This document shows positions 1 through 64,000 of a stretch of 64,000 nucleotides of DNA, in pieces (within the stretch, counting starts at the first letter, position 1; every line of letters starts with the position of its first letter). Both the position numbers and the translations under genes were made by a program. The notes under the pieces were generated by a model that was not told the origin of the DNA, did not search any database, and saw only the letters and a program-made list of their open reading frames with translations. Origin of the DNA: Candidatus Sulfomarinibacteraceae bacterium (GTDB lineage Bacteria > Acidobacteriota > Thermoanaerobaculia > Thermoanaerobaculales > Sulfomarinibacteraceae); the NCBI GenBank assembly GCA_963796455.1, contig CAWCLO010000001.1:256001-320000 (forward strand), written 5' to 3'.

Positions 1-1
1 G

Positions 2-166
2 GTGGCGGCGGCGGACAAAGACGGCAAGACCGTGCTCGATTTCAACTACGCCTACAACCCGCCCTGTGCCTTCACGCCCTACGCGACCTGCCCGCTGCCG
101 CCACCGCAGAATGTGCTGTTTGTACCGATCGAGGCGGGTGAAATGTATACCGGAGAGGCGCACTAA
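2..166 (+). CDS. DUF1684 family protein, C-terminal fragment (runs off window start)
   Basis: Manual translation ...[27 protein letters not shown]...IEAGE matches the DUF1684 C-terminal signature; stop TAA at 164-166. Confidence 0.85.
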
Positions 167-315
167 TCGACTGGATGCTGGATGCTGGGTCACTCGAGTC
201 CAAGACAGAGTCTCAGACGGCGATCAGGGACGGCGACAGCGATCAGCCTCAGCGACAGGGATCCGCGATCAGTGTTCAGCGTCAGCGAACAGTCATCAGC
301 GACAGCAAACGGCAC

Positions 316-669
316 TCACTTTCTCGGGTTCAATAGCCGCCACGTCATGGCACGGACCTGATCGAAGGCGTTCATCGCTTCAATGGCTCCGTTCAGGCTG
401 ATCGCTCCGGCGTGGGCGAGGAGCTGCAAGTGGCTGTCGACCTCTTTGGCCGAGGCGTAGGCGATTCGCCAGTGGTTCAACCGGTCTCTACCGAAGCGGC
501 CGTGACCTTCTGCCAGGTTCGCAGGGACTGAACTCGCCGATCGGACTACCTGATCGGCTATCGACTTCAGCGGAGCTGGAACTCTCATCACAAGCTTGAT
601 CGCGATGCCTGCTGCTTCGAGGGCTTTTGAGTGGGCAACGAGGTTGGTGTTCGTCGCGGCGTTGGACAT
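316..669 (-). CDS. Four-helix-bundle protein (23S rRNA IVS protein / TIGR02436-like family)
   Basis: 117 aa with family motifs DQxxRSASSVPANLAEGHGR and IAYASAKE; GGAGGTGA RBS before ATG at 669. Confidence 0.9.
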   Translation of the reverse strand: MSNAATNTNLVAHSKALEAAGIAIKLVMRVPAPLKSIADQVVRSASSVPANLAEGHGRFGRDRLNHWRIAYASAKEVDSHLQLLAHAGAISLNGAIEAMNAFDQVRAMTWRLLNPRK

Positions 670-807
670 GGTCACCTCCGGGTCGTTCATTCCCCTACCC
701 ACAAGCCGGTGTGGCGGCCGATGTCAAGGATGCCCTGCACCCTGCCTGTCCTTGACATCGGCCGCCCACCGGCTACCCCTTCCTTGGAACGACCCGGAGG
801 TGGCCAT
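668..807 (-). promoter_or_regulatory. Long leader hairpin sequestering the RBS/start codon of the four-helix-bundle gene
   Basis: 668-688 pairs with 787-807 (20/21); 704-711 with 767-774; 713-730 with 749-766 (18 bp perfect). Confidence 0.75.
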
Positions 808-1153
808 TTCGCCGACTAGACTCCTGATCGCTGCCGCCGATCGCTGACCGCTGTTCCCTGTCGCTGCCCCCTGATCGCTGTTCCCTGTCGCTGCCGCTGG
901 TCCCTGACGCTGTCCCTGTTCGCTGTTGCCTGTCGCTGGCGCTGGACACTGTCGCTGCCGCTGCAATTCGGGAACGTGATCGGGTACGTGCCAACCGCGA
1001 TCCGGATATGCCAATAAGCAACCGTGAGTCCTGGTCGAGCCATGGGGCAATTCCACCTGGCGAATTTTCTTGACGGCAGTTTTCCAGCATCTGAAATCCG
1101 GCATCCAGCGTCTAGAGTCCCGCTGAGTCAGCGGGAAATCGTTGAGGTTCTCG

Positions 1154-2248
1154 CTAAACGATCCGCTCTCTGATCTTCGCCGAAATGATGTCCATCAACC
1201 AGACGGTGCCGGCGATCAGCAGCACCAGGGTGCCGACCTCGCCCCATTCACCGAGATCCACCCTTGGTTTGAGGATGTAGCCGATGCCGCCGCCACCGAC
1301 AAAGCCGATGATTGTCGACATCCGGACATTGATGTCCCAACGATAGATGGTGAAGGAGAGAAACGGCGGGATAACCTGCGGCACGACCCCATATCGGAGC
1401 ACCTGGAGCGTGCCAGCCCCGGTGGCGGTGATGGCATCCATCGGCCCTGTGTCGATGGATTCGATCTGCTCAGAGTAGAGCTTGGTCAATGCCGCGACCG
1501 AGTGGACCCAGAGGGCGAGGACACCGGCAAAGGGCCCGATCCCGACCCACGAGATAAAGATCAGTGCCCAAACGAGGGGCTCCACCGCCCGGACAAAATT
1601 CATCAGCGTCCGTGCGACGGTGTAGGCCAGCTTGGCGCCGGTCGATCCGCGGGTCAGATTGCGGGCCGACGGGAAGGCGAGCACGAATGCCACCGGTATG
1701 GCGAAGGCGGTCGCCATGAATGCCAGGAAGATGGTCTGGACGAGCAATACCAGACCCTCGTGCAGGATGCTCGCTGACGGGTTCATGAGACCGCGGACGA
1801 TATCGGCCGCCTTGTCGAATTTGGTCAGGAAGGAGTAGAGGTCGAGCTCGGTGATCAGCCACCCGGCAAAGAAGGTGAACTGGATGAAGACGGCGACAAA
1901 CCAACCACGAAGGGTGTAGATCCAGTCGAGGCTCTTTTCTTCTTCGGGCACACCGAAGACCAGAGCGTGGCCCGGTGAGGCCCCAAGGGGACGGCTGAAA
2001 ACACTCCACAGAATCGCGAGCCCGATTCCTACGGCGCCCGCCCAGGCGTAGTGGAGCAGATCGAGGATTTCTTCCGCCGTGTAGAGCAACCCGGTGGGCC
2101 CCCGCCGACCGGAAAATGCCACCACCAGAAGCTCCACCATCACAAAGAGCGTGGCGATCAAAATGGCATCGATGCCGATCGCCTGCAAGTGGGCCAGACC
2201 GCTGCGCCAACCCGTAGGTTGCGTTGAGTGGTTTCCGGAGTCAGCCAT
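1154..2248 (-). CDS. phnE: Phosphonate/phosphite ABC transporter permease PhnE with N-terminal membrane extension
   Basis: RAVEPLVWALIF..GPFAGVLAL..KLYSEQIE..YRWDINVRMSTIIGFVGGGGIG. Confidence 0.9.
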   Translation of the reverse strand: MADSGNHSTQPTGWRSGLAHLQAIGIDAILIATLFVMVELLVVAFSGRRGPTGLLYTAEEILDLLHYAWAGAVGIGLAILWSVFSRPLGASPGHALVFGVPEEEKSLDWIYTLRGWFVAVFIQFTFFAGWLITELDLYSFLTKFDKAADIVRGLMNPSASILHEGLVLLVQTIFLAFMATAFAIPVAFVLAFPSARNLTRGSTGAKLAYTVARTLMNFVRAVEPLVWALIFISWVGIGPFAGVLALWVHSVAALTKLYSEQIESIDTGPMDAITATGAGTLQVLRYGVVPQVIPPFLSFTIYRWDINVRMSTIIGFVGGGGIGYILKPRVDLGEWGEVGTLVLLIAGTVWLMDIISAKIRERIV

Positions 2249-3022
2249 TTAAAAGCCCGTGTTCGAGGCCGGCTCGGCGTCCTCGCCATAGATTTCTTTG
2301 AAGGTGTCACGGTTGAAGTCGCCCGGTAACCCCTCCCAGACCAGGTGGCCGTCGCGGAGGGCCACCAGACGGGTCGCGTAGCGCTCCACAAGATCGATAT
2401 CGTGCAGCGAGCAGATGACAGTGAGGCCTTCTTCGCGGTTGAGCGCTTCGATGTGCCGCATCACCGAGTGCCGAAGAGCAGGATCCAGTGACGCCACCGG
2501 TTCGTCGGCCAGGATCAGCTTGGGTTCCTGCATCAGAGCTCGCGCCACCGCGACCCGCTGCTGTTGGCCACCGGATAGGGCGTCGGCGCGGCTCGATCCA
2601 CGATCACCGAGACCGACCCGTTCGAGATTCGCGTTCGCCCGATCGCGTTCCGCCTGAGGGAAAGACATCATCAGGCTCGGCAGCAGACTGCTCCGCCCGA
2701 GCGATCCGGAGAGTACATTGGCGAGCACGGTGTGGCGTCGCACCAGATTGAATTGCTGGAAGATCATCGCCACCCGGCACCGCAGACGCCGCAACGGGCC
2801 ACCTTTGAGGGCGGTGATCTCTTCGCCAAAAATCCAGACCCGGCCTTCGGTCGGGTCGATCAGACGATTGATGCATCGCAGCAGGGTCGATTTGCCGGAA
2901 CCCGAGAGACCGAGGATGGCGAGAAATTCGCCCTCACCTACCTCGAGATCGATGCCCTCGAGAGCGCGGACCCCACCGGGGTAGACCATCCCGAGACCTT
3001 CGATCCGGATTGCCGGAGTCAC
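2249..3022 (-). CDS. phnC: Phosphonate ABC transporter ATP-binding protein
   Basis: GLSGSGKST, IFQQFNLV, LSGGQQQRVAVARAL, LADEPVASLDP. Confidence 0.92.
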   Translation of the reverse strand: MTPAIRIEGLGMVYPGGVRALEGIDLEVGEGEFLAILGLSGSGKSTLLRCINRLIDPTEGRVWIFGEEITALKGGPLRRLRCRVAMIFQQFNLVRRHTVLANVLSGSLGRSSLLPSLMMSFPQAERDRANANLERVGLGDRGSSRADALSGGQQQRVAVARALMQEPKLILADEPVASLDPALRHSVMRHIEALNREEGLTVICSLHDIDLVERYATRLVALRDGHLVWEGLPGDFNRDTFKEIYGEDAEPASNTGF

Positions 3023-3042
3023 CGCAGGTTCAGGGAGCGCGT

Positions 3043-4419
3043 TCAGGACCCACCCCCACTTTTTTGCCGTTGTCGCTCGAGCTTGGCCTCGGCTGCATCG
3101 AGCAGGGCCGAGGCGCTGACCCCCGCTTCAGTCAGGGCAGTTCTGAAATCGTCGAAGTCGGCGTCAGAAGTCGGTGCGGCCGCGACTCCCGCCACCAGAT
3201 CGTAGTATGCGCCCTGGCCGTCGGGTGTCTCGAGAAAGCGCTGGAGCGATGCCTCGAATTGTCCCCAAGTGGTGGGCGAAAACCCCTTGCGTACGCAGCA
3301 CACATCATTTGGAATCGGGTCGGTGAGGGCCACGATCCGCACGTTTTCGAGCAGTTCGGCCCGCTCTTCCTTGGTCTGCATGTTCTTGAGGATCAGGAAT
3401 CGGGCGTCGCCGACCAGGGTGCCGTCGCGCAGATTTGCCGGCGAAGGAGGTGAGTAGAAGGCGGCGCCGCCCGCCACCTTGCCGTCACGAACCGCCTGCA
3501 CCACGTTGGGGTGGCCACCTGCAAAAAGCACGTGACCGAGGGTGATTCCGGATCGTTGCATCAGGGCGCGCGGAAAGATGTGGCCGGAGGTGGAAGTCTC
3601 GTCTGAGAAGGCGAAATTCGACCCGGTGAAATCATCGAGCCGTCTGAAGCCCGAGTCGGTCCGGGTCATGATGCAGCCGTAGTAGACGTTGGACAGTTCC
3701 TGTTCGGGTTGTTCGCTGGTGTGGAGAACACGTGTTTCTCTTAAGGTGCCGGGGCGCTCGTATTCGAGCTCTTTGCGGCCGTCACCGACCAGATCATTGG
3801 GCGCGGAGTAAACGTGGCGGCTCGCGGCCGCATCCACATCCCTTTCCTCCACCAGACGAAACACGGCCTCCTTGTCGCTTTCGACCGGGACCTCGATCCA
3901 ACCCGGTGCCTTCTCGTCCAGAAGTGCAACCAGCGAGGTGCGGAGCCTGCCCTCGATCACCTTTGGAACGGCGATGCGTCGATCCGAAAGCCCTTCGAGG
4001 CGTTGCGGCTCGCCGGCGCCCGATCGCGTGGTCACGATTGCGTAGCGATCCAGCGATCGCACCACCTGAAGTCGGGCCTCGGCGCCGTAACGGGCGTTGG
4101 CAAGGACATAAGCAAAGGCCGGGATCCACGCCACATCGGCCTGACCGGCTCCGAGAGCCTGGATCACCGCTGCATAACTGGTAGGGACCTGAGACCGCAG
4201 GGTCAGACCGCTGTCCTCACGAATGAAGCGTGCGAGCTCGTCTCCCCGTCGCACGAGCGTCCCCTGCTCCACCGACGGCACGAAGAGCATCTGGATCGCC
4301 TGCTGGCCACGCATTTCGAGCTGCGACCTGTGGTACAGGCCCCAGATGAACCCAACCAGGGCCAGGCTGATCAGCAGCCAACCCAGTCGCGGAACCCACG
4401 GATTCGGTCGTCTCGCCAT
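3043..4419 (-). CDS. phnD: Phosphate/phosphite/phosphonate ABC substrate-binding protein, enlarged
   Basis: PTSYAAVIQAL, STSGHIFP, GGH, PIPND motifs; N-terminal hydrophobic anchor; upstream of phnC/phnE. Confidence 0.85.
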   Translation of the reverse strand: MARRPNPWVPRLGWLLISLALVGFIWGLYHRSQLEMRGQQAIQMLFVPSVEQGTLVRRGDELARFIREDSGLTLRSQVPTSYAAVIQALGAGQADVAWIPAFAYVLANARYGAEARLQVVRSLDRYAIVTTRSGAGEPQRLEGLSDRRIAVPKVIEGRLRTSLVALLDEKAPGWIEVPVESDKEAVFRLVEERDVDAAASRHVYSAPNDLVGDGRKELEYERPGTLRETRVLHTSEQPEQELSNVYYGCIMTRTDSGFRRLDDFTGSNFAFSDETSTSGHIFPRALMQRSGITLGHVLFAGGHPNVVQAVRDGKVAGGAAFYSPPSPANLRDGTLVGDARFLILKNMQTKEERAELLENVRIVALTDPIPNDVCCVRKGFSPTTWGQFEASLQRFLETPDGQGAYYDLVAGVAAAPTSDADFDDFRTALTEAGVSASALLDAAEAKLERQRQKSGGGS

Positions 4420-4488
4420 AACGATGTGCCAGTCGGCGGGAAGCCTAGCACACCGCCCGGGGCTCGTTCACCTGTTGTCCAAGCCGAC

Positions 4489-5673
4489 TCAAGCGTGCGG
4501 CGTCGGCTCCGGTTTGAGCGATTCCATGACCTCTTCCATGGCACGCAGCCGCATCTCCTGCAACCAGCTCGACTTGACCACCCGCTGTTGCCAGATCTCG
4601 TGCATCACCGGGTAGCGCGGAACATCACCTCGTTCGTCAAATGCCACCGCACCGGTGACCCCGGTGAAATCCCGCAGACCAATGGTCATGTACTGGCGAA
4701 GCACCCGCGGGTGGTGCGCCTGTGCCTTCGACAGGGTCCGGATCGCAACGCGCATTGCGTCGTACCCATGCGCGGCATAGATATCCGGCGAAGTCCCGTA
4801 CTCGAGCTGATAACGTTCGGCAAAACTCGCCACCTGCCCTTCCTTGGCGGCGACATCAAATGCAACCAGAGGAAAAACAACCCCTTCGGCCGCCGCGCCG
4901 CCGCGCTCGATCACGTGGCTGAGGTACAGGCTGGAGGTGGCCGCACGAACTCCCTCGTACGCGACCGAGTGGAGCATTTCCAGCACCTGCAGGGTGTTGT
5001 CGCCGTGCCCCACAACGTAGACCGCCTGCGGTTCGTGGGCGTGGAGCATGTCGGACAACTGGGTTTTCCAGTATTCGACTCCGGTGTGAATCGTGGCGAG
5101 AATCTCTCCTCCCAGATTGAGTTCAAAATGCTGCCGAAACTCGGTTTCGATGCCTCGAGTAAACACCGAATCATCAGTCACGACCACAACTCGGCGCACC
5201 GCGCGCTGGCTGAAGAGGTGCCGCGCCGCCGTGCTTCCTTCGACCTCGTCGGTGGCAAAGAGGCGAAAGAAATAGCGGCTGCGGCTCGCCAGTAGATTCG
5301 CCGGGGCTGAGGGTGAAACACACAGGACGTGGTTTTTCTCGACTACGGGAATCAGCGCCTCCGCCTCGTCGGTCGTGACCCCACCAACCACGATTGCGAT
5401 GTCGTGCTCGTTGACGAGGCGCTGCAGTTCGTCAGCAGCCACCTTGGCCCTCGACGCCGTATCGGCCTCGAAGACCTGACACCCTGCCGGCAAGACGGCA
5501 AGCTCTTCGGCTTCAGCCAGGGCCATCCGGATGCCGTTGCCGACCGATTTTCCGTAGTCGCTTGCAGCACCCGTGGTCGGCAGCAGAACGCCCATCGAAC
5601 GCTCGCCGCCGCATCCGGCGGCGACCAGCAGAACAAGGACAGCGATGCGATGAATCGACCTCGAATCGAACAT
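4489..5673 (-). CDS. Branched-chain amino acid-type (LivJ/K-like) periplasmic binding lipoprotein
   Basis: Lipobox AAGC; GVLLPTTG..YG, YAAHGYDA, FTGVTGAVAFDERGD; GGAGGTG RBS before ATG 5673. Confidence 0.8.
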   Translation of the reverse strand: MFDSRSIHRIAVLVLLVAAGCGGERSMGVLLPTTGAASDYGKSVGNGIRMALAEAEELAVLPAGCQVFEADTASRAKVAADELQRLVNEHDIAIVVGGVTTDEAEALIPVVEKNHVLCVSPSAPANLLASRSRYFFRLFATDEVEGSTAARHLFSQRAVRRVVVVTDDSVFTRGIETEFRQHFELNLGGEILATIHTGVEYWKTQLSDMLHAHEPQAVYVVGHGDNTLQVLEMLHSVAYEGVRAATSSLYLSHVIERGGAAAEGVVFPLVAFDVAAKEGQVASFAERYQLEYGTSPDIYAAHGYDAMRVAIRTLSKAQAHHPRVLRQYMTIGLRDFTGVTGAVAFDERGDVPRYPVMHEIWQQRVVKSSWLQEMRLRAMEEVMESLKPEPTPHA

Positions 5674-6042
5674 GGTCACCTCCAATTGGTTGTTCGGTAC
5701 ACAGAGCTTCTCCATCCATGTTACGAAGGGGAAGACGCCGCCATCAGGGAAAATGAGCGAAAATGACGCTCCTGTGACGGTTACTGGCCTCCAGTCACGT
5801 TGAAGCCATGGAATTCGAGCTTTGCGGGTCTGCTAACCTGCCTTCGAGCCGCCGGGGCGGCCGCGACGACCGCACCCGGACTCACCATCTTCTGTTCCGG
5901 GAGGACGAACACGTCTCACCGCTCCACCTTGTTCCTTGTCATCCTCAGCCTTGCCACGTCGACCGCGATGGCGGTGGAGGTGCTGATCGAGAGCCTCGCC
6001 ACCGATCCGAGAACCGGAGCCTGGTGATCTCGTAGTAACGAT

Positions 6043-7131
6043 ATGCGCCACGGACACACCCCTCGGATCGCCGGCACGTGTTGGCCGGCGATCCTTTTTT
6101 GCGGCCTCCTTCTCGCCGCCGCCATCGGCGCAGCGCAGGAGACCCCGACACCCTTCGGCACCGTGGTCGAGGTGACCAGGATCCTGACCGAAGTCCGCGT
6201 CGTCGATTCGGACGGAATGCCGGTCCTCGGTCTGGGACCTGAGAACTTCCGGGTCAAGGTCGACGGGCAAAAGGTGGAGGTCGAATCGGTATCGTGGATC
6301 CCATCCACCGCCGCCGAGGCGGCTCGTTCGGCCGAAGGATCGCCTCGTCCCGAAAACGATTCGGCGGATCGGCAAAAATCCGAGGGCCGGTTGATCGTTT
6401 TCGTGTTCCAGAAAGACATCGCCCTGCGCTATTCACGAACGGTAGGTCTCGCCCAGATTGCACCCCACGCGCAAGAGTTCATCAGGAGTTTCGGCCCGGA
6501 TGATCGCGTCGCGGTCCTGGTTTTCGGCAGCCATCTCGAACTTCGGGCGGACTTTACCGCCGACCACGAGGCGGTGGCCGAAATGGTCACCACAACCGAG
6601 GTTCTGGCCGGTCGAATCGTGCCCCCGGATCCCGACGGGCCATCGCTTGCGGCCCACCTCGACTCTCTCGATATGAAGAGGGCTGCCACCATGAGCCGGG
6701 CCCTCGAGCTGATAGGCCAGGCGTTGCAACCCATCGAGGGAACCAAATCGATGATCTTCATCGGATTCGGGCTCGGCCAGATGAGCGCCGGTCCTCGAGT
6801 CACCGTCGGGGATCAATACCGGCTGGCGATGGAGGCCCTGACCGCGGCCCGCACCTCGGTGTTTTCGATCGATATCACCGATGCCGATGCGCACTCACTC
6901 GAGCTCGGGATGCGCATCGTCAGCGAGGACACCGGCGGTTTCTATATGAAGACAAACATCTTCCCCGAGGTCGCGATGACCATGCTGGCGAAGGTCATCT
7001 CGAGCTATTACGAACTCTCGATCATCCCGCCTCCCGATCTCGATGAGAGCTACAAGATCAAGGTCAAGGTGGATCGTCCCAAGACGGATGTTTATGTCCG
7101 TCAGTGGCATCCGTCGTCGTACAGTTTTTAA
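6043..7131 (+). CDS. Acidobacterial-type VWA domain secreted protein
   Basis: Signal peptide; VRVVDSDGMPVLGLGPENF, DRVAVLVF, DFTADH, EDTGG, YYELS, IKVKVDRP pattern. Confidence 0.75.
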   Translation: MRHGHTPRIAGTCWPAILFCGLLLAAAIGAAQETPTPFGTVVEVTRILTEVRVVDSDGMPVLGLGPENFRVKVDGQKVEVESVSWIPSTAAEAARSAEGSPRPENDSADRQKSEGRLIVFVFQKDIALRYSRTVGLAQIAPHAQEFIRSFGPDDRVAVLVFGSHLELRADFTADHEAVAEMVTTTEVLAGRIVPPDPDGPSLAAHLDSLDMKRAATMSRALELIGQALQPIEGTKSMIFIGFGLGQMSAGPRVTVGDQYRLAMEALTAARTSVFSIDITDADAHSLELGMRIVSEDTGGFYMKTNIFPEVAMTMLAKVISSYYELSIIPPPDLDESYKIKVKVDRPKTDVYVRQWHPSSYSF

Positions 7132-7181
7132 GCGCCATCAGCGCATGCAAACGTCGTGGTCCTTCGTTAGTGGACCTCAAC

Positions 7182-7254
7182 GGGCTATGGGCTATGGGCT
7201 ATGGGCTATGAGGCTATGAGGCTATGAGGCTACGAGGCTATGAGGCTATGAGGC
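7182..7254 (+). repeat. Tandem array 4x GGGCTAT + 5x GAGGCTAT/C
   Basis: Read directly; related arrays at 15581-15657, 17116-17170 (inverse), 26153-26226, 28960-28991. Confidence 0.95.
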
Positions 7255-7298
7255 CAGGCCGACCGGTAATTTCGTTCCGAGCACGCGCCACTCTCTCA

Positions 7299-7413
7299 AT
7301 GTCATCCTGAGCGGAGCGCCCCGGCGCGTAGTCGAAGGATCTGCAGATTCGGATTTTTACAGGCCGTCCCATAGATACTTCGACTCCGGCTTCGCCTCCG
7401 CTCAGGATGACAT
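7299..7413. repeat. REP-like palindromic element (ATGTCATCCTGAGCG...CGCTCAGGATGACAT), copy 1
   Basis: Terminal inverted repeats plus internal GTCGAAGGATCT/AGAT(A/C)CTTCGAC pair; four copies in window. Confidence 0.9.
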
Positions 7414-7442
7414 CCGGGGACGGCAGCGACAGAGAGCAGCAA

Positions 7443-7796
7443 TCACCTCGTCGGGTTCAACAGGCGCCAGGTCATGGCACGGACCTGATCGAAGGCGTGC
7501 ATCGCTTCACTGGCTCCATTCCTGCTGATCGCCCCAGCGTGAGCGAGAAGCTGCAAGTGGCTGTCAACATCTTTCGCCGAGGCGTAGGCGATCCTCCAGT
7601 GGTTCAACCGGTCTCTACCGAATCGGCCGTGCCCTTCTGCCAGGTTCGCAGGGACTGAACTCGCCGATCGGATCACTTGATCGGCTATGGACTTCAGCGG
7701 AGCTGGAACCCTCATCACAAGCTTGATGGCGATACCTGCTGCTTCGAGGGCTTTCGAGTGTGCAGCGAGATCGGTGTTCGTGGCGGCTGAGGACAT
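7443..7796 (-). CDS. Four-helix-bundle protein, paralog of 316-669
   Basis: 117 aa, 10 substitutions relative to copy 1 by manual comparison; GGAGG RBS. Confidence 0.9.
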   Translation of the reverse strand: MSSAATNTDLAAHSKALEAAGIAIKLVMRVPAPLKSIADQVIRSASSVPANLAEGHGRFGRDRLNHWRIAYASAKDVDSHLQLLAHAGAISRNGASEAMHAFDQVRAMTWRLLNPTR

Positions 7797-7799
7797 GGT

Positions 7800-7929
7800 C
7801 GCCTCCGGGTCGTTCATGCCCATACCCACAAGCCGGTGTGGCGGCCGATGTCAAGGATGCCCTGCACCTTGCCTGTCCTTGACATCGGCCGCCCACCGGC
7901 TACCCGTACTGTTGAACGACCCGGAGGTG
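7800..7929 (-). promoter_or_regulatory. Leader hairpin sequestering RBS, copy 2
   Basis: 7800-7816 pairs with 7913-7929; core identical to copy 1 except one loop base. Confidence 0.75.
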
Positions 7930-8181
7930 GGCACGCCGTCGCTGAACCTGATTGCTGCCGCTGAACTCTGATCGCTGATCGCTGTTCGCCGTCCCTGTTC
8001 GCTGTTGCCTGTCGCTGACGCTGGACACTGTCGCTGCCGCTGCAATTCGGACGCGGGCACGGGCACGGGCACGGGCACGGGCAACCGCGAACCGGATATG
8101 CCAAAAACCAATCCGTAAGCCACTTGTTGTAAGGAGGGAAACTCCATGTGACGATCTGTTTTGGACAACAGTGCACGCAAC

Positions 8182-8212
8182 AAAAAAACCGGCGCCCGAG
8201 GGCGCCGGTTTT
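8182..8212 (-). terminator. Intrinsic terminator (possibly bidirectional) after PDZ gene
   Basis: AAAAAAACCGGCGCCC-GA-GGGCGCCGGTTTT. Confidence 0.8.
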
Positions 8213-8232
8213 GACACTGATAACGGAAAATT

Positions 8233-8703
8233 CTATTCGTTCGATGCCATCTGCAGTTCGGCGTGGTCCATCATGTGGCCGCCGATCCACTGCGCCATCA
8301 CGTTGTCCGGGATGTTGCCCAGCTCGATGTCGAGGTCGATTTTCTTGCCTGAGCGCGCGACCGTGTAGGTGAATTCGGCTCCGGGTTTCATGGCGTATTG
8401 GACGTCCTTGATCTGCTTCTGGTTCTCTTCCGAAAATTTGACGCCGTTCACCGCCACGAGAACATCGCCCTTTTTGAAGCCGGCCGTTTCGGCCGGGCTG
8501 TCTTCGACAACCTTGGTGATGACCATCTTGCCCATGCCGCCTTCGTCATCCATCTCGATACCGACCCAACCTCGGTTCTTGAGGTTCTGTGCCATATGGT
8601 CGAGACAATCCTGAGTCGAAGAGGTGCATTTTTCGCCCGCCATCGCAGGCGCCGACATGACCATCATCGTCACCACCGCAATCACGGTTATCATCTTCCT
8701 CAT
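8233..8703 (-). CDS. Secreted PDZ-domain protein
   Basis: Signal peptide; GWVGIEM..ITKVVEDSPAETAGFKKGDVLVAVNG PDZ signature. Confidence 0.85.
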   Translation of the reverse strand: MRKMITVIAVVTMMVMSAPAMAGEKCTSSTQDCLDHMAQNLKNRGWVGIEMDDEGGMGKMVITKVVEDSPAETAGFKKGDVLVAVNGVKFSEENQKQIKDVQYAMKPGAEFTYTVARSGKKIDLDIELGNIPDNVMAQWIGGHMMDHAELQMASNE

Positions 8704-8882
8704 TCATACCTCCTGTGTCCCCCGAACACACAATGACACCGGCCCCATGCCGGATGCCGAGCACATTCGAAACTGAAACTGCGATTCATTACAAGAACAA
8801 CTACGGCAAGGTCAGGTCGATGTTTCAACCACTTACACAGGCGGCGATATGCCATAATTCCTCCCTACATGGAGGTCATCGC

Positions 8883-9809
8883 ATGAAAACCACAATCAAT
8901 CGAGCTTTCGTAGTGATCGCGATCTGTCTACTCTCGGTCAGCTGCGCAAAAACAAATGCCGCGCCGGCGCCCAATATGGGCCTTCCGGACAGCCCCGACG
9001 GAACCGTCAAAGCAATCGCTGAAAATCTCGTCAACCATCAGCCGGCAATCATCTGGCAGGCTCTCCCTGAGAGTTATCGCAATGACCTCGCCGAACTGAC
9101 CGGAACCTTTGCCGCCAAAATGGATCCTGTTCTTTACGACCGCACGCTGGCTGTTGTTGGTCGCGCAGTCGAGGTTCTGATCGAGAAAAAGCCGATCATC
9201 CTCGAGAGCCAGACCGCGGCGATGAGCGGTGTCAATCCCGAGCAACTTGACCAGGGCATGGGTTCGAGCCTTGCCATGGTCCAGACGCTTCTCGCAAGCG
9301 AAGTTTCCACCATCGCCGGACTCCAGGCGATCAACTGGGAGACCTTCCTGCAGACGACCGGTTCGGAACTTCTCATTCAAGCCGAAGCGATCAAGAGTGA
9401 AGAAGGGGAAGACCCGCTGGCAAAGCTCTCGACCCTCGAGGTGGAGGTGCTCGAAAGCACGGACGAAACCGCAAAGCTCCGCCTCTTGATCGAAGGTGAG
9501 GAACCGGAAGAAGTCGATCTGACCCGCGTCGAGGGTCGTTGGGTCCCGGCGGATTTGGCCAGAGAATGGCCGCAGATGATGGCCGATGCCCGGAAAGACC
9601 TCGATGAGATGGACCAGGAAAAAATGGACGAGATGAAGGGCCAGGCCCTGATGGGCCTGGCAATGGCCGAAGGCTTGATCGAACAGGTCGCCATGGTCGA
9701 AACAGCCGAAGAATTCGATGCGATGATCGGCCCGATGATCCAGGCCATGATGGGTTCCATGGGATCCATGATGCCGGAGGACGAGGACTACGGCCCGGAC
9801 GAAGGCTAG
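8883..9809 (+). CDS. Hypothetical lipoprotein
   Basis: GGAGG RBS, lipobox LSVSC, acidic helical body. Confidence 0.75.
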   Translation: MKTTINRAFVVIAICLLSVSCAKTNAAPAPNMGLPDSPDGTVKAIAENLVNHQPAIIWQALPESYRNDLAELTGTFAAKMDPVLYDRTLAVVGRAVEVLIEKKPIILESQTAAMSGVNPEQLDQGMGSSLAMVQTLLASEVSTIAGLQAINWETFLQTTGSELLIQAEAIKSEEGEDPLAKLSTLEVEVLESTDETAKLRLLIEGEEPEEVDLTRVEGRWVPADLAREWPQMMADARKDLDEMDQEKMDEMKGQALMGLAMAEGLIEQVAMVETAEEFDAMIGPMIQAMMGSMGSMMPEDEDYGPDEG

Positions 9810-9827
9810 CCCGCGCTTCGTGGTGAT

Positions 9828-11177
9828 TTAGCGCCCGGCGAGAGCGTCGGAAGGATCGCCGGCGGCGCCTCTGCGCGCCGGCGGCAGGGCGCCCACCACA
9901 CATGCTAGGACCGCCAGCACCAACACTGAGACGACCAGCCACGGAGAGAAGGCAAAGAAACTCTCCGGTTTGAAGGGAAAATCGGGGATCCGACCTGCGG
10001 CAAAAGCATCGGCGGCAATCGCCGCCAGCCGCGCCACCAGCACACCGGTCACCCCGGCCATCAGCCCGAGAGCAGCCCCTTCAGAAACCAGAAGTCTGGT
10101 GATGTCGCTGCGCCGGGCACCGACCGCGCGGAACAAGCCGATCTCCCGTCTTCGGACGATCACCACCAGATAAAAGACGTGCATGATGTGGGCCGTTGCG
10201 ATCACTATGAGGACCAGCCCCACAAGACCGAAGACCACCATCACGACCGAGGTCAACAGCGCAGCCCGCCGCGCGCCGCGGTCTCGAATATCCAGACCCA
10301 TGGCCTCCACCGCCTCCACCACCTCCGGCATGGCCTCGCGGGCGGCCAATTCGATGATGATCGAGTGGTAACGTTCTCCAGCTTCAGCAGAATCTAGCGT
10401 CGTGTTGAGCCGCCGGACATGCTCGAGGGGCAGGGTCACCCCGAGTGGGATCGCGGCCCTTGAAACCCCGACCAGACGCATCCGTTCTCTGACCGGTGGG
10501 CCCGAGGCCGGTTTGAAGGTCGAGGCGCCGAAGTTCATCTCGAAGGTCAGACCTTCGAGGGCATCGGGGTTGATCTTAGGCAGGTCATAGGCGCGACGGA
10601 AAGCTCCGTTGTAGAGCTCGATCACATAGGGAGACACCAGAACCGGGATGTAGGGGCGGCACCAACTCGAGGCACAATAAGCATCCTGTCCACACTGTGC
10701 ATCGCCAGCACAAGGGATCAGCGGATTGTCGGGGTCCCGGTCAGAGAAAACCGGGCCGATGGATTCCGAAACCAACCGAGGATCGATCCCATCGGCCACG
10801 ATCTCGGTCTGAAGACCGGCGCCGAAAAGCGCATTGCCACCCGAAGCCAGGGCCGGTACCGTCAGCCTCATCTTCGGGTAGGCCGCAGCGACACCGTCGA
10901 GAGCCGCCAGATCGTCCAGCACCGATGGATCGAGCGCATCCCGCCCGAGATTGAGCCGGATCGCAAAAAGATCCAGGTCGGCGCTCTTCGGGGCGACCTC
11001 GATCAGGTTTTCCGGAAAGACCTGGGTCAGCAGAAGATCCCGGATCTGGATACCGAGGGCGAGAAAAAAGGTCAGCGCCGCGATCCCGATCACGATGCCG
11101 ATGGAGGCGACGGAAAAATGGCGCCAATGGCGGCGGAGATCGGACGCGACCGCGTGAATCCAGCCTCGTCCCATCAC
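9828..11177 (-). CDS. MacB/FtsX-family ABC transporter permease
   Basis: IGIVIGIAAL first TM, large periplasmic domain, RRREIGLFRAVGARRSDI, PARR..DPSDAL. Confidence 0.85.
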   Translation of the reverse strand: MMGRGWIHAVASDLRRHWRHFSVASIGIVIGIAALTFFLALGIQIRDLLLTQVFPENLIEVAPKSADLDLFAIRLNLGRDALDPSVLDDLAALDGVAAAYPKMRLTVPALASGGNALFGAGLQTEIVADGIDPRLVSESIGPVFSDRDPDNPLIPCAGDAQCGQDAYCASSWCRPYIPVLVSPYVIELYNGAFRRAYDLPKINPDALEGLTFEMNFGASTFKPASGPPVRERMRLVGVSRAAIPLGVTLPLEHVRRLNTTLDSAEAGERYHSIIIELAAREAMPEVVEAVEAMGLDIRDRGARRAALLTSVVMVVFGLVGLVLIVIATAHIMHVFYLVVIVRRREIGLFRAVGARRSDITRLLVSEGAALGLMAGVTGVLVARLAAIAADAFAAGRIPDFPFKPESFFAFSPWLVVSVLVLAVLACVVGALPPARRGAAGDPSDALAGR

Positions 11178-11863
11178 CGGGTTCCTTTGTCGAAATCGGT
11201 CAGCCGGCCAGCGCTGAGTTCGAGAGTGCGGAGCCCCGCGGTGGAGATGGCTTCATCATGGGTGACCGCCACAATCGCCAGTTCGTGATTTCGATGCAGT
11301 TCGGTAAGAAGCCCGACAAGGTCACCGGCGGTTCCCGCGTCCAGATTGCCAGTCGGTTCATCGCACAGAAGAACCCGCGGCCGGTTGAACAGCGCCCGCG
11401 CGAAGGCCACCCGTTGTCGTTCACCACCCGAAAGAGTCGTCGAGGGACGGTCACCGGAACCTTCGAGCCCGACTTCCGCCAACAGTTCATCAGCCCTGTT
11501 TCGAACCGCCTCTGCGCTCCGCCACTCCTCACCGCGAGAAAAGAGCGAAGCCAGCGACACGTTGTCCCGACAACACAGATGATCGAGCAGGTGGTCGCTC
11601 TGGAAAACGAATCCGATCGTGCGGCTCCGGTAGGAGCTGATTTCGATATCGTCCAGGGTTCCGATTTCACGCCCGTCGACCTGCACCGATCCAACAAAAT
11701 CACCATCGAGACCACCGATCAGGTGGAGAAGGGTCGTCTTGCCCGAACCCGAACGCCCGACGATCGACACGAAGTCGCCGTCTCCGATCTCCAGATCGAT
11801 TTCTCGTAGAACGGCCTTCTCGTTGCCGGGGTATTGCTTCGAAACATTTTCGAGTCTGATCAC
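11174..11863 (-). CDS. LolD/MacB-type ABC ATP-binding protein
   Basis: GRSGSGKTT, IGFVFQ, LSGGERQRVA, CDEPTGNLD, VTHD. Confidence 0.9.
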   Translation of the reverse strand: MIRLENVSKQYPGNEKAVLREIDLEIGDGDFVSIVGRSGSGKTTLLHLIGGLDGDFVGSVQVDGREIGTLDDIEISSYRSRTIGFVFQSDHLLDHLCCRDNVSLASLFSRGEEWRSAEAVRNRADELLAEVGLEGSGDRPSTTLSGGERQRVAFARALFNRPRVLLCDEPTGNLDAGTAGDLVGLLTELHRNHELAIVAVTHDEAISTAGLRTLELSAGRLTDFDKGTR

Positions 11864-11892
11864 GGGGCGAGTTTAGCGCGACCCGGGAGTCA

Positions 11893-12452
11893 AGTTTTGA
11901 GTTTTGAGTTTTGGGTTTTGAGTTCGGGCCCGTTTCGCGTTCCATTCGACCGGCTGGCGAAGGGGCGGAGGGGCGGAGGAGAAAGGGGGAACAAGCAACA
12001 CGATGCTGGATGCTGGATGCTCGATCCCGAGCCCGAGCCCGTTGCCGTTACCGAACAGGGAAAGGGGGAAAGGGAGAAAGGGAGAACCGGCCGGCACTGA
12101 TTTCGCCTGCATGCGAATGTCGCCTCCTGATGTCATCCTGAGCGGAGCGCCTTCGGCGCGTAGTCGAAGGATCTGCGGACCGAAGACTGTTCCGTCCATC
12201 CCATAGATCCTTCGACTTCGCCCCCTGTGGGGCTACGCTCAGGATGACATCTTGAACGACAGTTCCGTTCCCGTTCCCGTTCCCGAAAGGGTGAAAGGGT
12301 GAAAGGGTGAAAGGGAGAAAGGGAGAAAGGGAGAAAGGGAGAACCGTACCGGAAGCGACGGACGTGATAAGATCTGGTCCTCTGCTCCTCTGCTCCTCTG
12401 CTCCTCTGCTCCTCTGCTCCTCTGCTCCTCTGCTCCTCTGCTCCTCTGCTCC
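11893..12452. repeat. Composite intergenic repeat mosaic (TTTTGAG, GATGCTG, CCCGTT-type hexamers, GGGAGAAA, REP-like palindrome 12129-12251, 9x TCCTCTGC 12378-12449)
   Basis: Read directly; modules recur at 41930-42150 and 44165-44485. Confidence 0.9.
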
Positions 12453-12483
12453 CATTCCCATTGCTGCGCTACACTTCCTCCTC

Positions 12484-13281
12484 ATGCACATTCTGGCTCT
12501 CGATTTCGATGGTGTGCTCTGCGACTCGTCACGCGAGGTCTTCGTGGTCGCGGTCGACACCTATGCCTCGATGGAGAGTGGGTCCCTGTTGCCCGCGCGA
12601 TTGCAGCCGCTGCGCGATGACGCGCTCGGTGGTGGTGAAGGTTTTCGATCCGAAAGACTGTACGAAATCTTCATCGGTCTCCTGGCCCTCGGCAATCGGG
12701 CCGAGGACTTCGGAGTGTCGCTGACCGCCATGGACCGGGGAGCCCCGATCGACGGACAGGATGCATATGATGAGTATTTTGGAGGCCTCGACCCGGAGTG
12801 GCTGGCAAGATTCCACACACGTTTCTATGAAGTCCGTACCAAGCTGCGCAACGCCGACGCCAGGGCTTGGATCGGGCTCCACAAACCCTACCCCGGCCTC
12901 GCTGATCTATTGCGAAAGCACTCCGATCGTACGCTGCCTGCCGTGGTCACGGCCAAGGACGGTGTCTCGGCAAGACTGTTATTGGACGCCATGGGTTATG
13001 ACGGCATTTTTGATCCGCAGCTCATTTTCGACAAAGAGACCGGGGTCGAAAAAACCCACCATCTCGAAGCCCTGCAACAACGGACGGGGATCGGGTTTTC
13101 AAAGGTCACCTTTATCGACGACAAACTCAACCATCTGGTCGCGGTCAGCAGACTCGGAGTGCGTGCGGTTCTTGCCGGTTGGGGCTTCAATACCCTGCGC
13201 GAGCATGCGCTCGCCGACAGGCTCGGCTTTGACGTGGCAACGCTGCGATCTGCAGAAAACGTTTTGTTCAAGGGAGAGTGA
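12484..13281 (+). CDS. HAD-superfamily hydrolase
   Basis: LALDFDGVLCDS motif I; VVTAK, FIDDK; true start placed at ATG 12484 after the repeat array. Confidence 0.85.
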   Translation: MHILALDFDGVLCDSSREVFVVAVDTYASMESGSLLPARLQPLRDDALGGGEGFRSERLYEIFIGLLALGNRAEDFGVSLTAMDRGAPIDGQDAYDEYFGGLDPEWLARFHTRFYEVRTKLRNADARAWIGLHKPYPGLADLLRKHSDRTLPAVVTAKDGVSARLLLDAMGYDGIFDPQLIFDKETGVEKTHHLEALQQRTGIGFSKVTFIDDKLNHLVAVSRLGVRAVLAGWGFNTLREHALADRLGFDVATLRSAENVLFKGE

Positions 13282-14070
13282 ATGGCAAAGAAGAAGTCAA
13301 TCAGCCTCTACAGCTGGAATGTCAACGGAATCAGGGCCTGCGGACGCAAAGGCTTCCTCGACTGGCTGGCTGCCGCCAAGCCCGATGTCCTCGGTCTCCA
13401 GGAAACACGGGCGCTCCCCGAACAACTCGAGGACGCTCTCCTCAACCCAAAGGGCTATTCCGTCCATTACAACCCAGCAGAGAAAAAGGGATACTCGGGA
13501 GTCGCCCTCTATTCGCGGCTCGATCCCGACAGTGTCATTCTGGGCGGTCTCAATGAAGAACGATTCAACAGCGAAGGCCGTCTGATCATCGCCGACTACG
13601 GTGATTTTCTCTTCTACACAGGGTATTTTCCAAACGGCGGCAACGACCTCAGCCGGGTGCCCTACAAACTCGATTTTTCGGAGGCGGTTCTGCAGCACGC
13701 GGAAAAGCAGCGCAAGAAGGGCCGCAGTATCGTCATCTGCGGTGACGTCAACACGGCCCACGAGGAGATCGACCTCGCCAACCCCAAATCAAACAAGAAG
13801 AACACCGGTTTTCTGCCCGAGGAACGCGCCTGGGTGAGCCGTCTGATAGACCACGGATACATGGACATCTTCCGCAAGCTCCACCCCGAAGAAACAGGCC
13901 GTTACACCTGGTGGAGCAACCGCGGGGATGTCAGAGCACGCAACATCGGATGGCGCATCGACTACTTCTTTATTTCTGCCGATCTCGAGGAGAAGGTGGT
14001 CGCCGCACGAATCCACCCAGATGTCATGGGGTCGGATCATTGTCCGATCGAGTTGGAACTGAAGTGCTAA
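13282..14070 (+). CDS. xth: Exodeoxyribonuclease III
   Basis: SWNVNGIRA, LQET, GYSGVA, YFPNG, CGDVNTAH, YTWWS, GWRIDY, GSDHCP. Confidence 0.95.
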   Translation: MAKKKSISLYSWNVNGIRACGRKGFLDWLAAAKPDVLGLQETRALPEQLEDALLNPKGYSVHYNPAEKKGYSGVALYSRLDPDSVILGGLNEERFNSEGRLIIADYGDFLFYTGYFPNGGNDLSRVPYKLDFSEAVLQHAEKQRKKGRSIVICGDVNTAHEEIDLANPKSNKKNTGFLPEERAWVSRLIDHGYMDIFRKLHPEETGRYTWWSNRGDVRARNIGWRIDYFFISADLEEKVVAARIHPDVMGSDHCPIELELKC

Positions 14071-14258
14071 CAGTTTTGAGGTTTGAGGTTTGAGGTTGGA
14101 GTTCCAATCCACAACCCGGAATGCGAATTCGAAAACCGGGTTCCCGTCCGCCCACACCCAGACCGAATCAGAAAAAGAGCAATTGCAAACTGTGCTTGCT
14201 TCCACCAGTCTGGCGCCCAACTCAAAACTCAACACTCAAAACTCAAAACTCAAAACTG
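14071..14258. repeat. Inverted pair of heptamer arrays (TTTGAGG/TTTTGAG left, CTCAAAA right) around ~115 bp
   Basis: CAGTTTTGAG at 14071 and CTCAAAACTG ending at 14258 are exact inverted termini. Confidence 0.85.
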
Positions 14259-14277
14259 ACGCCCTGGGGCTATTGAA

Positions 14278-14718
14278 ATGATTGAAGACCACTACCGGCG
14301 GTTGGAGCGCATGTATCTCAGTTCTCCGGCAAACACTGTTTACAACGCTCGGATTCACGTCGAGGAGGCGGCAGCGGAGATCTCCCTCGATGTGGGGCTT
14401 CATCTCCACCACGCGGCCGGAAGCGTCCACGGTTCTCACTATTTCAAGGCTCTGGACGATGCCGCATTCTTCGCAGTCAACTCGCTGGTCGATGACGTGT
14501 TCGTGTTCACCGTCAGCTTCAATACCTATCTTGTGCGCCCGATCGTCGAAGGAACCATGACCTCCACCGGATCCGTGGTGAATGCGGGTCGCTCATTGTG
14601 GATCGCTGAATCGACCGTGACAGACGATCGGGGCCGGCTGCTCGGCCACGGCAGCGGTTCCTTCATGAAGAGCAGGATCGCCCTTTCTGACATCCCGAGC
14701 TACGCTCACCACGGCTGA
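14278..14718 (+). CDS. PaaI-family thioesterase (hotdog fold)
   Basis: HAAGSVHGSHYFKALDDAAFFA; TVSFNTYLVRP. Confidence 0.85.
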   Translation: MIEDHYRRLERMYLSSPANTVYNARIHVEEAAAEISLDVGLHLHHAAGSVHGSHYFKALDDAAFFAVNSLVDDVFVFTVSFNTYLVRPIVEGTMTSTGSVVNAGRSLWIAESTVTDDRGRLLGHGSGSFMKSRIALSDIPSYAHHG

Positions 14719-14756
14719 TGAGAGAGTTCGAATGATCCTCCGAAGCATTGACGACC

Positions 14757-15578
14757 GTGCCTGAACTCCCTGAAGTCGAGACCGTCCGCCGCTCGCTCGA
14801 GCGGGAGCTCCGGAATCTGAAGATCACCGGGGTCAGCGGTCACTCGATCCAACTCCGGCGCCCGCTCGATCTCGACAGCTTCCAGACAGTCCTCCCCAAT
14901 TCGGCGTTCACCGCATTTCGCCGGCGTGGCAAGTTTCTGCTGTTGGATCTCGGCCCCTCGGGCAGTCTGTTGTGCCACCTCGGGATGTCCGGACGAATGA
15001 TGATCGTTCACGCCGGGTCCGACCGTCTCCCGCATACACATCTCATTCTCGAGCTCAGTGACGGCCGCGAGCTTCGATATGTTGATCCCAGACGTTTTGG
15101 TTTTGTCGATTGGCTCGGTCAGGGCGCCGAAGAAAAGGACCCGTCACTTGGCCGGCTCGGTCCCGAGCCCCTCGATCCGACAATCGTGCAAATCCTACCG
15201 CCACTCATGCACTCACGGCGTGCTCCACTCAAAAGCCTCCTCCTCGACCAGCACCTGGTGGCGGGGGTCGGCAACATCTACGCCGTCGAGTCTCTGTGGC
15301 GTGCGGGAATCCACCCGCGCCGCAAGGGCTGCCGCACATCATTGCTTCGTTTGGAAAGGCTCACCGCGATCGTCAGAGAAGTGCTCATGGAGGCCGTCGA
15401 AGAGGGCGGCACGACCATTCGGGACTACGCCACGCCTGAAGGAGATTTCGGCTACTTCGCGATCCGGCTCGACGCCTACGGACGAAAGGGCAAACCGTGT
15501 CGCCGCTGTGGGACCCCCCTTCGTGCCGAGGTCATCGCGGGACGAACGACTGCGTTTTGTCCGGGGTGTCAGAGGTAA
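14757..15578 (+). CDS. mutM: Formamidopyrimidine-DNA glycosylase
   Basis: N-terminal PELPEVE, RRGKFL, HLGMSG, DPRRFG, GVGNIY, C-terminal Zn finger. Confidence 0.95.
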   Translation: MPELPEVETVRRSLERELRNLKITGVSGHSIQLRRPLDLDSFQTVLPNSAFTAFRRRGKFLLLDLGPSGSLLCHLGMSGRMMIVHAGSDRLPHTHLILELSDGRELRYVDPRRFGFVDWLGQGAEEKDPSLGRLGPEPLDPTIVQILPPLMHSRRAPLKSLLLDQHLVAGVGNIYAVESLWRAGIHPRRKGCRTSLLRLERLTAIVREVLMEAVEEGGTTIRDYATPEGDFGYFAIRLDAYGRKGKPCRRCGTPLRAEVIAGRTTAFCPGCQR

Positions 15579-15580
15579 AG

Positions 15581-15657
15581 GGGCCATGGGCTATAGGCTA
15601 TAAGCGATGGGCTTTAGGCCATGGGCTATGGGCTATGAGCTATGAGCTATGGGCCCT
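15581..15657 (+). repeat. Degenerate GGGCTAT heptamer array
   Basis: Read directly after mutM stop. Confidence 0.85.
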
Positions 15658-15762
15658 AAGCGATAAGCTTTTTTGGCTCAGCTTTTTGCAGAAAACCCGC
15701 TGGAGGCGTTCGAGCCCACGGCCCCGGCTGAAGTACCATGGAGCCCGGAAGTGGAGGCATCG

Positions 15763-17079
15763 ATGGGCCACCTTGTCGGCAAAGATATTTATCGCCAGCT
15801 CGGTACAAAAATCGACAACCTGGCGACTCGAACACCTTGGAACGAGACGCTTTACGAGATCCTGACCGAGCTCTACACTCCCCAGGAAGCCGAACTGGTG
15901 GTCCGTATGCCCTACGGGTTGTCGACTGCCAAGCGCCTCGTTTCGGTCACCGGATATGACGAGGCACCCCTGCAGCATCTCCTCGCCAGTCTGTGCAGCA
16001 AGGGTCTGGTCATGGACATCGAACTCGGTGGAAGATATCGCTATACCGTATCGCCTCTGGTCATCGGAATCTTCGAACTCACCATGATGCGTACCGGTCC
16101 GGATCTCGACCGTAAGAAAATCGCCACCCTCTTCCACCAATACATGGGCCCCGACGGAGTTTTCCACGACGCCAATTATGCGCACGGCGAAACGACGACG
16201 ATCATGAGGGCCCTACCCCACGAGGGCACCATCCGCGACGAAGATTTTGTCGAGATTCTCGACTACGAAAAAGCGCGCGAGATCGTCAGCCGCGCGCGTC
16301 GATTCTCGATGGGCATTTGTTCGTGTCGCCACGAGAAGCACCACCTCGGTCAGAGTTGCCGGGCCGAAGCGCCGATGGACAACTGTTCGTCGATGGATTA
16401 TTCGGCGGACTTTTTGATTCGCAACGATCTTGCCCGCGAGGTCAGCCGCGAGGAGATGATCGACAATATCGACCGCTCACGAGACCTCGGTCTCGTCATG
16501 AATGCGGACAATGTGCAGCGCAACGTCACCTTTATCTGCCACTGTTGCGGATGCTGCTGCAACGCCCTCGCCGGTTTGACCGAGCACGGATACACCGAAT
16601 CGATCGTGACCTCCAGTTATATTGCCGTAACTGATGACGAGATCTGCAAGGGCTGCAACTTTTGTGAAAAGGCATGTCCAGTGGATGCCATTTCGATGGT
16701 GCCGAATGACAACCCCCAAACCAAAAAGAAGAAGAAGCCGGCAATCGATTTCGAGTTCTGTCTCGGCTGCGGTGTGTGTGCCAATGCCTGTTCGACTGGG
16801 GCGATGAAGCTCGACGAACGCGAGCAGCGAGTGATTCCGCCGGAAAGCACCTTCCAACGGGTGATTCTCTCGGCGCTCGATCGCGGAACTCTTCAGAATC
16901 AACTCTTCGACGATCCATCGAGCACCAGCCAGGCCTTCCTGCGCGCTTTCGTCGGCGGCTTTCTCAAACTGCCCCCGGTCAAAAAGGCGCTGCTCAGCAA
17001 TCAGTTACGGTCACGTTTCTTGAGCGCAATGGAAGGCGGGGTCCGCAAGCAGGGAAAGAGTTGGGCAGCGGAGATCTAG
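15763..17079 (+). CDS. 4Fe-4S dicluster domain oxidoreductase-like protein
   Basis: CSCRH, ICHCCGCCC, CKGCNFCEKACP and CLGCGVCANAC; GGAGG RBS before ATG 15763. Confidence 0.85.
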   Translation: MGHLVGKDIYRQLGTKIDNLATRTPWNETLYEILTELYTPQEAELVVRMPYGLSTAKRLVSVTGYDEAPLQHLLASLCSKGLVMDIELGGRYRYTVSPLVIGIFELTMMRTGPDLDRKKIATLFHQYMGPDGVFHDANYAHGETTTIMRALPHEGTIRDEDFVEILDYEKAREIVSRARRFSMGICSCRHEKHHLGQSCRAEAPMDNCSSMDYSADFLIRNDLAREVSREEMIDNIDRSRDLGLVMNADNVQRNVTFICHCCGCCCNALAGLTEHGYTESIVTSSYIAVTDDEICKGCNFCEKACPVDAISMVPNDNPQTKKKKKPAIDFEFCLGCGVCANACSTGAMKLDEREQRVIPPESTFQRVILSALDRGTLQNQLFDDPSSTSQAFLRAFVGGFLKLPPVKKALLSNQLRSRFLSAMEGGVRKQGKSWAAEI

Positions 17080-17115
17080 TGGACTCTGCGGCTATGGACA
17101 GTTCGGATTCGGCGT

Positions 17116-17170
17116 CATAGCCTCATAGCCCATAGCCCATAGCCCCATAGCCTCATAGCCCCATAGCCTC
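17116..17170 (-). repeat. CATAGCC(C/TC) array (reverse complement of GGCTATG arrays)
   Basis: Read directly. Confidence 0.9.
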
Positions 17171-17192
17171 GTCGTCCCATTGCCAATGCCCG

Positions 17193-18044
17193 TCACGGTG
17201 GTGGCAACGAAATCGACGACTTCGGCATGGCGGGTTCTCCGCGCCCCGGTTGGTTGCGCTCCGGAAAACCACCACCGAGACCCTTGGTAATGGTCGGCCC
17301 CACATGGCCGATCGGGGTCGGCCGCGGCGTCGGCACCCTGCCCCCGCCCTGGCGCCACACAAAGGAGGTGAAATTCGCGAGATCGGTTTGGGCGCGCGAC
17401 AGGGACACCCCGGCCACACCAAAGGTCACCGCGCGATCATCGAGACTCCGCCAGCTTCGAAGCTCGCCGGTGCGATAGAATTCCTCACCGACAAAGGGGT
17501 ACAGGGCTTTGCTTCGGGCGAGGGACCCGCTGATCGCCGAGCCGATTTTTCCTTCCACGATCAGATCACGGCTCTGGCCGTAGAACACCAACCGGACACG
17601 TTCGAGGACCGAGTCGACATAGGCCTGATACTCGGCGGAGTAGGCCGATTCCCGCCCATCCTCGTGGACGACGGCGAGTGGATCATTGGCATCGAGCACC
17701 AACACCGCGAGCACACCCATCTCTTCGACCAAATCGGCCAGAGGTACGGGTTGCCTCAGATCCGAGGCACACTTACGAACCTGCCGTTCGAGAGCCTGCG
17801 AGAGGTTGCCGGGGGGGCCGGCGCGCCACGCCGGCGGCAGTTTCAATCCACGCCTGATTCCGGCGTCATATCGTTTGTGGTGTTCACGGACCTGGCGGGC
17901 AAAATCAGGTGGAAAGAAATCGACGGCTGACCACGCGACGTAGCGAACCGTCGTGGGGCTCCACCCGATGGACAAAGCTGCCACAACAAGCACCGGAAAA
18001 ATCCCGGACACCGCAAATCGATCGGGCAAAAAACGCTTCATCAC
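17193..18044 (-). CDS. Hypothetical exported protein
   Basis: 283-aa ORF with signal-like N-terminus, overlapping the stop of the upstream TlpA gene. Confidence 0.65.
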   Translation of the reverse strand: MMKRFLPDRFAVSGIFPVLVVAALSIGWSPTTVRYVAWSAVDFFPPDFARQVREHHKRYDAGIRRGLKLPPAWRAGPPGNLSQALERQVRKCASDLRQPVPLADLVEEMGVLAVLVLDANDPLAVVHEDGRESAYSAEYQAYVDSVLERVRLVFYGQSRDLIVEGKIGSAISGSLARSKALYPFVGEEFYRTGELRSWRSLDDRAVTFGVAGVSLSRAQTDLANFTSFVWRQGGGRVPTPRPTPIGHVGPTITKGLGGGFPERNQPGRGEPAMPKSSISLPPP

Positions 18045-18568
18045 GAGCCCGACGCGCCTTCCACCCCGGGAGCCGGTTTCATGGCCTTGACGCTCTCTCG
18101 GATGACATCCGGAAGTTCCGGAGAATAGCCGCGATAGATCCCGACCGGCCGTCCTTCACGATCGAGGAGCACGTTGGTGGGCAGGCCTTTGATTCCGAGC
18201 TGAATCAGGCTCCTCTGATCCATCCGGTAGACCGGGACATCGATGTCATAGCGCTGCAGAAAACGCACACCCATCGCCGGTGATTGGTCGGTATTGACGG
18301 TCACGAGCGTGAATCCTTCATCGGCAAGCTCTTCGGCGAGCTTTTCCAGCTCCGGCAGCTCCATCCGGCACGGTCCGCACCACGAGGCCCAAAAGGTCAT
18401 CAGCACCGGTTTCCCGTGCAAGGAGTGAAGATCGATCTGGGCGGTGCCGTCGATGGCGGTGAATTTCATGTTAGGAAAGACCGGTGTTTCGACGACCTGG
18501 TCGTCTTCCGCGGCTGCAATCGATGCCGAAAGTACGAGCAACAGGAAAATGGCGAGAATTCGTCTCAT
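18041..18568 (-). CDS. TlpA/ResA-family thiol-disulfide oxidoreductase
   Basis: FWASWCGPCRMELPEL, GLPT; signal peptide. Confidence 0.9.
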   Translation of the reverse strand: MRRILAIFLLLVLSASIAAAEDDQVVETPVFPNMKFTAIDGTAQIDLHSLHGKPVLMTFWASWCGPCRMELPELEKLAEELADEGFTLVTVNTDQSPAMGVRFLQRYDIDVPVYRMDQRSLIQLGIKGLPTNVLLDREGRPVGIYRGYSPELPDVIRESVKAMKPAPGVEGASGS

Positions 18569-18677
18569 AGAGCCATGATACACCGACCTGCGGAGGCTGG
18601 ATATTGAACCGTTCATACTTTGTGAAATTTAGCACAAAGACGCTGCGAATCGTTACCACATCTGCTACACTTTCCGG

Positions 18678-19586
18678 ATGAGTTGGGAACTGCACCGCAT
18701 CACAATCGTCGGCGGCGGGATGATGGGAAGATCACTCGCCACCAAGGTCGCCCAGGAGGGCATCAACGTTTATCTCAAAGAGGTTTCACAGGAAACCGTC
18801 GCGATCGGAAAGAGTGAGCTCGACCGGGCGCTGGAGAACGAAATCTCACGCTTCGGTCTGACCAACTCCGAAAAAAAAGCGATCCTGTCGCGCATCACCT
18901 GGGTCACCCAGTTTGATTGCGCATCCGACAGCGATCTCGCGCTCGAGGCCGTTCAGGAGGACTTTGGCCTCAAGCGTCAGATTCTGCGCGAACTGGATCG
19001 TCGGATGCCCGAGGGCAATCCGATCGTCATCAATACCTCGACCCTTTCGATCACCGAACTCGCCGCCCAGAATTCGCAACCGGAGCGGATTGTCGGCATG
19101 CACTTTCTCTACCCTGTCACCACCACTCGGGTGGTGGAGGTGGTGCGAGGCCAGCTGACCTCCGATGAGGTCTACGAGCGAGCCATCGAGTTCGCGCGTC
19201 TCCTCGGCAAGATCCCGATCAAGGTCTTCGAAATGCCCGGCTTTGTCACGACCCGCGTGCTTTTGCCCCTGATCAACGAGGCCATGCACGTCGTGATGGA
19301 AGGGGTCGCCGAGGCGGCCGAAGTCGATCTCGCCCTGAAAATGGGCTATGAGTTCCGCATCGGTCCGCTCGAGTGGGCCGACCGCACGGGTCTCGATCGC
19401 GTCCTCAACTGGATGGATCACCTGCACAAGGAGAGCGGCGAACCGCGGTTTCGTCCGTGCCCGTTACTCAAGCGTTTGGTGCGGGCCGGACTGCACGGAG
19501 CCAAGACCGGGCGCGGTTTTTTCGAATATGACGAAAACCGCCGCCGGACCGATCGTCTCGCCGACGACAAGCCAGGGCTCGGCTGA
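18678..19586 (+). CDS. hbd: 3-hydroxybutyryl-CoA / 3-hydroxyacyl-CoA dehydrogenase
   Basis: GGGMMG, EAVQE..LK, NTSTLSI, GMHF, PGFV..R, GPLEWAD..GLD, GAKTGRGFFEY. Confidence 0.85.
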   Translation: MSWELHRITIVGGGMMGRSLATKVAQEGINVYLKEVSQETVAIGKSELDRALENEISRFGLTNSEKKAILSRITWVTQFDCASDSDLALEAVQEDFGLKRQILRELDRRMPEGNPIVINTSTLSITELAAQNSQPERIVGMHFLYPVTTTRVVEVVRGQLTSDEVYERAIEFARLLGKIPIKVFEMPGFVTTRVLLPLINEAMHVVMEGVAEAAEVDLALKMGYEFRIGPLEWADRTGLDRVLNWMDHLHKESGEPRFRPCPLLKRLVRAGLHGAKTGRGFFEYDENRRRTDRLADDKPGLG

Positions 19587-19612
19587 GCCGAGCCGAAACA
19601 ACGGAGCGCAGC

Positions 19613-20869
19613 ATGAAAATCCTCGTTTTGAACAGTGGATCGTCTTCGGTCAAATTCCAGATCATTGAAACCGATATTGACCGTATGAACGCCGATGAGG
19701 ACCAAACTCTCGCGGTGGGTTTGGTCGAAAAGATCGGACTCTCCGACTCGCGGTTGGTACTCGAGGTACCCAACCGCCAGACCTACCAGGATTACCGCGA
19801 GATCCTTGAGCACCGGACCGCCATCGAGTGGGTGCTGCGTATTCTGGTCGATCCGGAGGTCGGAATCATCTCTTCGGTCGACGAGATCGAGGCTGTGGGT
19901 CACCGTGTGGTTCATGGCGGCGAAGCCTTTGCATCCTCCGTGCTCATGACCCCCGAAGTCGTCCAGAGCATTCAAGAGTGCTCGGCGCTGGCGCCACTCC
20001 ACAACCCTCCAAATCTGCGTGGATATCAAGCCGCGTTTGCGGCAATGCCCGAAGTCCCCCACGTCGCGGTTTTTGACACCGCATTCCACCAGACGATGCC
20101 TGCGCACGCTTTTCTCTACGGCATTCCATTCCAGCTCTACAAAAAGCACGCACTGCGAAAATACGGATTTCACGGCACTTCCCACCGTTTTGTGACCTTT
20201 CGCGGCTGCCAGATCCTCGAATGGGAACGCGAAGAACGCAAGGTGATCTCGGTCCACCTCGGAAACGGGTGTTCTCTTGCCGCGGTCGACCGGGGGAAAA
20301 GCATCGACACCTCGATGGGTTTCACGCCACTCGAGGGTCTGGTGATGGGCACACGCTCCGGCGACATGGATCCGGCCATCATTCCCTGGCTGATGGCGAT
20401 GGAGGAACTCACCCTCCACCAGGTCAATACCATGCTCAACAAGCACTCGGGGCTCTATGGCATCTCCGGGGTCAGCTCCGATATGCGGGAACTGTTGGAA
20501 GCACGCGCCAGCGGCCACCAGAGGGCCGACGTCGCCTTCCGCATGTTCGCCTACCGCATCAAGAAGTACCTGGCAGCTTATGCGGCCGCCATGGGAGGCG
20601 TCGACGCGGTCTTCTTCACCGGCGGAATCGGACAGAAATCCGCCGAAGTGCGTGAGGAAACCCTGGCCGGTCTCGAGTTCATGGGCATCGAGCTCGATCG
20701 TGAACGCAACGCGACCACCACCAGCGGCGAAGGTGAGATCACCACCGACGACTCGCGAGTCCGGGTGCTGGTGGTGCCCACCAACGAGGAAAAGACGATT
20801 GCACGGGACGTGGTCCGGGTCCTCAATGGGATCATGCCGGAGTTCACTCCACCCGAAACCGTTATCTGA
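19613..20869 (+). CDS. ackA: Acetate kinase
   Basis: LNSGSSSVK, GHRVVHGG, APLHNP, FDTAFH, YGFHGTSH, HLGNG, MGTRSGD, FTGGIG, PTNEE. Confidence 0.95.
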   Translation: MKILVLNSGSSSVKFQIIETDIDRMNADEDQTLAVGLVEKIGLSDSRLVLEVPNRQTYQDYREILEHRTAIEWVLRILVDPEVGIISSVDEIEAVGHRVVHGGEAFASSVLMTPEVVQSIQECSALAPLHNPPNLRGYQAAFAAMPEVPHVAVFDTAFHQTMPAHAFLYGIPFQLYKKHALRKYGFHGTSHRFVTFRGCQILEWEREERKVISVHLGNGCSLAAVDRGKSIDTSMGFTPLEGLVMGTRSGDMDPAIIPWLMAMEELTLHQVNTMLNKHSGLYGISGVSSDMRELLEARASGHQRADVAFRMFAYRIKKYLAAYAAAMGGVDAVFFTGGIGQKSAEVREETLAGLEFMGIELDRERNATTTSGEGEITTDDSRVRVLVVPTNEEKTIARDVVRVLNGIMPEFTPPETVI

Positions 20870-20887
20870 TCGGGCCGGTTTCCGACG

Positions 20888-21176
20888 CACGGAGAGACCG
20901 CTGATAGCGCAGATGGGCGCAGATAGTCGAACCGTGTTTTGATTTTCGTGTCGTCGATCAACATTTCCAGCGACTTCGGCAACGTTGAACCGCAAAGTTC
21001 ATTTTTGACCAAATCAAACAGCTAACCTGCGGGGTCAATGCGTTGCCGGCTGGTGGCCCGACGTCTTTGTCTTGCAGGTCCTCAACGGGAGCGAGAGACG
21101 TGAGCGGTATTCGAGTCCGTTCAATCGCCGGGCCCGGAAATCTGCGTTCATCTGCGTGATCTGCGGTTTCTCCGTG
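20888..21176. repeat. 37-bp imperfect inverted repeat with CGCAGAT periodicity enclosing ~215 bp
   Basis: 20888-20924 vs reverse complement of 21140-21176: 31/37 identical. Confidence 0.85.
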
Positions 21177-21218
21177 ACCGGCTGCGATGGGAATTCCGAA
21201 TTCCGAATTCGCGACTCG

Positions 21219-21896
21219 CTACTCCCCTGCCTCATCTGCATCCTTACGGTCCTGCCTGGCCTCTTCGACAAAGCGGCTGACCCGGTAGATGTAGTTGAAC
21301 GCGGAGACGATCACCAGAATGAATGAGGCGTAGAAACAGGCTTCGGGGATCCACCACGGAATGTCGACGACATTGGCGAAGAGCACGACCGCCACGGTCA
21401 GGACCTGAGAAAAAGTCGTCGCCTTGCCGAGAACCGATGGCGGAAACTCCCGCAACCCCTCGACCATGTAGAGAACCCCGGCCACCAGCATGATCACAAA
21501 ATCACGAAAGAGGGCCAGTATCGTCAACCACAGCGGAATCACCACCGCCTGCCCCTGGGGGATGGTCAAGGCAATGTAGGCGACCGTGATCAACATCTTG
21601 TCGGCAATCGGGTCCAGATAGGCACCGATCCGAGATTGCATGTCCATGCGTCTGGCAAGATACCCATCCAAGGAGTCGGTCAGACCGGCAACCACAAAGA
21701 CCCACAAGGCCAGTTTGAAATCCGAATCGGTGACTGCGAGGACAAAAAACGGAACCAGCGCCATCCGCAGCAGGGTGATGAAATTCGGAACCGTCAGCGG
21801 GCGCAGTTTTTCTTCGACCCGGGTGCGGATCTTTTCGCGCGCCTCGCGATCCATCGAAGGTTTCTTCACCCGTTTCCCTGCCGGTTGAGCCGCCAC
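21219..21896 (-). CDS. CDP-alcohol phosphatidyltransferase (PgsA-like)
   Basis: PNFITLLR, TDSLDGYLARR..GAYLDPIADK. Confidence 0.9.
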   Translation of the reverse strand: MAAQPAGKRVKKPSMDREAREKIRTRVEEKLRPLTVPNFITLLRMALVPFFVLAVTDSDFKLALWVFVVAGLTDSLDGYLARRMDMQSRIGAYLDPIADKMLITVAYIALTIPQGQAVVIPLWLTILALFRDFVIMLVAGVLYMVEGLREFPPSVLGKATTFSQVLTVAVVLFANVVDIPWWIPEACFYASFILVIVSAFNYIYRVSRFVEEARQDRKDADEAGE

Positions 21897-22648
21897 AGGA
21901 TTCTCAATCCGTGCAACGTGAGGTCGGGCTCGACATATTGGATGAGTTCGGTGTGGCTGGCAAAGGCGCCCGCGAGCCCACCGGTGGCGATCACCTTGGC
22001 ATCGCCAAGCTCATCGAGGATCCGTCGGGTCACCCCTTCGATCAAACCCAGGTAGCCATAGAAGAGCCCGCTCTGGATACTGTCCACCGTGCCCTTGCCG
22101 ATGACCCGGGGCGGCGGCGCCATGGCGACGTCGGGGAGCTTGGCGGTCTTGGACGACAAGGCGTTGGCAGTCACTCCGGGACCCGGGGCGATGACGCCAC
22201 CGAGGTATTTTCCGTCCACCGAGACGACCTCCCAGGTGATCGCGGTGCCGAAATCGAGCACCAGACAGGGACCACCGTGCTCGGCGAAAGCAGCCACCGC
22301 ATCACACAAACGATCGGCACCGAGTTCCTGCGGCGCATCGACCACCAACGGCATGTCTGTTCGGATGCCCGGCTCGACGAAAAAGGCGGACTTATCGAGA
22401 TATCTCGCAACGCCCTCGCGCAGTCTCGGATCCATCGGGGGGACCACAGACGAGACGGCGACGTCGAGCAGATCCGTGGGGGCGACACCTTCCAGTTGAA
22501 GGAGTTGATGAAGCCACATCCCCACCTCGTCGGCGGTCCGTTCAGCGTGGGTCGTGAGGCGCCAATGGGTACGCAGTCGGTCGCCGTCGAACAGCCCCAC
22601 CACCGTATTGGTATTGCCCACATCGAGTGCCAGCAGCATATCGCTCAT
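21866..22648 (-). CDS. coaX: Type III pantothenate kinase
   Basis: LDVGNTN, SSVVP, LGADR, DFGTA, GGVIAPG, IATGG. Confidence 0.95.
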   Translation of the reverse strand: MSDMLLALDVGNTNTVVGLFDGDRLRTHWRLTTHAERTADEVGMWLHQLLQLEGVAPTDLLDVAVSSVVPPMDPRLREGVARYLDKSAFFVEPGIRTDMPLVVDAPQELGADRLCDAVAAFAEHGGPCLVLDFGTAITWEVVSVDGKYLGGVIAPGPGVTANALSSKTAKLPDVAMAPPPRVIGKGTVDSIQSGLFYGYLGLIEGVTRRILDELGDAKVIATGGLAGAFASHTELIQYVEPDLTLHGLRILWRLNRQGNG

Positions 22649-22855
22649 TCAGCCTCCGAAAATCTCACGGTACAGCCCCAGATGCGCGGTGTCCACTCAG
22701 ACTAAACCATGGAGCCCGTGTTCCGTAGTATTATCTGCGCGCGTTATGCGCACATTCAAAAACTGCGGGCACTTCGGGAAGTGGCCCGTGCAGGGCAATA
22801 ACGAGCCGGCTCGGAACTGCCAAAACACAATCACTGAAACGGAAGGGGACGCAAG

Positions 22856-24625
22856 ATGAGTCTTCGACGAGGATGGATGACCGCTGCGGTAGTGCTCGCG
22901 GTCCTTTTGTGCGGTCCGACGGCGACCGCCCAGAAGGCTGAGGTGCCGGTCAAAGAGGTTTCTCTCGACAACGGCATGAAATTCCTGATGGTCGAACGGA
23001 GCGAGAGCCCGACGGTGTCGGCAGGTTGGATCGCCCACGTCGGATCGGTCAACGAGGAAGTCGGCGTGACCGGAATCGCCCATCTCTTCGAGCACATGAT
23101 GTTCAAGGGCAGCCGGGTCATCGGCACTTCGGATTACGAAGCGGAAGCCGAGATCATCGCCAAACTCGACAGCCTGAGGCTCGAGATGGATGTCGAATAT
23201 GCGGCCATGCGTGAGGCCAAGCGGCGTGGTGAGATCACCGGAAGCATCTTTCTGCCCGAAAACGTGACGCCACGGTTGGCTGAACTCAGGGAACAGATGA
23301 AGGCTCTCCAGGAACAACAGAAGGCCATCATCGTCAAAGACGAATTCGACCAGATCTACACCGAGGCCGGTGCGTCATCGATGAATGCCGGGACCAGCAA
23401 CGATTTCACGGTGTATTTCATCACCGTCCCCGCCAACAAACTCGAACTGTGGTTCTGGATGGAGTCAGAACGGCTCCTCAACGCGATCTTCCGCGAGTTC
23501 TACACCGAGCGGGACGTGGTTCGCGAAGAACGAAGGATGCGCACCGAATCAAACCCGGTGGCAAAATTCGAAGAGCAGTTCGACATGATGTTCTGGGGCT
23601 CGATCCCCTACCACCACCCGACCGTAGGATGGCCATCCGATGTCGAATCAATCGGCCGCGACGCCGCCAATCGATTCTTCGCCACCTATTACGCGCCCAA
23701 CAACCTCACGGCTGCACTGGTCGGAAATTTCGAATCAGACGAGGCGCTCGCGTTGGCCAAGAAATACTTCGGCCGCATCCCACGCGGCGGGACCCCTCCA
23801 CCCGAGGTCGTCACCGAAGAGATCGAACAGCTCGCAGTACGACGGATGACTGCCGAAGCGGACACCAACCCTTCGGTCCACATCCGTTGGCACACGGTCC
23901 CTTTCGCCCATCGGGACATGTATGCCCTCGACGTAATGGGATCGGTTCTCAGTGACCGCACCGGTCGACTCTATAAATCGTTGGTCGAAGCCAATCAACT
24001 CGCAACGGGTCAGCCCTACGCGAGCTTCGACCCGATGAAATATGCCGGGTCTTTCGAAATCGGCGGCGAGCTTGCCGAGGGCATCGAACACCAGCAGGTG
24101 GAAGATGCTCTCCTCTTCGAGATCGATCGTCTCAAGACGGAGCCGGTGGAGGCGCGAGAACTGCAGAAAGTGAAGAACCAATCCCTCGCGAACTCCTATA
24201 GGCGTCTGCAATCCGACTACTTTTTGATGCTCCAACTCCTGCTCTACGACGTGTGGGACAACTGGAACTATCTCAACGAATCTTCGGAAAAGATCGAGGC
24301 CGTGACGGCCGAAGACATCCAGCGGGTTGCAGAGACATATTTCACCGATGAGGGGAAAAATATTCTGTGGTATTTCCGCAAAGAGGGCAGCGAAGAGGAT
24401 CCCGAACTGGCGGCGTTGAGCGGCCAGGCCAAGGCCATCGCCAAACAGGCCCTCGCCCAGATCGCCCAGATTGACGACCCCGCGCAACTCGAGCAGGGGC
24501 TCGCTCAGATGAAGGCGATGCTCGGCCAGACGCCACCGGAGATCAAGCCAGCCATCGAGCTGGCGGTCAAGCGTGCAGAGGAACGACTTGCTGAACTTTC
24601 GGCCGCGGCCGGAGAGGAGGAGTGA
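22856..24625 (+). CDS. M16 family zinc peptidase, catalytic subunit
   Basis: GIAHLFEHMMFKGS (HxxEH), NAGTS, ERDVVREERR; signal peptide. Confidence 0.92.
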   Translation: MSLRRGWMTAAVVLAVLLCGPTATAQKAEVPVKEVSLDNGMKFLMVERSESPTVSAGWIAHVGSVNEEVGVTGIAHLFEHMMFKGSRVIGTSDYEAEAEIIAKLDSLRLEMDVEYAAMREAKRRGEITGSIFLPENVTPRLAELREQMKALQEQQKAIIVKDEFDQIYTEAGASSMNAGTSNDFTVYFITVPANKLELWFWMESERLLNAIFREFYTERDVVREERRMRTESNPVAKFEEQFDMMFWGSIPYHHPTVGWPSDVESIGRDAANRFFATYYAPNNLTAALVGNFESDEALALAKKYFGRIPRGGTPPPEVVTEEIEQLAVRRMTAEADTNPSVHIRWHTVPFAHRDMYALDVMGSVLSDRTGRLYKSLVEANQLATGQPYASFDPMKYAGSFEIGGELAEGIEHQQVEDALLFEIDRLKTEPVEARELQKVKNQSLANSYRRLQSDYFLMLQLLLYDVWDNWNYLNESSEKIEAVTAEDIQRVAETYFTDEGKNILWYFRKEGSEEDPELAALSGQAKAIAKQALAQIAQIDDPAQLEQGLAQMKAMLGQTPPEIKPAIELAVKRAEERLAELSAAAGEEE

Positions 24626-24626
24626 G

Positions 24627-26102
24627 ATGCGACGAATGATCATGCCCCTTGCCTCCGTGCTGGTGTTCGCCACAGCATTTATTTTTGCGGCAGATATCCC
24701 GGAACGCCCCGAGGAGCTCCAGTACCCCGAATTCAAGTTCGACCTTCCCGATGCGGATTCGCTTCGTTTTGAACTCGCCGACGGCACTCCGGTCTATGCA
24801 AAACGCGACAGCGAGTTCCCGTTGGTCAACATCACCGTCTATTTCAAGGGCGGCCGCTATCTCGAATCTGACGACAAGGCCGGTCTTGCAGCCATCGCTG
24901 GAGATGCCTGGCGCTCAGGGGGAGCCGGCGAGCGCACCGCCCAGGAACTCGACGAAGATCTCGATTTCCTGGCCGCCACCATCGGCACCAACATCGGCGA
25001 AGTCAGCGGGTCGGCCAGTCTCAATGTGTTATCGAAAGATCTCGATGAGGCGCTGGCCATCTTTATGGACGTGCTGACCAAACCGACCTTCCAGCAGGAT
25101 CGTTTCGACAAGACCAAAGACAACATGATCCAGGCCATCAAACAACGAAATGACGACTCGGCGAACATCGAAGGCCGCGAATGGCGCCGGCTCATCAACG
25201 GGGATGATTTCTGGGGGAATCGACTCTCGACCAAGGCCTCCATCGACTCCATCACCACTTCCGACGCCAAGGGCTTCGTGTCGTCGCTGGTGCGTTCCGG
25301 CAATGTCCTGGTCGCCGTTTCGGGCGACTTCGAAGCAGCCGCGATGGAGGCCCTGCTCAACCGGACCATCGGGTCCCTCGAGCCCATGGCGCAACCGCTG
25401 CCCGCCATCCCACAGCCCGATCACACACCCGCCCCGGGCGTCTATGTGGTCAACAAATCCGATGTCAATCAGGGCAGGGTCCGGATCGGCAAGATCGGAT
25501 TCCGCGAAGGGCACCCCGACGAGTTCGCCCTTAAAATGGGCAACGAAATCCTCGGCGGTGGCGGTTTCACGGCAAGAATGATGAAACGCATCCGTTCAGA
25601 CGAGGGTCTCGCCTACGACGCCCGCTCGTCCCTCAATTTCCCGGTCACCATACCGGGCGCCTTTGTTGCGGAATACCAATCCAAATCCTCAACCGTTCCC
25701 TATGCGGCGGAGATCTTTTTCGAGCTCCTTGATTCGATGCGGACCAAAGCGGCCTCCGATGAGGAACTGCAGACCGCGAAGGTTTCGTTCATCGAGATCT
25801 TTCCGCGTTTCTTTGCCAGCGCCGACCAGATCGTCGGGATCTTTGCCAGCGATGAGCTCCTTGGACGAGATCATTCATATTGGACGGATTACCGCGATCG
25901 CGTCGCCGCCGTCTCGGCAAAGGATGTGACCGCCGCCATGAAAAAGCACCTCGATCCCGCGACCATGATCATGCTGGTGGTCGGCAATCTCGAAGAGATT
26001 TCACAAGGCCACCCCGATCACGAGGCGGCGCTGACCGACTTCGGCGAAATCAAGATGGTTCCGCTGCGCGATCCGCTGACTCTGGAGCCGATCGTCGAGT
26101 AA
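24627..26102 (+). CDS. M16 family peptidase, non-catalytic partner subunit
   Basis: M16 fold motifs (ILGGGGFTARMMKRIRSDEGLAY) without HxxEH. Confidence 0.88.
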   Translation: MRRMIMPLASVLVFATAFIFAADIPERPEELQYPEFKFDLPDADSLRFELADGTPVYAKRDSEFPLVNITVYFKGGRYLESDDKAGLAAIAGDAWRSGGAGERTAQELDEDLDFLAATIGTNIGEVSGSASLNVLSKDLDEALAIFMDVLTKPTFQQDRFDKTKDNMIQAIKQRNDDSANIEGREWRRLINGDDFWGNRLSTKASIDSITTSDAKGFVSSLVRSGNVLVAVSGDFEAAAMEALLNRTIGSLEPMAQPLPAIPQPDHTPAPGVYVVNKSDVNQGRVRIGKIGFREGHPDEFALKMGNEILGGGGFTARMMKRIRSDEGLAYDARSSLNFPVTIPGAFVAEYQSKSSTVPYAAEIFFELLDSMRTKAASDEELQTAKVSFIEIFPRFFASADQIVGIFASDELLGRDHSYWTDYRDRVAAVSAKDVTAAMKKHLDPATMIMLVVGNLEEISQGHPDHEAALTDFGEIKMVPLRDPLTLEPIVE

Positions 26103-26123
26103 CCCAATCAATTCTGAATCTCT

Positions 26124-26152
26124 CGCCCGGGCTTCGGCCCGGGCGTTTTTTT
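26124..26152 (+). terminator. Intrinsic terminator
   Basis: CGCCCGGGC-TTCG-GCCCGGGCG-TTTTTTT. Confidence 0.9.
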
Positions 26153-26226
26153 GGCTATGGGCTGTGGTATTGGGGCTATGGGGCTATGGGGCTATGGGGC
26201 TATGGGGCTATGAGGCTATGAGGCTT
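26153..26226 (+). repeat. GGGGCTAT/GAGGCTAT octamer array
   Basis: Read directly, immediately after terminator. Confidence 0.9.
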
Positions 26227-26331
26227 TTGGGGCTCTGAGGTTGTGGCGCGACGAGGGCGAACAACTGGAAAACCCTCAAAGCCTCACCGCCAGGCCGCGC
26301 CGGCGGCCGATCATCGCCTCACAGCCTGTGC

Positions 26332-26793
26332 TCACGAATAGGTCCACGGCGTATCGTGGATAGTCAGCAACTCACCTTCTCGGAAGCTTTCGCCGACCAC
26401 GGCTTCGGCCACGGCGAGATCGTGGTCTCCGCCATCGACCCAGTTGACCAGACGGCAGCCCATATATCCGAGCGAGGCGTTGATAACCGGTGCGCCCACC
26501 TCGGGACAAAGTTTCCAGTCCACCTGCTCGAGGCGATTGTCGGGATTGCCAAAACCCAGTTGAGCGAGTTCCAGATCTCCCTTGCCAAGAAAGTTGACGG
26601 TAAAAGCTCGTGCTTCCTGGATCAACGCGTGCCCGGGATGGGTCTTTCGCACCGCCGTCGCCACCAGACACGGTTCGAAGGAGATCTGGGTCAACCACGA
26701 CCCTGTATAGATGAACATTTCCGTTTCGGTGGTCACCCCGATCAAATAGAGAGCATTCGGAATCAGCGCCAACATTTCTCGTGGCTGGGCCAT
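26332..26793 (-). CDS. Flavin reductase-like domain protein
   Basis: SWLTQISFEP, FTVNFL, GAPVI, GGDHDL; GGGGAGG RBS. Confidence 0.85.
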   Translation of the reverse strand: MAQPREMLALIPNALYLIGVTTETEMFIYTGSWLTQISFEPCLVATAVRKTHPGHALIQEARAFTVNFLGKGDLELAQLGFGNPDNRLEQVDWKLCPEVGAPVINASLGYMGCRLVNWVDGGDHDLAVAEAVVGESFREGELLTIHDTPWTYS

Positions 26794-26909
26794 GTCGCCT
26801 CCCCTTCGATTGATGAGCTTTGATCTCATTTTACGTCACACTTGCGGGCTTGTGAAATCGGGTGCAAAATGGTCCGGCCCCAAAGCTGGGCAACTCCTGA
26901 GGAGGAAGA

Positions 26910-28072
26910 ATGAAGATCCACGAGTATCAAGGTAAAGAGGTGCTTGCCAAGCACGGTGTCCCGGTACCGCGCAGCGTCGTCATCACCGAGGCCGAAGAAG
27001 CCCGCAAGGCGGCCGAGGAACTGGGCGGCCGGGTGGTCGTCAAGGCGCAGATCCATGCCGGCGGCCGCGGCAAGGGTGGCGGCGTCAAGCTGGCTGACAA
27101 CCCTGACGAGGCGGTCAAGCTGGCCGGTGAGATTCTCGGTATGACCCTAGTGACAAAACAAACCGGTCCCGAGGGCAAGCTGGTTCGGACGGTTTTGATC
27201 GAAGAGGCTCTGCCGATCGATCGCGAACTCTATCTGGGCGTGGTCCTCGACCGCTCGGAAGGCTTTCCGGTAATGATGGCCTCGAAATTCGGTGGTATGG
27301 AAATCGAAGAGGTCGCTGAAGAAAACCCGGACGCGATCCTCAAGGCCCATTTCGACCCCGATGTGGGGCTCCACCCGTATCTGAGCCGCAAACTCGCCTT
27401 TGGTCTGGACCTCGAAGGCGACGCCTTCAAGGCGGGCACAAAGTTCATGCATGCTCTGGCCAAGGCCTACGGCGAGAGCGATGCGTCGCTGCTCGAGATC
27501 AACCCGCTGGTCACAACGACTGACGGCCGGGTGGTCGCGCTCGACGCCAAGATGAACGTCGACGACAGCGCGCTCTATCGCCACAAAGACATCGAGGCAA
27601 TGCGCGACATCCACGAAGAGGAACCGCTCGAGGTCGAGGCCTCGAAGTTCGATCTCAACTACATCAAACTGGATGGCAACATCGGTTGCATGGTCAACGG
27701 CGCGGGGCTTGCCATGGCGACCATGGACATCATCAAACACTGCGGCGGCGAACCGGCCAATTTCCTGGACGTGGGCGGCGATGCCTCCCAGGAACGTGTT
27801 GCCGCCGCTTTCCGCATTCTGCTTTCCGACCCGTCGGTACAGGGGGTTCTGGTCAACATATTCGGCGGCATCGTGCGCTGCGACATGGTGGCGCGGGGTG
27901 TCGTGGCGGCGGCCGAAGAGGTCAAACTCAGCATCCCGTTGGTGGTTCGACTCGAGGGCACGAACGTCGAGGAGGGCCGGCGGGTTCTCGCCGAGTCCGG
28001 CCTCGATCTGATCGTCGGTGATGGCATGGCCGATGCCGCCGAGAAAGTCGTGGCGGCGGTTGGAGGTGCATC

Positions 28073-28076
<4 letters not shown>
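26910..28076 (+). CDS. sucC: Succinyl-CoA synthetase beta subunit
   Basis: [52 protein letters not shown]. Confidence 0.97.
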
Positions 28077-28957
<881 letters not shown>

Positions 28958-29006
28958 GAAGCTATGAGCTATGCGCTTTGAGCTATGAGGCTCGAGCGTG
29001 TTTTCG

Positions 29007-29037
29007 AACGCCCCTGGGAAACCGGGGGCGTTTTTTT
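29007..29037 (+). terminator. Probable intrinsic terminator after sucD
   Basis: AACGCCCCTGG-GAAA-CCGGGGGCGTTTTTTT. Confidence 0.75.
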
Positions 29038-29219
29038 CGAGGCCGGGTCGGAACCGATCTGTCTTCCGATAGGAACCGGAGCTTGCCTTCAGTCGTGGAG
29101 GCAAAAGGTAGGGAGAGGCGCCGGAGTTCGTACGAGATGATGTTTGGGGAGGACGTGGATGACCGACCAGGGTTTGTATCTTGCTGGTCGGACCTCGAAT
29201 GCTCAGTGGGTCTTTTCAA

Positions 29220-29338
29220 GATGTCATCCTGAGCGCAGCGCCTCGGGCGCGGAGTCGAAGGATCTGCGGCTTCGTTGTCCTTCCGGCCACCCATAGATCC
29301 TTCGACTACGCCCTGCAGGCTCCGCTCAGGATGACATC
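29220..29338. repeat. REP-like palindromic element, copy 3
   Basis: GATGTCATCCTGAGCG...CGCTCAGGATGACATC. Confidence 0.9.
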
Positions 29339-29408
29339 CGGAAGCGACCTGGGCTTGCCTTCAGTCGTGGGGCAGCAGGTAGGGGCAGCCCTGATATCAG
29401 GGAGGAAC

Positions 29409-32400
29409 TCACAACCGCGCGATTTCGTCCGCATCCAGAAACCACAACTCCATATGCGGTTCGTAGCTGAGTTCGAGCGCCTTTTGCAGGGCCTCGGCGT
29501 AGATCCGAATCTGCGGTTCGTAAACGGCGGTGCGCTGATCGATCGCCGGCTGATCCGGCAGAATGTCGGTCTTGTAGTCGGCGACCACAAGGCGATCATC
29601 GTCCGGATCGAGGTAGACGAGATCGATAAACCCGGAGACGACGGCGCCAGGCGGGCCCTCACCCTCCGACCACAGCACGAGAGGCAACTCCCTCGCCATG
29701 ACCCTTGGAGCGAGTGCTTCGAGGCGGGCCAGGCAATCGCCTTCAATCAAGTGACTCAGAAGATCACCGATTCTGCCGGCGCCCTCGTCTACGTCGCGAT
29801 CCGCAACCAGGCTGCCCAGCACGATATCTCGCCGAGCGGCAATCTGTGGCGCCAACGCTTCGTCGAGATCCAGGGTCTCGAGCAATTTATGCACGGCGGT
29901 GCCAAGCGCCATCGCCAGGTCCCGATCGGATGCGCCCTCCCCTGCCGTGTCGCCGTCCTCGGCATCGATGAGTCGAAGTCGATCATGAGCCTCTGCAGAA
30001 GCAGACCTGAAAACGGCCTGGGCCATCCGCTTGGCGGCCTCGCGACGGGCGACGGCCAACCCTTCGGCACGTTGCAACGCACCGGCTGGGAGCGACCAAT
30101 CTTCGCTCGAGCCGATCGCGGGAACCTCGGCTTCCGACGGGTCAGCATATGCAGGCATCACACGAACCACGTGGGGCGCGGCATCAGCCTCGCGTTCGAT
30201 CTCCCCATCTTGCTGCCGTGCGACAGCCGCCGGATCGAGACGGCGACCCAACAGATCGGCGAAATCAGCGGCCGCTTCGGGAGGCACCTCCTTGCCGGCT
30301 GCGATCCAACCACCCGACACCACTAATCGTTTCTTGGCCCTGGTGGCAGCCACATAGAGCAACCGAACCAATTCGGCCCTGGTTTTCTGGGTCTGCTCCC
30401 ACTCGGCGGCGGCAAGACCCGGTGTCAACCAACCAAAAATCCGGTATTCGGTTCGACCATCGATCTTGCTCACGGAGGCCTTGTTCCGATCACCGCCGCC
30501 GCGGCCGCCCTTGTGGATCTGGGCCACATAGACATGTTCGAAATCGAGTCCCTTGGCGCGGTGGATGGTCATCACGTGGACCGCATCGGTCTCGAGATCG
30601 GGCGGCACAGGGACCCGGCTCTCCTTGCCCTCCTCAACCGCCTGGCGGAGGAATCTCGCGAGTTCGGCATCGCCGCCGTGACCCGATCCAAGCGTCTCCT
30701 CGAGATCGCTGAGAAAGCGGTCGACCCGCGCTCTCCGAAACCCTCCAAGGTAACGAGCCGCTGCCGTCACCTCGGCCAGCCACAACGTCCTGACTTTTTC
30801 GACAAACACATCCGGTGGGTCCTCGCGCAACGACAGCCGGAGGTCGGCGATGAACTCAACAGCAGCCTGCGCCGCGACCGTCCAATTCGGCAGGACGTCG
30901 CTTCCGGGGGTGTCGGTGGGCGTTGCCTTTCGCGCGCTCTCAATGCTCTGTCGAGCAGCCGCCGCCTGCACCGAGCCCGGACCGGCGAGCCGCGCCATCT
31001 TGCCCGGAAATCCTGCGTCCCATAACGGTGCCAGGGCGGCGTCGGGCACGCCAACCACATCGCTTCGGAGCACCGTCAGGAGAGCCAGAACATCCGTAGG
31101 CTCGAGAACGCAACGAATGAGGGCCGCCACCTCGACCACCTCGCGCTGGCGGTAGTAGTCGCGCTCTCTGGCCACCTCGTATGGAATTCCCAATTCGCGA
31201 AAGGCGGCCAAAAGCTCTTCCTGGGCGGTCGTGACCCGCAGCAACACCGCCACATCGCCCCACGAAGTGATCACCCCACCCGCGTGGAGCCTGAATATGT
31301 CTGTTGCCAGGGCACGTGCCTCGAGCGCCGTTGTGACCCGGTCCGAGTTGCCCTTTTCCGGGCCCACTCCATCATCACCCCACGGCCAGGCCAACCAATG
31401 CTCGACCGTCCGCCACGGTCCTTCGTCGACGCCGGCCACGCCGCGCCGTTCTTCCGTGGCTTCGAGTCGTTGAAAGGCCGGTTGAACCCCCTTTTCGGAA
31501 CGCATGACCGGCGCCACCAACCGCTCGACCTCGTCGAGGATCGGAGTCACCGAGCGGAAGTTGCGCACCAGATCGACGGTCTCGCCGCCTTCGTCCTTCA
31601 CACGCGCCACAAATGCGTCATAGGCGGCGAGATCGGCACTGCGCCACGCATAAATCGACTGTTTCGGATCGCCGACGATAAAAAGAGAGGGCCGACGCTC
31701 CGGATCACCCGACAGGGCGAGCCACTCCACCAACCGGCACTGGACATCGTCGGTGTCCTGAAATTCGTCGACCAGGAGGTGATCGATACCGGCCACGACC
31801 TCGTGCCGAACCCCGGGCGAGTCCGCCAGAAGCCCTTCGGCGTAGCGGAGAAGATCCGAAAAGGTCAGCATTCCGTGCTCGCTGCGCCGCGTCTGTACGG
31901 TCCCGAGCAACTCCCCCACCACAGCGCGGGCCGCAATGAGCTGATCTTGACACGGCTCCATGAGCGGCCCGAGCACAGCAGCCAGCCGGCCGGAAGCCGC
32001 TGCCACCTCGTGCTCTACGTCCTCGAGACGCCCACTTTCCGTCTTGTTGAATTTGAGCTTCGACCAGTCCTTGAGACGACCGACAACCCTCGGGTCGATG
32101 GTTGCTGCCGCGACCTCGAGTTCAGCCATGGAAGGCGCGGGGCTTTGCTCCGTCACCACCGCCAACTCGTCCGCCACATCCCTGCTCAAGGCAATGACCT
32201 CGGCCTTGACGCCATCGAGACGGCCGCCCACCGCCAGACTGAAATCACCCACCGCCGACCGCAGACGCTCCGCAACTGCTGTGCTGTCAGCAAAGGGGTC
32301 CCCGGCAAAGGTCTCCGGACCGGCCCCGGCCTCAACCAGTTGCACCAGCGCCTCGACGAGATCTCCCGGGGACACACCCTCGATCGCCAGGCGCTCCCAG

Positions 32401-32981
32401 TGGTCGCGCTTCGGGTCCTTCTCGAGACCACGCAGCGACTCCTCCACCACCTCTTCGACCAGGGCTTCGATTCGTGCACCGTCGGCATCCACCTCGAAGC
32501 GCGGGTGCAACCCGGCCTCCAGGGGATAGGTCGCGAGAAGCCGTTGGCAAAAGGCGTGGATGGTGGAGACGACCAGGCGGTGGCTCTCCTCGGAAAGAGC
32601 ACGCGCCCGCTTCGAGATCTCGCCCTTCGACGCCTCCACGACGCCGGGCTCCGGGTCCCACCCCACCGGAACCTCGCCTTCCGCGAGATCAAATAATGCC
32701 GTACCGATTTTTCGCGCCATCTCGGCGGCCGCGGCCTCGGTGAAAGTAATGGCCACCACCCTCTCGATAACCCGTCTGGCCACGGTCTGGGGATCAGAAC
32801 CAGCTTCGACGTGACGCTCCCAGCCGGGACCCACACACCACACGGCGATCCTCGCCACCAGGAGCGCCGTCTTGCCGGTCCCGGCCCCCGCCACAACCAC
32901 CACCGGGTGACCGAACTGGCTTTGGGCGACGCGGCGCGACTGCTCGTCGGCGGCCAGCGGATCAAGGAGTGCAGCCGTCAT
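29409..32981 (-). CDS. addA: AddA-like ATP-dependent helicase/nuclease
   Basis: AGAGTGKT, AITFTEAAAAEM, TIHAFC, VDEFQDT, VGDPKQSIY, MTIHRAKGL, RLLYVAATRA, C-terminal GFIDL..DYKT; ATGA overlap with upstream gene. Confidence 0.88.
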   Translation of the reverse strand: MTAALLDPLAADEQSRRVAQSQFGHPVVVVAGAGTGKTALLVARIAVWCVGPGWERHVEAGSDPQTVARRVIERVVAITFTEAAAAEMARKIGTALFDLAEGEVPVGWDPEPGVVEASKGEISKRARALSEESHRLVVSTIHAFCQRLLATYPLEAGLHPRFEVDADGARIEALVEEVVEESLRGLEKDPKRDHWERLAIEGVSPGDLVEALVQLVEAGAGPETFAGDPFADSTAVAERLRSAVGDFSLAVGGRLDGVKAEVIALSRDVADELAVVTEQSPAPSMAELEVAAATIDPRVVGRLKDWSKLKFNKTESGRLEDVEHEVAAASGRLAAVLGPLMEPCQDQLIAARAVVGELLGTVQTRRSEHGMLTFSDLLRYAEGLLADSPGVRHEVVAGIDHLLVDEFQDTDDVQCRLVEWLALSGDPERRPSLFIVGDPKQSIYAWRSADLAAYDAFVARVKDEGGETVDLVRNFRSVTPILDEVERLVAPVMRSEKGVQPAFQRLEATEERRGVAGVDEGPWRTVEHWLAWPWGDDGVGPEKGNSDRVTTALEARALATDIFRLHAGGVITSWGDVAVLLRVTTAQEELLAAFRELGIPYEVARERDYYRQREVVEVAALIRCVLEPTDVLALLTVLRSDVVGVPDAALAPLWDAGFPGKMARLAGPGSVQAAAARQSIESARKATPTDTPGSDVLPNWTVAAQAAVEFIADLRLSLREDPPDVFVEKVRTLWLAEVTAAARYLGGFRRARVDRFLSDLEETLGSGHGGDAELARFLRQAVEEGKESRVPVPPDLETDAVHVMTIHRAKGLDFEHVYVAQIHKGGRGGGDRNKASVSKIDGRTEYRIFGWLTPGLAAAEWEQTQKTRAELVRLLYVAATRAKKRLVVSGGWIAAGKEVPPEAAADFADLLGRRLDPAAVARQQDGEIEREADAAPHVVRVMPAYADPSEAEVPAIGSSEDWSLPAGALQRAEGLAVARREAAKRMAQAVFRSASAEAHDRLRLIDAEDGDTAGEGASDRDLAMALGTAVHKLLETLDLDEALAPQIAARRDIVLGSLVADRDVDEGAGRIGDLLSHLIEGDCLARLEALAPRVMARELPLVLWSEGEGPPGAVVSGFIDLVYLDPDDDRLVVADYKTDILPDQPAIDQRTAVYEPQIRIYAEALQKALELSYEPHMELWFLDADEIARL

Positions 32982-35900
32982 TGGTCGGTTTCCGCCCGGG
33001 CAATGCCGAGCCACCACAAAGAGCGCGCACATTCCACGACCCGGTCGCCACTGTTCTCATCACCATTCATGAATCGCACGAGATCGCGCCGGAAGGCAGA
33101 ATCATCGCGGCGGCAGGCCTCGGCGACAGCGCAATAGCTGCAGTGCTTCGCCGCACGCCCATCGGCCTCTTCGACCCTCGGGAAGGCGATTCCGACCGAG
33201 CGACCCTGCACGATGGTTCGGATCGCCGTTTCGAAAACCTCCATGTCATCCGCGTTGTCACCATCGATCGCGATCTCGCGGATCTCGTCTTTCCAGTCGT
33301 CCTTAGGTTTGAGGTAGAGGTATTTGCCGACACCATCGGGCACGCCGTCGGCGCGAGAGTATGCAGCGGCCTGCAAAAGGCGACCTCTGGCAATCAAGGT
33401 GCGGATGTTGGTGCTCCGGGAGGGCTCGGTGGAGGCTTCCACCGCAGGTTTCGCAGCCTTGTAATCCACCAAGACCGTGACCCCGTCCACGTTGTCCACG
33501 CGATCGGCACGGAACCTCAATTGATGCCCGACATCTGGAATGGACGTCCGTCCTTCAACTTCTGATCCGAGGACGGAAGGCAGAGCCCCGGTGTTCCACT
33601 CGAGCCTTCGTTCGATCTCGAGAAACTGCCGCGCCCGGGCAGCCAACAATGGCGCCATGCCCATCGAAGCAAGGCCTTCTGCGGTCGCGACCCGATGTGC
33701 TTCCCGGTTGACGAGATCATTCAGGCTCCCGGCATCCGGCCAGCGGACACTCACCGGATCCCTTGAAACGAGCTCGGCCAACCCACCGAGATTGCCGACG
33801 GCATCGGCCACCACCGTCTCGAGCACCCCGTGCACCACCTGGCCCACCATCGGACCGTCGATGCCGGGCAGACCGAGAAGCGGATCGGGCATCGGCAGCA
33901 CGCCGAGCCGACGCTGAACAAAGGCCCGCCACGGACAGGTTCCGATGCCCTCTGCATGGGTTACCCAGAGGTCATCGTCACCCTTCTCGTCGATTTCGCC
34001 GGTGAATCCGAACCATGCTCCGGGACCGGTCTCATCCGAAAGCCGTTCAACCGCAGCGAGTAGATCGGCACGAGCGGTGGCAAGCAGCCCGGGAGACACC
34101 GTCCCGAAGCCCGATCCAGAATCGCAGAGCCCCTCTGCGATCGCAGCTTCCAACAATTGACCGGTGCCGCCTGGGCCCGCCAAAGGCGCCGCGAGAACCG
34201 CTATTTCATAGGCCGGTCTCGGCCGGGATGCAATCTCGTCATTCGACCACAGCTGAGGCACACTCATCGGATCTCCAACACCCTCACGTCGCCTCAGCCG
34301 GTCGACAAAAGGTGATGGCGTCAGGCACCCCTCGCTGCCAAAAACATGCCACGACAGCACAGCCGAAGGGGCACTCGACAGCAGTTGGGCAAAGAGATAA
34401 CGTTCCTCGTCAGCGCTCCGACCCTTGACCGGCATCTCCGGCAGGACATCGGCTGCGAGACGGGCGCGAATCGCCTCGGGCAACATCGGGTCCTCGTGAC
34501 CGACCCGCGGGAAAACACCTCGGTTGAGACCCACGACGTGAAGATGTTCGAAGGTCCGTGCCCGGGATTCCATAACGGTCAGAACCTGCACCCCCGCGCC
34601 ATCCCCTCCGAGCGGCACATCGCGGACCCCGTCGAGCCGGTCGGCGAGCAATTTCAGCCACTCCTCCCGGGCCAATTCGTAGCTCGCCGGCACCTCGCGA
34701 CACAAACCATCGAGAGCCTCGTGAACAGCTCGCGACTCCGGTGTTCCCTCACTCCACCCGAGAGCCCCGAGCACCGCGGCCGTGTGTCGAGAGCAATCCC
34801 CGGCCGACGCCCGTTCAGGACTGCGCTCGAGCAGCGACACCAGGATTCCAGCCTCGGCAACGGCCGAGCGAAGGACATCCTTTGCCAGGCGCCGCGAAGA
34901 TCCATCGCCACCGTCGACCTCGTCTTCCCGTCCGATCGCGAGTGGCAACCGAACCCCGCGCGGCGGCACCGCTTTGTCCGGCTGCGTCGCCAGATCGGCC
35001 AGGCTCAGGACACCCAGGACTCGCAACCCGAGCAACAGTTCGGTGGAAGCTTCGTTATCGGCGCGGGCCTCGATCCACTGATCAACCCGGGTCGCCGGGC
35101 CGCGTCGGAGGAGCTCCGTCAATCGACCTACACGGCGTTTTGGCCCCGCCCCGGGGACCACTGCCCCGGCGCCGGAAAAGGGCACACCCAGACGATGGAA
35201 GTGGCGCCGCAACGGCAGCGCCATGGAATCGAGCGTCCGGCCCACCACCGCCACGTCTTCTGCTTCGACGCCGTCATCGAGCAGACCGCGGATTCTTTCG
35301 GCCACCCAACGCGCCTCGGCCTCCACATCAGGCGCCTCCGCCAGCTCGATTTCGGGTGGTGGATCCTGTCGCCGGTCGGTCTCGTGGTCCAGGTGGTTCA
35401 TCCGCTCATCAAGCCGGGTCAGATAGGCCCCCCCGAGATCGTCCCTCTCCGGAGCCGCCGGATCCGGCGGCCGATCGAGCATGACGGTCCCCCCGAGCAC
35501 GCGGATCATGGCCACCAGAAGATCCGCCGCGACACCGGTGACGTCGGCAAAACCGTGCACCAACAATGCTCTGGTGGGGAGCAGATCGGGGCCGGCGATC
35601 TGGAGGGCATCCTCCGCCAGTTGCAGGGCGCGCATCGAACGCCTCAGACCCAGATCCTCTGCACTCTCGAACGAAGACGCCGCCAGCCGCACCAGGGATG
35701 CGGAGCGCACGAGCCGCTCGGGCGCCACTTCACCGGCCACATCGTCGATCCGTTCGAGCACACCCTCTTCGTTGCCCGGCATGAAGCCGGCATCGAGAAG
35801 ATCACGGACCGCACCCACCACCGCATCGTAACCATCGGTCAGACCGTCGAGGCTGGTGCGTAAGGTCGGCTCGGTTGCGGCGGTACGGCGAACCTGCACC

Positions 35901-36193
35901 TCGAAACCGGCATCGGCTCGTGGTGGCGTCAGACCGCTTCGCGCCGCCACCTCGAGAGCCAGGCCGAAAAGAGTCTGGACCTGGATTCCCACCACGGCGC
36001 CACGGCGCCGCGCAAGAACCCGCAGGATGTGGCGCCGCAGGCTTCGGGAGGGCACAACGACCCGTATCGGGATCGCCAGATGCTCGACGCCGGCGCCAAA
36101 CAAATTCTCGATTTCTTCGAGCAGCCGCTCCTCTGTCGCGCGGGCGCCTCGGCAGGAAATGATACGTGATCGGATTTCAGAAAGTTGATTCAT
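32978..36193 (-). CDS. addB: AddB-like inactive helicase / PD-(D/E)XK nuclease
   Basis: EERYLF, CPW..F, RADRVD..VDYK, CSYCAVAEAC Fe-S staple; paired with addA. Confidence 0.8.
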   Translation of the reverse strand: MNQLSEIRSRIISCRGARATEERLLEEIENLFGAGVEHLAIPIRVVVPSRSLRRHILRVLARRRGAVVGIQVQTLFGLALEVAARSGLTPPRADAGFEVQVRRTAATEPTLRTSLDGLTDGYDAVVGAVRDLLDAGFMPGNEEGVLERIDDVAGEVAPERLVRSASLVRLAASSFESAEDLGLRRSMRALQLAEDALQIAGPDLLPTRALLVHGFADVTGVAADLLVAMIRVLGGTVMLDRPPDPAAPERDDLGGAYLTRLDERMNHLDHETDRRQDPPPEIELAEAPDVEAEARWVAERIRGLLDDGVEAEDVAVVGRTLDSMALPLRRHFHRLGVPFSGAGAVVPGAGPKRRVGRLTELLRRGPATRVDQWIEARADNEASTELLLGLRVLGVLSLADLATQPDKAVPPRGVRLPLAIGREDEVDGGDGSSRRLAKDVLRSAVAEAGILVSLLERSPERASAGDCSRHTAAVLGALGWSEGTPESRAVHEALDGLCREVPASYELAREEWLKLLADRLDGVRDVPLGGDGAGVQVLTVMESRARTFEHLHVVGLNRGVFPRVGHEDPMLPEAIRARLAADVLPEMPVKGRSADEERYLFAQLLSSAPSAVLSWHVFGSEGCLTPSPFVDRLRRREGVGDPMSVPQLWSNDEIASRPRPAYEIAVLAAPLAGPGGTGQLLEAAIAEGLCDSGSGFGTVSPGLLATARADLLAAVERLSDETGPGAWFGFTGEIDEKGDDDLWVTHAEGIGTCPWRAFVQRRLGVLPMPDPLLGLPGIDGPMVGQVVHGVLETVVADAVGNLGGLAELVSRDPVSVRWPDAGSLNDLVNREAHRVATAEGLASMGMAPLLAARARQFLEIERRLEWNTGALPSVLGSEVEGRTSIPDVGHQLRFRADRVDNVDGVTVLVDYKAAKPAVEASTEPSRSTNIRTLIARGRLLQAAAYSRADGVPDGVGKYLYLKPKDDWKDEIREIAIDGDNADDMEVFETAIRTIVQGRSVGIAFPRVEEADGRAAKHCSYCAVAEACRRDDSAFRRDLVRFMNGDENSGDRVVECARSLWWLGIARAETDQ

Positions 36194-36373
36194 CGGGACG
36201 AATCCATGGGACCACGGGCGGAGGGAGGTGTCAACACGACCCTTCGAGAGCGGGTTGTGCAGTGAAAGATCGTGCTTCAAATCAGCGAGTTCAAGGCCAC
36301 GTGTCACTACTGTCCAATAAAAATCGTCATTTGACGGTGCCCACCTGACAACACGAGGTTTATGGGTTGATTG

Positions 36374-36738
36374 TTGGCATTTCCGGTTCGTGGTTGCGCC
36401 GCGTCCGAGTCGGCGTCCGTGCCCGTATTACAGCGGCAGCGACAGTGTCCAGGGGCAGCGACAGGAACCAGCGATCAGTGTTCAGCAACAGGGAACAGCG
36501 GCAGTGGCAGCAATCCGGTGCAGTGATGGCGTGGTCACCTCCGGGGCGTTCAACAGAAGGAAGAGCCGCTGTGGTGTAGGCGTCTCGCCTGCCCACCGTG
36601 CGGCCGAGACGGCCGCACCACAAAGACCGGAGCCCCGAAGAAGTGAGTGCTGTTCGCTGTCCCGGCCGCTGATCGCTGACGCTGAATCCTGTTCGCTGTC
36701 GCTGGACGCTTATCGAGACTCCTGGTTGGAAAAGAGTG
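36374..36738 (+). mobile_element. ORF-less (MITE-like) derivative of the four-helix-bundle element
   Basis: Keeps the TTGGCAT.TCCGGTTCG.GGTTG end, CAGCGGCAGCGACAGTGTCCAG arm, first hairpin arm, the gene's stop context (AAGTGAGTGC) and the GAGACTC..TTGGA..GAGTG end. Confidence 0.65.
36570..36622. repeat. TGTGGTG...CACCACA REP-like palindrome
   Basis: TGTGGTGTAGGCGTCTCG pairs imperfectly with CGAGACGGCCGCACCACA. Confidence 0.7.
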
Positions 36739-36867
36739 GTCACGAGTGAAGAGTGATGGGCTCCCGGGAGGCGGGCCGGCTCAACCCCTGACCCTGAACT
36801 CCAGACTCTTCTCGCGACGGCGAGGCGATCAACGTTTATGATGGCTATCGCGCAGCAAGGGGGCACT

Positions 36868-37338
36868 ATGTCTGGAGTCGAAGGCCGGGTCATGAAACAG
36901 TGGAATCGCGCCAAGGATTCGGGCTTCCGTCGTCGGCTGTTCAGCCGGGCCATCGGCAGGGCTGCCCGCTATACCGGCACCATCGGCGCCCAGGTCGAAG
37001 TGCTCGAAGCCGGCCGATCGATGGTCACCATGAAGGACCGCAAGGCCGTCCGCAACCATCTGCAATCGGTCCACGCCGTCGCCCTGACCAATCTGATCGA
37101 ACTCACGGGCAGCCTCTCGATCATCGCCGCACTGCCACCGGACACACGGATGATCCCGATCCGACTCGAAACCGATTTCGTCAAGAAGGGCCGCGGCCTC
37201 ATGACCGCCGAGGGAATCTGTGAGATACCAGAATCAAACTCGGAAGCCGAACTGCCCGCTGAAGTCACGATCACCGATTCAGAGGGCGACGTGGTTGCCC
37301 GGGGCCAGGTGTCCGTAAAAATCGGACCGCGGTCCTGA
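36868..37338 (+). CDS. Hotdog-fold (DUF4442/PaaI-like) protein
   Basis: RNHLQSVHAVAL, FVKKGRG; start may be 36838. Confidence 0.8.
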   Translation: MSGVEGRVMKQWNRAKDSGFRRRLFSRAIGRAARYTGTIGAQVEVLEAGRSMVTMKDRKAVRNHLQSVHAVALTNLIELTGSLSIIAALPPDTRMIPIRLETDFVKKGRGLMTAEGICEIPESNSEAELPAEVTITDSEGDVVARGQVSVKIGPRS

Positions 37339-37342
37339 AGGC

Positions 37343-37441
37343 TTGGGGCTTGAGGCCCGGGGCTTGAACAGACCGGATCGCGTTCGGTGTGCCTCAAGCC
37401 TCACGCCTCAGGCCCCAGGTCCCAGGTCCCAGGTCTCAGGC
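37343..37441. repeat. Inverted pair of degenerate heptamer arrays between convergent genes
   Basis: GGGGCTT/GAGGC left; GCCTCAA/CCCAGGT right. Confidence 0.7.
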
Positions 37442-37442
37442 C

Positions 37443-39173
37443 CTACTCGATCCTTATCGGTGGCATCCATACGACGCCGGGCGTCGGGATGTCGCCCGTC
37501 ATCATCCACTCCTCCAGCAGTTCGAATCGGGCCTCCATGGCGACCTGTTCCGAATTGCGGCGTTTGGCAAATTCCTGCCACCAGGATAGGACGCGCGGGT
37601 ATTGCACGAGTTGAACGGACGCATCCGGATCGATGTCGGCCAGCTTTCTGGCCTCGATAAGGGCGTCGTCAAAATCACCCACCACATCCACCAAACCGTT
37701 CTCCCACGCCTGTTCGCCGGTGAAGACACGTCCGCGGCCGATGGCATCCACCGCCTCGATGCTCATGCCGCGGGACTCGGCCACACGCTCGACAAAGTCG
37801 TCGTAGATCCGATCCAACATCCGGTCGATGATGGCTCGCTGCTGATCGGTCCAATCTTCCATCTCACCGTAAATACTGGCATTCGCCCCGCGATCGAGCC
37901 GACCGAAGGTCACGCCGAGCTTGTCCGACCAGAATGCGGAGGTGTTGAGGTGCCCCGCATAGACCCCGATCGAACCGGTCAGCGTCGCCGGGTCGGCGAC
38001 GATTTTATGGGCGCCGCAACTGATCCAATAACCACCAGAAGCCGCCACGTTCGCCATCGAAACCACCACCGGAATTTCTGCAGCAGTGCGTATCATTTCC
38101 TGGCGGATGATCTCTGAGGCGATGGCGCTCCCGCCCGGGGAATCAACCCGGAAGACAACTGCATCGATATTCTTTGCCCGTCGCACCGCTCGGAATGCCG
38201 CTGAAATCGTCTCGGACCCCATGATCTCGCCGCCAAAGAGCGGGTTCACGCTTTGCCCGCTCGCACCCCGCATGATCGCGCCGGTTGCGGTCACCACGGC
38301 GATCCGGGGGCCACGCTCGATCGTGCCGCGACGCTTGAGATAGGAGCGAATCCCGATCGTGTCGCTGGAAAGCTCCTGGTCGTCGAAGCGATCGGTGAAA
38401 CTCCCCCAATCCTCGAGTCGATCAACAAGGCCTGCCGCGACCGCTTCTTCACCGAGCAGGGGCGCTCGATCCACGAGTTCGCGAACCTCTTCGGAAGACA
38501 ATCCACGTCCATCGGCAACGCCGCGGATCATTTGATCCATGAGCGAATCCAGCAGCCATCCGGTCATTTCGCGATGGGCCGGGGTGAAATCGGTCTGGGT
38601 ATACATGAAACGCGCGGTCTTGTAATCACCACGTCCCGGAAATTCGGCCTTCATCCCGAGTTTGTCGAAAGTTCCGCGGACAAACGGGGTGCTGGAGGAA
38701 ATCCCTATCAGATTGATGTCGCCTTGAGGATTCAAGGAGATCTCGTCACAGGCGGACGCCACGTAGTAGACCAGGTTGCCGCTCGTGAACTCTCCGGCTG
38801 TATCCATATAGGCAGCCGTCCACTTTCCCGACGCTCCCACCCGAGCGATCAGAGAACGCAGCTCCTGCGCCGTGGCAAAGCCTCCGCCGACGCTGTCGAC
38901 GCGCACTCGAAGACCCTTGACCCGGTCATCTTCCGAGGCCAGAACCAACGCCCGCCGTACATTTCGCAGGCTGGTGATCCGCTCACCCATCAATTCGGCC
39001 AGCGGGTCGTCGGATGTGACTTCGGCGATCGGACCGGCAATTCGGAGGGTCAATACCATCTGGCGGGGAAGCGATGGCGATGACAGCCCGCGCACCAGAA
39101 GCGCGAGGATTGCCACCCCGAAGATCACGAGCAAACAACCGGCACCGAGAAAATAGTGGCGAGCCTTGGCCAT
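37443..39173 (-). CDS. sppA: Signal peptide peptidase SppA (long form)
   Basis: GDYKTA, RVDSPGGS, SMANVAASGGYW, TGSIGV, GRVFTG. Confidence 0.93.
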   Translation of the reverse strand: MAKARHYFLGAGCLLVIFGVAILALLVRGLSSPSLPRQMVLTLRIAGPIAEVTSDDPLAELMGERITSLRNVRRALVLASEDDRVKGLRVRVDSVGGGFATAQELRSLIARVGASGKWTAAYMDTAGEFTSGNLVYYVASACDEISLNPQGDINLIGISSSTPFVRGTFDKLGMKAEFPGRGDYKTARFMYTQTDFTPAHREMTGWLLDSLMDQMIRGVADGRGLSSEEVRELVDRAPLLGEEAVAAGLVDRLEDWGSFTDRFDDQELSSDTIGIRSYLKRRGTIERGPRIAVVTATGAIMRGASGQSVNPLFGGEIMGSETISAAFRAVRRAKNIDAVVFRVDSPGGSAIASEIIRQEMIRTAAEIPVVVSMANVAASGGYWISCGAHKIVADPATLTGSIGVYAGHLNTSAFWSDKLGVTFGRLDRGANASIYGEMEDWTDQQRAIIDRMLDRIYDDFVERVAESRGMSIEAVDAIGRGRVFTGEQAWENGLVDVVGDFDDALIEARKLADIDPDASVQLVQYPRVLSWWQEFAKRRNSEQVAMEARFELLEEWMMTGDIPTPGVVWMPPIRIE

Positions 39174-39341
39174 TGAACACCTCCTGAATCGAACCCGATC
39201 GCTTCCACTGCAACGTGCCGAGCGGCCGCGAGGATTCCGGGAATGTCATCGTAGCAGCTTATGGACAACCGACAGAGCCGCAACGTTGGAACCACCCACC
39301 CGTTTTTACGTAGAATCCCACAGGAAAGATTTGGAGCCAAC

Positions 39342-41909
39342 ATGACGCCCATTCGGTCTCGACTGTTTCGGAGTCTCGTGTTCGCCGTCTTCGCGCTGAC
39401 CCCTCCTTCACAATTGCTGGCGGAAGAAAGGTCGCTGGACGAAGACCGGAAGCCCACCCATCCTGCAGCTCTCCAGGTCGACCCCGAAAGAACATATGAC
39501 GAACCCGACTCGGCGGCCCTCTATGCACGGCTCAAACGACAGGGGCCCAGCCCCGATTTCAACACCGCCGAAGCACATGAAACAGCGCTCGAACACCTCG
39601 ACCGGATGCCTCGATTTTCCACGGCATACCGCGTCCCTCTCCCGATTCGTCCCGGTGGTGGCTTTCGGTCGCTGCCGAAGTTTGCGGCGGCTCGCGCGCT
39701 GGGCACGTGGGAACCGTTGGGGCCTGGAAACATCGGCGGACGGACTCGAACTCTGGTGATCCACGCGGTTGATTCGCAGATCATGTATACGGGTGGAGTC
39801 TCCGGTGGAGTGTGGAAGACCACCGATGGCGGCCGGAACTGGCTCCCGGTGTCGGATCGGCTGACCAACATCGCGGTGAACTCAATGGCCGTCCATCCCG
39901 ATGACCCCGACGTCCTCTACATCGGGACCGGGGAGGGCTACTTCCGCGAGATCGTCCGCGGAACCTGGCTGCCACTTCGCGGGGCGGGGATCTATCTCAC
40001 CCGCGACGGTGGCGACAGCTGGAAGCGCCTGCCTGCAACCGGGACCAGGGATTTTCACTGGGTCAACGACATCGTCATCAGCCCGCGGCAACCGGAGCGG
40101 ATCTTTGCTGCGACGCGGACCGGTGTGCACATTTCGGAGAACGGAGGCGAAACCTGGCGACGGCTGCTGGATCCCGAGGTCAACGGGGGTTGTCTCGATC
40201 TCGTTCTCCGGACGGATCTGGACTCCGATGTTCTTTTTGCCTCCTGCGGCACCTTTGAACAGGCAAGCGTCTGGCGCCGCGAAATGAACACTGGCGGGTT
40301 CTGGGAACGCGTGCTTTCGGATCCAGGTATGGGTCGTACGACCCTCGCCATCGCGCCCTCCGATCAGAACGTGATCTACGCCCTCTCGGCATCCAACGAT
40401 CCCGGGCCAAACGGCGTGTACGAACAGGCATTGCACGCGGTTTTCCGGTCGCGAAATGGTGGCGATTCAGGCAGCTGGACCACGAGGGTGGACAACACCG
40501 ACCCGGTCAAACTCAACACCCTGATCCTGACCAACCCGATCATCGCGTCGCTCGAGGACTGCGGGACCGGTGATCCCAACGGTTGGTCACCGATGGGGTG
40601 GTACTGCAATGTGATCGCCGTCGATCCCGTCGACCCCGACATCGTGTGGGCGGCCGGGGTGGATCTCTTCCGATCCGACAACGGCGGTCGAAGTTGGAAT
40701 GTGGCATCGTATTGGTGGGCCGATCGGGACGACCCGAGTTTCGTCCACGCCGACCAGCACGCGGTGGTCTTCCACCCCGACTATGACGGCCTCACCAACA
40801 CCACCATGTATTCGGCCTCGGATGGCGGGGTCTTCAGAACCCGGAATCCTCGAGCAACCATCGGCGGCAACCGGAACGCCGTCTGTGACCCGTTCTGGTC
40901 GAATGTGCAATTCGAAGACCTCAATCACAATATGGGGATCACCCAGTTCTACCACGGGGCCCCCTTTCCCGGAGGCGACAGCTATCTCGGCGGTGCCCAG
41001 GACAACGGCACGCTGCTCGGGAGTGACCATCTCGGCGGAGATGGATGGCTCCACATCAACGGTGGTGACGGCGGATACGTCGCGGTGGACCCGGAGCATC
41101 CCGAGATCATCTACGCCGAAAGCCAGCGTCTCGGGTTCCGAAAGTCAATCAACGGCGGCCTCAGCTTCGAATCAGCCGTCGATGGAGTCACCGAGCCCCC
41201 GAACAATTTTCTTTTCATCACACCATTTGCGATGGACCCGAATGACCCGCAACGCCTGTGGACCGGAGGGCACCGCCTGTGGCGCACCGACAATGGCGCC
41301 GCATCCTGGACGGCTGCCAGCAGCGAACCGCTGGGCACGGCTCAGGTCAGCGCCATCGCCATCGCCCCGGGCAACTCACGACTGGTGCTCGTCGGTACGA
41401 CCGACGGCTGGATCTACCGCGAAGAGGACGCCCTCGCCGCAGACGGAAACACCCGCTGGCAAGCCGTGCGACCGAGAGCGGGCTTTGTCTCATCACTGAG
41501 TTTCGACCCCATCGACACGTCGATCGTCTATGCGACCTTTGCCGGTTTTGGCGGCAACCACGTGTGGCGGTCCGAGGATGCCGGCCTGTCGTGGGAAACC
41601 ATCGACGGCAACGGTGCCACGGCGATCCCGGACATCCCGGTTCACTCGCTGGTTGTGGATCCGGAGAACACGGAGCGGCTTTATATCGGCAGCGATCTCG
41701 GTGTCTTCACGAGTCTGAACCGGGGCCGCACCTGGGCCGCCGAAAACACCGGTTTTGCAAACGCCGTCACCGAGTGGCTGGCTCTGGGTGCGGATGGTGA
41801 TGGTGAACCGTTGCTCTTCGCCTTTACTCACGGCCGCGGGACGTGGCGGGTGAGGCTGGCACCGCTGCCACCGGCACCGAGGGAGCCGTCGGGGAGGCGG
41901 AGTCCCTGA
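39342..41909 (+). CDS. Secreted BNR/Asp-box beta-propeller (glycosyl hydrolase-like) protein
   Basis: GPGNIGGRTR, repeated xTxDGGxxW boxes, HADQH, GGAQDNG, GGDGG, FTHGRG; C-terminal PREPSGRRSP. Confidence 0.85.
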   Translation: MTPIRSRLFRSLVFAVFALTPPSQLLAEERSLDEDRKPTHPAALQVDPERTYDEPDSAALYARLKRQGPSPDFNTAEAHETALEHLDRMPRFSTAYRVPLPIRPGGGFRSLPKFAAARALGTWEPLGPGNIGGRTRTLVIHAVDSQIMYTGGVSGGVWKTTDGGRNWLPVSDRLTNIAVNSMAVHPDDPDVLYIGTGEGYFREIVRGTWLPLRGAGIYLTRDGGDSWKRLPATGTRDFHWVNDIVISPRQPERIFAATRTGVHISENGGETWRRLLDPEVNGGCLDLVLRTDLDSDVLFASCGTFEQASVWRREMNTGGFWERVLSDPGMGRTTLAIAPSDQNVIYALSASNDPGPNGVYEQALHAVFRSRNGGDSGSWTTRVDNTDPVKLNTLILTNPIIASLEDCGTGDPNGWSPMGWYCNVIAVDPVDPDIVWAAGVDLFRSDNGGRSWNVASYWWADRDDPSFVHADQHAVVFHPDYDGLTNTTMYSASDGGVFRTRNPRATIGGNRNAVCDPFWSNVQFEDLNHNMGITQFYHGAPFPGGDSYLGGAQDNGTLLGSDHLGGDGWLHINGGDGGYVAVDPEHPEIIYAESQRLGFRKSINGGLSFESAVDGVTEPPNNFLFITPFAMDPNDPQRLWTGGHRLWRTDNGAASWTAASSEPLGTAQVSAIAIAPGNSRLVLVGTTDGWIYREEDALAADGNTRWQAVRPRAGFVSSLSFDPIDTSIVYATFAGFGGNHVWRSEDAGLSWETIDGNGATAIPDIPVHSLVVDPENTERLYIGSDLGVFTSLNRGRTWAAENTGFANAVTEWLALGADGDGEPLLFAFTHGRGTWRVRLAPLPPAPREPSGRRSP

Positions 41910-41929
41910 AGCGAGAGGACGGCGCAGAG

Positions 41930-42150
41930 GGACGGAGGAGAAAGGGAGAAAGGGAGAAGAAGGGAGAAAGGGAGCACCTTACCGGAAGCCCCGATTGTGA
42001 TAAGGATCGGGTCTCCTCTGCTCCTCTGCTCCTCTGTCTCTCTTCTCCTCTCTCCTTGCTCCTCTGCTCCTCTGCTCCTCTGCTCCTCTGCTCCTCTGCT
42101 CCTCTGCTCCTCTGCTCCTCTGCTCCTCTGCTCCTCTGCTCCTCTGCTCC
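41930..42150. repeat. Composite repeat: GGGAGAAA array, conserved linker, CTCCTCTG x3 + x11
   Basis: Same module order as 12286-12452. Confidence 0.92.
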
Positions 42151-43056
42151 TCAGCCCGCCTGTAGCTTCTTGGAGCAATATCGAAATAGTCCGGCCGAAC
42201 TCTCCTTCACCGGACACAGTCGGCGGTACCGCTCGATCGCCTCGGTGGGCACCGCTGACGCTTCCATCTCGACTGCATCGAGGGACTCGAGTTCAGACCC
42301 GAGCGCGTCTCGGTCACCTCCATCGGCGAGCACACGGTCACCGATCTCGGTCCACCGAAGCAACCGATCCTCGAGTTCATCGAGATGCCGGACGGGATCA
42401 TCGAAGCTGCCGTAATGGGTCAACATCAGTTGTTTTGGTTCGAGGGCCCGCAGCTGGTCGATGCTTCTTCGCCAGTCATCGACCTGGATATCGGGCGGCG
42501 GCATCGGCGGCAGAACGTGCGAGGCTCCGGGAAAACGGACTCCCGCCACGTCTCCCGTCACGACGGTGCCGCCGATCTGCCACGCAACGTGGTGAACCGC
42601 ATGGCCAGGGGTGTGCCAGGCCACCACGTCGAGGCCCCGGATCGATACCACTTCGCCATCCGCGACCTCTACGACATTTTCCGGTTCGACCGCGACCGTC
42701 GTTCCCCACAGGGGCGTCATCATCTCGCCGTAGATTCGTTCGGCAGACGGCAATAGCTTCGCGTGGGGATCAGCCAAATGGGCCGCGCCCTTCGGATGGC
42801 AGTAGACCGGACACCCGGTCCGGCTCGACAGAACGCCGGCCCCGCCCGCATGATCGAGGTGGACGTGGGTCGGAAAGACCCCGGCAAGCTGATCGAGGCG
42901 AAATCCCAGCTCTTCGATCCCGCGTTCGAGATTTCCAAAGCAACTCGCCGGGCCAGGATCAAAAAGCACGAAACCGTCTTCCACCGGCGCCAGAAAGGAC
43001 GCGATGATCTGCTCGGTTGCATAGAACCGGAGGTCCACCGTGTGAATCTTCGTCAT
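42151..43056 (-). CDS. Metallo-beta-lactamase-fold hydrolase
   Basis: THVHLDHAGG, TPGHAVHH, TGDVAG, THYG. Confidence 0.92.
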   Translation of the reverse strand: MTKIHTVDLRFYATEQIIASFLAPVEDGFVLFDPGPASCFGNLERGIEELGFRLDQLAGVFPTHVHLDHAGGAGVLSSRTGCPVYCHPKGAAHLADPHAKLLPSAERIYGEMMTPLWGTTVAVEPENVVEVADGEVVSIRGLDVVAWHTPGHAVHHVAWQIGGTVVTGDVAGVRFPGASHVLPPMPPPDIQVDDWRRSIDQLRALEPKQLMLTHYGSFDDPVRHLDELEDRLLRWTEIGDRVLADGGDRDALGSELESLDAVEMEASAVPTEAIERYRRLCPVKESSAGLFRYCSKKLQAG

Positions 43057-43141
43057 TCCACCCTCCGCCGAATCAGTGTACGCTGTTCGCGATCATCCGA
43101 GGCAAACTCAGCCTCGAGTCAAAACGTTGCAGGAGGAACCA

Positions 43142-43561
43142 ATGCGAAAGTTGGTCTTGATCGTCATCTGCGCAGCCCTCATAGGATGTGCATCCAGCAA
43201 TAACGCGACGCTCCCGCAACGTATCTATTGCGAGGACACGTTCTCCAAAATATGGCGAGGAAGCCAGATGGCCGTCAACGAGCTCGGTTTCAGCGTCATC
43301 AACGCCAACGATATCGGCGGCTCGATCCTGGGTCGCATGGAAGCGGACATCTACGGTTCCGAAATGGAGATCAATGTCTCCGTCACCGAGAACAAGGGCG
43401 GGCGCACCGGGCCCGCGAATGAGCCGATCTGGGTTCAGGTCAAAGTGGTCGATGCGAGCAATGCCAACCCGGACGAGCACAGGTTGCAACAGATGAAGAT
43501 GATGGAGGATCAGTTCATGGACCTCCTGCGGCAGATGGCCGCGTGTGGCGCAACCCACTAG
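43142..43561 (+). CDS. Hypothetical lipoprotein
   Basis: AGGAGG RBS; lipobox LIGC. Confidence 0.75.
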   Translation: MRKLVLIVICAALIGCASSNNATLPQRIYCEDTFSKIWRGSQMAVNELGFSVINANDIGGSILGRMEADIYGSEMEINVSVTENKGGRTGPANEPIWVQVKVVDASNANPDEHRLQQMKMMEDQFMDLLRQMAACGATH

Positions 43562-43700
43562 CAATAAAACCTTTTCGAAGAATCAAAAAGAACTCGACGC
43601 GGCGGGATTTTCCAACCTGCGTGTATCATTGAGGTGAGGGCATCACACCTTATTCCGGCAGTGTTCAGCGCCCGGAGAAGTTCAACAACAGGGAGGAATC

Positions 43701-43946
43701 GTGAGTTCGCAACTGAACCCCAAGTTTCTAGCGGTGTTAATTTTTTTCTTGCTGGCGACGACCCTTTTCAACACCATACGAGCCAACAGGGTCGAGCAGG
43801 ACACCACGAATTTCCGAAAAGAGACCCGGCGACAGCTCAAAGCCACCCGCATCACGCTCGCCGAGCAGGAGCTTGTCAACGCGGCGCTGCGGCAACAAAT
43901 CGAAGCGTTGCAGGCTCCGCAGGCGCCGCTGCCCGCAGCAGACTGA
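43701..43946 (+). CDS. Small membrane-anchored coiled-coil protein
   Basis: GGGAGG RBS before GTG; one TM then heptad-like helix. Confidence 0.6.
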   Translation: MSSQLNPKFLAVLIFFLLATTLFNTIRANRVEQDTTNFRKETRRQLKATRITLAEQELVNAALRQQIEALQAPQAPLPAAD

Positions 43947-44164
43947 TTCCGAGAACTGCACCTATTCACCGATCTTCGTTGCCGAATCTTCATGGCTTCA
44001 CTAGTATTGACGTGACGTGGTCTGAGGAGGTCGGTCTCATTCTCCTTGGGTGAAACGCCCCGCATTAGGACTTCGCGCGCTCGCTATTTATCGTCGCGGA
44101 GACCGGCCTTCTCAGATCACGTTTTTTGAGCTTCGGGCCTGTGGGATTGACGCCGGTCGCCCAC

Positions 44165-44485
44165 CCTGTCCGATCCCGATCCCGTTCCCGTTCCCGTTCC
44201 CGAAAGGGAGAAAGGGAGAAAGGGAGAGAGGGAGAGAGGGAGAACCACCCGGCGCTTATTTCGTCCGCTTTCGATTCCCGCCTCCCGATGTCATACAGAT
44301 ACGGCCTCCGGCACCTGTTCCTACCTGTTGCCACCGCGACTCAAAGCAAGCTCCGGTCCCTTCCGGATGTCATCCTGAGCGGAGCCCTGCAGGGCGTAGT
44401 CGAAGGATCTATGGTGCGGCCGGAAAGATATCGAAGACTAAGATCCTTCGACTCCGCGCTCGAAGCGCTGCGCTCAGGATGACAT
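44165..44485. repeat. Composite repeat: CCCG(A/T)T hexamers, GGGAGA(A/G)A array, linkers, REP-like palindrome copy 4 (44367-44485)
   Basis: Modules homologous to 12023-12251 and, inverted, to 29065-29390. Confidence 0.88.
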
Positions 44486-44579
44486 ATTGAAACCGTCTAC
44501 CGCTGCAGAAGCGACGCGGCGTCCGAAGTCTGATCAGGATCCCTCGATTTCCCGGAAGTGGGATCACCCACATGGATCT

Positions 44580-45938
44580 TCACTCGATACTCCGACCTCC
44601 GTGGAGGTTATTTATCAGCGAGATTTTTTTTATTTTCCCCGCATACCGGAAGATCAAATCCCGCCACGGACCGGTCGCGTCGAGACGCGCCAGATTCCCG
44701 AAATGCCCGCCGAGGGTCCGGTTGATGAAGATGGCGTCCTCGGGGAAGACCATGTCCTTGCTGTACTGCATGTTCCGAAACCCGAGTTCAAACATGCGTC
44801 GATAAACCTCTTCATTCTCTCCGAAGGTATAGGGAGGGCTTGCGCGAAGGACATCCGCCAACAGGTCGACATAGGGTCCGATGGCATCGATCGGCATGGC
44901 CTCACCGTTGCCCATCAGCATTCCCATCCCTTTCAGAATCTCCGGAACCTCGTGCCGCCGGCCCTCTGCAACCCCCACCAACAGCTCCGCATAGCTGGCT
45001 GCTATCGCCTCCGGGACCTCCTTGATGCAGCCAAAATCGTAGACCACCATCCGACCGTCCTCGAGGAAAGCGAAATTGGCGAGGTTCGGATCTGCGTGCA
45101 GCACCCTGTGTTCGAGCAACCCTCTCAACACGAATTCCGCGATCACGACGCCCCAGCTGTCTTTCAACGATTCCGGATACTGATCGGAACAGGCCTCTGT
45201 CGGTGAGATCCCTCCAACATATTCCATGGTCAAGATGTTGCGGGTCGTCGCCTCCCGCACCACATTCGGGATCACGATCTCGGGCACATGGCGGTGGAGC
45301 TCAGCCATCCGACCGATGTTTTCCGCCTCATGGGTGTAGTCAAGCTCTTCAAGGAGACGGTCGCGGAGTTCGGTCCAGACCGGCTCGAACTCGATATCGG
45401 TGATGAGCGCCAGGGCCGCCCGGACCAGGTTCTTGAGGTTTTTGAGGTCCGCCTTGACGATCTCATCGATCAGAGGGTATTGGATCTTGACCGCGACCTT
45501 TCTCCCGTCGCGGAGTCGTCCGAGGTGAACCTGGCCGATCGAGGCGGCGGCAAAGGCCTCGAGATCGAGCTCTTCAAAGATCTCGTCATAAGCATCGAGT
45601 GCTCCCCGGATTTCATATTCCATGACCTCCGCCGGCACCCTCGGTGCTTCCTTCTGGAGACCGCGCAGGACCTCGGCGACCTCGGGCGGCATCATGCCCT
45701 CATGGAGGCTGAGCATCTGACCGACCTTCATGGCCGCACCTTTCAACTCGCCCAGGGTCTCGACGATCCGCATCGCGTTCCGAACCAGGTTCTCGGTTTT
45801 TTTGACCTGTTTGGAAGGACCGGATCGAGCGAGATCCAGGACCTGGTCGCCGACCACGGAGGCACCGACCCTTCCCACCAAACCGCTCAACTTGACGAAT
45901 CGACCCAGCGCCGAGGTCGTGATTTTGTTTTCTGCCAC
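44580..45938 (-). CDS. ABC1/AarF/UbiB family atypical kinase
   Basis: LKGAAMKVGQ, AAASIGQVH, AVKIQYP, EELDY, HADPNLAN, YDFGC. Confidence 0.92.
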   Translation of the reverse strand: MAENKITTSALGRFVKLSGLVGRVGASVVGDQVLDLARSGPSKQVKKTENLVRNAMRIVETLGELKGAAMKVGQMLSLHEGMMPPEVAEVLRGLQKEAPRVPAEVMEYEIRGALDAYDEIFEELDLEAFAAASIGQVHLGRLRDGRKVAVKIQYPLIDEIVKADLKNLKNLVRAALALITDIEFEPVWTELRDRLLEELDYTHEAENIGRMAELHRHVPEIVIPNVVREATTRNILTMEYVGGISPTEACSDQYPESLKDSWGVVIAEFVLRGLLEHRVLHADPNLANFAFLEDGRMVVYDFGCIKEVPEAIAASYAELLVGVAEGRRHEVPEILKGMGMLMGNGEAMPIDAIGPYVDLLADVLRASPPYTFGENEEVYRRMFELGFRNMQYSKDMVFPEDAIFINRTLGGHFGNLARLDATGPWRDLIFRYAGKIKKISLINNLHGGRSIE

Positions 45939-46142
45939 CCCATCCTCTTTCCCGGTGTTCGTACCCAGGATAGCGGGTGCCTGCCTGCTGCCCGCCCATC
46001 GATTCATGAGGGACGGCTACGGTGCCCCAGAAAACACATCGGTATTGAGATGACGAATCTATTTGTTGACATTTATTCCTTAATGCTACATATTTTCATC
46101 TGACTCCACCATCGTTGGTGGCGGAAATCGGGGGGCGACGGC

Positions 46143-46604
46143 TTGGACGAGCCGGCACGTACAGAACGCATGGAGCTTTTCAGGAGGCTCTGCCGCGAAC
46201 GCGGCGAGCGTTGCACGGTGCAGCGCCGGGTCATCCTCGAAACGGTCCTCGACCTCGACAATCACCCGTCGGCGGATCAGATCTTCGATGCGGTCGAACG
46301 AAGTCTCCCGGGCATCGCGCGAACCACGGTCTATCGCGCACTCGAGCACCTCGCCCGCATGGGGGTGATCACCAAGGCCTGCCATCCGGGTCGAGTCGCC
46401 CGCTTCGACCCGCGTCTCGAACTCCACCACCATCTGGTCTGCCTCCATTGCAACGAGTTCATCGATTTCGAAGATGATGATTTGAACGAGCTGACGATAC
46501 CCGACACCTCGGCCTTCGGCTTCGAGGTGAACGACTACCGCGTGCAATTGCGCGGAATCTGTAATTCATGCCAAAAAAAATCTACGAAGGAGGAATCAAA
46601 ATGA
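46143..46604 (+). CDS. Fur/PerR family transcriptional regulator
   Basis: TVQRRVIL, HPSADQI, TTVYRAL, HHHLVCLHC, GICNSC. Confidence 0.92.
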   Translation: MDEPARTERMELFRRLCRERGERCTVQRRVILETVLDLDNHPSADQIFDAVERSLPGIARTTVYRALEHLARMGVITKACHPGRVARFDPRLELHHHLVCLHCNEFIDFEDDDLNELTIPDTSAFGFEVNDYRVQLRGICNSCQKKSTKEESK

Positions 46605-47752
46605 GAAAAACAGCACTCGTTGTGCTCCTTGGCGCCGGCCTGATGGTCGCGGCGGGAGTATTCAGCGACGCCGGTCAGGAGTCATCGACACCGCTCGGTC
46701 TCCCCCCGGTGCCGATCCCGGAGAACAACCCGCAGACACCGGAGAAGATCGCCCTCGGCGAAAAGCTTTACAACGAGACACGCTTCAGCACCGACGGGAA
46801 GGTCGGCTGCTTTACCTGCCACGATCCCGAGAAAGCATTCACCGACAGCCCACTCAAAACATCCGAGGGCATCGACAAGCTCACCGGCACCCGCAATTCC
46901 CCCACGGTGATCAACTCCGCCTATTTCACAACCCAGTTCTGGGACGGCCGTTCGCCGGATCTCGAAGACCAGGCGCTGCACCCCTTTACCAATCCAGTGG
47001 AGCATGGACTCAAGACTCACGACCCGATCCTCAAGATCGTGCGCAAGGACCCCGAGTACGCCACGGCGTTCAAGGCTGTCTTTGGAAAATCTGGGAAAGA
47101 GATCACGATGAGGGAGGTCACCCTTGCCATCGCCGCCTTCGAGCGCACCGTCATTTCGGGAAACTCGCCTTTCGATCGCTTCTATTACGGTGGTGAAGAG
47201 GATGCTCTGACCGAACAGCAGAAACGTGGATTGGACCTCTTTTTGAACGAGGCCCGTTGTGTCTCGTGCCACGTCATCGAGCAGACCCAGGCGCTCTTTA
47301 CCGACAACCGTTTTCACAACATCGGGGTCGGGATCAACAATATCCAGGAGGATGTGCCCGCCCTCGCCGGCACCTTCCTCGAGGCCGACAGGACCCTGTC
47401 GGAAGTGGATGTCGAGGTGCTGACCGACCCGAAGACCTCGGAGTTGGGCCGCTTTGCCATCAGCCACGGCTTTGATGATCTGGGGTCCTTCAAGACCCCA
47501 ACCTTGCGCAATGTCGCTGTCACGGCGCCCTACATGCACGACGGCAGCATCGAAACCCTCGAGGATGTCATGGTGCATTACCTCAACGGAGGTGTGACAG
47601 AAGCCGGCGATCCGGTCAACGACTTCCTCTCGGGTGGTATCCGGCCGCTCGATATCGAAATCGAGCAGATCGAAGATCTGGTGGCTTTCATGGAGGCATT
47701 GACAAGCCCTGAATTCGAGAAGCCGGCCGACGCAGCCGACGGCGAAAAGTAG
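46601..47752 (+). CDS. Diheme cytochrome c peroxidase/MauG superfamily protein
   Basis: CFTCH and CVSCH, RNSPT, QFWDGR, FKTPTLRN, APYMHDG; signal peptide. Confidence 0.92.
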   Translation: MRKTALVVLLGAGLMVAAGVFSDAGQESSTPLGLPPVPIPENNPQTPEKIALGEKLYNETRFSTDGKVGCFTCHDPEKAFTDSPLKTSEGIDKLTGTRNSPTVINSAYFTTQFWDGRSPDLEDQALHPFTNPVEHGLKTHDPILKIVRKDPEYATAFKAVFGKSGKEITMREVTLAIAAFERTVISGNSPFDRFYYGGEEDALTEQQKRGLDLFLNEARCVSCHVIEQTQALFTDNRFHNIGVGINNIQEDVPALAGTFLEADRTLSEVDVEVLTDPKTSELGRFAISHGFDDLGSFKTPTLRNVAVTAPYMHDGSIETLEDVMVHYLNGGVTEAGDPVNDFLSGGIRPLDIEIEQIEDLVAFMEALTSPEFEKPADAADGEK

Positions 47753-47762
47753 AGGTTGCACT

Positions 47763-48839
47763 ATGACTGATTCAAAACTGACTCGACGCGGCTTCATCAA
47801 GGGCGCGGGGGCGGTCGCAGCGGCCGGCACACTTCCCATCAGCATGGTGGAGCTCGCCTTTGCCGATCCGGCACAGAATTTCACCTTTGCCTACATCTCC
47901 GACTCGCACATCCAGCACATCAAGGGCAACAGCTTCGTCAACAACTGGGATCGCGGTCTGATCCGCGCGGTCGCCGAAACCAACCTCCTGCAGCCCAAAC
48001 CCGACTTCGTGATGTTCGGCGGCGATCTGGCCCAACTCGGTACGAAGCCCGAATTGGACCACGGCGCCGAGATGCTCGCCAAGCTCGACTACAAGACCCA
48101 CATGGTGATGGGCGAGCACGACTACTACCTCGATCTGGGAGAGTACTGGTCGGAGCTCTTCGGCCCCCACTGGTACAGCTTTGACCACAAGGGCGTGCAC
48201 TTCGTGGTGCTCAACAGCATCCTGACCTTTGACGAGTGGACCTTTGACCGCTGGCCCACCGACGAGCAACGGATGCTCGAGATGGCCGGGCTCGACAATC
48301 CCAACGGCTCGCCCTTCATGGTCGGGGAAAAACAACGGGCGTGGTTGGCCAAAGACCTCGCAGGCGTCGCCAAAGACACACCCGTTGTCGTCTTTTCCCA
48401 CTCCCCGATCCAGAAGATCTACAAAGGCTGGAACTTCTGGACCGACGACGCGGAACAGGTCCAGTCGCTGCTGAAACCCTTCGATGATGCAACCGTCATA
48501 TACGGCCACGTGCACCAGATCCAGTACAACCAGATCGACAACATCAGTTTCCATGCCGTGATGGCCACAGCATGGCCGTGGCCCTATCCCAGGGCCTACG
48601 CTCAGGCCGAGAGCCACATGCCGAAGATCACGGTGCCGATGAATCGGGCCGATCCCTTCTTCGAACGCGACGCGACCGGCTGGCAGTTCATCAATATGAA
48701 GACCGGCCGCGTCGATTTGGAGTACAACCTCTCCAACAACAGCAACCGAACGGTGGCCTTCAACCCGAAGACAGGTCGTCCCGAGGACACCAAATACCAG
48801 GCGGAGGAAGATCGCATTCCGCCGCAGATCCACTACTAG
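47763..48839 (+). CDS. Tat-exported calcineurin-like metallophosphoesterase
   Basis: TRRGFIK Tat motif; DSH, GGD, GEHD, HSP, GHVH. Confidence 0.9.
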   Translation: MTDSKLTRRGFIKGAGAVAAAGTLPISMVELAFADPAQNFTFAYISDSHIQHIKGNSFVNNWDRGLIRAVAETNLLQPKPDFVMFGGDLAQLGTKPELDHGAEMLAKLDYKTHMVMGEHDYYLDLGEYWSELFGPHWYSFDHKGVHFVVLNSILTFDEWTFDRWPTDEQRMLEMAGLDNPNGSPFMVGEKQRAWLAKDLAGVAKDTPVVVFSHSPIQKIYKGWNFWTDDAEQVQSLLKPFDDATVIYGHVHQIQYNQIDNISFHAVMATAWPWPYPRAYAQAESHMPKITVPMNRADPFFERDATGWQFINMKTGRVDLEYNLSNNSNRTVAFNPKTGRPEDTKYQAEEDRIPPQIHY

Positions 48840-48847
48840 GAGGAGAA

Positions 48848-49261
48848 ATGGCCAAAAAACACCTTTGGGCCGCATGCGCCGTCGTGGGAGCCGCGCTGCT
48901 CCTGGTCGGATACGGACTGCAGGCCGATGAATTCACCGACAAAGACTCCGAGCGCTGGCAGGGCGAGTTCATGAGCGTCGTCAACGAGGGCCGCTCCCTT
49001 TGGGGCAGCCCTGCACTCGGCAGCAATGGGGTGGCCTGCGGGCAGTGCCATCCCAACGCTGCGAACACCCATCCGGAAACCTATCCCAAGTTCCAACAGC
49101 AACTGGGCGGCGTGGTCGCCTTTCGCGACATGATCAACTGGTGCATCATGAATCCCCTCGAGGGGCAAACACTCGCCCTTGACGACAAACAGATGATTGC
49201 CCTCGAGGCCTACGCGACCTACGAACGGCGTGGTGTCGCCCTGGATCCAGGCAAACACTGA
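48848..49261 (+). CDS. Monoheme cytochrome c (SoxA/TsdA-like domain)
   Basis: GGAGGAG RBS, signal peptide, CGQCH, TYPKF..RDMINWC..PLEG. Confidence 0.85.
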   Translation: MAKKHLWAACAVVGAALLLVGYGLQADEFTDKDSERWQGEFMSVVNEGRSLWGSPALGSNGVACGQCHPNAANTHPETYPKFQQQLGGVVAFRDMINWCIMNPLEGQTLALDDKQMIALEAYATYERRGVALDPGKH

Positions 49262-49281
49262 GTCAGAAAAACCGGGCAACG

Positions 49282-49311
49282 AAGGCGGGCGCATGGGCGC
49301 CCGCCCTTTTT
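49282..49311 (+). terminator. Intrinsic terminator closing the Fur-peroxidase operon
   Basis: GGCGGGCGC-ATGG-GCGCCCGCC-CTTTTT. Confidence 0.8.
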
Positions 49312-49440
49312 ATGCGTCCCCATTTTGAATATCATCTTGACAGAATGAGACTCAGAACCAATATTGTTCATACCGATCCAGTCGATGAAATCTCGAGGCG
49401 CTCTTGCGCCGACCCTGCGAATAGAACCGGTGGAGGACTC

Positions 49441-50046
49441 GTGAGACGATCCTGGGCGGTTGCTTGTGTCGCGATGATCTGCGTGCCGGCAGTGCCGGTC
49501 TTCAGTCAGCAAATCTTCTCCAACGGTTTCGAGGATGCCAGCATCTGCGCCTGGACCAACGCGGATCAGACGGACGAAGACGAAGACCTCGTCAAAATCT
49601 GCCAATTCGACTGCGATGATCAAGACGCCGATATCAAACCCGGCGGAACCGATCTTTGCGGCGACGGCAAGGATAATGACTGCACCGGCTTTGCCGATGA
49701 GGCCTGCTGCCATCCCCTGCTCCAGGACTGTGGTGGTACCGAAGCCTGCTACTACAACATTTTCAACAACGGCTTCGCATGCGGAAATCCTTCTGGGAAT
49801 CCTCCCGGCCAACAGGAAGACCCCTGCCAGTTCATCAATGGCTGCGCCGAAGGATTCGGCTGCACTCTGTGCATCCCACCCAATTGCGACGTGCCCCAGG
49901 ATCTGGTCTGCGCCAGATTCTGTGATCTGGCCGGCAACGACTGCGATTTCGGGGAAACCTGTCTGCGGTATGACCAGTGGTGGGGCGACCTGGATCCCGC
50001 ACCGGACGATTTCGGGATGTGCGTCGCCGACGCGATCATCCCCTGA
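49441..50046 (+). CDS. Secreted Cys-rich protein with DCDD..P..C.DG.DNDC (MopE-like metal-binding) repeat
   Basis: GGAGGA RBS, GTG start, signal peptide, many Cys; IFSNGFE motif right after signal. Confidence 0.8.
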   Translation: MRRSWAVACVAMICVPAVPVFSQQIFSNGFEDASICAWTNADQTDEDEDLVKICQFDCDDQDADIKPGGTDLCGDGKDNDCTGFADEACCHPLLQDCGGTEACYYNIFNNGFACGNPSGNPPGQQEDPCQFINGCAEGFGCTLCIPPNCDVPQDLVCARFCDLAGNDCDFGETCLRYDQWWGDLDPAPDDFGMCVADAIIP

Positions 50047-50082
50047 TCGGGAACTACCACCACTCGAGATCCGGACAGCTTT

Positions 50083-52734
50083 TCAGGGTGTCGCGGCCCA
50101 TTCGGTAGCATCGCCGCTTTCGAAGTCATCAAAAAATATGACCCCGCCATCGCCGAGGCGGCCGACGATCACGTCCCGATCGGTGCCCAGGAGACCACCC
50201 ACCGTGTCGTCAGACTCCCAGGCAAAAAAGACCGTACCCGCCGGGTCCACCACAATGGCCGGACCGACGTCGTCTCCTGCATCGGCGAAGGCGTTGGCGT
50301 TCACCAGACCGACACCCACGTCAGAGGGCAACGACGAGGATCTCGAAACGCTGGCGTGAAAAATATCGATATCACTCCCTGCCGCTCCCAACCCGAGCCC
50401 ATCATCGCTCTGCCATGCGACGTCGATAGCGTCCTCGCCCACAACCATTACGGGGGCGAAGTCCTCCCCGCTGTCGAGGCCGAAGTGATCGAGAAAAAGA
50501 AAAGCCGGTTGCCAACCGGTGGCCGCCTTCTCGGAGCCCGGCGGATCACGTTTTGCGATGTAGAGGTCGTAGTCGCTCCCGGCGCCACCCGCATCATAGG
50601 TGCTGGTCCAAACGGCGTAGATTTCGCCATCCGGCGCCAGCGCCACGCGCGGCGTGTCGTCGGGCGACGAATCGGTTTCGCCGTAGTCGTTGACCAGTTC
50701 CGCCGTGGTCCAGACGCCGCCTTCGCGCCGTGACCAGAAAACATCGGTGTCTGAACCCGCGCCGACATGGTCCGCCCACGAATTCCAGACTAAATGAGCG
50801 GTCCCACCCGGTTCCACCGCGAGATCGAATGAACCGGGGTTCCAATCGGTGGCCGATGGAACGGTCGGAATCTCGGCGAGCCCCCACCCCATTCCGCTTC
50901 GCCGGGCATAGGCCAACTGGCCGGAGATGGTGCTGGTCATCCGATACCAGGCGACATGCAGATTCCCGTAAGCATCAATCTCGATGCGCGGACCGATGTC
51001 ATCGGCTGTGTCGGATGTCCCGGAGGCATGGACCAGTTCGGGGACCGACCAGATTCCGGTGTCGTCGGTCCAGGCATAGAAGATGTCGGCGTCGGTCCCG
51101 GAGTTTCCGGTGATATCGTGCTCACTCGACCACACCGCGTGCAAGAGACCGTTCGGATCCACAGCGATGTCCGGGTCATCGTCGGCACCATCGGACCCCA
51201 ACATCCCGCTGGTGTTGACCAGTTGCTGGTAATCGAAAACGCCGTCGTGGTAAGCGACGTGGTAGATATCCCTATCTGATCCTGTTGAGAGGCCGCCGCC
51301 CGAGTTATCACTCGCCCAGATCAGATGCACCACGCCACCACGTTCCGCCAGACGGACGCGACCGTCAAAATCGCTGTCGTTAGGTGCCCAGTCGGCGGCC
51401 TTGAAGGGCCGGTGATACCCGCGACGCGTCCCAATCGCATGGAACAGATCACGGTCGCTCCCCAACGTACCTCCGACATCGTCCGTGCTGTTCCACATCG
51501 CGCTCAGCACATGATTCGAAGCACAGCGAAGCTCGACATCCTGATCATCCTCTCCGGGGTTGTCAAAGATACCGTTGAGACCCAGATAGGCGATCGGTGA
51601 CCATTGTGACCCCACCGTTCCGTTATGGGAGTAGTAGGTGTCGAGGTCGGTGCCGCTGAAAAAATCGACGTTGCTCTGCCACGCCACGTGCAGCACCCCA
51701 CCCGGTTCGACGCAGATCGACGGCCGCACATCGTCGCTTGAACCATCGGTCGCGGCGGTGCTGTTGACGACATATGGACCCAGGGCGGTCGCGCCGTTTC
51801 GAGTCACCTTGTGTTTGATGTCGTAGTCGATGCCGACGCCTCCGGTGTCGTCCTTCGAGGCCCATACATAATGAGTCTCCAGCAGGGCACCTTTGCCATA
51901 ACTCGCCACCGATGGATACCGGTTCTCAGTCGAGGTGTCACTGACCAAAACTCCCTTGAAACCACCTCCGCCGTCAGCCGCAAACTCTCCGGCGACGATG
52001 AAATGGTTGTTTACGGGCGGAGAGATTTTCTCCCAGGCCGCGACGACCTTCCCTCCTGCGGTCGTTGCCAGCGCGACCGGGCCGACTGCCGGGCCGTCAT
52101 AAACCAGTGCATTACCCCAATTCGACTCCGATCTGACCCGCCAATACAAACCGGGATTGGTGCCGTTCTCGTACTGCCAGAGAGCAATGACGGCACCATC
52201 GCCGCTGACTGCGAGGTTTGGCATCGTTTCGTTGTTCCACGCCGAAAGGTTGTCGGTCGTCGCGCTGCTGTTGACTGGCTCGACGGTGCCCCATCCGGAA
52301 ACAGGATCGAGCTGCCGATAAAATATGTCCCAGTCGGTGCCGGCGCCGTTGAAATCGTGCTGGCTCTGCCAGATGCAGTGAAGGGATCCGTCCTCTGCGA
52401 TCGCCAGCCTGGGTCGCTCATCAACATCGCTGTCAGTGGTCGCCCACGAGTTCACGGCGATCGGCGCGCTCCAGCCGGCGCCGGAATTCGTTGAATAGAG
52501 GATGTCCGGATCAGAATCGCCGATTCCCGGATAGGGGTTCGACGACGCCCACACGACATGCATCGTCCCGTCATCCGCGATCACGTGGGAGGCAAAAAGA
52601 TCTTCACCCGGATCGACGTCGGCAAAAGGATTGACGACCCCCGGAGGAAAAAACTGGGCTGCCGCCGGAGCTGCAAGGAATGTCATGACCGCAAGGAATA
52701 TGAATCTCGCCCACACCTGGCGGCGTCGTGTCAT
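50083..52734 (-). CDS. Large secreted acidic repeat (beta-propeller-like) protein
   Basis: Many ~60-aa repeats G.LH.VW.S...D.DIFY...W...VN; C-terminal IFFDDFESGDATEW; start may be 52791. Confidence 0.8.
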   Translation of the reverse strand: MTRRRQVWARFIFLAVMTFLAAPAAAQFFPPGVVNPFADVDPGEDLFASHVIADDGTMHVVWASSNPYPGIGDSDPDILYSTNSGAGWSAPIAVNSWATTDSDVDERPRLAIAEDGSLHCIWQSQHDFNGAGTDWDIFYRQLDPVSGWGTVEPVNSSATTDNLSAWNNETMPNLAVSGDGAVIALWQYENGTNPGLYWRVRSESNWGNALVYDGPAVGPVALATTAGGKVVAAWEKISPPVNNHFIVAGEFAADGGGGFKGVLVSDTSTENRYPSVASYGKGALLETHYVWASKDDTGGVGIDYDIKHKVTRNGATALGPYVVNSTAATDGSSDDVRPSICVEPGGVLHVAWQSNVDFFSGTDLDTYYSHNGTVGSQWSPIAYLGLNGIFDNPGEDDQDVELRCASNHVLSAMWNSTDDVGGTLGSDRDLFHAIGTRRGYHRPFKAADWAPNDSDFDGRVRLAERGGVVHLIWASDNSGGGLSTGSDRDIYHVAYHDGVFDYQQLVNTSGMLGSDGADDDPDIAVDPNGLLHAVWSSEHDITGNSGTDADIFYAWTDDTGIWSVPELVHASGTSDTADDIGPRIEIDAYGNLHVAWYRMTSTISGQLAYARRSGMGWGLAEIPTVPSATDWNPGSFDLAVEPGGTAHLVWNSWADHVGAGSDTDVFWSRREGGVWTTAELVNDYGETDSSPDDTPRVALAPDGEIYAVWTSTYDAGGAGSDYDLYIAKRDPPGSEKAATGWQPAFLFLDHFGLDSGEDFAPVMVVGEDAIDVAWQSDDGLGLGAAGSDIDIFHASVSRSSSLPSDVGVGLVNANAFADAGDDVGPAIVVDPAGTVFFAWESDDTVGGLLGTDRDVIVGRLGDGGVIFFDDFESGDATEWAATP

Positions 52735-52892
52735 TTCCGAGATGATGCCTGTTACCCACCGATTCTCGGGGTCAAAAAGAAAGAAACTCATGCTCCGCCT
52801 CCCGTCTCTGCAACTCGATTCGACCGCTTGTGTGTGATGTCGTCCGGAATTCTACCAGTAGACAAAATAATTTTTGCGATTTTTGATCGAAT

Positions 52893-52917
52893 TATGAGAA
52901 GAGTACTCATTCTCATA
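52893..52917. promoter_or_regulatory. Palindromic putative operator in AT-rich divergent promoter region
   Basis: TATGAGAA-GAGTACTC-A-TTCTCATA; TTGACA ~10 bp downstream. Confidence 0.5.
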
Positions 52918-53052
52918 CAAAAATCATTGACAAAGCCAACTGAGTGTCGGAAATTGTTTGGCAACAACGACACAGTTGTCGGTATTCACACGTTCATCGT
53001 CCAGTTCCAGAACCGGCGTTTCGCGTGCGACAAAAACCAAGGAGGTGGAGCA

Positions 53053-54431
53053 GTGAGGCACAAACTGTTCACGACATTGGCGTTTTTTGATCTTCGACGG
53101 CCCGCTACCGGTATCGGACGGGCCGCCGCCTGCGGGGTGCTCTGCCTGATGGTTGCCATGGTTTGCGCCTCGCCCGCCGCGGCCCAGGAAAAATCCTGGT
53201 GGCACAATGAACTCAGGCTGAATCTGGTCAACGCCAACCCCTGGATCACCGCGATCCACCCCGACAGCGGTTGGCAGCTGACCATCGACATGCAGGCAAA
53301 AAACCGCGAACTCCTCGGTATCGGGGTCGAGTGGTTCCCCCTTATTTCCCGAAAACCGACAAAAGAGGATTCCTGCTCTTTGACGACCCGGATCACTGTC
53401 CTTCGTTCATCCCGTTTGGTGGACAGTATCTGGACCTTCTCACACCTACTATTGCGCCGGCACGCCAGATCCGCGAACTCCCGGACTGCGTCCCTCCCGA
53501 CTGGCGACCGACTCTGCTGAGCGAGGGGATCGACCCTTGCGGCGGGTCCGTTCCCGAGTCGCTGATCGAAAGTTTACTCTGGACGAAGGACGAGACCTGG
53601 GTCGAGTTCACTCCCGGTCTGAGCTTGATGGATCCGGTCGGTACCGGCACCTTCGTTCCCGTCGAAGACACCGAGGAAGCAAGGCCGGAGCTCTGGAGTT
53701 GGGGCAGCGGCTGGCAGTTGGCGCCCTCGGTCCCTAACGCTCGGAACGGTCGGTGACGACGTCAGGTACGGAAACTGGCGGCGCATGCCCGGTCTGGTGG
53801 TGGTGGCGGACCACGGACCCGGAGTCCGAATCAATCTTCCCGCAGAGGGCGAGACCGAACCGGCCCCCGACTATTTCGACCTCATCGAACCCCGCGAGGC
53901 GTGGAACTTGGCCGGGTTCTTCCAATCGGCGGCTTACTCACTCATGGGCGGGACCCGCGAGACCTCGTTGATGGCCCACATGAATGTGCCGTACGGAGTT
54001 TTCGCCCCGGTCATCTTGTACGACAACAACATCAGCCTGCCGACCGCCGACGACGCCGGGGTGTTGTGCGGAACGGACGACGCCCTGTATCGCGTGGACG
54101 GTGGGCCCCTCACCTGTTGGGAGGGCGGCAGGCTCGAGCAATCTCGACCCGATCGTCAACGAGATCGTGGTGACCGTGCGGGTCTTCATGCTCGACGGCG
54201 TCGCGCCGGATATCCTCGTCGACATGGATGGCAACGGAAGAATCGACATTCGAGACGCCGAGCTCATGGGCTACGACCCGGTCTCGAACCAGCAGACAAC
54301 CCGATTCACCGAATACTTCGAGATCCATCTGCGACCACTCCTACGATTTTGACGGCGACGGCATCGGCGGCACCTGTGTCGCCGGGCGCACGGCCTGGAG
54401 GTCTGACGCGTCCTCCACGCTGATCGAATAG
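53053..54431 (+). pseudogene. Secreted hypothetical protein gene broken by ~4 frameshifts (or sequencing errors)
   Basis: Signal peptide ..ASPAAAQ; protein-like sequence continues successively in ORFs 52558, 53271, 53785, 53984 and 54228. Confidence 0.6.
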
Positions 54432-54457
54432 ATCTCTGAATTCTTGTCGGCGGGCGA

Positions 54458-57416
54458 CTACTCCAGGTCGCCCGCCAATTTTTTCGCCTTCATGAGATCG
54501 GGCAGTTCTGGGTCGGCATCTCGCCAAATGGAGAGAAAGTCCTTGGCCTGCCCCGCGGCCTTGTCCGGACGACCCATCTCCTGATGCACCTCAGCCAGGA
54601 CCAACTGGGCGCGATTACGATCGAGTTGGAGGTCGAGGCGTGGGTCGGCCGGGTCGAGCGCCTCGCTCGCCTGGCGGGCGGCAGCCAGTGCCTCGGGCAA
54701 TCGCCCAGCCTCGAGATAGGCGGCGGCCAACCCGAGGCGATAGATTGAGTATTCGTAGCCTTCGAGGGTCACGGCGAGCGTCAGTTCCGCAAGTGCCTCG
54801 TCGGTCGCGCCCTCCGAGAGCAATACCATGCCGCGCAGATAGGCAGCGGCCTTGTCCTCGGTCCGATCGGGATCATCCGCGGGCAGCGCACCCTGATTGA
54901 TCAACGCCGCGGTGGCTCGGACCGCATCATGATCTCGTCGATCCAGCTCAAAGACGCCGCGCGCAAACAGGTAGCGGGTCGGAACCCCTGGAGATCGCTT
55001 GATCGCGTTTTCCAGGAGGCGCCGTGCGGCCCGGTTGTCGCCGATTTCCGAGAGACACGAACCGCGGACCGACAGGGCCATGGCCTCGCGAACCTGCTCG
55101 GCCTCGATCTCATCGGACAGACCTGCGAGGGCCGCTTCTGCACCGACGAATCGCCCCTGGCTGCGGAGCACCGAGGCCAGCTCGAAGACGGCGTTGATGC
55201 GGTCGAGGGGCGGGACATTCGGATCTTCCACCAACGTTCTGAGCGTCGCTTCGGCCTGTCGACTCTGCCCCTGAACAGCCTCGACAACGGCCAGGCTCGT
55301 GGCAGCGAGGTAGAAGGTCGGATCCGAGTCGAGGGCCTTTCGATACTCTTCCGCGGCGAGGTCGAATTCTCCCTGTGCCCGGTAGGCATCACCGAGGGAG
55401 TGATGGCCGTTGGCGCTGTCCGGTTCGATCTCGACATAACGCTGAAACGCAATGACCGCACCGGTGTAATCGCCGAGGGCGAGGTGGGCATAACCCATCA
55501 TGCTCTGGACCACGGTGTCATTGGGATCGAGGTCGGCCAGTAGGCGCAGTTCGCCAATCTCCTCGGCATATCGACCTGTGTCGTGGAGAATTCCCGCCAA
55601 CAAATGGCGTGCATCGCCGTCATAGGGGTAGAGCTCCACCAGCCTCCGATACTCTTCGAGGGCATCGTCAAGCCGTGATTCAAACTCTGCCTGGGCGGCG
55701 CGAACATAGCGGGCCTCCCGATCGGTGAGCCGACCCGCCTCGGATGCGGCCCGCCCGATTTCCGTCATCGCCTCATCGCGCCGACCCGTCGCGGCGAGGA
55801 CCCAGGCAAGGCGGTATCGAGCCATCGTGAATTCGGGCGCCAGAGCGAGCGCTTCGACAAAGCTGGTTTCGGCCCGGTCAAAATCCCACGCAGCAAAAGC
55901 ATTCAGACCAAGCAGGTAGGAGCGAAAAGCTTCGGGATTGTCGACCACGAAATCGGCCGAGAAGATGTCCACCGAGTCTTCGGGGGGCAGACCGAGACCC
56001 TTGCGCGCTGCGGCGGCCACCTCGTCGGCACAACTGAGCAGAGACCTCGGGTTGAGGTCATTCACCCGGGTTGCGGCAAGACTCTCACCGGTCGCAGTGT
56101 CGTTGATCCGAGCGGACACCGAGACGCCGGTCTCACCGAGCATGATTTCGCCGGTCACAAGGGCGTCGATCCCGACTTGTGCCGCGGCGGACACAACATC
56201 CGTGCCACTGCCTTCGGCTCCGAGAACCGCCTCCATCCTCGGTCCGGGCATCACCTGGAGCAGACGGCTCCCGGCCAGAGAATCGGTCACGAGTCTCGCG
56301 ATTCCTTCGCCGTACCACTCGTATTCCGGGCTCCCGGTCCGGTTGATGAAGTTCGCCACACCAACTACCTTGGCCGGCGACAGTTTGGAAACAGGGTCTT
56401 CGGTCGAAGGTCGGTGTGGGACCGGCTGAGGGAGAGCGTCCCGCCCACCACCACCCGAGCCCTGCAACCGCGATGACGGCGGCAACCGCGACCGCTGCAA
56501 CAAGGCTGCGCCGATGCCACCCAGGACGGGCATCCCTGGAGCGGCGACCCGGTTCGCCGGAAACCGCCGTCTTTTCCGCATCGTAGCCGGCCCCCGTTAC
56601 CGAGGCGGAGGTATCGACCGCACCAAGATCGGAGAGCATCTGACGCAGACTCGAGTAGCGTTTCTTCGGGTTCCGATCGAGGCAATTCGCGATGGCGAGT
56701 TCCAGGTCCTCGGGCACATCACTTCGGAGTTCGCTCACCGGTTGCAGTTCCTGGGACAAGATGGCAAACATGATCGCGGTCGCGTTGTCGCCTTTGATGG
56801 CACGGGACCCGGTCACCATTTCATAGAGAATCGCGCCCACCGACCAGATATCCGATCGGGCATCGACATCGCCGCCGGTGGCTTGCTCGGGCGACATATA
56901 TGCCGGCGTGCCCATCGTGGCCCCGGTCTGGGTCAGGTGGGTGACATCGCTCAGCTTGGCGAGACCAAAATCGAGGATCTTGACCCCGCCGGGCGACAGG
57001 ATGATGTTTGCAGGTTTGATATCGCGGTGGACGATTCCAGCATCGTGCGCCGCGGCCAGGCCTTCGGCGATCTGAATGGCGATGGCTCGCGCCTGCTCGA
57101 AGGGGATCGGACCGCGGAGGATCCTCTGTTTGATGGTCTCGCCGGGGCAATAGGCCATCGCGATAAACGGCTGTCCGTCGTCGGTTTCGCCGATCTCGAA
57201 CACGGTGCAGATTCTCGAGCTATCGAGCGCCGAGGCGGCTTTCGCCTCGCGCAGAAAGCGCTCGCGCATCTCCGGGTTCTCGCCGAGATCGGTGGGCAGG
57301 AATTTGAGGGCCACAACGCGGTCGAGTTTTTGATCCCGCGCCCGGTACACAACCCCCATGCCTCCCCGACCTAGCCGATCGAGGACCTCGTAATGGGAAA
57401 CTGTCCGCCCTTCCAC
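54458..57416 (-). pseudogene. Ser/Thr kinase - TM - TolB-like/TPR protein, split by one frameshift near 56420
   Basis: GRGGMGVVY, VALKFL, HRDIKPAN, DFGLAK, YMSPEQ, then TM; periplasmic VGVANFINRTG..TPR part is in another frame with no own start. Confidence 0.75.
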
Positions 57417-57492
57417 TGCTGCTCCAGTATAGAGAGTTTCAAGAAAACCGGATGTGAATCCTCAGCCCCCTTGTCAACGTATACTCCTTCAA

Positions 57493-59205
57493 ATGGCATC
57501 CGAACTCGACCGTCGATCATCGAGTGTGCGCACACCGGCACACACCCAGGCAGGCCTCTGTCTACTCCTCGCCTGTGCCCTCTTCATAACCTTCGAAGCC
57601 CAATCAGGGGGGCCCTCGGCCACACCGATCCCGCCGACAGGGTCGCTTTTCTGTTCGGCGGCTGACAGCGTCATCCCCCCGCAAACGAAAATCGGTTCCC
57701 GGACGGTCGAAGAATGGCGGGAAGCGGTTGACCGACACTGGGGCAATGGTGTGGCGACGCCCGAAAAACTCCGGATATTCGATCTCGCGTGGAATGAGCT
57801 CGACCGGGAGTACGGCGCCTTCATGAATCTCGAGGTCGACCTGTCGGGATTGCGGACGCGCTACCGGGAAGAAATTGCCGGTGGGGTCAGCAGGGGCCGC
57901 TTTGCGGCCATCATGAACCACCTTTCACTCCACATGCTGGATGCCCACACGGCGATCATGAACGGGCCCGTCAACTGGAACACCGCCCTGCTGCCCGGAA
58001 CTCCCCTCTTCGTGGTCGGCGGGTGGCGAGACAACTCATATTTCGGTGCCGCATTGACTCCAACCCACGATGGTTCCCTCCTGGTCTACCGGACGGTGCT
58101 CGACCACGCACTCGGACTCGAACCCGGCGACCTCGTGCTCGGTTACGACGGAGTGTTGTGGAAGGATCTCTGGCCTCAACTGGTGGCCGCCGAACTCCCG
58201 ATCCGACTCCAGTGGGTCTGGGGAAGCACGGTGGCGTCGATGGAACATTGCATGCTCATGAGCGCGGGCATGAACTGGCACCTTTTCGACACCATCGAAA
58301 TTCAAAAATACGGCTCCGACGAGATCATCAGCCTGCCGACTGATCTGTTGGTCGGTCAACGAGGGCTGGTCTGGGGAAACGAGCAACTGCCGGTTCCGGG
58401 CGTCGAGATGCCGGACTTCATCAACGAGGACTACATCACCTGGGGAATCATCGACGGCACCCAGATCGGATACATCTACGTGGCTTCGTGGGCCTGGGAG
58501 ACCCAATACCAGATCGCCGCACAGTGGTACGAGGCCCTCGGCGAACTCATGCATCACCACGAGACAACAGGCCTGATCGTCGACTTCCGCCTCAACTACG
58601 GCGGCGACATGCGCCAAGCCCACAGCGGATACACCTATTTGTTCAACGAACGAATCACCGCCGTCGGTTTCGATGTTCGCGGCAGCCCCGATGACCATCT
58701 CGACATGGTGCCGTCGCGCACCCACATCCCCGGAATGTTCACCATCCCCGGAAACCCCGCCACGTTCTATGACAAACCCGTCGCAGTCCTCATCGGCCCG
58801 GGTGCGGTCAGCAACGGCGACTGGGAGTCGCTGCGGATGGGCTTCCACCCGATGGTTCGCAGATTTGGCAAAGCGACCAACGGCGCCTTCACTCTTTCGA
58901 ACTACCCCGATCTCGGCGCTGATTGGTTTTTTTCAAAGGCCACCGGCAGCGGCTATCTGATCGAGGGACATCACTACCTCGCCCACACCGGTGTACAGCC
59001 CGAGGTCGAGGTGTGGTTGGATCAGGATGGCGTCGCGATGGGAAGGGACACCGTCGTCGCGGCCGCCAGAAACTGGATCGACAGCCGGTGGCGTCGACAG
59101 CCGCGTGGGCGGAGGTTGCTTGGATCACCGGGCTCAGTCGGCGCTCAACTCTCGCGTCACCTTCACGCCTTGTCCACCGGTACCCCGCAGGATTTGACGA
59201 ACTGA
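57493..59205 (+). CDS. S41 family peptidase
   Basis: IGYIYV, LIVDFRLNYGG, KPVAVLIGPGAVSNGD, FGKATNG, GVQPEVEV. Confidence 0.85.
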   Translation: MASELDRRSSSVRTPAHTQAGLCLLLACALFITFEAQSGGPSATPIPPTGSLFCSAADSVIPPQTKIGSRTVEEWREAVDRHWGNGVATPEKLRIFDLAWNELDREYGAFMNLEVDLSGLRTRYREEIAGGVSRGRFAAIMNHLSLHMLDAHTAIMNGPVNWNTALLPGTPLFVVGGWRDNSYFGAALTPTHDGSLLVYRTVLDHALGLEPGDLVLGYDGVLWKDLWPQLVAAELPIRLQWVWGSTVASMEHCMLMSAGMNWHLFDTIEIQKYGSDEIISLPTDLLVGQRGLVWGNEQLPVPGVEMPDFINEDYITWGIIDGTQIGYIYVASWAWETQYQIAAQWYEALGELMHHHETTGLIVDFRLNYGGDMRQAHSGYTYLFNERITAVGFDVRGSPDDHLDMVPSRTHIPGMFTIPGNPATFYDKPVAVLIGPGAVSNGDWESLRMGFHPMVRRFGKATNGAFTLSNYPDLGADWFFSKATGSGYLIEGHHYLAHTGVQPEVEVWLDQDGVAMGRDTVVAAARNWIDSRWRRQPRGRRLLGSPGSVGAQLSRHLHALSTGTPQDLTN

Positions 59206-59229
59206 CGGGGCCTCTCCCGAGTCTCCGGC

Positions 59230-60627
59230 TCAGTGCACCCGAACAGCTCTCTGGATTGGCAATGGTGGATCGAGCGCCTGACCAACCGCGGGCATGGCGT
59301 GGATCTCGCGAACGAGTTCCATTCCCTCGACGACACGTCCAAAGGCGGCGAAACCCTGGCCGTCCGGGTTGCGCCGGCCACCGAAATCGAGTTCGGGTTG
59401 ATCTCCAATGCAGAAGAAGAAGGAGTGGGTCGCGGTATCCGGTCCACCACGCGCCATCGAGATCGAGCCGTCGAGATGCCGGAGCCCGGTCTCACTTGTT
59501 CTTTCGAGGGCGATCGCTTCGTAGCCCTCGTCCTCTCGATCGGGATTCGCACCGCCCTGAATGACGGCAATCCGAATCAGATCGTCGGGCTGGTTTTCGG
59601 CGGTGACCGTACGAAAGAACTCGCCGTCAGAATAAAAACCCTCGAGCACATAGCGAAGGAAATTCTCGGTGGTTGAGGGGGCATTGACCGCGTCCAGTTC
59701 GACGACGATGCTGCCAAGGGAGGTATCGATCTGGATTCGCGGCAAATCGGTGATTGGATATTTGCGCCACACAAAACGGGGCGCGGAGGCCTCATCAAGG
59801 GCATTCAGATGGGCGCGCTCCGCCTCCTCTCGCTCTGCAGGTCGTTGATAACGCCAATCGCCGTCTCCAAAGACCTCTCGGCAAAGATCCGCGAGCGCCG
59901 GATCATAGCTCTCGAGTTCGCTCCGTGTATTGACCGAATTGTGGAGCGAGTCGTTTTCCCGGTTGTCGCCAAACCAGCTCTGGACGGCCTCGGCCCAGTA
60001 CTCCGCCGGGTTGCTGATGGCGTAAGTGCCCCGCCAAAGCCCTGCCTGCACCGCTCCGTCGTAAGCGGCACGCAACCGTGCCTCGAAAGTCGGGTCGATC
60101 TGGTTCAGACCCATCGCGTGAATCGCGTGGGCGAACTCATGGATCAGGATATTTTCGGTCGAATATGGATCCCCGGGGTAGCCGAGAAGGTTTTCCTCGG
60201 CGCAGCTCACGACCGGTGCCTCCGGAGTCGCTCCCAGACCGCGGGCGCGGCGATCCCAGTAGACCGCCGGTTCGAGGTCGGCGTGTTCGGGCACATCGGT
60301 CGTGAACTCGTTCCACGCCATGACCGCGAGCCGGACCTTCTGCTCGGCCATAGCGTCCAGGATGTCCCCTCGTCCACCAAGCATCCGACCGACGATCCAA
60401 CCCGCCTCGAGCATCGCCTCGTCGGAGACCTGGTCCGAGCCCACGACGGGAAACTCGCCGACCATCACGCTCTTGGAATAGAAACTGTCCAATTCGAAGT
60501 TTGACCGCAGGTCGTCAGAGATCTGCCGCACACTCAACTCACTCCCTGGCCCGCCCGATCCGCAAGACACCAAAAAGGTGAGCGTCACTGAAAACCACAG
60601 GAATGCCAACACGCGATGAATTCGCAA
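59230..60627 (-). CDS. Lipoprotein: HExxH zinc peptidase-like domain fused to cyclophilin-type PPIase
   Basis: Lipobox LVSC; RARGLGA..ENILIHEFAH..EYWAE; then APSTTENF, FFR, QGG, ISMAR, FAAFGRVVEG. Confidence 0.85.
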   Translation of the reverse strand: MRIHRVLAFLWFSVTLTFLVSCGSGGPGSELSVRQISDDLRSNFELDSFYSKSVMVGEFPVVGSDQVSDEAMLEAGWIVGRMLGGRGDILDAMAEQKVRLAVMAWNEFTTDVPEHADLEPAVYWDRRARGLGATPEAPVVSCAEENLLGYPGDPYSTENILIHEFAHAIHAMGLNQIDPTFEARLRAAYDGAVQAGLWRGTYAISNPAEYWAEAVQSWFGDNRENDSLHNSVNTRSELESYDPALADLCREVFGDGDWRYQRPAEREEAERAHLNALDEASAPRFVWRKYPITDLPRIQIDTSLGSIVVELDAVNAPSTTENFLRYVLEGFYSDGEFFRTVTAENQPDDLIRIAVIQGGANPDREDEGYEAIALERTSETGLRHLDGSISMARGGPDTATHSFFFCIGDQPELDFGGRRNPDGQGFAAFGRVVEGMELVREIHAMPAVGQALDPPLPIQRAVRVH

Positions 60628-60637
60628 GACCCCTCCA

Positions 60638-60672
60638 GAAATCCGAAATCCGAAATCCGAAATCCGAAATCC
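60638..60672 (+). repeat. 5x GAAATCC heptamer array between divergent starts
   Basis: Read directly. Confidence 0.95.
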
Positions 60673-60693
60673 AACAAATGCTACCATCCCGGA

Positions 60694-60816
60694 ATGTCAT
60701 TCGTTCTGCTCTACATCGTGATCGGCATTGTCGTCTTCTACCTTGTGGCAGGCGTCCTGCGCTGGCTCCGGCAGGAATTTCAGCCGGACACGGATCGAAA
60801 AAAAGACAGCAGGTGA
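60694..60816 (+). CDS. Small single-TM protein (40 aa)
   Basis: MSFVLLYIVIGIVVFYLVAGVLRWLRQEF..; TG-C-TACCAT 6 nt before ATG. Confidence 0.55.
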   Translation: MSFVLLYIVIGIVVFYLVAGVLRWLRQEFQPDTDRKKDSR

Positions 60817-60867
60817 GTGACCGCGCTCATTCTCAAACCCTCTGATCGACGCTAACCTTGTTGCATC

Positions 60868-62871
60868 ATGAAGATTCCGGCGCTTCGGCTGGCGTGGATT
60901 GCGGCCCTCGGAGCGATCGCCACGGCGGCCCCGAATCCGGCTGAGGCAAACGCTACCGCGACGGTTTTTGGCAACTACCACGCCGCAGGAGTGATCGTGA
61001 CCATCGATGCCTCGGACGACCCCGACGGCGACCTCGAGGTCTCGCTCAGCTATCGGAAAGGCACCGAAGAATTCTCCGCTGGTCTCCCGCTCACCCGAAC
61101 CCGCGACACACAGTTGGTGGGAAGTCTTTTCGAACTGATTCCCGCCACCAGGTACGACGTCAGGCTCACCTTTTCCGACCCGGACGGGGGACCGCTTGAC
61201 AGCCTGGTCATCACGACTTTCGGTACCACCCGTTCCGAACCGGTCACACCATCGACCCCATGGCATCGATGGGTCAGCCCCGACGGCACCGGCACCTCGT
61301 GCACCGAGTCCAGTCCCTGCACACTCGCTTATGGGATTTCCGTGGCCACCGTCGGTTGGGACGTGCTCCTCAAAAGCGGCACCTACCGGGTCGGTGAAAT
61401 CTCGCTGCCACGGTCGGGAACCGCCGAAGAACCGATCGTGATCCGTAACGCGCCGTCCTCATCCCCTGTTCTCGACGGTGCCGATCCCCAGGATTTCGTC
61501 TGGGTGCACGACGGTAGCGGGGTGTACTCCACAACCGTCAACGCCCCGGATACCCACCTCGTGACCGTCGATGGGAAACGCCTCTATCCCTATCAGAGCC
61601 TCGCCGATCTGCAGAATCTCCGCTGGGGGCATTCAGGTTTCTATGTCGACGGGACGTCGCTTCGCCTCCATCTCGAGAATGATCTCGATCCCAATCCTCG
61701 AGAGGTCGCGGTCTCCAGATTCAACTTTGCATTGCGGCTCGATGGGGTGGATCACATCCACATCGTCGGACTGCGATTCCGCAACTATGGCCAGGGCTCC
61801 TATGCCAAGGCGATCTATCTCGATGGTGCCAGCGACAATCTGATCCGGGACTGTCAATTCGAGTTCAACGACCTCGGGATCGGCCTCAAACGGGCCGCCC
61901 ACCGCAACCTCATCGAAAACAACGAGTTCTCCGACTCCACCTTCGACTTCTTGTGGGAAGCGGTCAAGGACGGATCCGGTCTCGAGACCGGTGGTGTCCG
62001 GATCTACGACTCCAACCCCTCGGGGCGGGGAACGGTGATTCGGCGCAACTATTTCACCGACTTTTTCGATGGTTTCGGGGTCTGTCCCGGCACCGACACC
62101 GGAATCACCATCGAAACCGACGTGCACGACAACACCATCATGAATATGGGCGACGACGGTTTTGAAACCGATGGATACTGTTCGAATCTCAGGATCTGGG
62201 ACAACTTCATCCGAGAGGTTCTGGTGGGTATCTCTCTGGCGCCCGTCTACCGGGGCCCGGTCTTTGCTCTCCGCAACCTCATATTCGACACTGGGGCCGG
62301 CACCTCTCAAGCCGGTTACGGCGGGATGTGTTTCAAGTTCAACAGCGGCTTCGGTGAGTCAGGAGCCATCTTCCTTTTTCACAACACCTGCGTGGCCAAC
62401 CGACCCAACACCGACGCACTGACCATTAAAAGCCCGGGCAGCTGGCAAAAAATAACCACCCGCAACAACATTTGGTGGGCCACCCGCTACGCGCTGTCCA
62501 ACGCCAACCCCCTCGAGCCCCTGGATCTGGACTGGGACAATCTGTACTCGACGCTGGAAAACGAATTGGCGTGGTGGGATGATCTGCCCGACCGACACCT
62601 GAACAAACTGGCCGAGATCCAATCTGTCGTCGGACACGAGTGGAACGGTCTCCAACTCGACCCTCTCTTCGAGGACGCCGGAGTCGGCGACTATCGCCTC
62701 ATGGAAGCGAGCCCTCTCAACGACGTCGGTGTGGTCTTACCGGGCATCAACGACAGCTACCTGGGAATCGCCCCTGATCTCGGAGCCTTCGAACGTGACT
62801 TTTCGCTCTTTGCCGACGGATTCGATACGGGCGACACATCGAGATGGTCGTCGGCTGTGACAGCGGACTGA
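60868..62871 (+). CDS. Secreted right-handed beta-helix (pectin lyase-like) protein
   Basis: Signal peptide; WVSPDG..PC, LKSGTY, NLIENNEF, DDGFETDG, APDLGAFE; C-terminal LFADGFDTGDTSRW. Confidence 0.85.
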   Translation: MKIPALRLAWIAALGAIATAAPNPAEANATATVFGNYHAAGVIVTIDASDDPDGDLEVSLSYRKGTEEFSAGLPLTRTRDTQLVGSLFELIPATRYDVRLTFSDPDGGPLDSLVITTFGTTRSEPVTPSTPWHRWVSPDGTGTSCTESSPCTLAYGISVATVGWDVLLKSGTYRVGEISLPRSGTAEEPIVIRNAPSSSPVLDGADPQDFVWVHDGSGVYSTTVNAPDTHLVTVDGKRLYPYQSLADLQNLRWGHSGFYVDGTSLRLHLENDLDPNPREVAVSRFNFALRLDGVDHIHIVGLRFRNYGQGSYAKAIYLDGASDNLIRDCQFEFNDLGIGLKRAAHRNLIENNEFSDSTFDFLWEAVKDGSGLETGGVRIYDSNPSGRGTVIRRNYFTDFFDGFGVCPGTDTGITIETDVHDNTIMNMGDDGFETDGYCSNLRIWDNFIREVLVGISLAPVYRGPVFALRNLIFDTGAGTSQAGYGGMCFKFNSGFGESGAIFLFHNTCVANRPNTDALTIKSPGSWQKITTRNNIWWATRYALSNANPLEPLDLDWDNLYSTLENELAWWDDLPDRHLNKLAEIQSVVGHEWNGLQLDPLFEDAGVGDYRLMEASPLNDVGVVLPGINDSYLGIAPDLGAFERDFSLFADGFDTGDTSRWSSAVTAD

Positions 62872-62915
62872 TCCCCCGGTTATACTCGCCAATCATCGTC
62901 ACCTGGGAGTCTGTT

Positions 62916-63581
62916 ATGCCGTCTCGAAAACAGCGCTGTTGGCAACCCGTGGTGTTTCCCGCATCCTTCATCCTGGTCCTGCTCACCGGTTGCTCAACCG
63001 CATATTATTCCGCCTGGGAGATGATGGGCAAAGAAAAACGCGATCTGCTGCGCTCGAACGTCGAGTCGGTCAAATCCGAACAGGAAAAGGCTGCCGATGA
63101 ATTCGAAGATGCCCTCACCCGTCTTCGCCGTCTCTATGAGGTTGACGGAGGCGAACTCGAAAAGACATACGACAAGCTCAAAGACGATTACGAGGACGCC
63201 CAGGGACGAGCGGAAGACGTGCGCGATCGAATCGAAAAAATCGATTCGATCGCCGACGACCTTTTTGAGGAATGGGAGGTCGAGATCGAAGAGATCACGA
63301 ATCCCAGTTACCGCACCAAGAGCCGGCAAAAACTCGATGAGACAAAGAAGAAATACAGCAATCTCGAAGCATCCCTGCACCGATCCGAGGCCAGCATGGA
63401 TCCGGTCCTGACCCACCTCAAAGACAGCGTCCTGTTTCTCAAACACAACCTCAACGCCGCGGCGATCGGCGGTCTGGGATCGGAGATGGAGACCATCGAG
63501 GCCGACATCGAAAAGTTGATCTCCGAAATGCGCACCTCGATTGCAGAGGCCGATGAATTCCTCCGCGCGATGCCCGACTGA
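62916..63581 (+). CDS. DUF2959-like lipoprotein
   Basis: Lipobox LTGC; AYYSAWEMMGKEKRD, LFEEWE, LFLKHNLNAAAI. Confidence 0.8.
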   Translation: MPSRKQRCWQPVVFPASFILVLLTGCSTAYYSAWEMMGKEKRDLLRSNVESVKSEQEKAADEFEDALTRLRRLYEVDGGELEKTYDKLKDDYEDAQGRAEDVRDRIEKIDSIADDLFEEWEVEIEEITNPSYRTKSRQKLDETKKKYSNLEASLHRSEASMDPVLTHLKDSVLFLKHNLNAAAIGGLGSEMETIEADIEKLISEMRTSIAEADEFLRAMPD

Positions 63582-63603
63582 AGGGTTGCGTTACCATCTT
63601 GAG

Positions 63604-64000
63604 GTGAAGATCTTTCGAACCCTATTTCTCTGCTTCGCCTGTCTCGTCCTGCCCCTTGCAGCGGCGGCCCAGGGAACACAGACCAGCCCGCCCGCCACAC
63701 CGCCATCAGCGCCTCCTCCGCCGCCGCCCGAGTACAAATGGTTTGCGGGAGGCGCGGTCGGTCTCGCCTTTGGAAATCAGGTGAACTACCTCGAGTTGTC
63801 GCCCATCATCGGCTACCAGCTGTTCCCGAAATTTCAGATCGGTGCGTCGATCACTTTTCGATACAGCAAGGACAAACGATACGAACCCGATCTTTCGACC
63901 ACGGACTTCGGTGCATCCCTGGTGGGCAGGTATTTTGTCTTCGGACCGATTTTTGTCCAGGCGGAGTTCGAGCGCATACGATTCGAGTACCCAGTTCGAA
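63604..64000 (+). CDS. Outer-membrane beta-barrel-like protein, N-terminal part (runs off window end)
   Basis: Manual translation MKIFRTLFLCFACLVLPLAAAAQ..WFAGGAVGLAFG..LELSPIIGYQL..GASLVGRYF, alternating beta-strand pattern. Confidence 0.7.
   Translation, partial: MKIFRTLFLCFACLVLPLAAAAQGTQTSPPATPPSAPPPPPPEYKWFAGGAVGLAFGNQVNYLELSPIIGYQLFPKFQIGASITFRYSKDKRYEPDLSTTDFGASLVGRYFVFGPIFVQAEFERIRFEYPVR

Follow-up and report, generated by a model that had tools for sequence, protein, structure and literature searches.

The gene for a four-helix-bundle protein that lies in the window, the 64,000-nucleotide stretch of a Candidatus Sulfomarinibacteraceae genome analysed here, is carried by a repeat-bounded unit that, judged by its sequence, belongs among the non-autonomous DNA transposons, of the mobile-insertion-cassette/MITE kind. 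The data as a whole are best explained by an IS4-derived cassette that is moved in trans and bears a selected cargo of hairpin, gene and arms, a reading to which we assign a probability of about 0.8. The initial annotation had proposed a new kind of repeat-bounded element. This claim did not stand, because terminal inverted repeats and a 7-bp target duplication had been missed, and these identify the unit as a non-autonomous derivative of the IS4 family, namely a mobile insertion cassette.

Ends, copies and target sites of the unit

The three copies in the window (Table 1) were all intergenic, as first annotated, and every piece that had been listed for the unit (gene, hairpin, arms and end motifs) was present in copy 1. 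One of the boundaries first given to this copy, 191..1014, was right to within 1 nt, and the other fell short by ~70 nt, the unit extending to a terminal inverted repeat; TTGGCATATCCGG, taken for the conserved end, belonged to an inner module. The downstream repeat of copy 1 was of the type that precedes the transposase gene of the parent insertion sequence (IS). The arrays flanking copy 1 were inverted relative to each other, and thus no target duplication was present there. The second gene-bearing copy, first placed at 7418-8104, and the ORF-less copy, first placed at 36374-36738, both proved real, the former with differences from copy 1 at 10 of 117 residues and the latter with both ends, and only their spans were corrected. 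Copy 2 had neither the downstream arm nor the downstream terminal repeat, and the GTCATCCTGAGCG.. motif of the palindromic repeat adjoining it had 204 matches in the genome. Copy 3 retained the beginning of the leader and had at its centre a small hairpin of another kind, and its flanks, CCACGTG and TCACGAG, agreed at 5 of 7 positions.

Table 1. Positions in the window of the three copies, their parts and the adjoining repeats
Feature	Position	Strand	Basis or remark
Heptamer tandem array (GGATGCT type)	166..189		adjoins downstream end of copy 1; read from sequence
Copy 1, whole unit	190..1082	-	end-profile alignment
Copy 1, downstream terminal inverted repeat	190..214	-	downstream-end profile match 190-224; GAGACTC..TTGGA..GAGTG
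Copy 1, 3' arm, degenerate TCGCTG-type hexamer array (gene strand)	217..302	-	86 nt, 79% complementary to 841-926
Copy 1, four-helix-bundle gene, 117 aa	316..669	-	ATG 669-667, stop 318-316; PF05635
Copy 1, leader hairpin, 140 nt	668..807	-	predicted fold and covariation
Copy 1, 5' arm, degenerate CAGCGA-type hexamer array	841..976	-	inverted pairs and fold
Copy 1, conserved inner module TTGGCATATCCGG..CGCGGTTG	991..1014	-	read from sequence and 58-copy alignment
Copy 1, upstream terminal inverted repeat, decayed	1056..1082	-	upstream-end profile match 991-1072, low score 32
Heptamer array at upstream end of copy 1	1083..1110		inverted relative to 166-189
Palindromic repeat, GTCATCCTGAGCG.. 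family, unrelated	7299..7415		adjoins and truncates copy 2
Copy 2, unit	7416..8174	-	gene 7443-7796; upstream terminal repeat, outer edge 8174
Copy 3, ORF-less	36304..36739	+	both terminal repeats, both arms, end-profile matches

The unit was ~850-890 bp long, and both of its ends were terminal inverted repeats of 19-25 nt (TCACTGCTGTCCAAAACAG... and ...CTGTCTTGGACAAGAGTGA). A tblastn search of the genome with the protein gave 102 HSPs, 58 of which were full-length copies with an intact gene, and the full-length matches were spread over 8 of the 10 contigs. With the alignment of the 58 copies and profiles of the ends, 128 upstream and 158 downstream ends were detected genome-wide, numbers that chance would not come near to giving. 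When two ends within 900 nt of each other were taken as a paired unit, 86 units were obtained, 39 of a gene-bearing form (~850 bp) and 47 of a short gene-less form (246-623 bp). The only ORF with a family match inside the unit was the PF05635 gene, and no transposase was encoded in any copy or close by. These dozens of copies bear out the earlier proposal that gene, hairpin and arms spread as one unit with no transposase of its own. One cassette on contig C3 was interrupted by an IS with its own ends.

The target duplication was exactly 7 bp long, perfect in 26 of 69 units and matching at 6 of 7 positions in 18 of 69, compared with 3.2% and 9.1%, respectively, for shuffled partners. When lengths of 5 to 10 bp were tried, no perfect match was found except at 7. 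Duplications with at least 6/7 agreement flanked 17/30 gene-bearing and 27/39 ORF-less units, and a palindromic target consensus, TSCWGSA, was derived from these 44 duplications. The closest pair of genes showed 3 differences over 351 sites. At the orthologous loci of congeners, the cassette was present in 0 of 14 genomes (DUF1684-phnE) and 0 of 4 (VWA-PDZ). Arrays of period 7 or 14 adjoined 86 of 248 termini genome-wide. Short tandem arrays number in the thousands in the intergenic DNA of this genome. Among the DNA-read contigs listed for positions 1-9000 of the window (four runs), which measured 137-392 nt, none spanned a whole cassette or revealed an empty site.

The cargo of gene, leader hairpin and arms

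Between its ends, the unit carries a self-contained module consisting of a 5' arm, the 140-nt leader hairpin, the PF05635/TIGR02436 gene and a complementary 3' arm. The PF05635 profile scored 54.0 bits (E 2e-14) with copy 1 and 51.7 bits with copy 2 (curated cut-off 33.8), and TIGR02436 scored 56.7 bits (cut-off 24). Sequence matches of the protein in the PDB were 2gsc (E 0.004) and 2rld (E 0.076), and a single-sequence AlphaFold2 model, weak with a mean pLDDT of 62.9, showed four long helices and a 5-residue helix. Searches of PADLOC and PHROGs with the protein returned 0 families. To our knowledge, this four-helix-bundle 'IVS protein' family is widespread with no assigned function, and PF05635/TIGR02436 has no catalytic motif. 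All 58 gene copies were exactly 128 codons long, and dN/dS across their 1653 pairs was 0.157, compared with 0.19 when only the 8 mutual nearest pairs were taken; on these substitution patterns, purifying selection maintains the cargo gene. A plain passenger of an element with no transposase would be expected to decay, and the cassette model does not account for 58 of 58 full-length genes being intact and under strong constraint.

The leader hairpin of copy 1 folded with a predicted energy of -104.8 kcal/mol (z -8.3), and 0 of 200 shuffles were equally stable. Its 3' basal arm contained both the Shine-Dalgarno sequence GGAGGTG (673-679) and the start codon. In the genus, compensatory changes were observed in 20 of 50 pairs, with 96.5% of cells paired, the consensus structure being taken from the same alignment that was tested; shuffles gave 7.9 ± 1.6 pairs, none of 500 reached 20, and slid controls gave 4-8. 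The hairpin core had a diversity (pi) of 0.03; the values for first, second and third codon positions were 0.065, 0.047 and 0.219, respectively. By these alignments, the structure of the hairpin is conserved throughout the genus, and within this genome its sequence is conserved too. An Rfam scan gave no match at the gathering score and, on the hairpin, five sub-threshold matches, mostly microRNA-like, and a scan for sigma-70-type promoters and terminators gave 0 sites. The hairpin would act at the mRNA level, where it would mask the start codon together with the ribosome-binding site, and translation would then need an opened stem. The Avd/S23p-like protein may bind nucleic acid, and its most likely partner would be its own leader, giving autoregulation.

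When the whole unit (821 nt) was folded in silico (z -8.8, 20 shuffles), the arms paired in both the minimum-energy and the centroid structures, and in this prediction the ORF was enclosed by inverted flanks forming a stem, one of the features of a 23S rRNA intervening sequence (IVS). No copy-specific arm pairing was found within the family: own and cross-copy scores were 48.9 vs 48.1 for 22 long units and 39.7 vs 41.4 for 31 short ones, and arm lengths were uncorrelated. The four divergent PF05635 paralogs in the genome were all flanked by inverted short tandem repeats of different sequence, built from four different units that were 87-97% complementary over 20-34 nt, in a test run with no formal control on a genome of 2644 arrays. 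By pairing, the arms may form a long stem through which the transcript is insulated or processed, in the manner of the 23S rRNA IVSs that bear an ORF.

The parent IS and related systems

The congener G017 contains a 1.42-kb element with CAGTCTTGTCCAAAACCG at one end and an 18/18 match to the upstream repeat of the cassette at the other. Its 425-aa protein matched DUF4372 (85.3 bits) and DDE_Tnp_1 (90.6 bits) and scored 251.2 bits against NCBIfam transpos_IS4_1 (NF033592; cut-off 115). Related transposases (44-67% identity) were found in MAGs labelled as six other phyla, with the same repeats ~1.4 kb apart. The ends of the autonomous elements were asymmetric, CTCTTG-type upstream of the transposase and CTGCTG-type downstream; both repeats and asymmetry recurred in loci L106-L112, L114 and L115, and the cassettes retained the latter in 61/69 and 56/69 cases. 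Of the three autonomous copies that were read, two had a perfect 7-bp duplication, at termini TCACT...AGTGA. Since its ends, left/right asymmetry and 7-bp duplication match those of an IS4-family IS, the unit is most probably an IS4-derived mobile insertion cassette.

A tblastn search of this genome (90.5% complete assembly) with the G017 transposase gave a best E of 4.9, and no inward-facing repeat pairs 0.95-5.5 kb apart were found in it. Four end-pairs were more than 900 nt apart; by reading, they enclosed apparent host genes and no transposase-like frame. Other candidates for the autonomous source were rejected. The single DDE_Tnp_1 gene of the genome belongs to an IS with other ends, a 498-aa DDE protein of G004/G006 had only a chance internal look-alike of the repeat, and the long genome repeats were tuf, surface-protein repeats, an IS91-like-looking frame and a Y1_Tnp gene, which exists elsewhere in the genome. 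The copies would move by cut-and-paste, with an IS4-type DDE transposase supplied in trans; as the present assembly contains no such transposase, the copies here are probably inactive at present, or else mobilised only while the IS is there. The presence of the cognate transposase in only 1 of 25 genus genomes, this one not among them, counts against the cassette reading, as does copy 1, with its decayed upstream repeat, inverted flanking arrays and missing target duplication. In the congener G014, the arms, leader and gene stood within terminal repeats of another kind, flanked by a duplication of 8 bp, and therefore the IS4 ends are not the only vehicle of the module. A module related to TTGGCATATCCGG..CGCGGTTG was also seen in these differently framed copies.

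Mobile insertion cassettes (MIC231 and others, with IS231/IS4-family ends) were reportedly described by Chen in 1999 and De Palmenaer in 2004 (both cited in PMC2266710). The unit resembles them in having IS4-family terminal repeats around a passenger gene with no transposase, in producing the target duplication of the parent IS and in that its movement must occur in trans. It differs from them in its far higher copy number (39 complete gene-bearing units, 58 intact genes), in a passenger that is under purifying selection in all copies and is accompanied by inverted repeat arms and a covarying leader of its own, and in the absence of the parent IS from the host genome. The 47 short ORF-less units are MITE-like in their terminal inverted repeats, their target duplications, their palindromic structure and their abundance, whereas each of the 39 long ones contains a gene that is intact and under selection, and a MITE by definition has none. 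The parent IS is IS4-like in its transpos_IS4_1 score, its DDE_Tnp_1 domain and its length of 1.4 kb, whereas the cassette itself has no transposase. Going by PMC2266710, the 7-bp duplication of the parent IS lies within the 7-8 bp of the ISPepr1 subgroup and differs from the 10-12 bp of the IS231 subgroup, to be compared with MIC231; its termini (TCACTG...), however, fall outside the ISPepr1 end consensus, and the target preference reported for that subgroup is AT-rich.

The 23S rRNA IVSs of Coxiella burnetii, Leptospira and others contain the same protein family in the loop of a stem of inverted flanks, and in ORF-bearing IVSs, as here, the ribosome-binding site is hidden or removed. The unit, by contrast, lies in intergenic DNA and not in rRNA. 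The 23S rRNA of this genome (C10:140644-143654) was 3011 nt long against a 2925-position model and therefore had no ORF-sized insert. As described in PMC4990558, the Coxiella IVS likewise has short tandem repeats by the gene, in that case heptamers before the start codon, but its ORF is decaying and probably not expressed, whereas the gene studied here is under purifying selection. According to PMC10053308, the four-helix-bundle family of bAvd, the accessory protein of diversity-generating retroelements, is homologous to that of the protein. Unlike a diversity-generating retroelement (DGR), however, the unit is a single-gene cassette in a genome with no reverse transcriptase and no template/variable repeat pair. 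REPIN/RAYT repeats are defined by a short palindrome pair that a Y1 transposase recognises and by producing no target duplication, whereas the unit produces an exact 7-bp one.

Alternative explanations and significance

The module may instead be chiefly an IVS-like RNA element, in which RNase III would cut the long arm duplex and free the gene-bearing loop from any transcript that reads through, and the transposon ends would be only a late vehicle, a reading that we consider possible but not probable. It is consistent with the pairing of the arms around hairpin and gene in the predicted fold, with the brackets of inverted short tandem repeats around 4/4 divergent paralogs, with the occurrence of the module in two terminal-repeat frames that are unrelated to each other and with the Coxiella IVS, which has the same gene family in an RNase III-cut stem (PMC4990558). 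However, the arms showed no copy-specific fit within the family, the paralog brackets had no formal control among 2644 arrays, and the 23S rRNA of this genome is free of an ORF-sized insert. Furthermore, this reading leaves the spread of the unit unexplained, whereas terminal repeats and target duplications do explain it. Arms, leader and gene may also be the selfish module itself, a free-living form of the ORF-bearing 23S rRNA inserts, which seems rather unlikely to us. The Avd-like protein would then bind its own leader or arms and so secure expression, retention or transfer between carriers. Such a module would explain the ~60 intact copies under purifying selection, its presence in transposon frames of two unrelated kinds, one with 7-bp and the other with 8-bp duplications, and the inverted repeat arms around every divergent paralog; if this were true, some intergenic tandem arrays would be tracks of the element, target duplications multiplied at hot spots. 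It is more doubtful that the protein is itself a mobility factor, which would bind to the hairpin or the arms as an accessory and on which transposition or retention would depend, preferentially in cis. Such a role would account for the intact gene in each copy, and purifying selection persists in the closest pairs, sequence conservation is stronger in the hairpin than in the protein, the related Avd is a retroelement accessory (PMC10053308), and Ralph and McClelland proposed in 1993 that the IVS ORF is a mobility component (as quoted in PMC4990558). Gene-less copies, however, were as numerous (47 vs 39) with equally good target duplications, none of 41 transposase loci carried a PF05635-type gene, and the family is not known to have a catalytic motif.

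Spread by a single-strand HUH transposase (IS200/RAYT-type) with the large hairpin as its recognition site, the mode known from REPINs, is very unlikely. The genome does have two copies of a Y1_Tnp plus DnaA-C-like gene and abundant palindromic repeats, and the unit contains a very stable hairpin, but this hairpin is central and not subterminal, and the exact 7-bp duplications and the terminal repeats are shared with a DDE-type IS. We know of no HUH elements with exact target duplications or such terminal inverted repeats, and the duplications observed refute this reading. The resemblance of PF05635 to Avd (PMC10053308) would suit a DGR-like reverse transcriptase as the agent of retro-mobilisation, the Avd-like protein serving as its cofactor; with no RVT_1 match in the genome (assembly 90.5% complete), and with terminal repeats and a fixed 7-bp duplication that fit a DDE transposase, we regard this as extremely unlikely. 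An ordinary non-mobile paralog family arising from local or segmental duplication has next to no chance of being right. Copies 1 and 2, two of the three in the window, are only 7 kb apart, but the full-length gene matches lie on 8/10 contigs, the copies share sharply defined ends and duplicate 7 bp in a site-specific manner, and the cassette is absent from the orthologous loci of congeners. These results already refute local duplication, which the initial annotation had named as fatal to its own proposal.

An IS4-derived cassette moved in trans remains the preferred reading. Where rRNA intervening sequences come from has been a matter of debate since 1990, with hypotheses of transposon remnants or mobility ORFs (PMC4990558). 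The same gene family, under selection in dozens of copies, is found here in a clearly delimited transposon whose ends and target are known, for which there is a candidate transposase, and whose RNA leader covaries. A literature search, covering sources other than subscription journals, found no paper linking the PF05635 family to MITEs or cassettes. The element is an unusual bacterial case of a high-copy, gene-bearing, non-autonomous element, and the old idea on IVS origin becomes testable at the bench through trans-mobilisation, leader-protein binding and RNase III mapping. The dozens of transposase-less transposon copies offer a practical route to the study of both this gene family and the rRNA inserts.

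Copy number, ends and insertion sites

The three units named in the initial annotation exist in the window, two of them gene-bearing (copies 1 and 2) and one with both ends and arms and no gene (copy 3). In profile searches, the proteins of copies 1 and 2 both exceeded the PF05635 cut-off, and that of copy 1 also matched TIGR02436. The 140-nt hairpin located 5' of the start codon had a folding energy of -104.8 kcal/mol (z -8.3), a stability that none of 200 shuffled sequences reached. The hairpin and gene are flanked on both sides by degenerate hexamer-repeat arms with 79% mutual complementarity over 86 nt. When the whole assembly (5.02 Mb, 10 contigs) was searched, tblastn with the protein returned 102 HSPs, 58 of them full-length and stop-free, and the Pfam model matched 70 places, the top four being divergent genes outside the cassette gene family. 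Profiles of the conserved ends detected 128 upstream and 158 downstream ends genome-wide, and both ends lay no more than 900 nt apart in 86 units (39 of at least 650 bp and 47 shorter). Gene and ends are present in dozens of copies, and the observation of a repeated gene-bearing unit holds, well beyond what chance would give.

The sequence TTGGCATATCCGG, however, is not the end of the unit that it had been taken for: alignment of the 58 copies with their flanks showed that the conserved unit extends ~70 nt beyond it. Each terminus is formed by an inverted repeat, with TCACTGCTGTCCAAAACAG... on the side upstream of the gene and ...CTGTCTTGGACAAGAGTGA on the downstream side. Just beyond them, the flanking 7 bases formed direct repeats, perfect in 26 of 69 units and matching at 6/7 positions in another 18, compared to 3.2% and 9.1%, respectively, with shuffled partners. 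Perfect duplications of any other length from 5 to 10 were not found. The 7-bp duplication was seen in both gene-bearing and gene-less forms, and the 44 best duplications gave a palindromic target consensus, T-S-C-W-G-S-A.

Short tandem arrays of period 6-14 number 2644 in the genome after merging and cover 81 kb, a very high count for a bacterium with 5 Mb of DNA. Among arrays abutting cassette termini, the period was 7 or 14 in 86 of 88; a period of 7 is also the length of the target duplication, and TCCAGCA/TGCTGGA, the most frequent unit, matches the target consensus. These arrays represent either hot spots or target duplications that successive visits of the element have multiplied. A palindromic repeat motif had 204 genome matches (up to 2 mismatches, both strands), and one copy of this repeat truncates cassette copy 2. 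The Y1_Tnp gene, encoding 342 aa with a weak DnaA-C-like helix-turn-helix, is a RAYT-like transposase gene. The gene of the cassette split by an insertion sequence (IS) also carries an internal deletion, and the 356-aa frame of a 1.7-1.8-kb repeat reads like an IS91-type (Y2) transposase.

Features of the window and of other contigs of its genome (G000)
Feature	Location	Strand	Description
Copy 1 gene	window 316-669	minus	117 aa
Copy 2 gene	window 7443-7796		10/117 residues differ from copy 1 protein (count on translations)
Short tandem arrays (examples)	window 7175-7262, 11893-11927, 12265-12460, 15582-15672, 17112-17191, 26137-26232, 41918-42190, 44182-44244		
Palindromic repeat family	window 7299-7415, 12129-12256, 29214-29370, 44361-44492		arms GTCATCCTGAGCG[G/C]AGC...GTCGAAGGATC
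Y1_Tnp (IS200-like) gene	G000:C4:1143372-1147449 (fetched locus L151, 89-1114)	minus (L151)	two copies, 97% identical over 1.1 kb
Cassette split by IS	G000:C3:12445-14330		IS of 1.35 kb, own inverted ends (GACATGGGTAACAC...), 394-aa frame
1.7-1.8-kb repeat, three copies	G000:C6:36900-39100, C7:279899-286913		356-aa frame

Parent element and orthologous loci

No transposase was found between or beside any pair of cassette ends in the window's genome, nor was a reverse transcriptase domain found in that genome. Its sole DDE_Tnp_1 gene was rejected as the cassette transposase, as the IS to which it belongs has unrelated ends. A genus-wide search matched DDE_Tnp_1 in 10 of 25 genomes and yielded one relevant locus, in the congener G017, where two repeats 1.41 kb apart bracket a DDE_Tnp_1 gene and one of them matches the cassette's upstream repeat at 18/18 positions. 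The encoded transposase (425 aa, DUF4372 plus DDE_Tnp_1) scored 251 bits on the NCBIfam model transpos_IS4_1, with a cut-off of 115. It is present in one of the 25 genomes of the genus, and searches of the window's genome did not find it (best tblastn E of 4.9, nothing by blastn).

We fetched 41 loci with relatives of this transposase from public genomes. Relatives at 44-67% identity, in MAGs labelled Magnetococcales, Bacteriovoracaceae, Krumholzibacteriota, Acidobacteriota, Thermodesulfobacteriota and Anaerolineales, share cassette-type repeats ~1.4 kb apart, and none of the 41 loci contained the four-helix-bundle gene. The asymmetry of the IS is fixed: the transposase is preceded by the CTCTTG-type repeat (or ACTTG/GTCTTG) and followed by the CTGCTG-type. 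The cassettes keep this asymmetry, but it runs the opposite way with respect to the cassette gene, with the CTGCTG-type in 61 of 69 upstream ends and the CTCTTG-type in 56 of 69 downstream ends. Junctions were examined in three autonomous copies; in two of them the TCACT...AGTGA termini were flanked by a perfect 7-bp duplication, which the third did not show. According to a review of the IS4 family (PMC2266710), duplications of ~10 bp are typical, and 7-8 bp occur in subgroup ISPepr1.

The unit had been proposed as a new kind of repeat-bounded element, but its IS ends and IS-length duplication indicate a known mechanism of spread, and we consider an IS4-derived cassette the probable explanation (probability of about 0.8). 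Since it combines the termini and the target duplication of the IS with a passenger gene and no transposase, the unit corresponds to a mobile insertion cassette, and its short gene-less form to a MITE. It resembles an rRNA intervening sequence (IVS) in layout but is not one, since it does not lie in rRNA. In Coxiella, an IVS described in PMC4990558 has a gene of this protein family inside a stem that RNase III cuts, and tandem heptamers precede the ORF; that paper also quotes the unproven suggestions that inserts of this kind are remnants of transposons or are mobile elements. PMC10053308 documents that PF05635 resembles Avd; the cassette gene is nevertheless not a DGR accessory gene, as the genome has no reverse transcriptase. 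In the literature covered, which includes few subscription journals, we found no link between the PF05635/IVS protein family and MITEs or cassettes.

Orthologous loci of relatives were compared. At VWA-PDZ the cassette was absent from the 4 congeners with both flanks, whose spacer was 166-308 nt as opposed to 1107 nt here with the cassette. At DUF1684-phnE, which holds copy 1, it was absent from all 14 congeners having both flanks on the fetched piece, a count that leaves out five further loci with only one flank. A gene of 308-333 aa, judging by its sequence probably for an outer-membrane protein, fills this space in the 4 of these 14 congeners that were read (L035, L043, L048 and L050). The gap here (993 nt; region compared, window 166-1153) has almost the congeners' length, with the cassette in the gene's place; copy 1 is therefore lineage-specific and replaces a gene. 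Copy 1 has no target duplication, a decayed upstream repeat and inverted flanking heptamer arrays, and its locus appears to have been rearranged instead of having gained the element by simple insertion. The near-equal gap and the missing duplication suggest element-mediated replacement. The hairpin and gene region was present in most other genomes of the genus (20 of 24) and in a few of a neighbouring family (3 of 16).

Arms, leader and cargo gene

Folding of the 821-nt unit predicts that its 5' arm pairs with its 3' arm, enclosing the hairpin and gene; the minimum-energy and centroid structures agree on this (z -8.8, 20 shuffles). Within the family, no copy-specific fit was found, each copy's arms matching no better than those of other copies, and arm lengths were not correlated (r -0.41 and 0.09). 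Inverted arrays bracket all four divergent PF05635 genes of the genome (repeat units: two different octamers, one heptamer and one hexamer), which, in a genome with so many short tandem arrays, would suggest that a stem is either selected for or generated by some mechanism. Inverted (AGTTTTG)n/(CAAAACT)n arrays at window positions 11893-11927 and 14216-14250 enclose a pair of ordinary genes with frames of 324 aa and 262 aa, the latter reading like exonuclease III. Such arrays are thus not exclusive to four-helix-bundle genes, which limits the weight that the arms argument can carry.

Within the genome, nucleotide diversity (pi) was ~0.03 in the hairpin core, 0.065, 0.047 and 0.219 at codon positions 1, 2 and 3, and ~0.3 in the arms. 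This strong conservation of the leader suggests a sequence-specific partner, which, as a guess, could be the four-helix-bundle protein itself. Across the genus, the leader varies with compensation. RNAalifold predicted 50 pairs with 96.5% of cells paired (25 sequences, 16 genomes), and two-sided changes occurred at 20 of the 50 pairs, compared to 7.9 +/- 1.6 in 500 shuffles (none reaching 20), the structure being derived from the same alignment as tested; a slid-partner control gave 4-8 pairs. In the basal helix, the Shine-Dalgarno sequence GGAGGTG and the start codon pair with the upstream CATGG..CACCTCC, and the two bases between the Shine-Dalgarno sequence and the AUG covary with their partners. 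With both signals buried, the hairpin may serve as a translational gate.

The module of arms, leader and gene also occurs in the congener G014 inside a different frame of GGCTCATCCGG-type inverted repeats. In its copies (L099-L105 and L003), GGCTCATCCGGAATT-type inverted repeats always lie beside AACGTTC, within AACGTT-type arrays. Both ends were recognised in 7 of 11 copies, and by eye the flanks repeat the 8-bp NAACGTTC perfectly in 2 of the 7 and at 7/8 positions in 3, the remaining 2 being unscored. In the window's genome, this repeat type was matched just twice, and loosely.

Counted from the upstream GTG, each of the 58 full-length genes is exactly 128 codons long. Among them (1653 pairs), dN was 0.057 and dS 0.36 (ratio 0.157), with 12513, 9185 and 42301 differences at codon positions 1, 2 and 3, and the closest pair differed at 3 of 351 sites. 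In 8 mutual nearest pairs pN/pS was 0.19, indicating that selection has acted since the latest duplications. This constraint is beyond what a simple passenger model predicts; like the cargo itself and its modular build, it is unusual and lacks an explanation.
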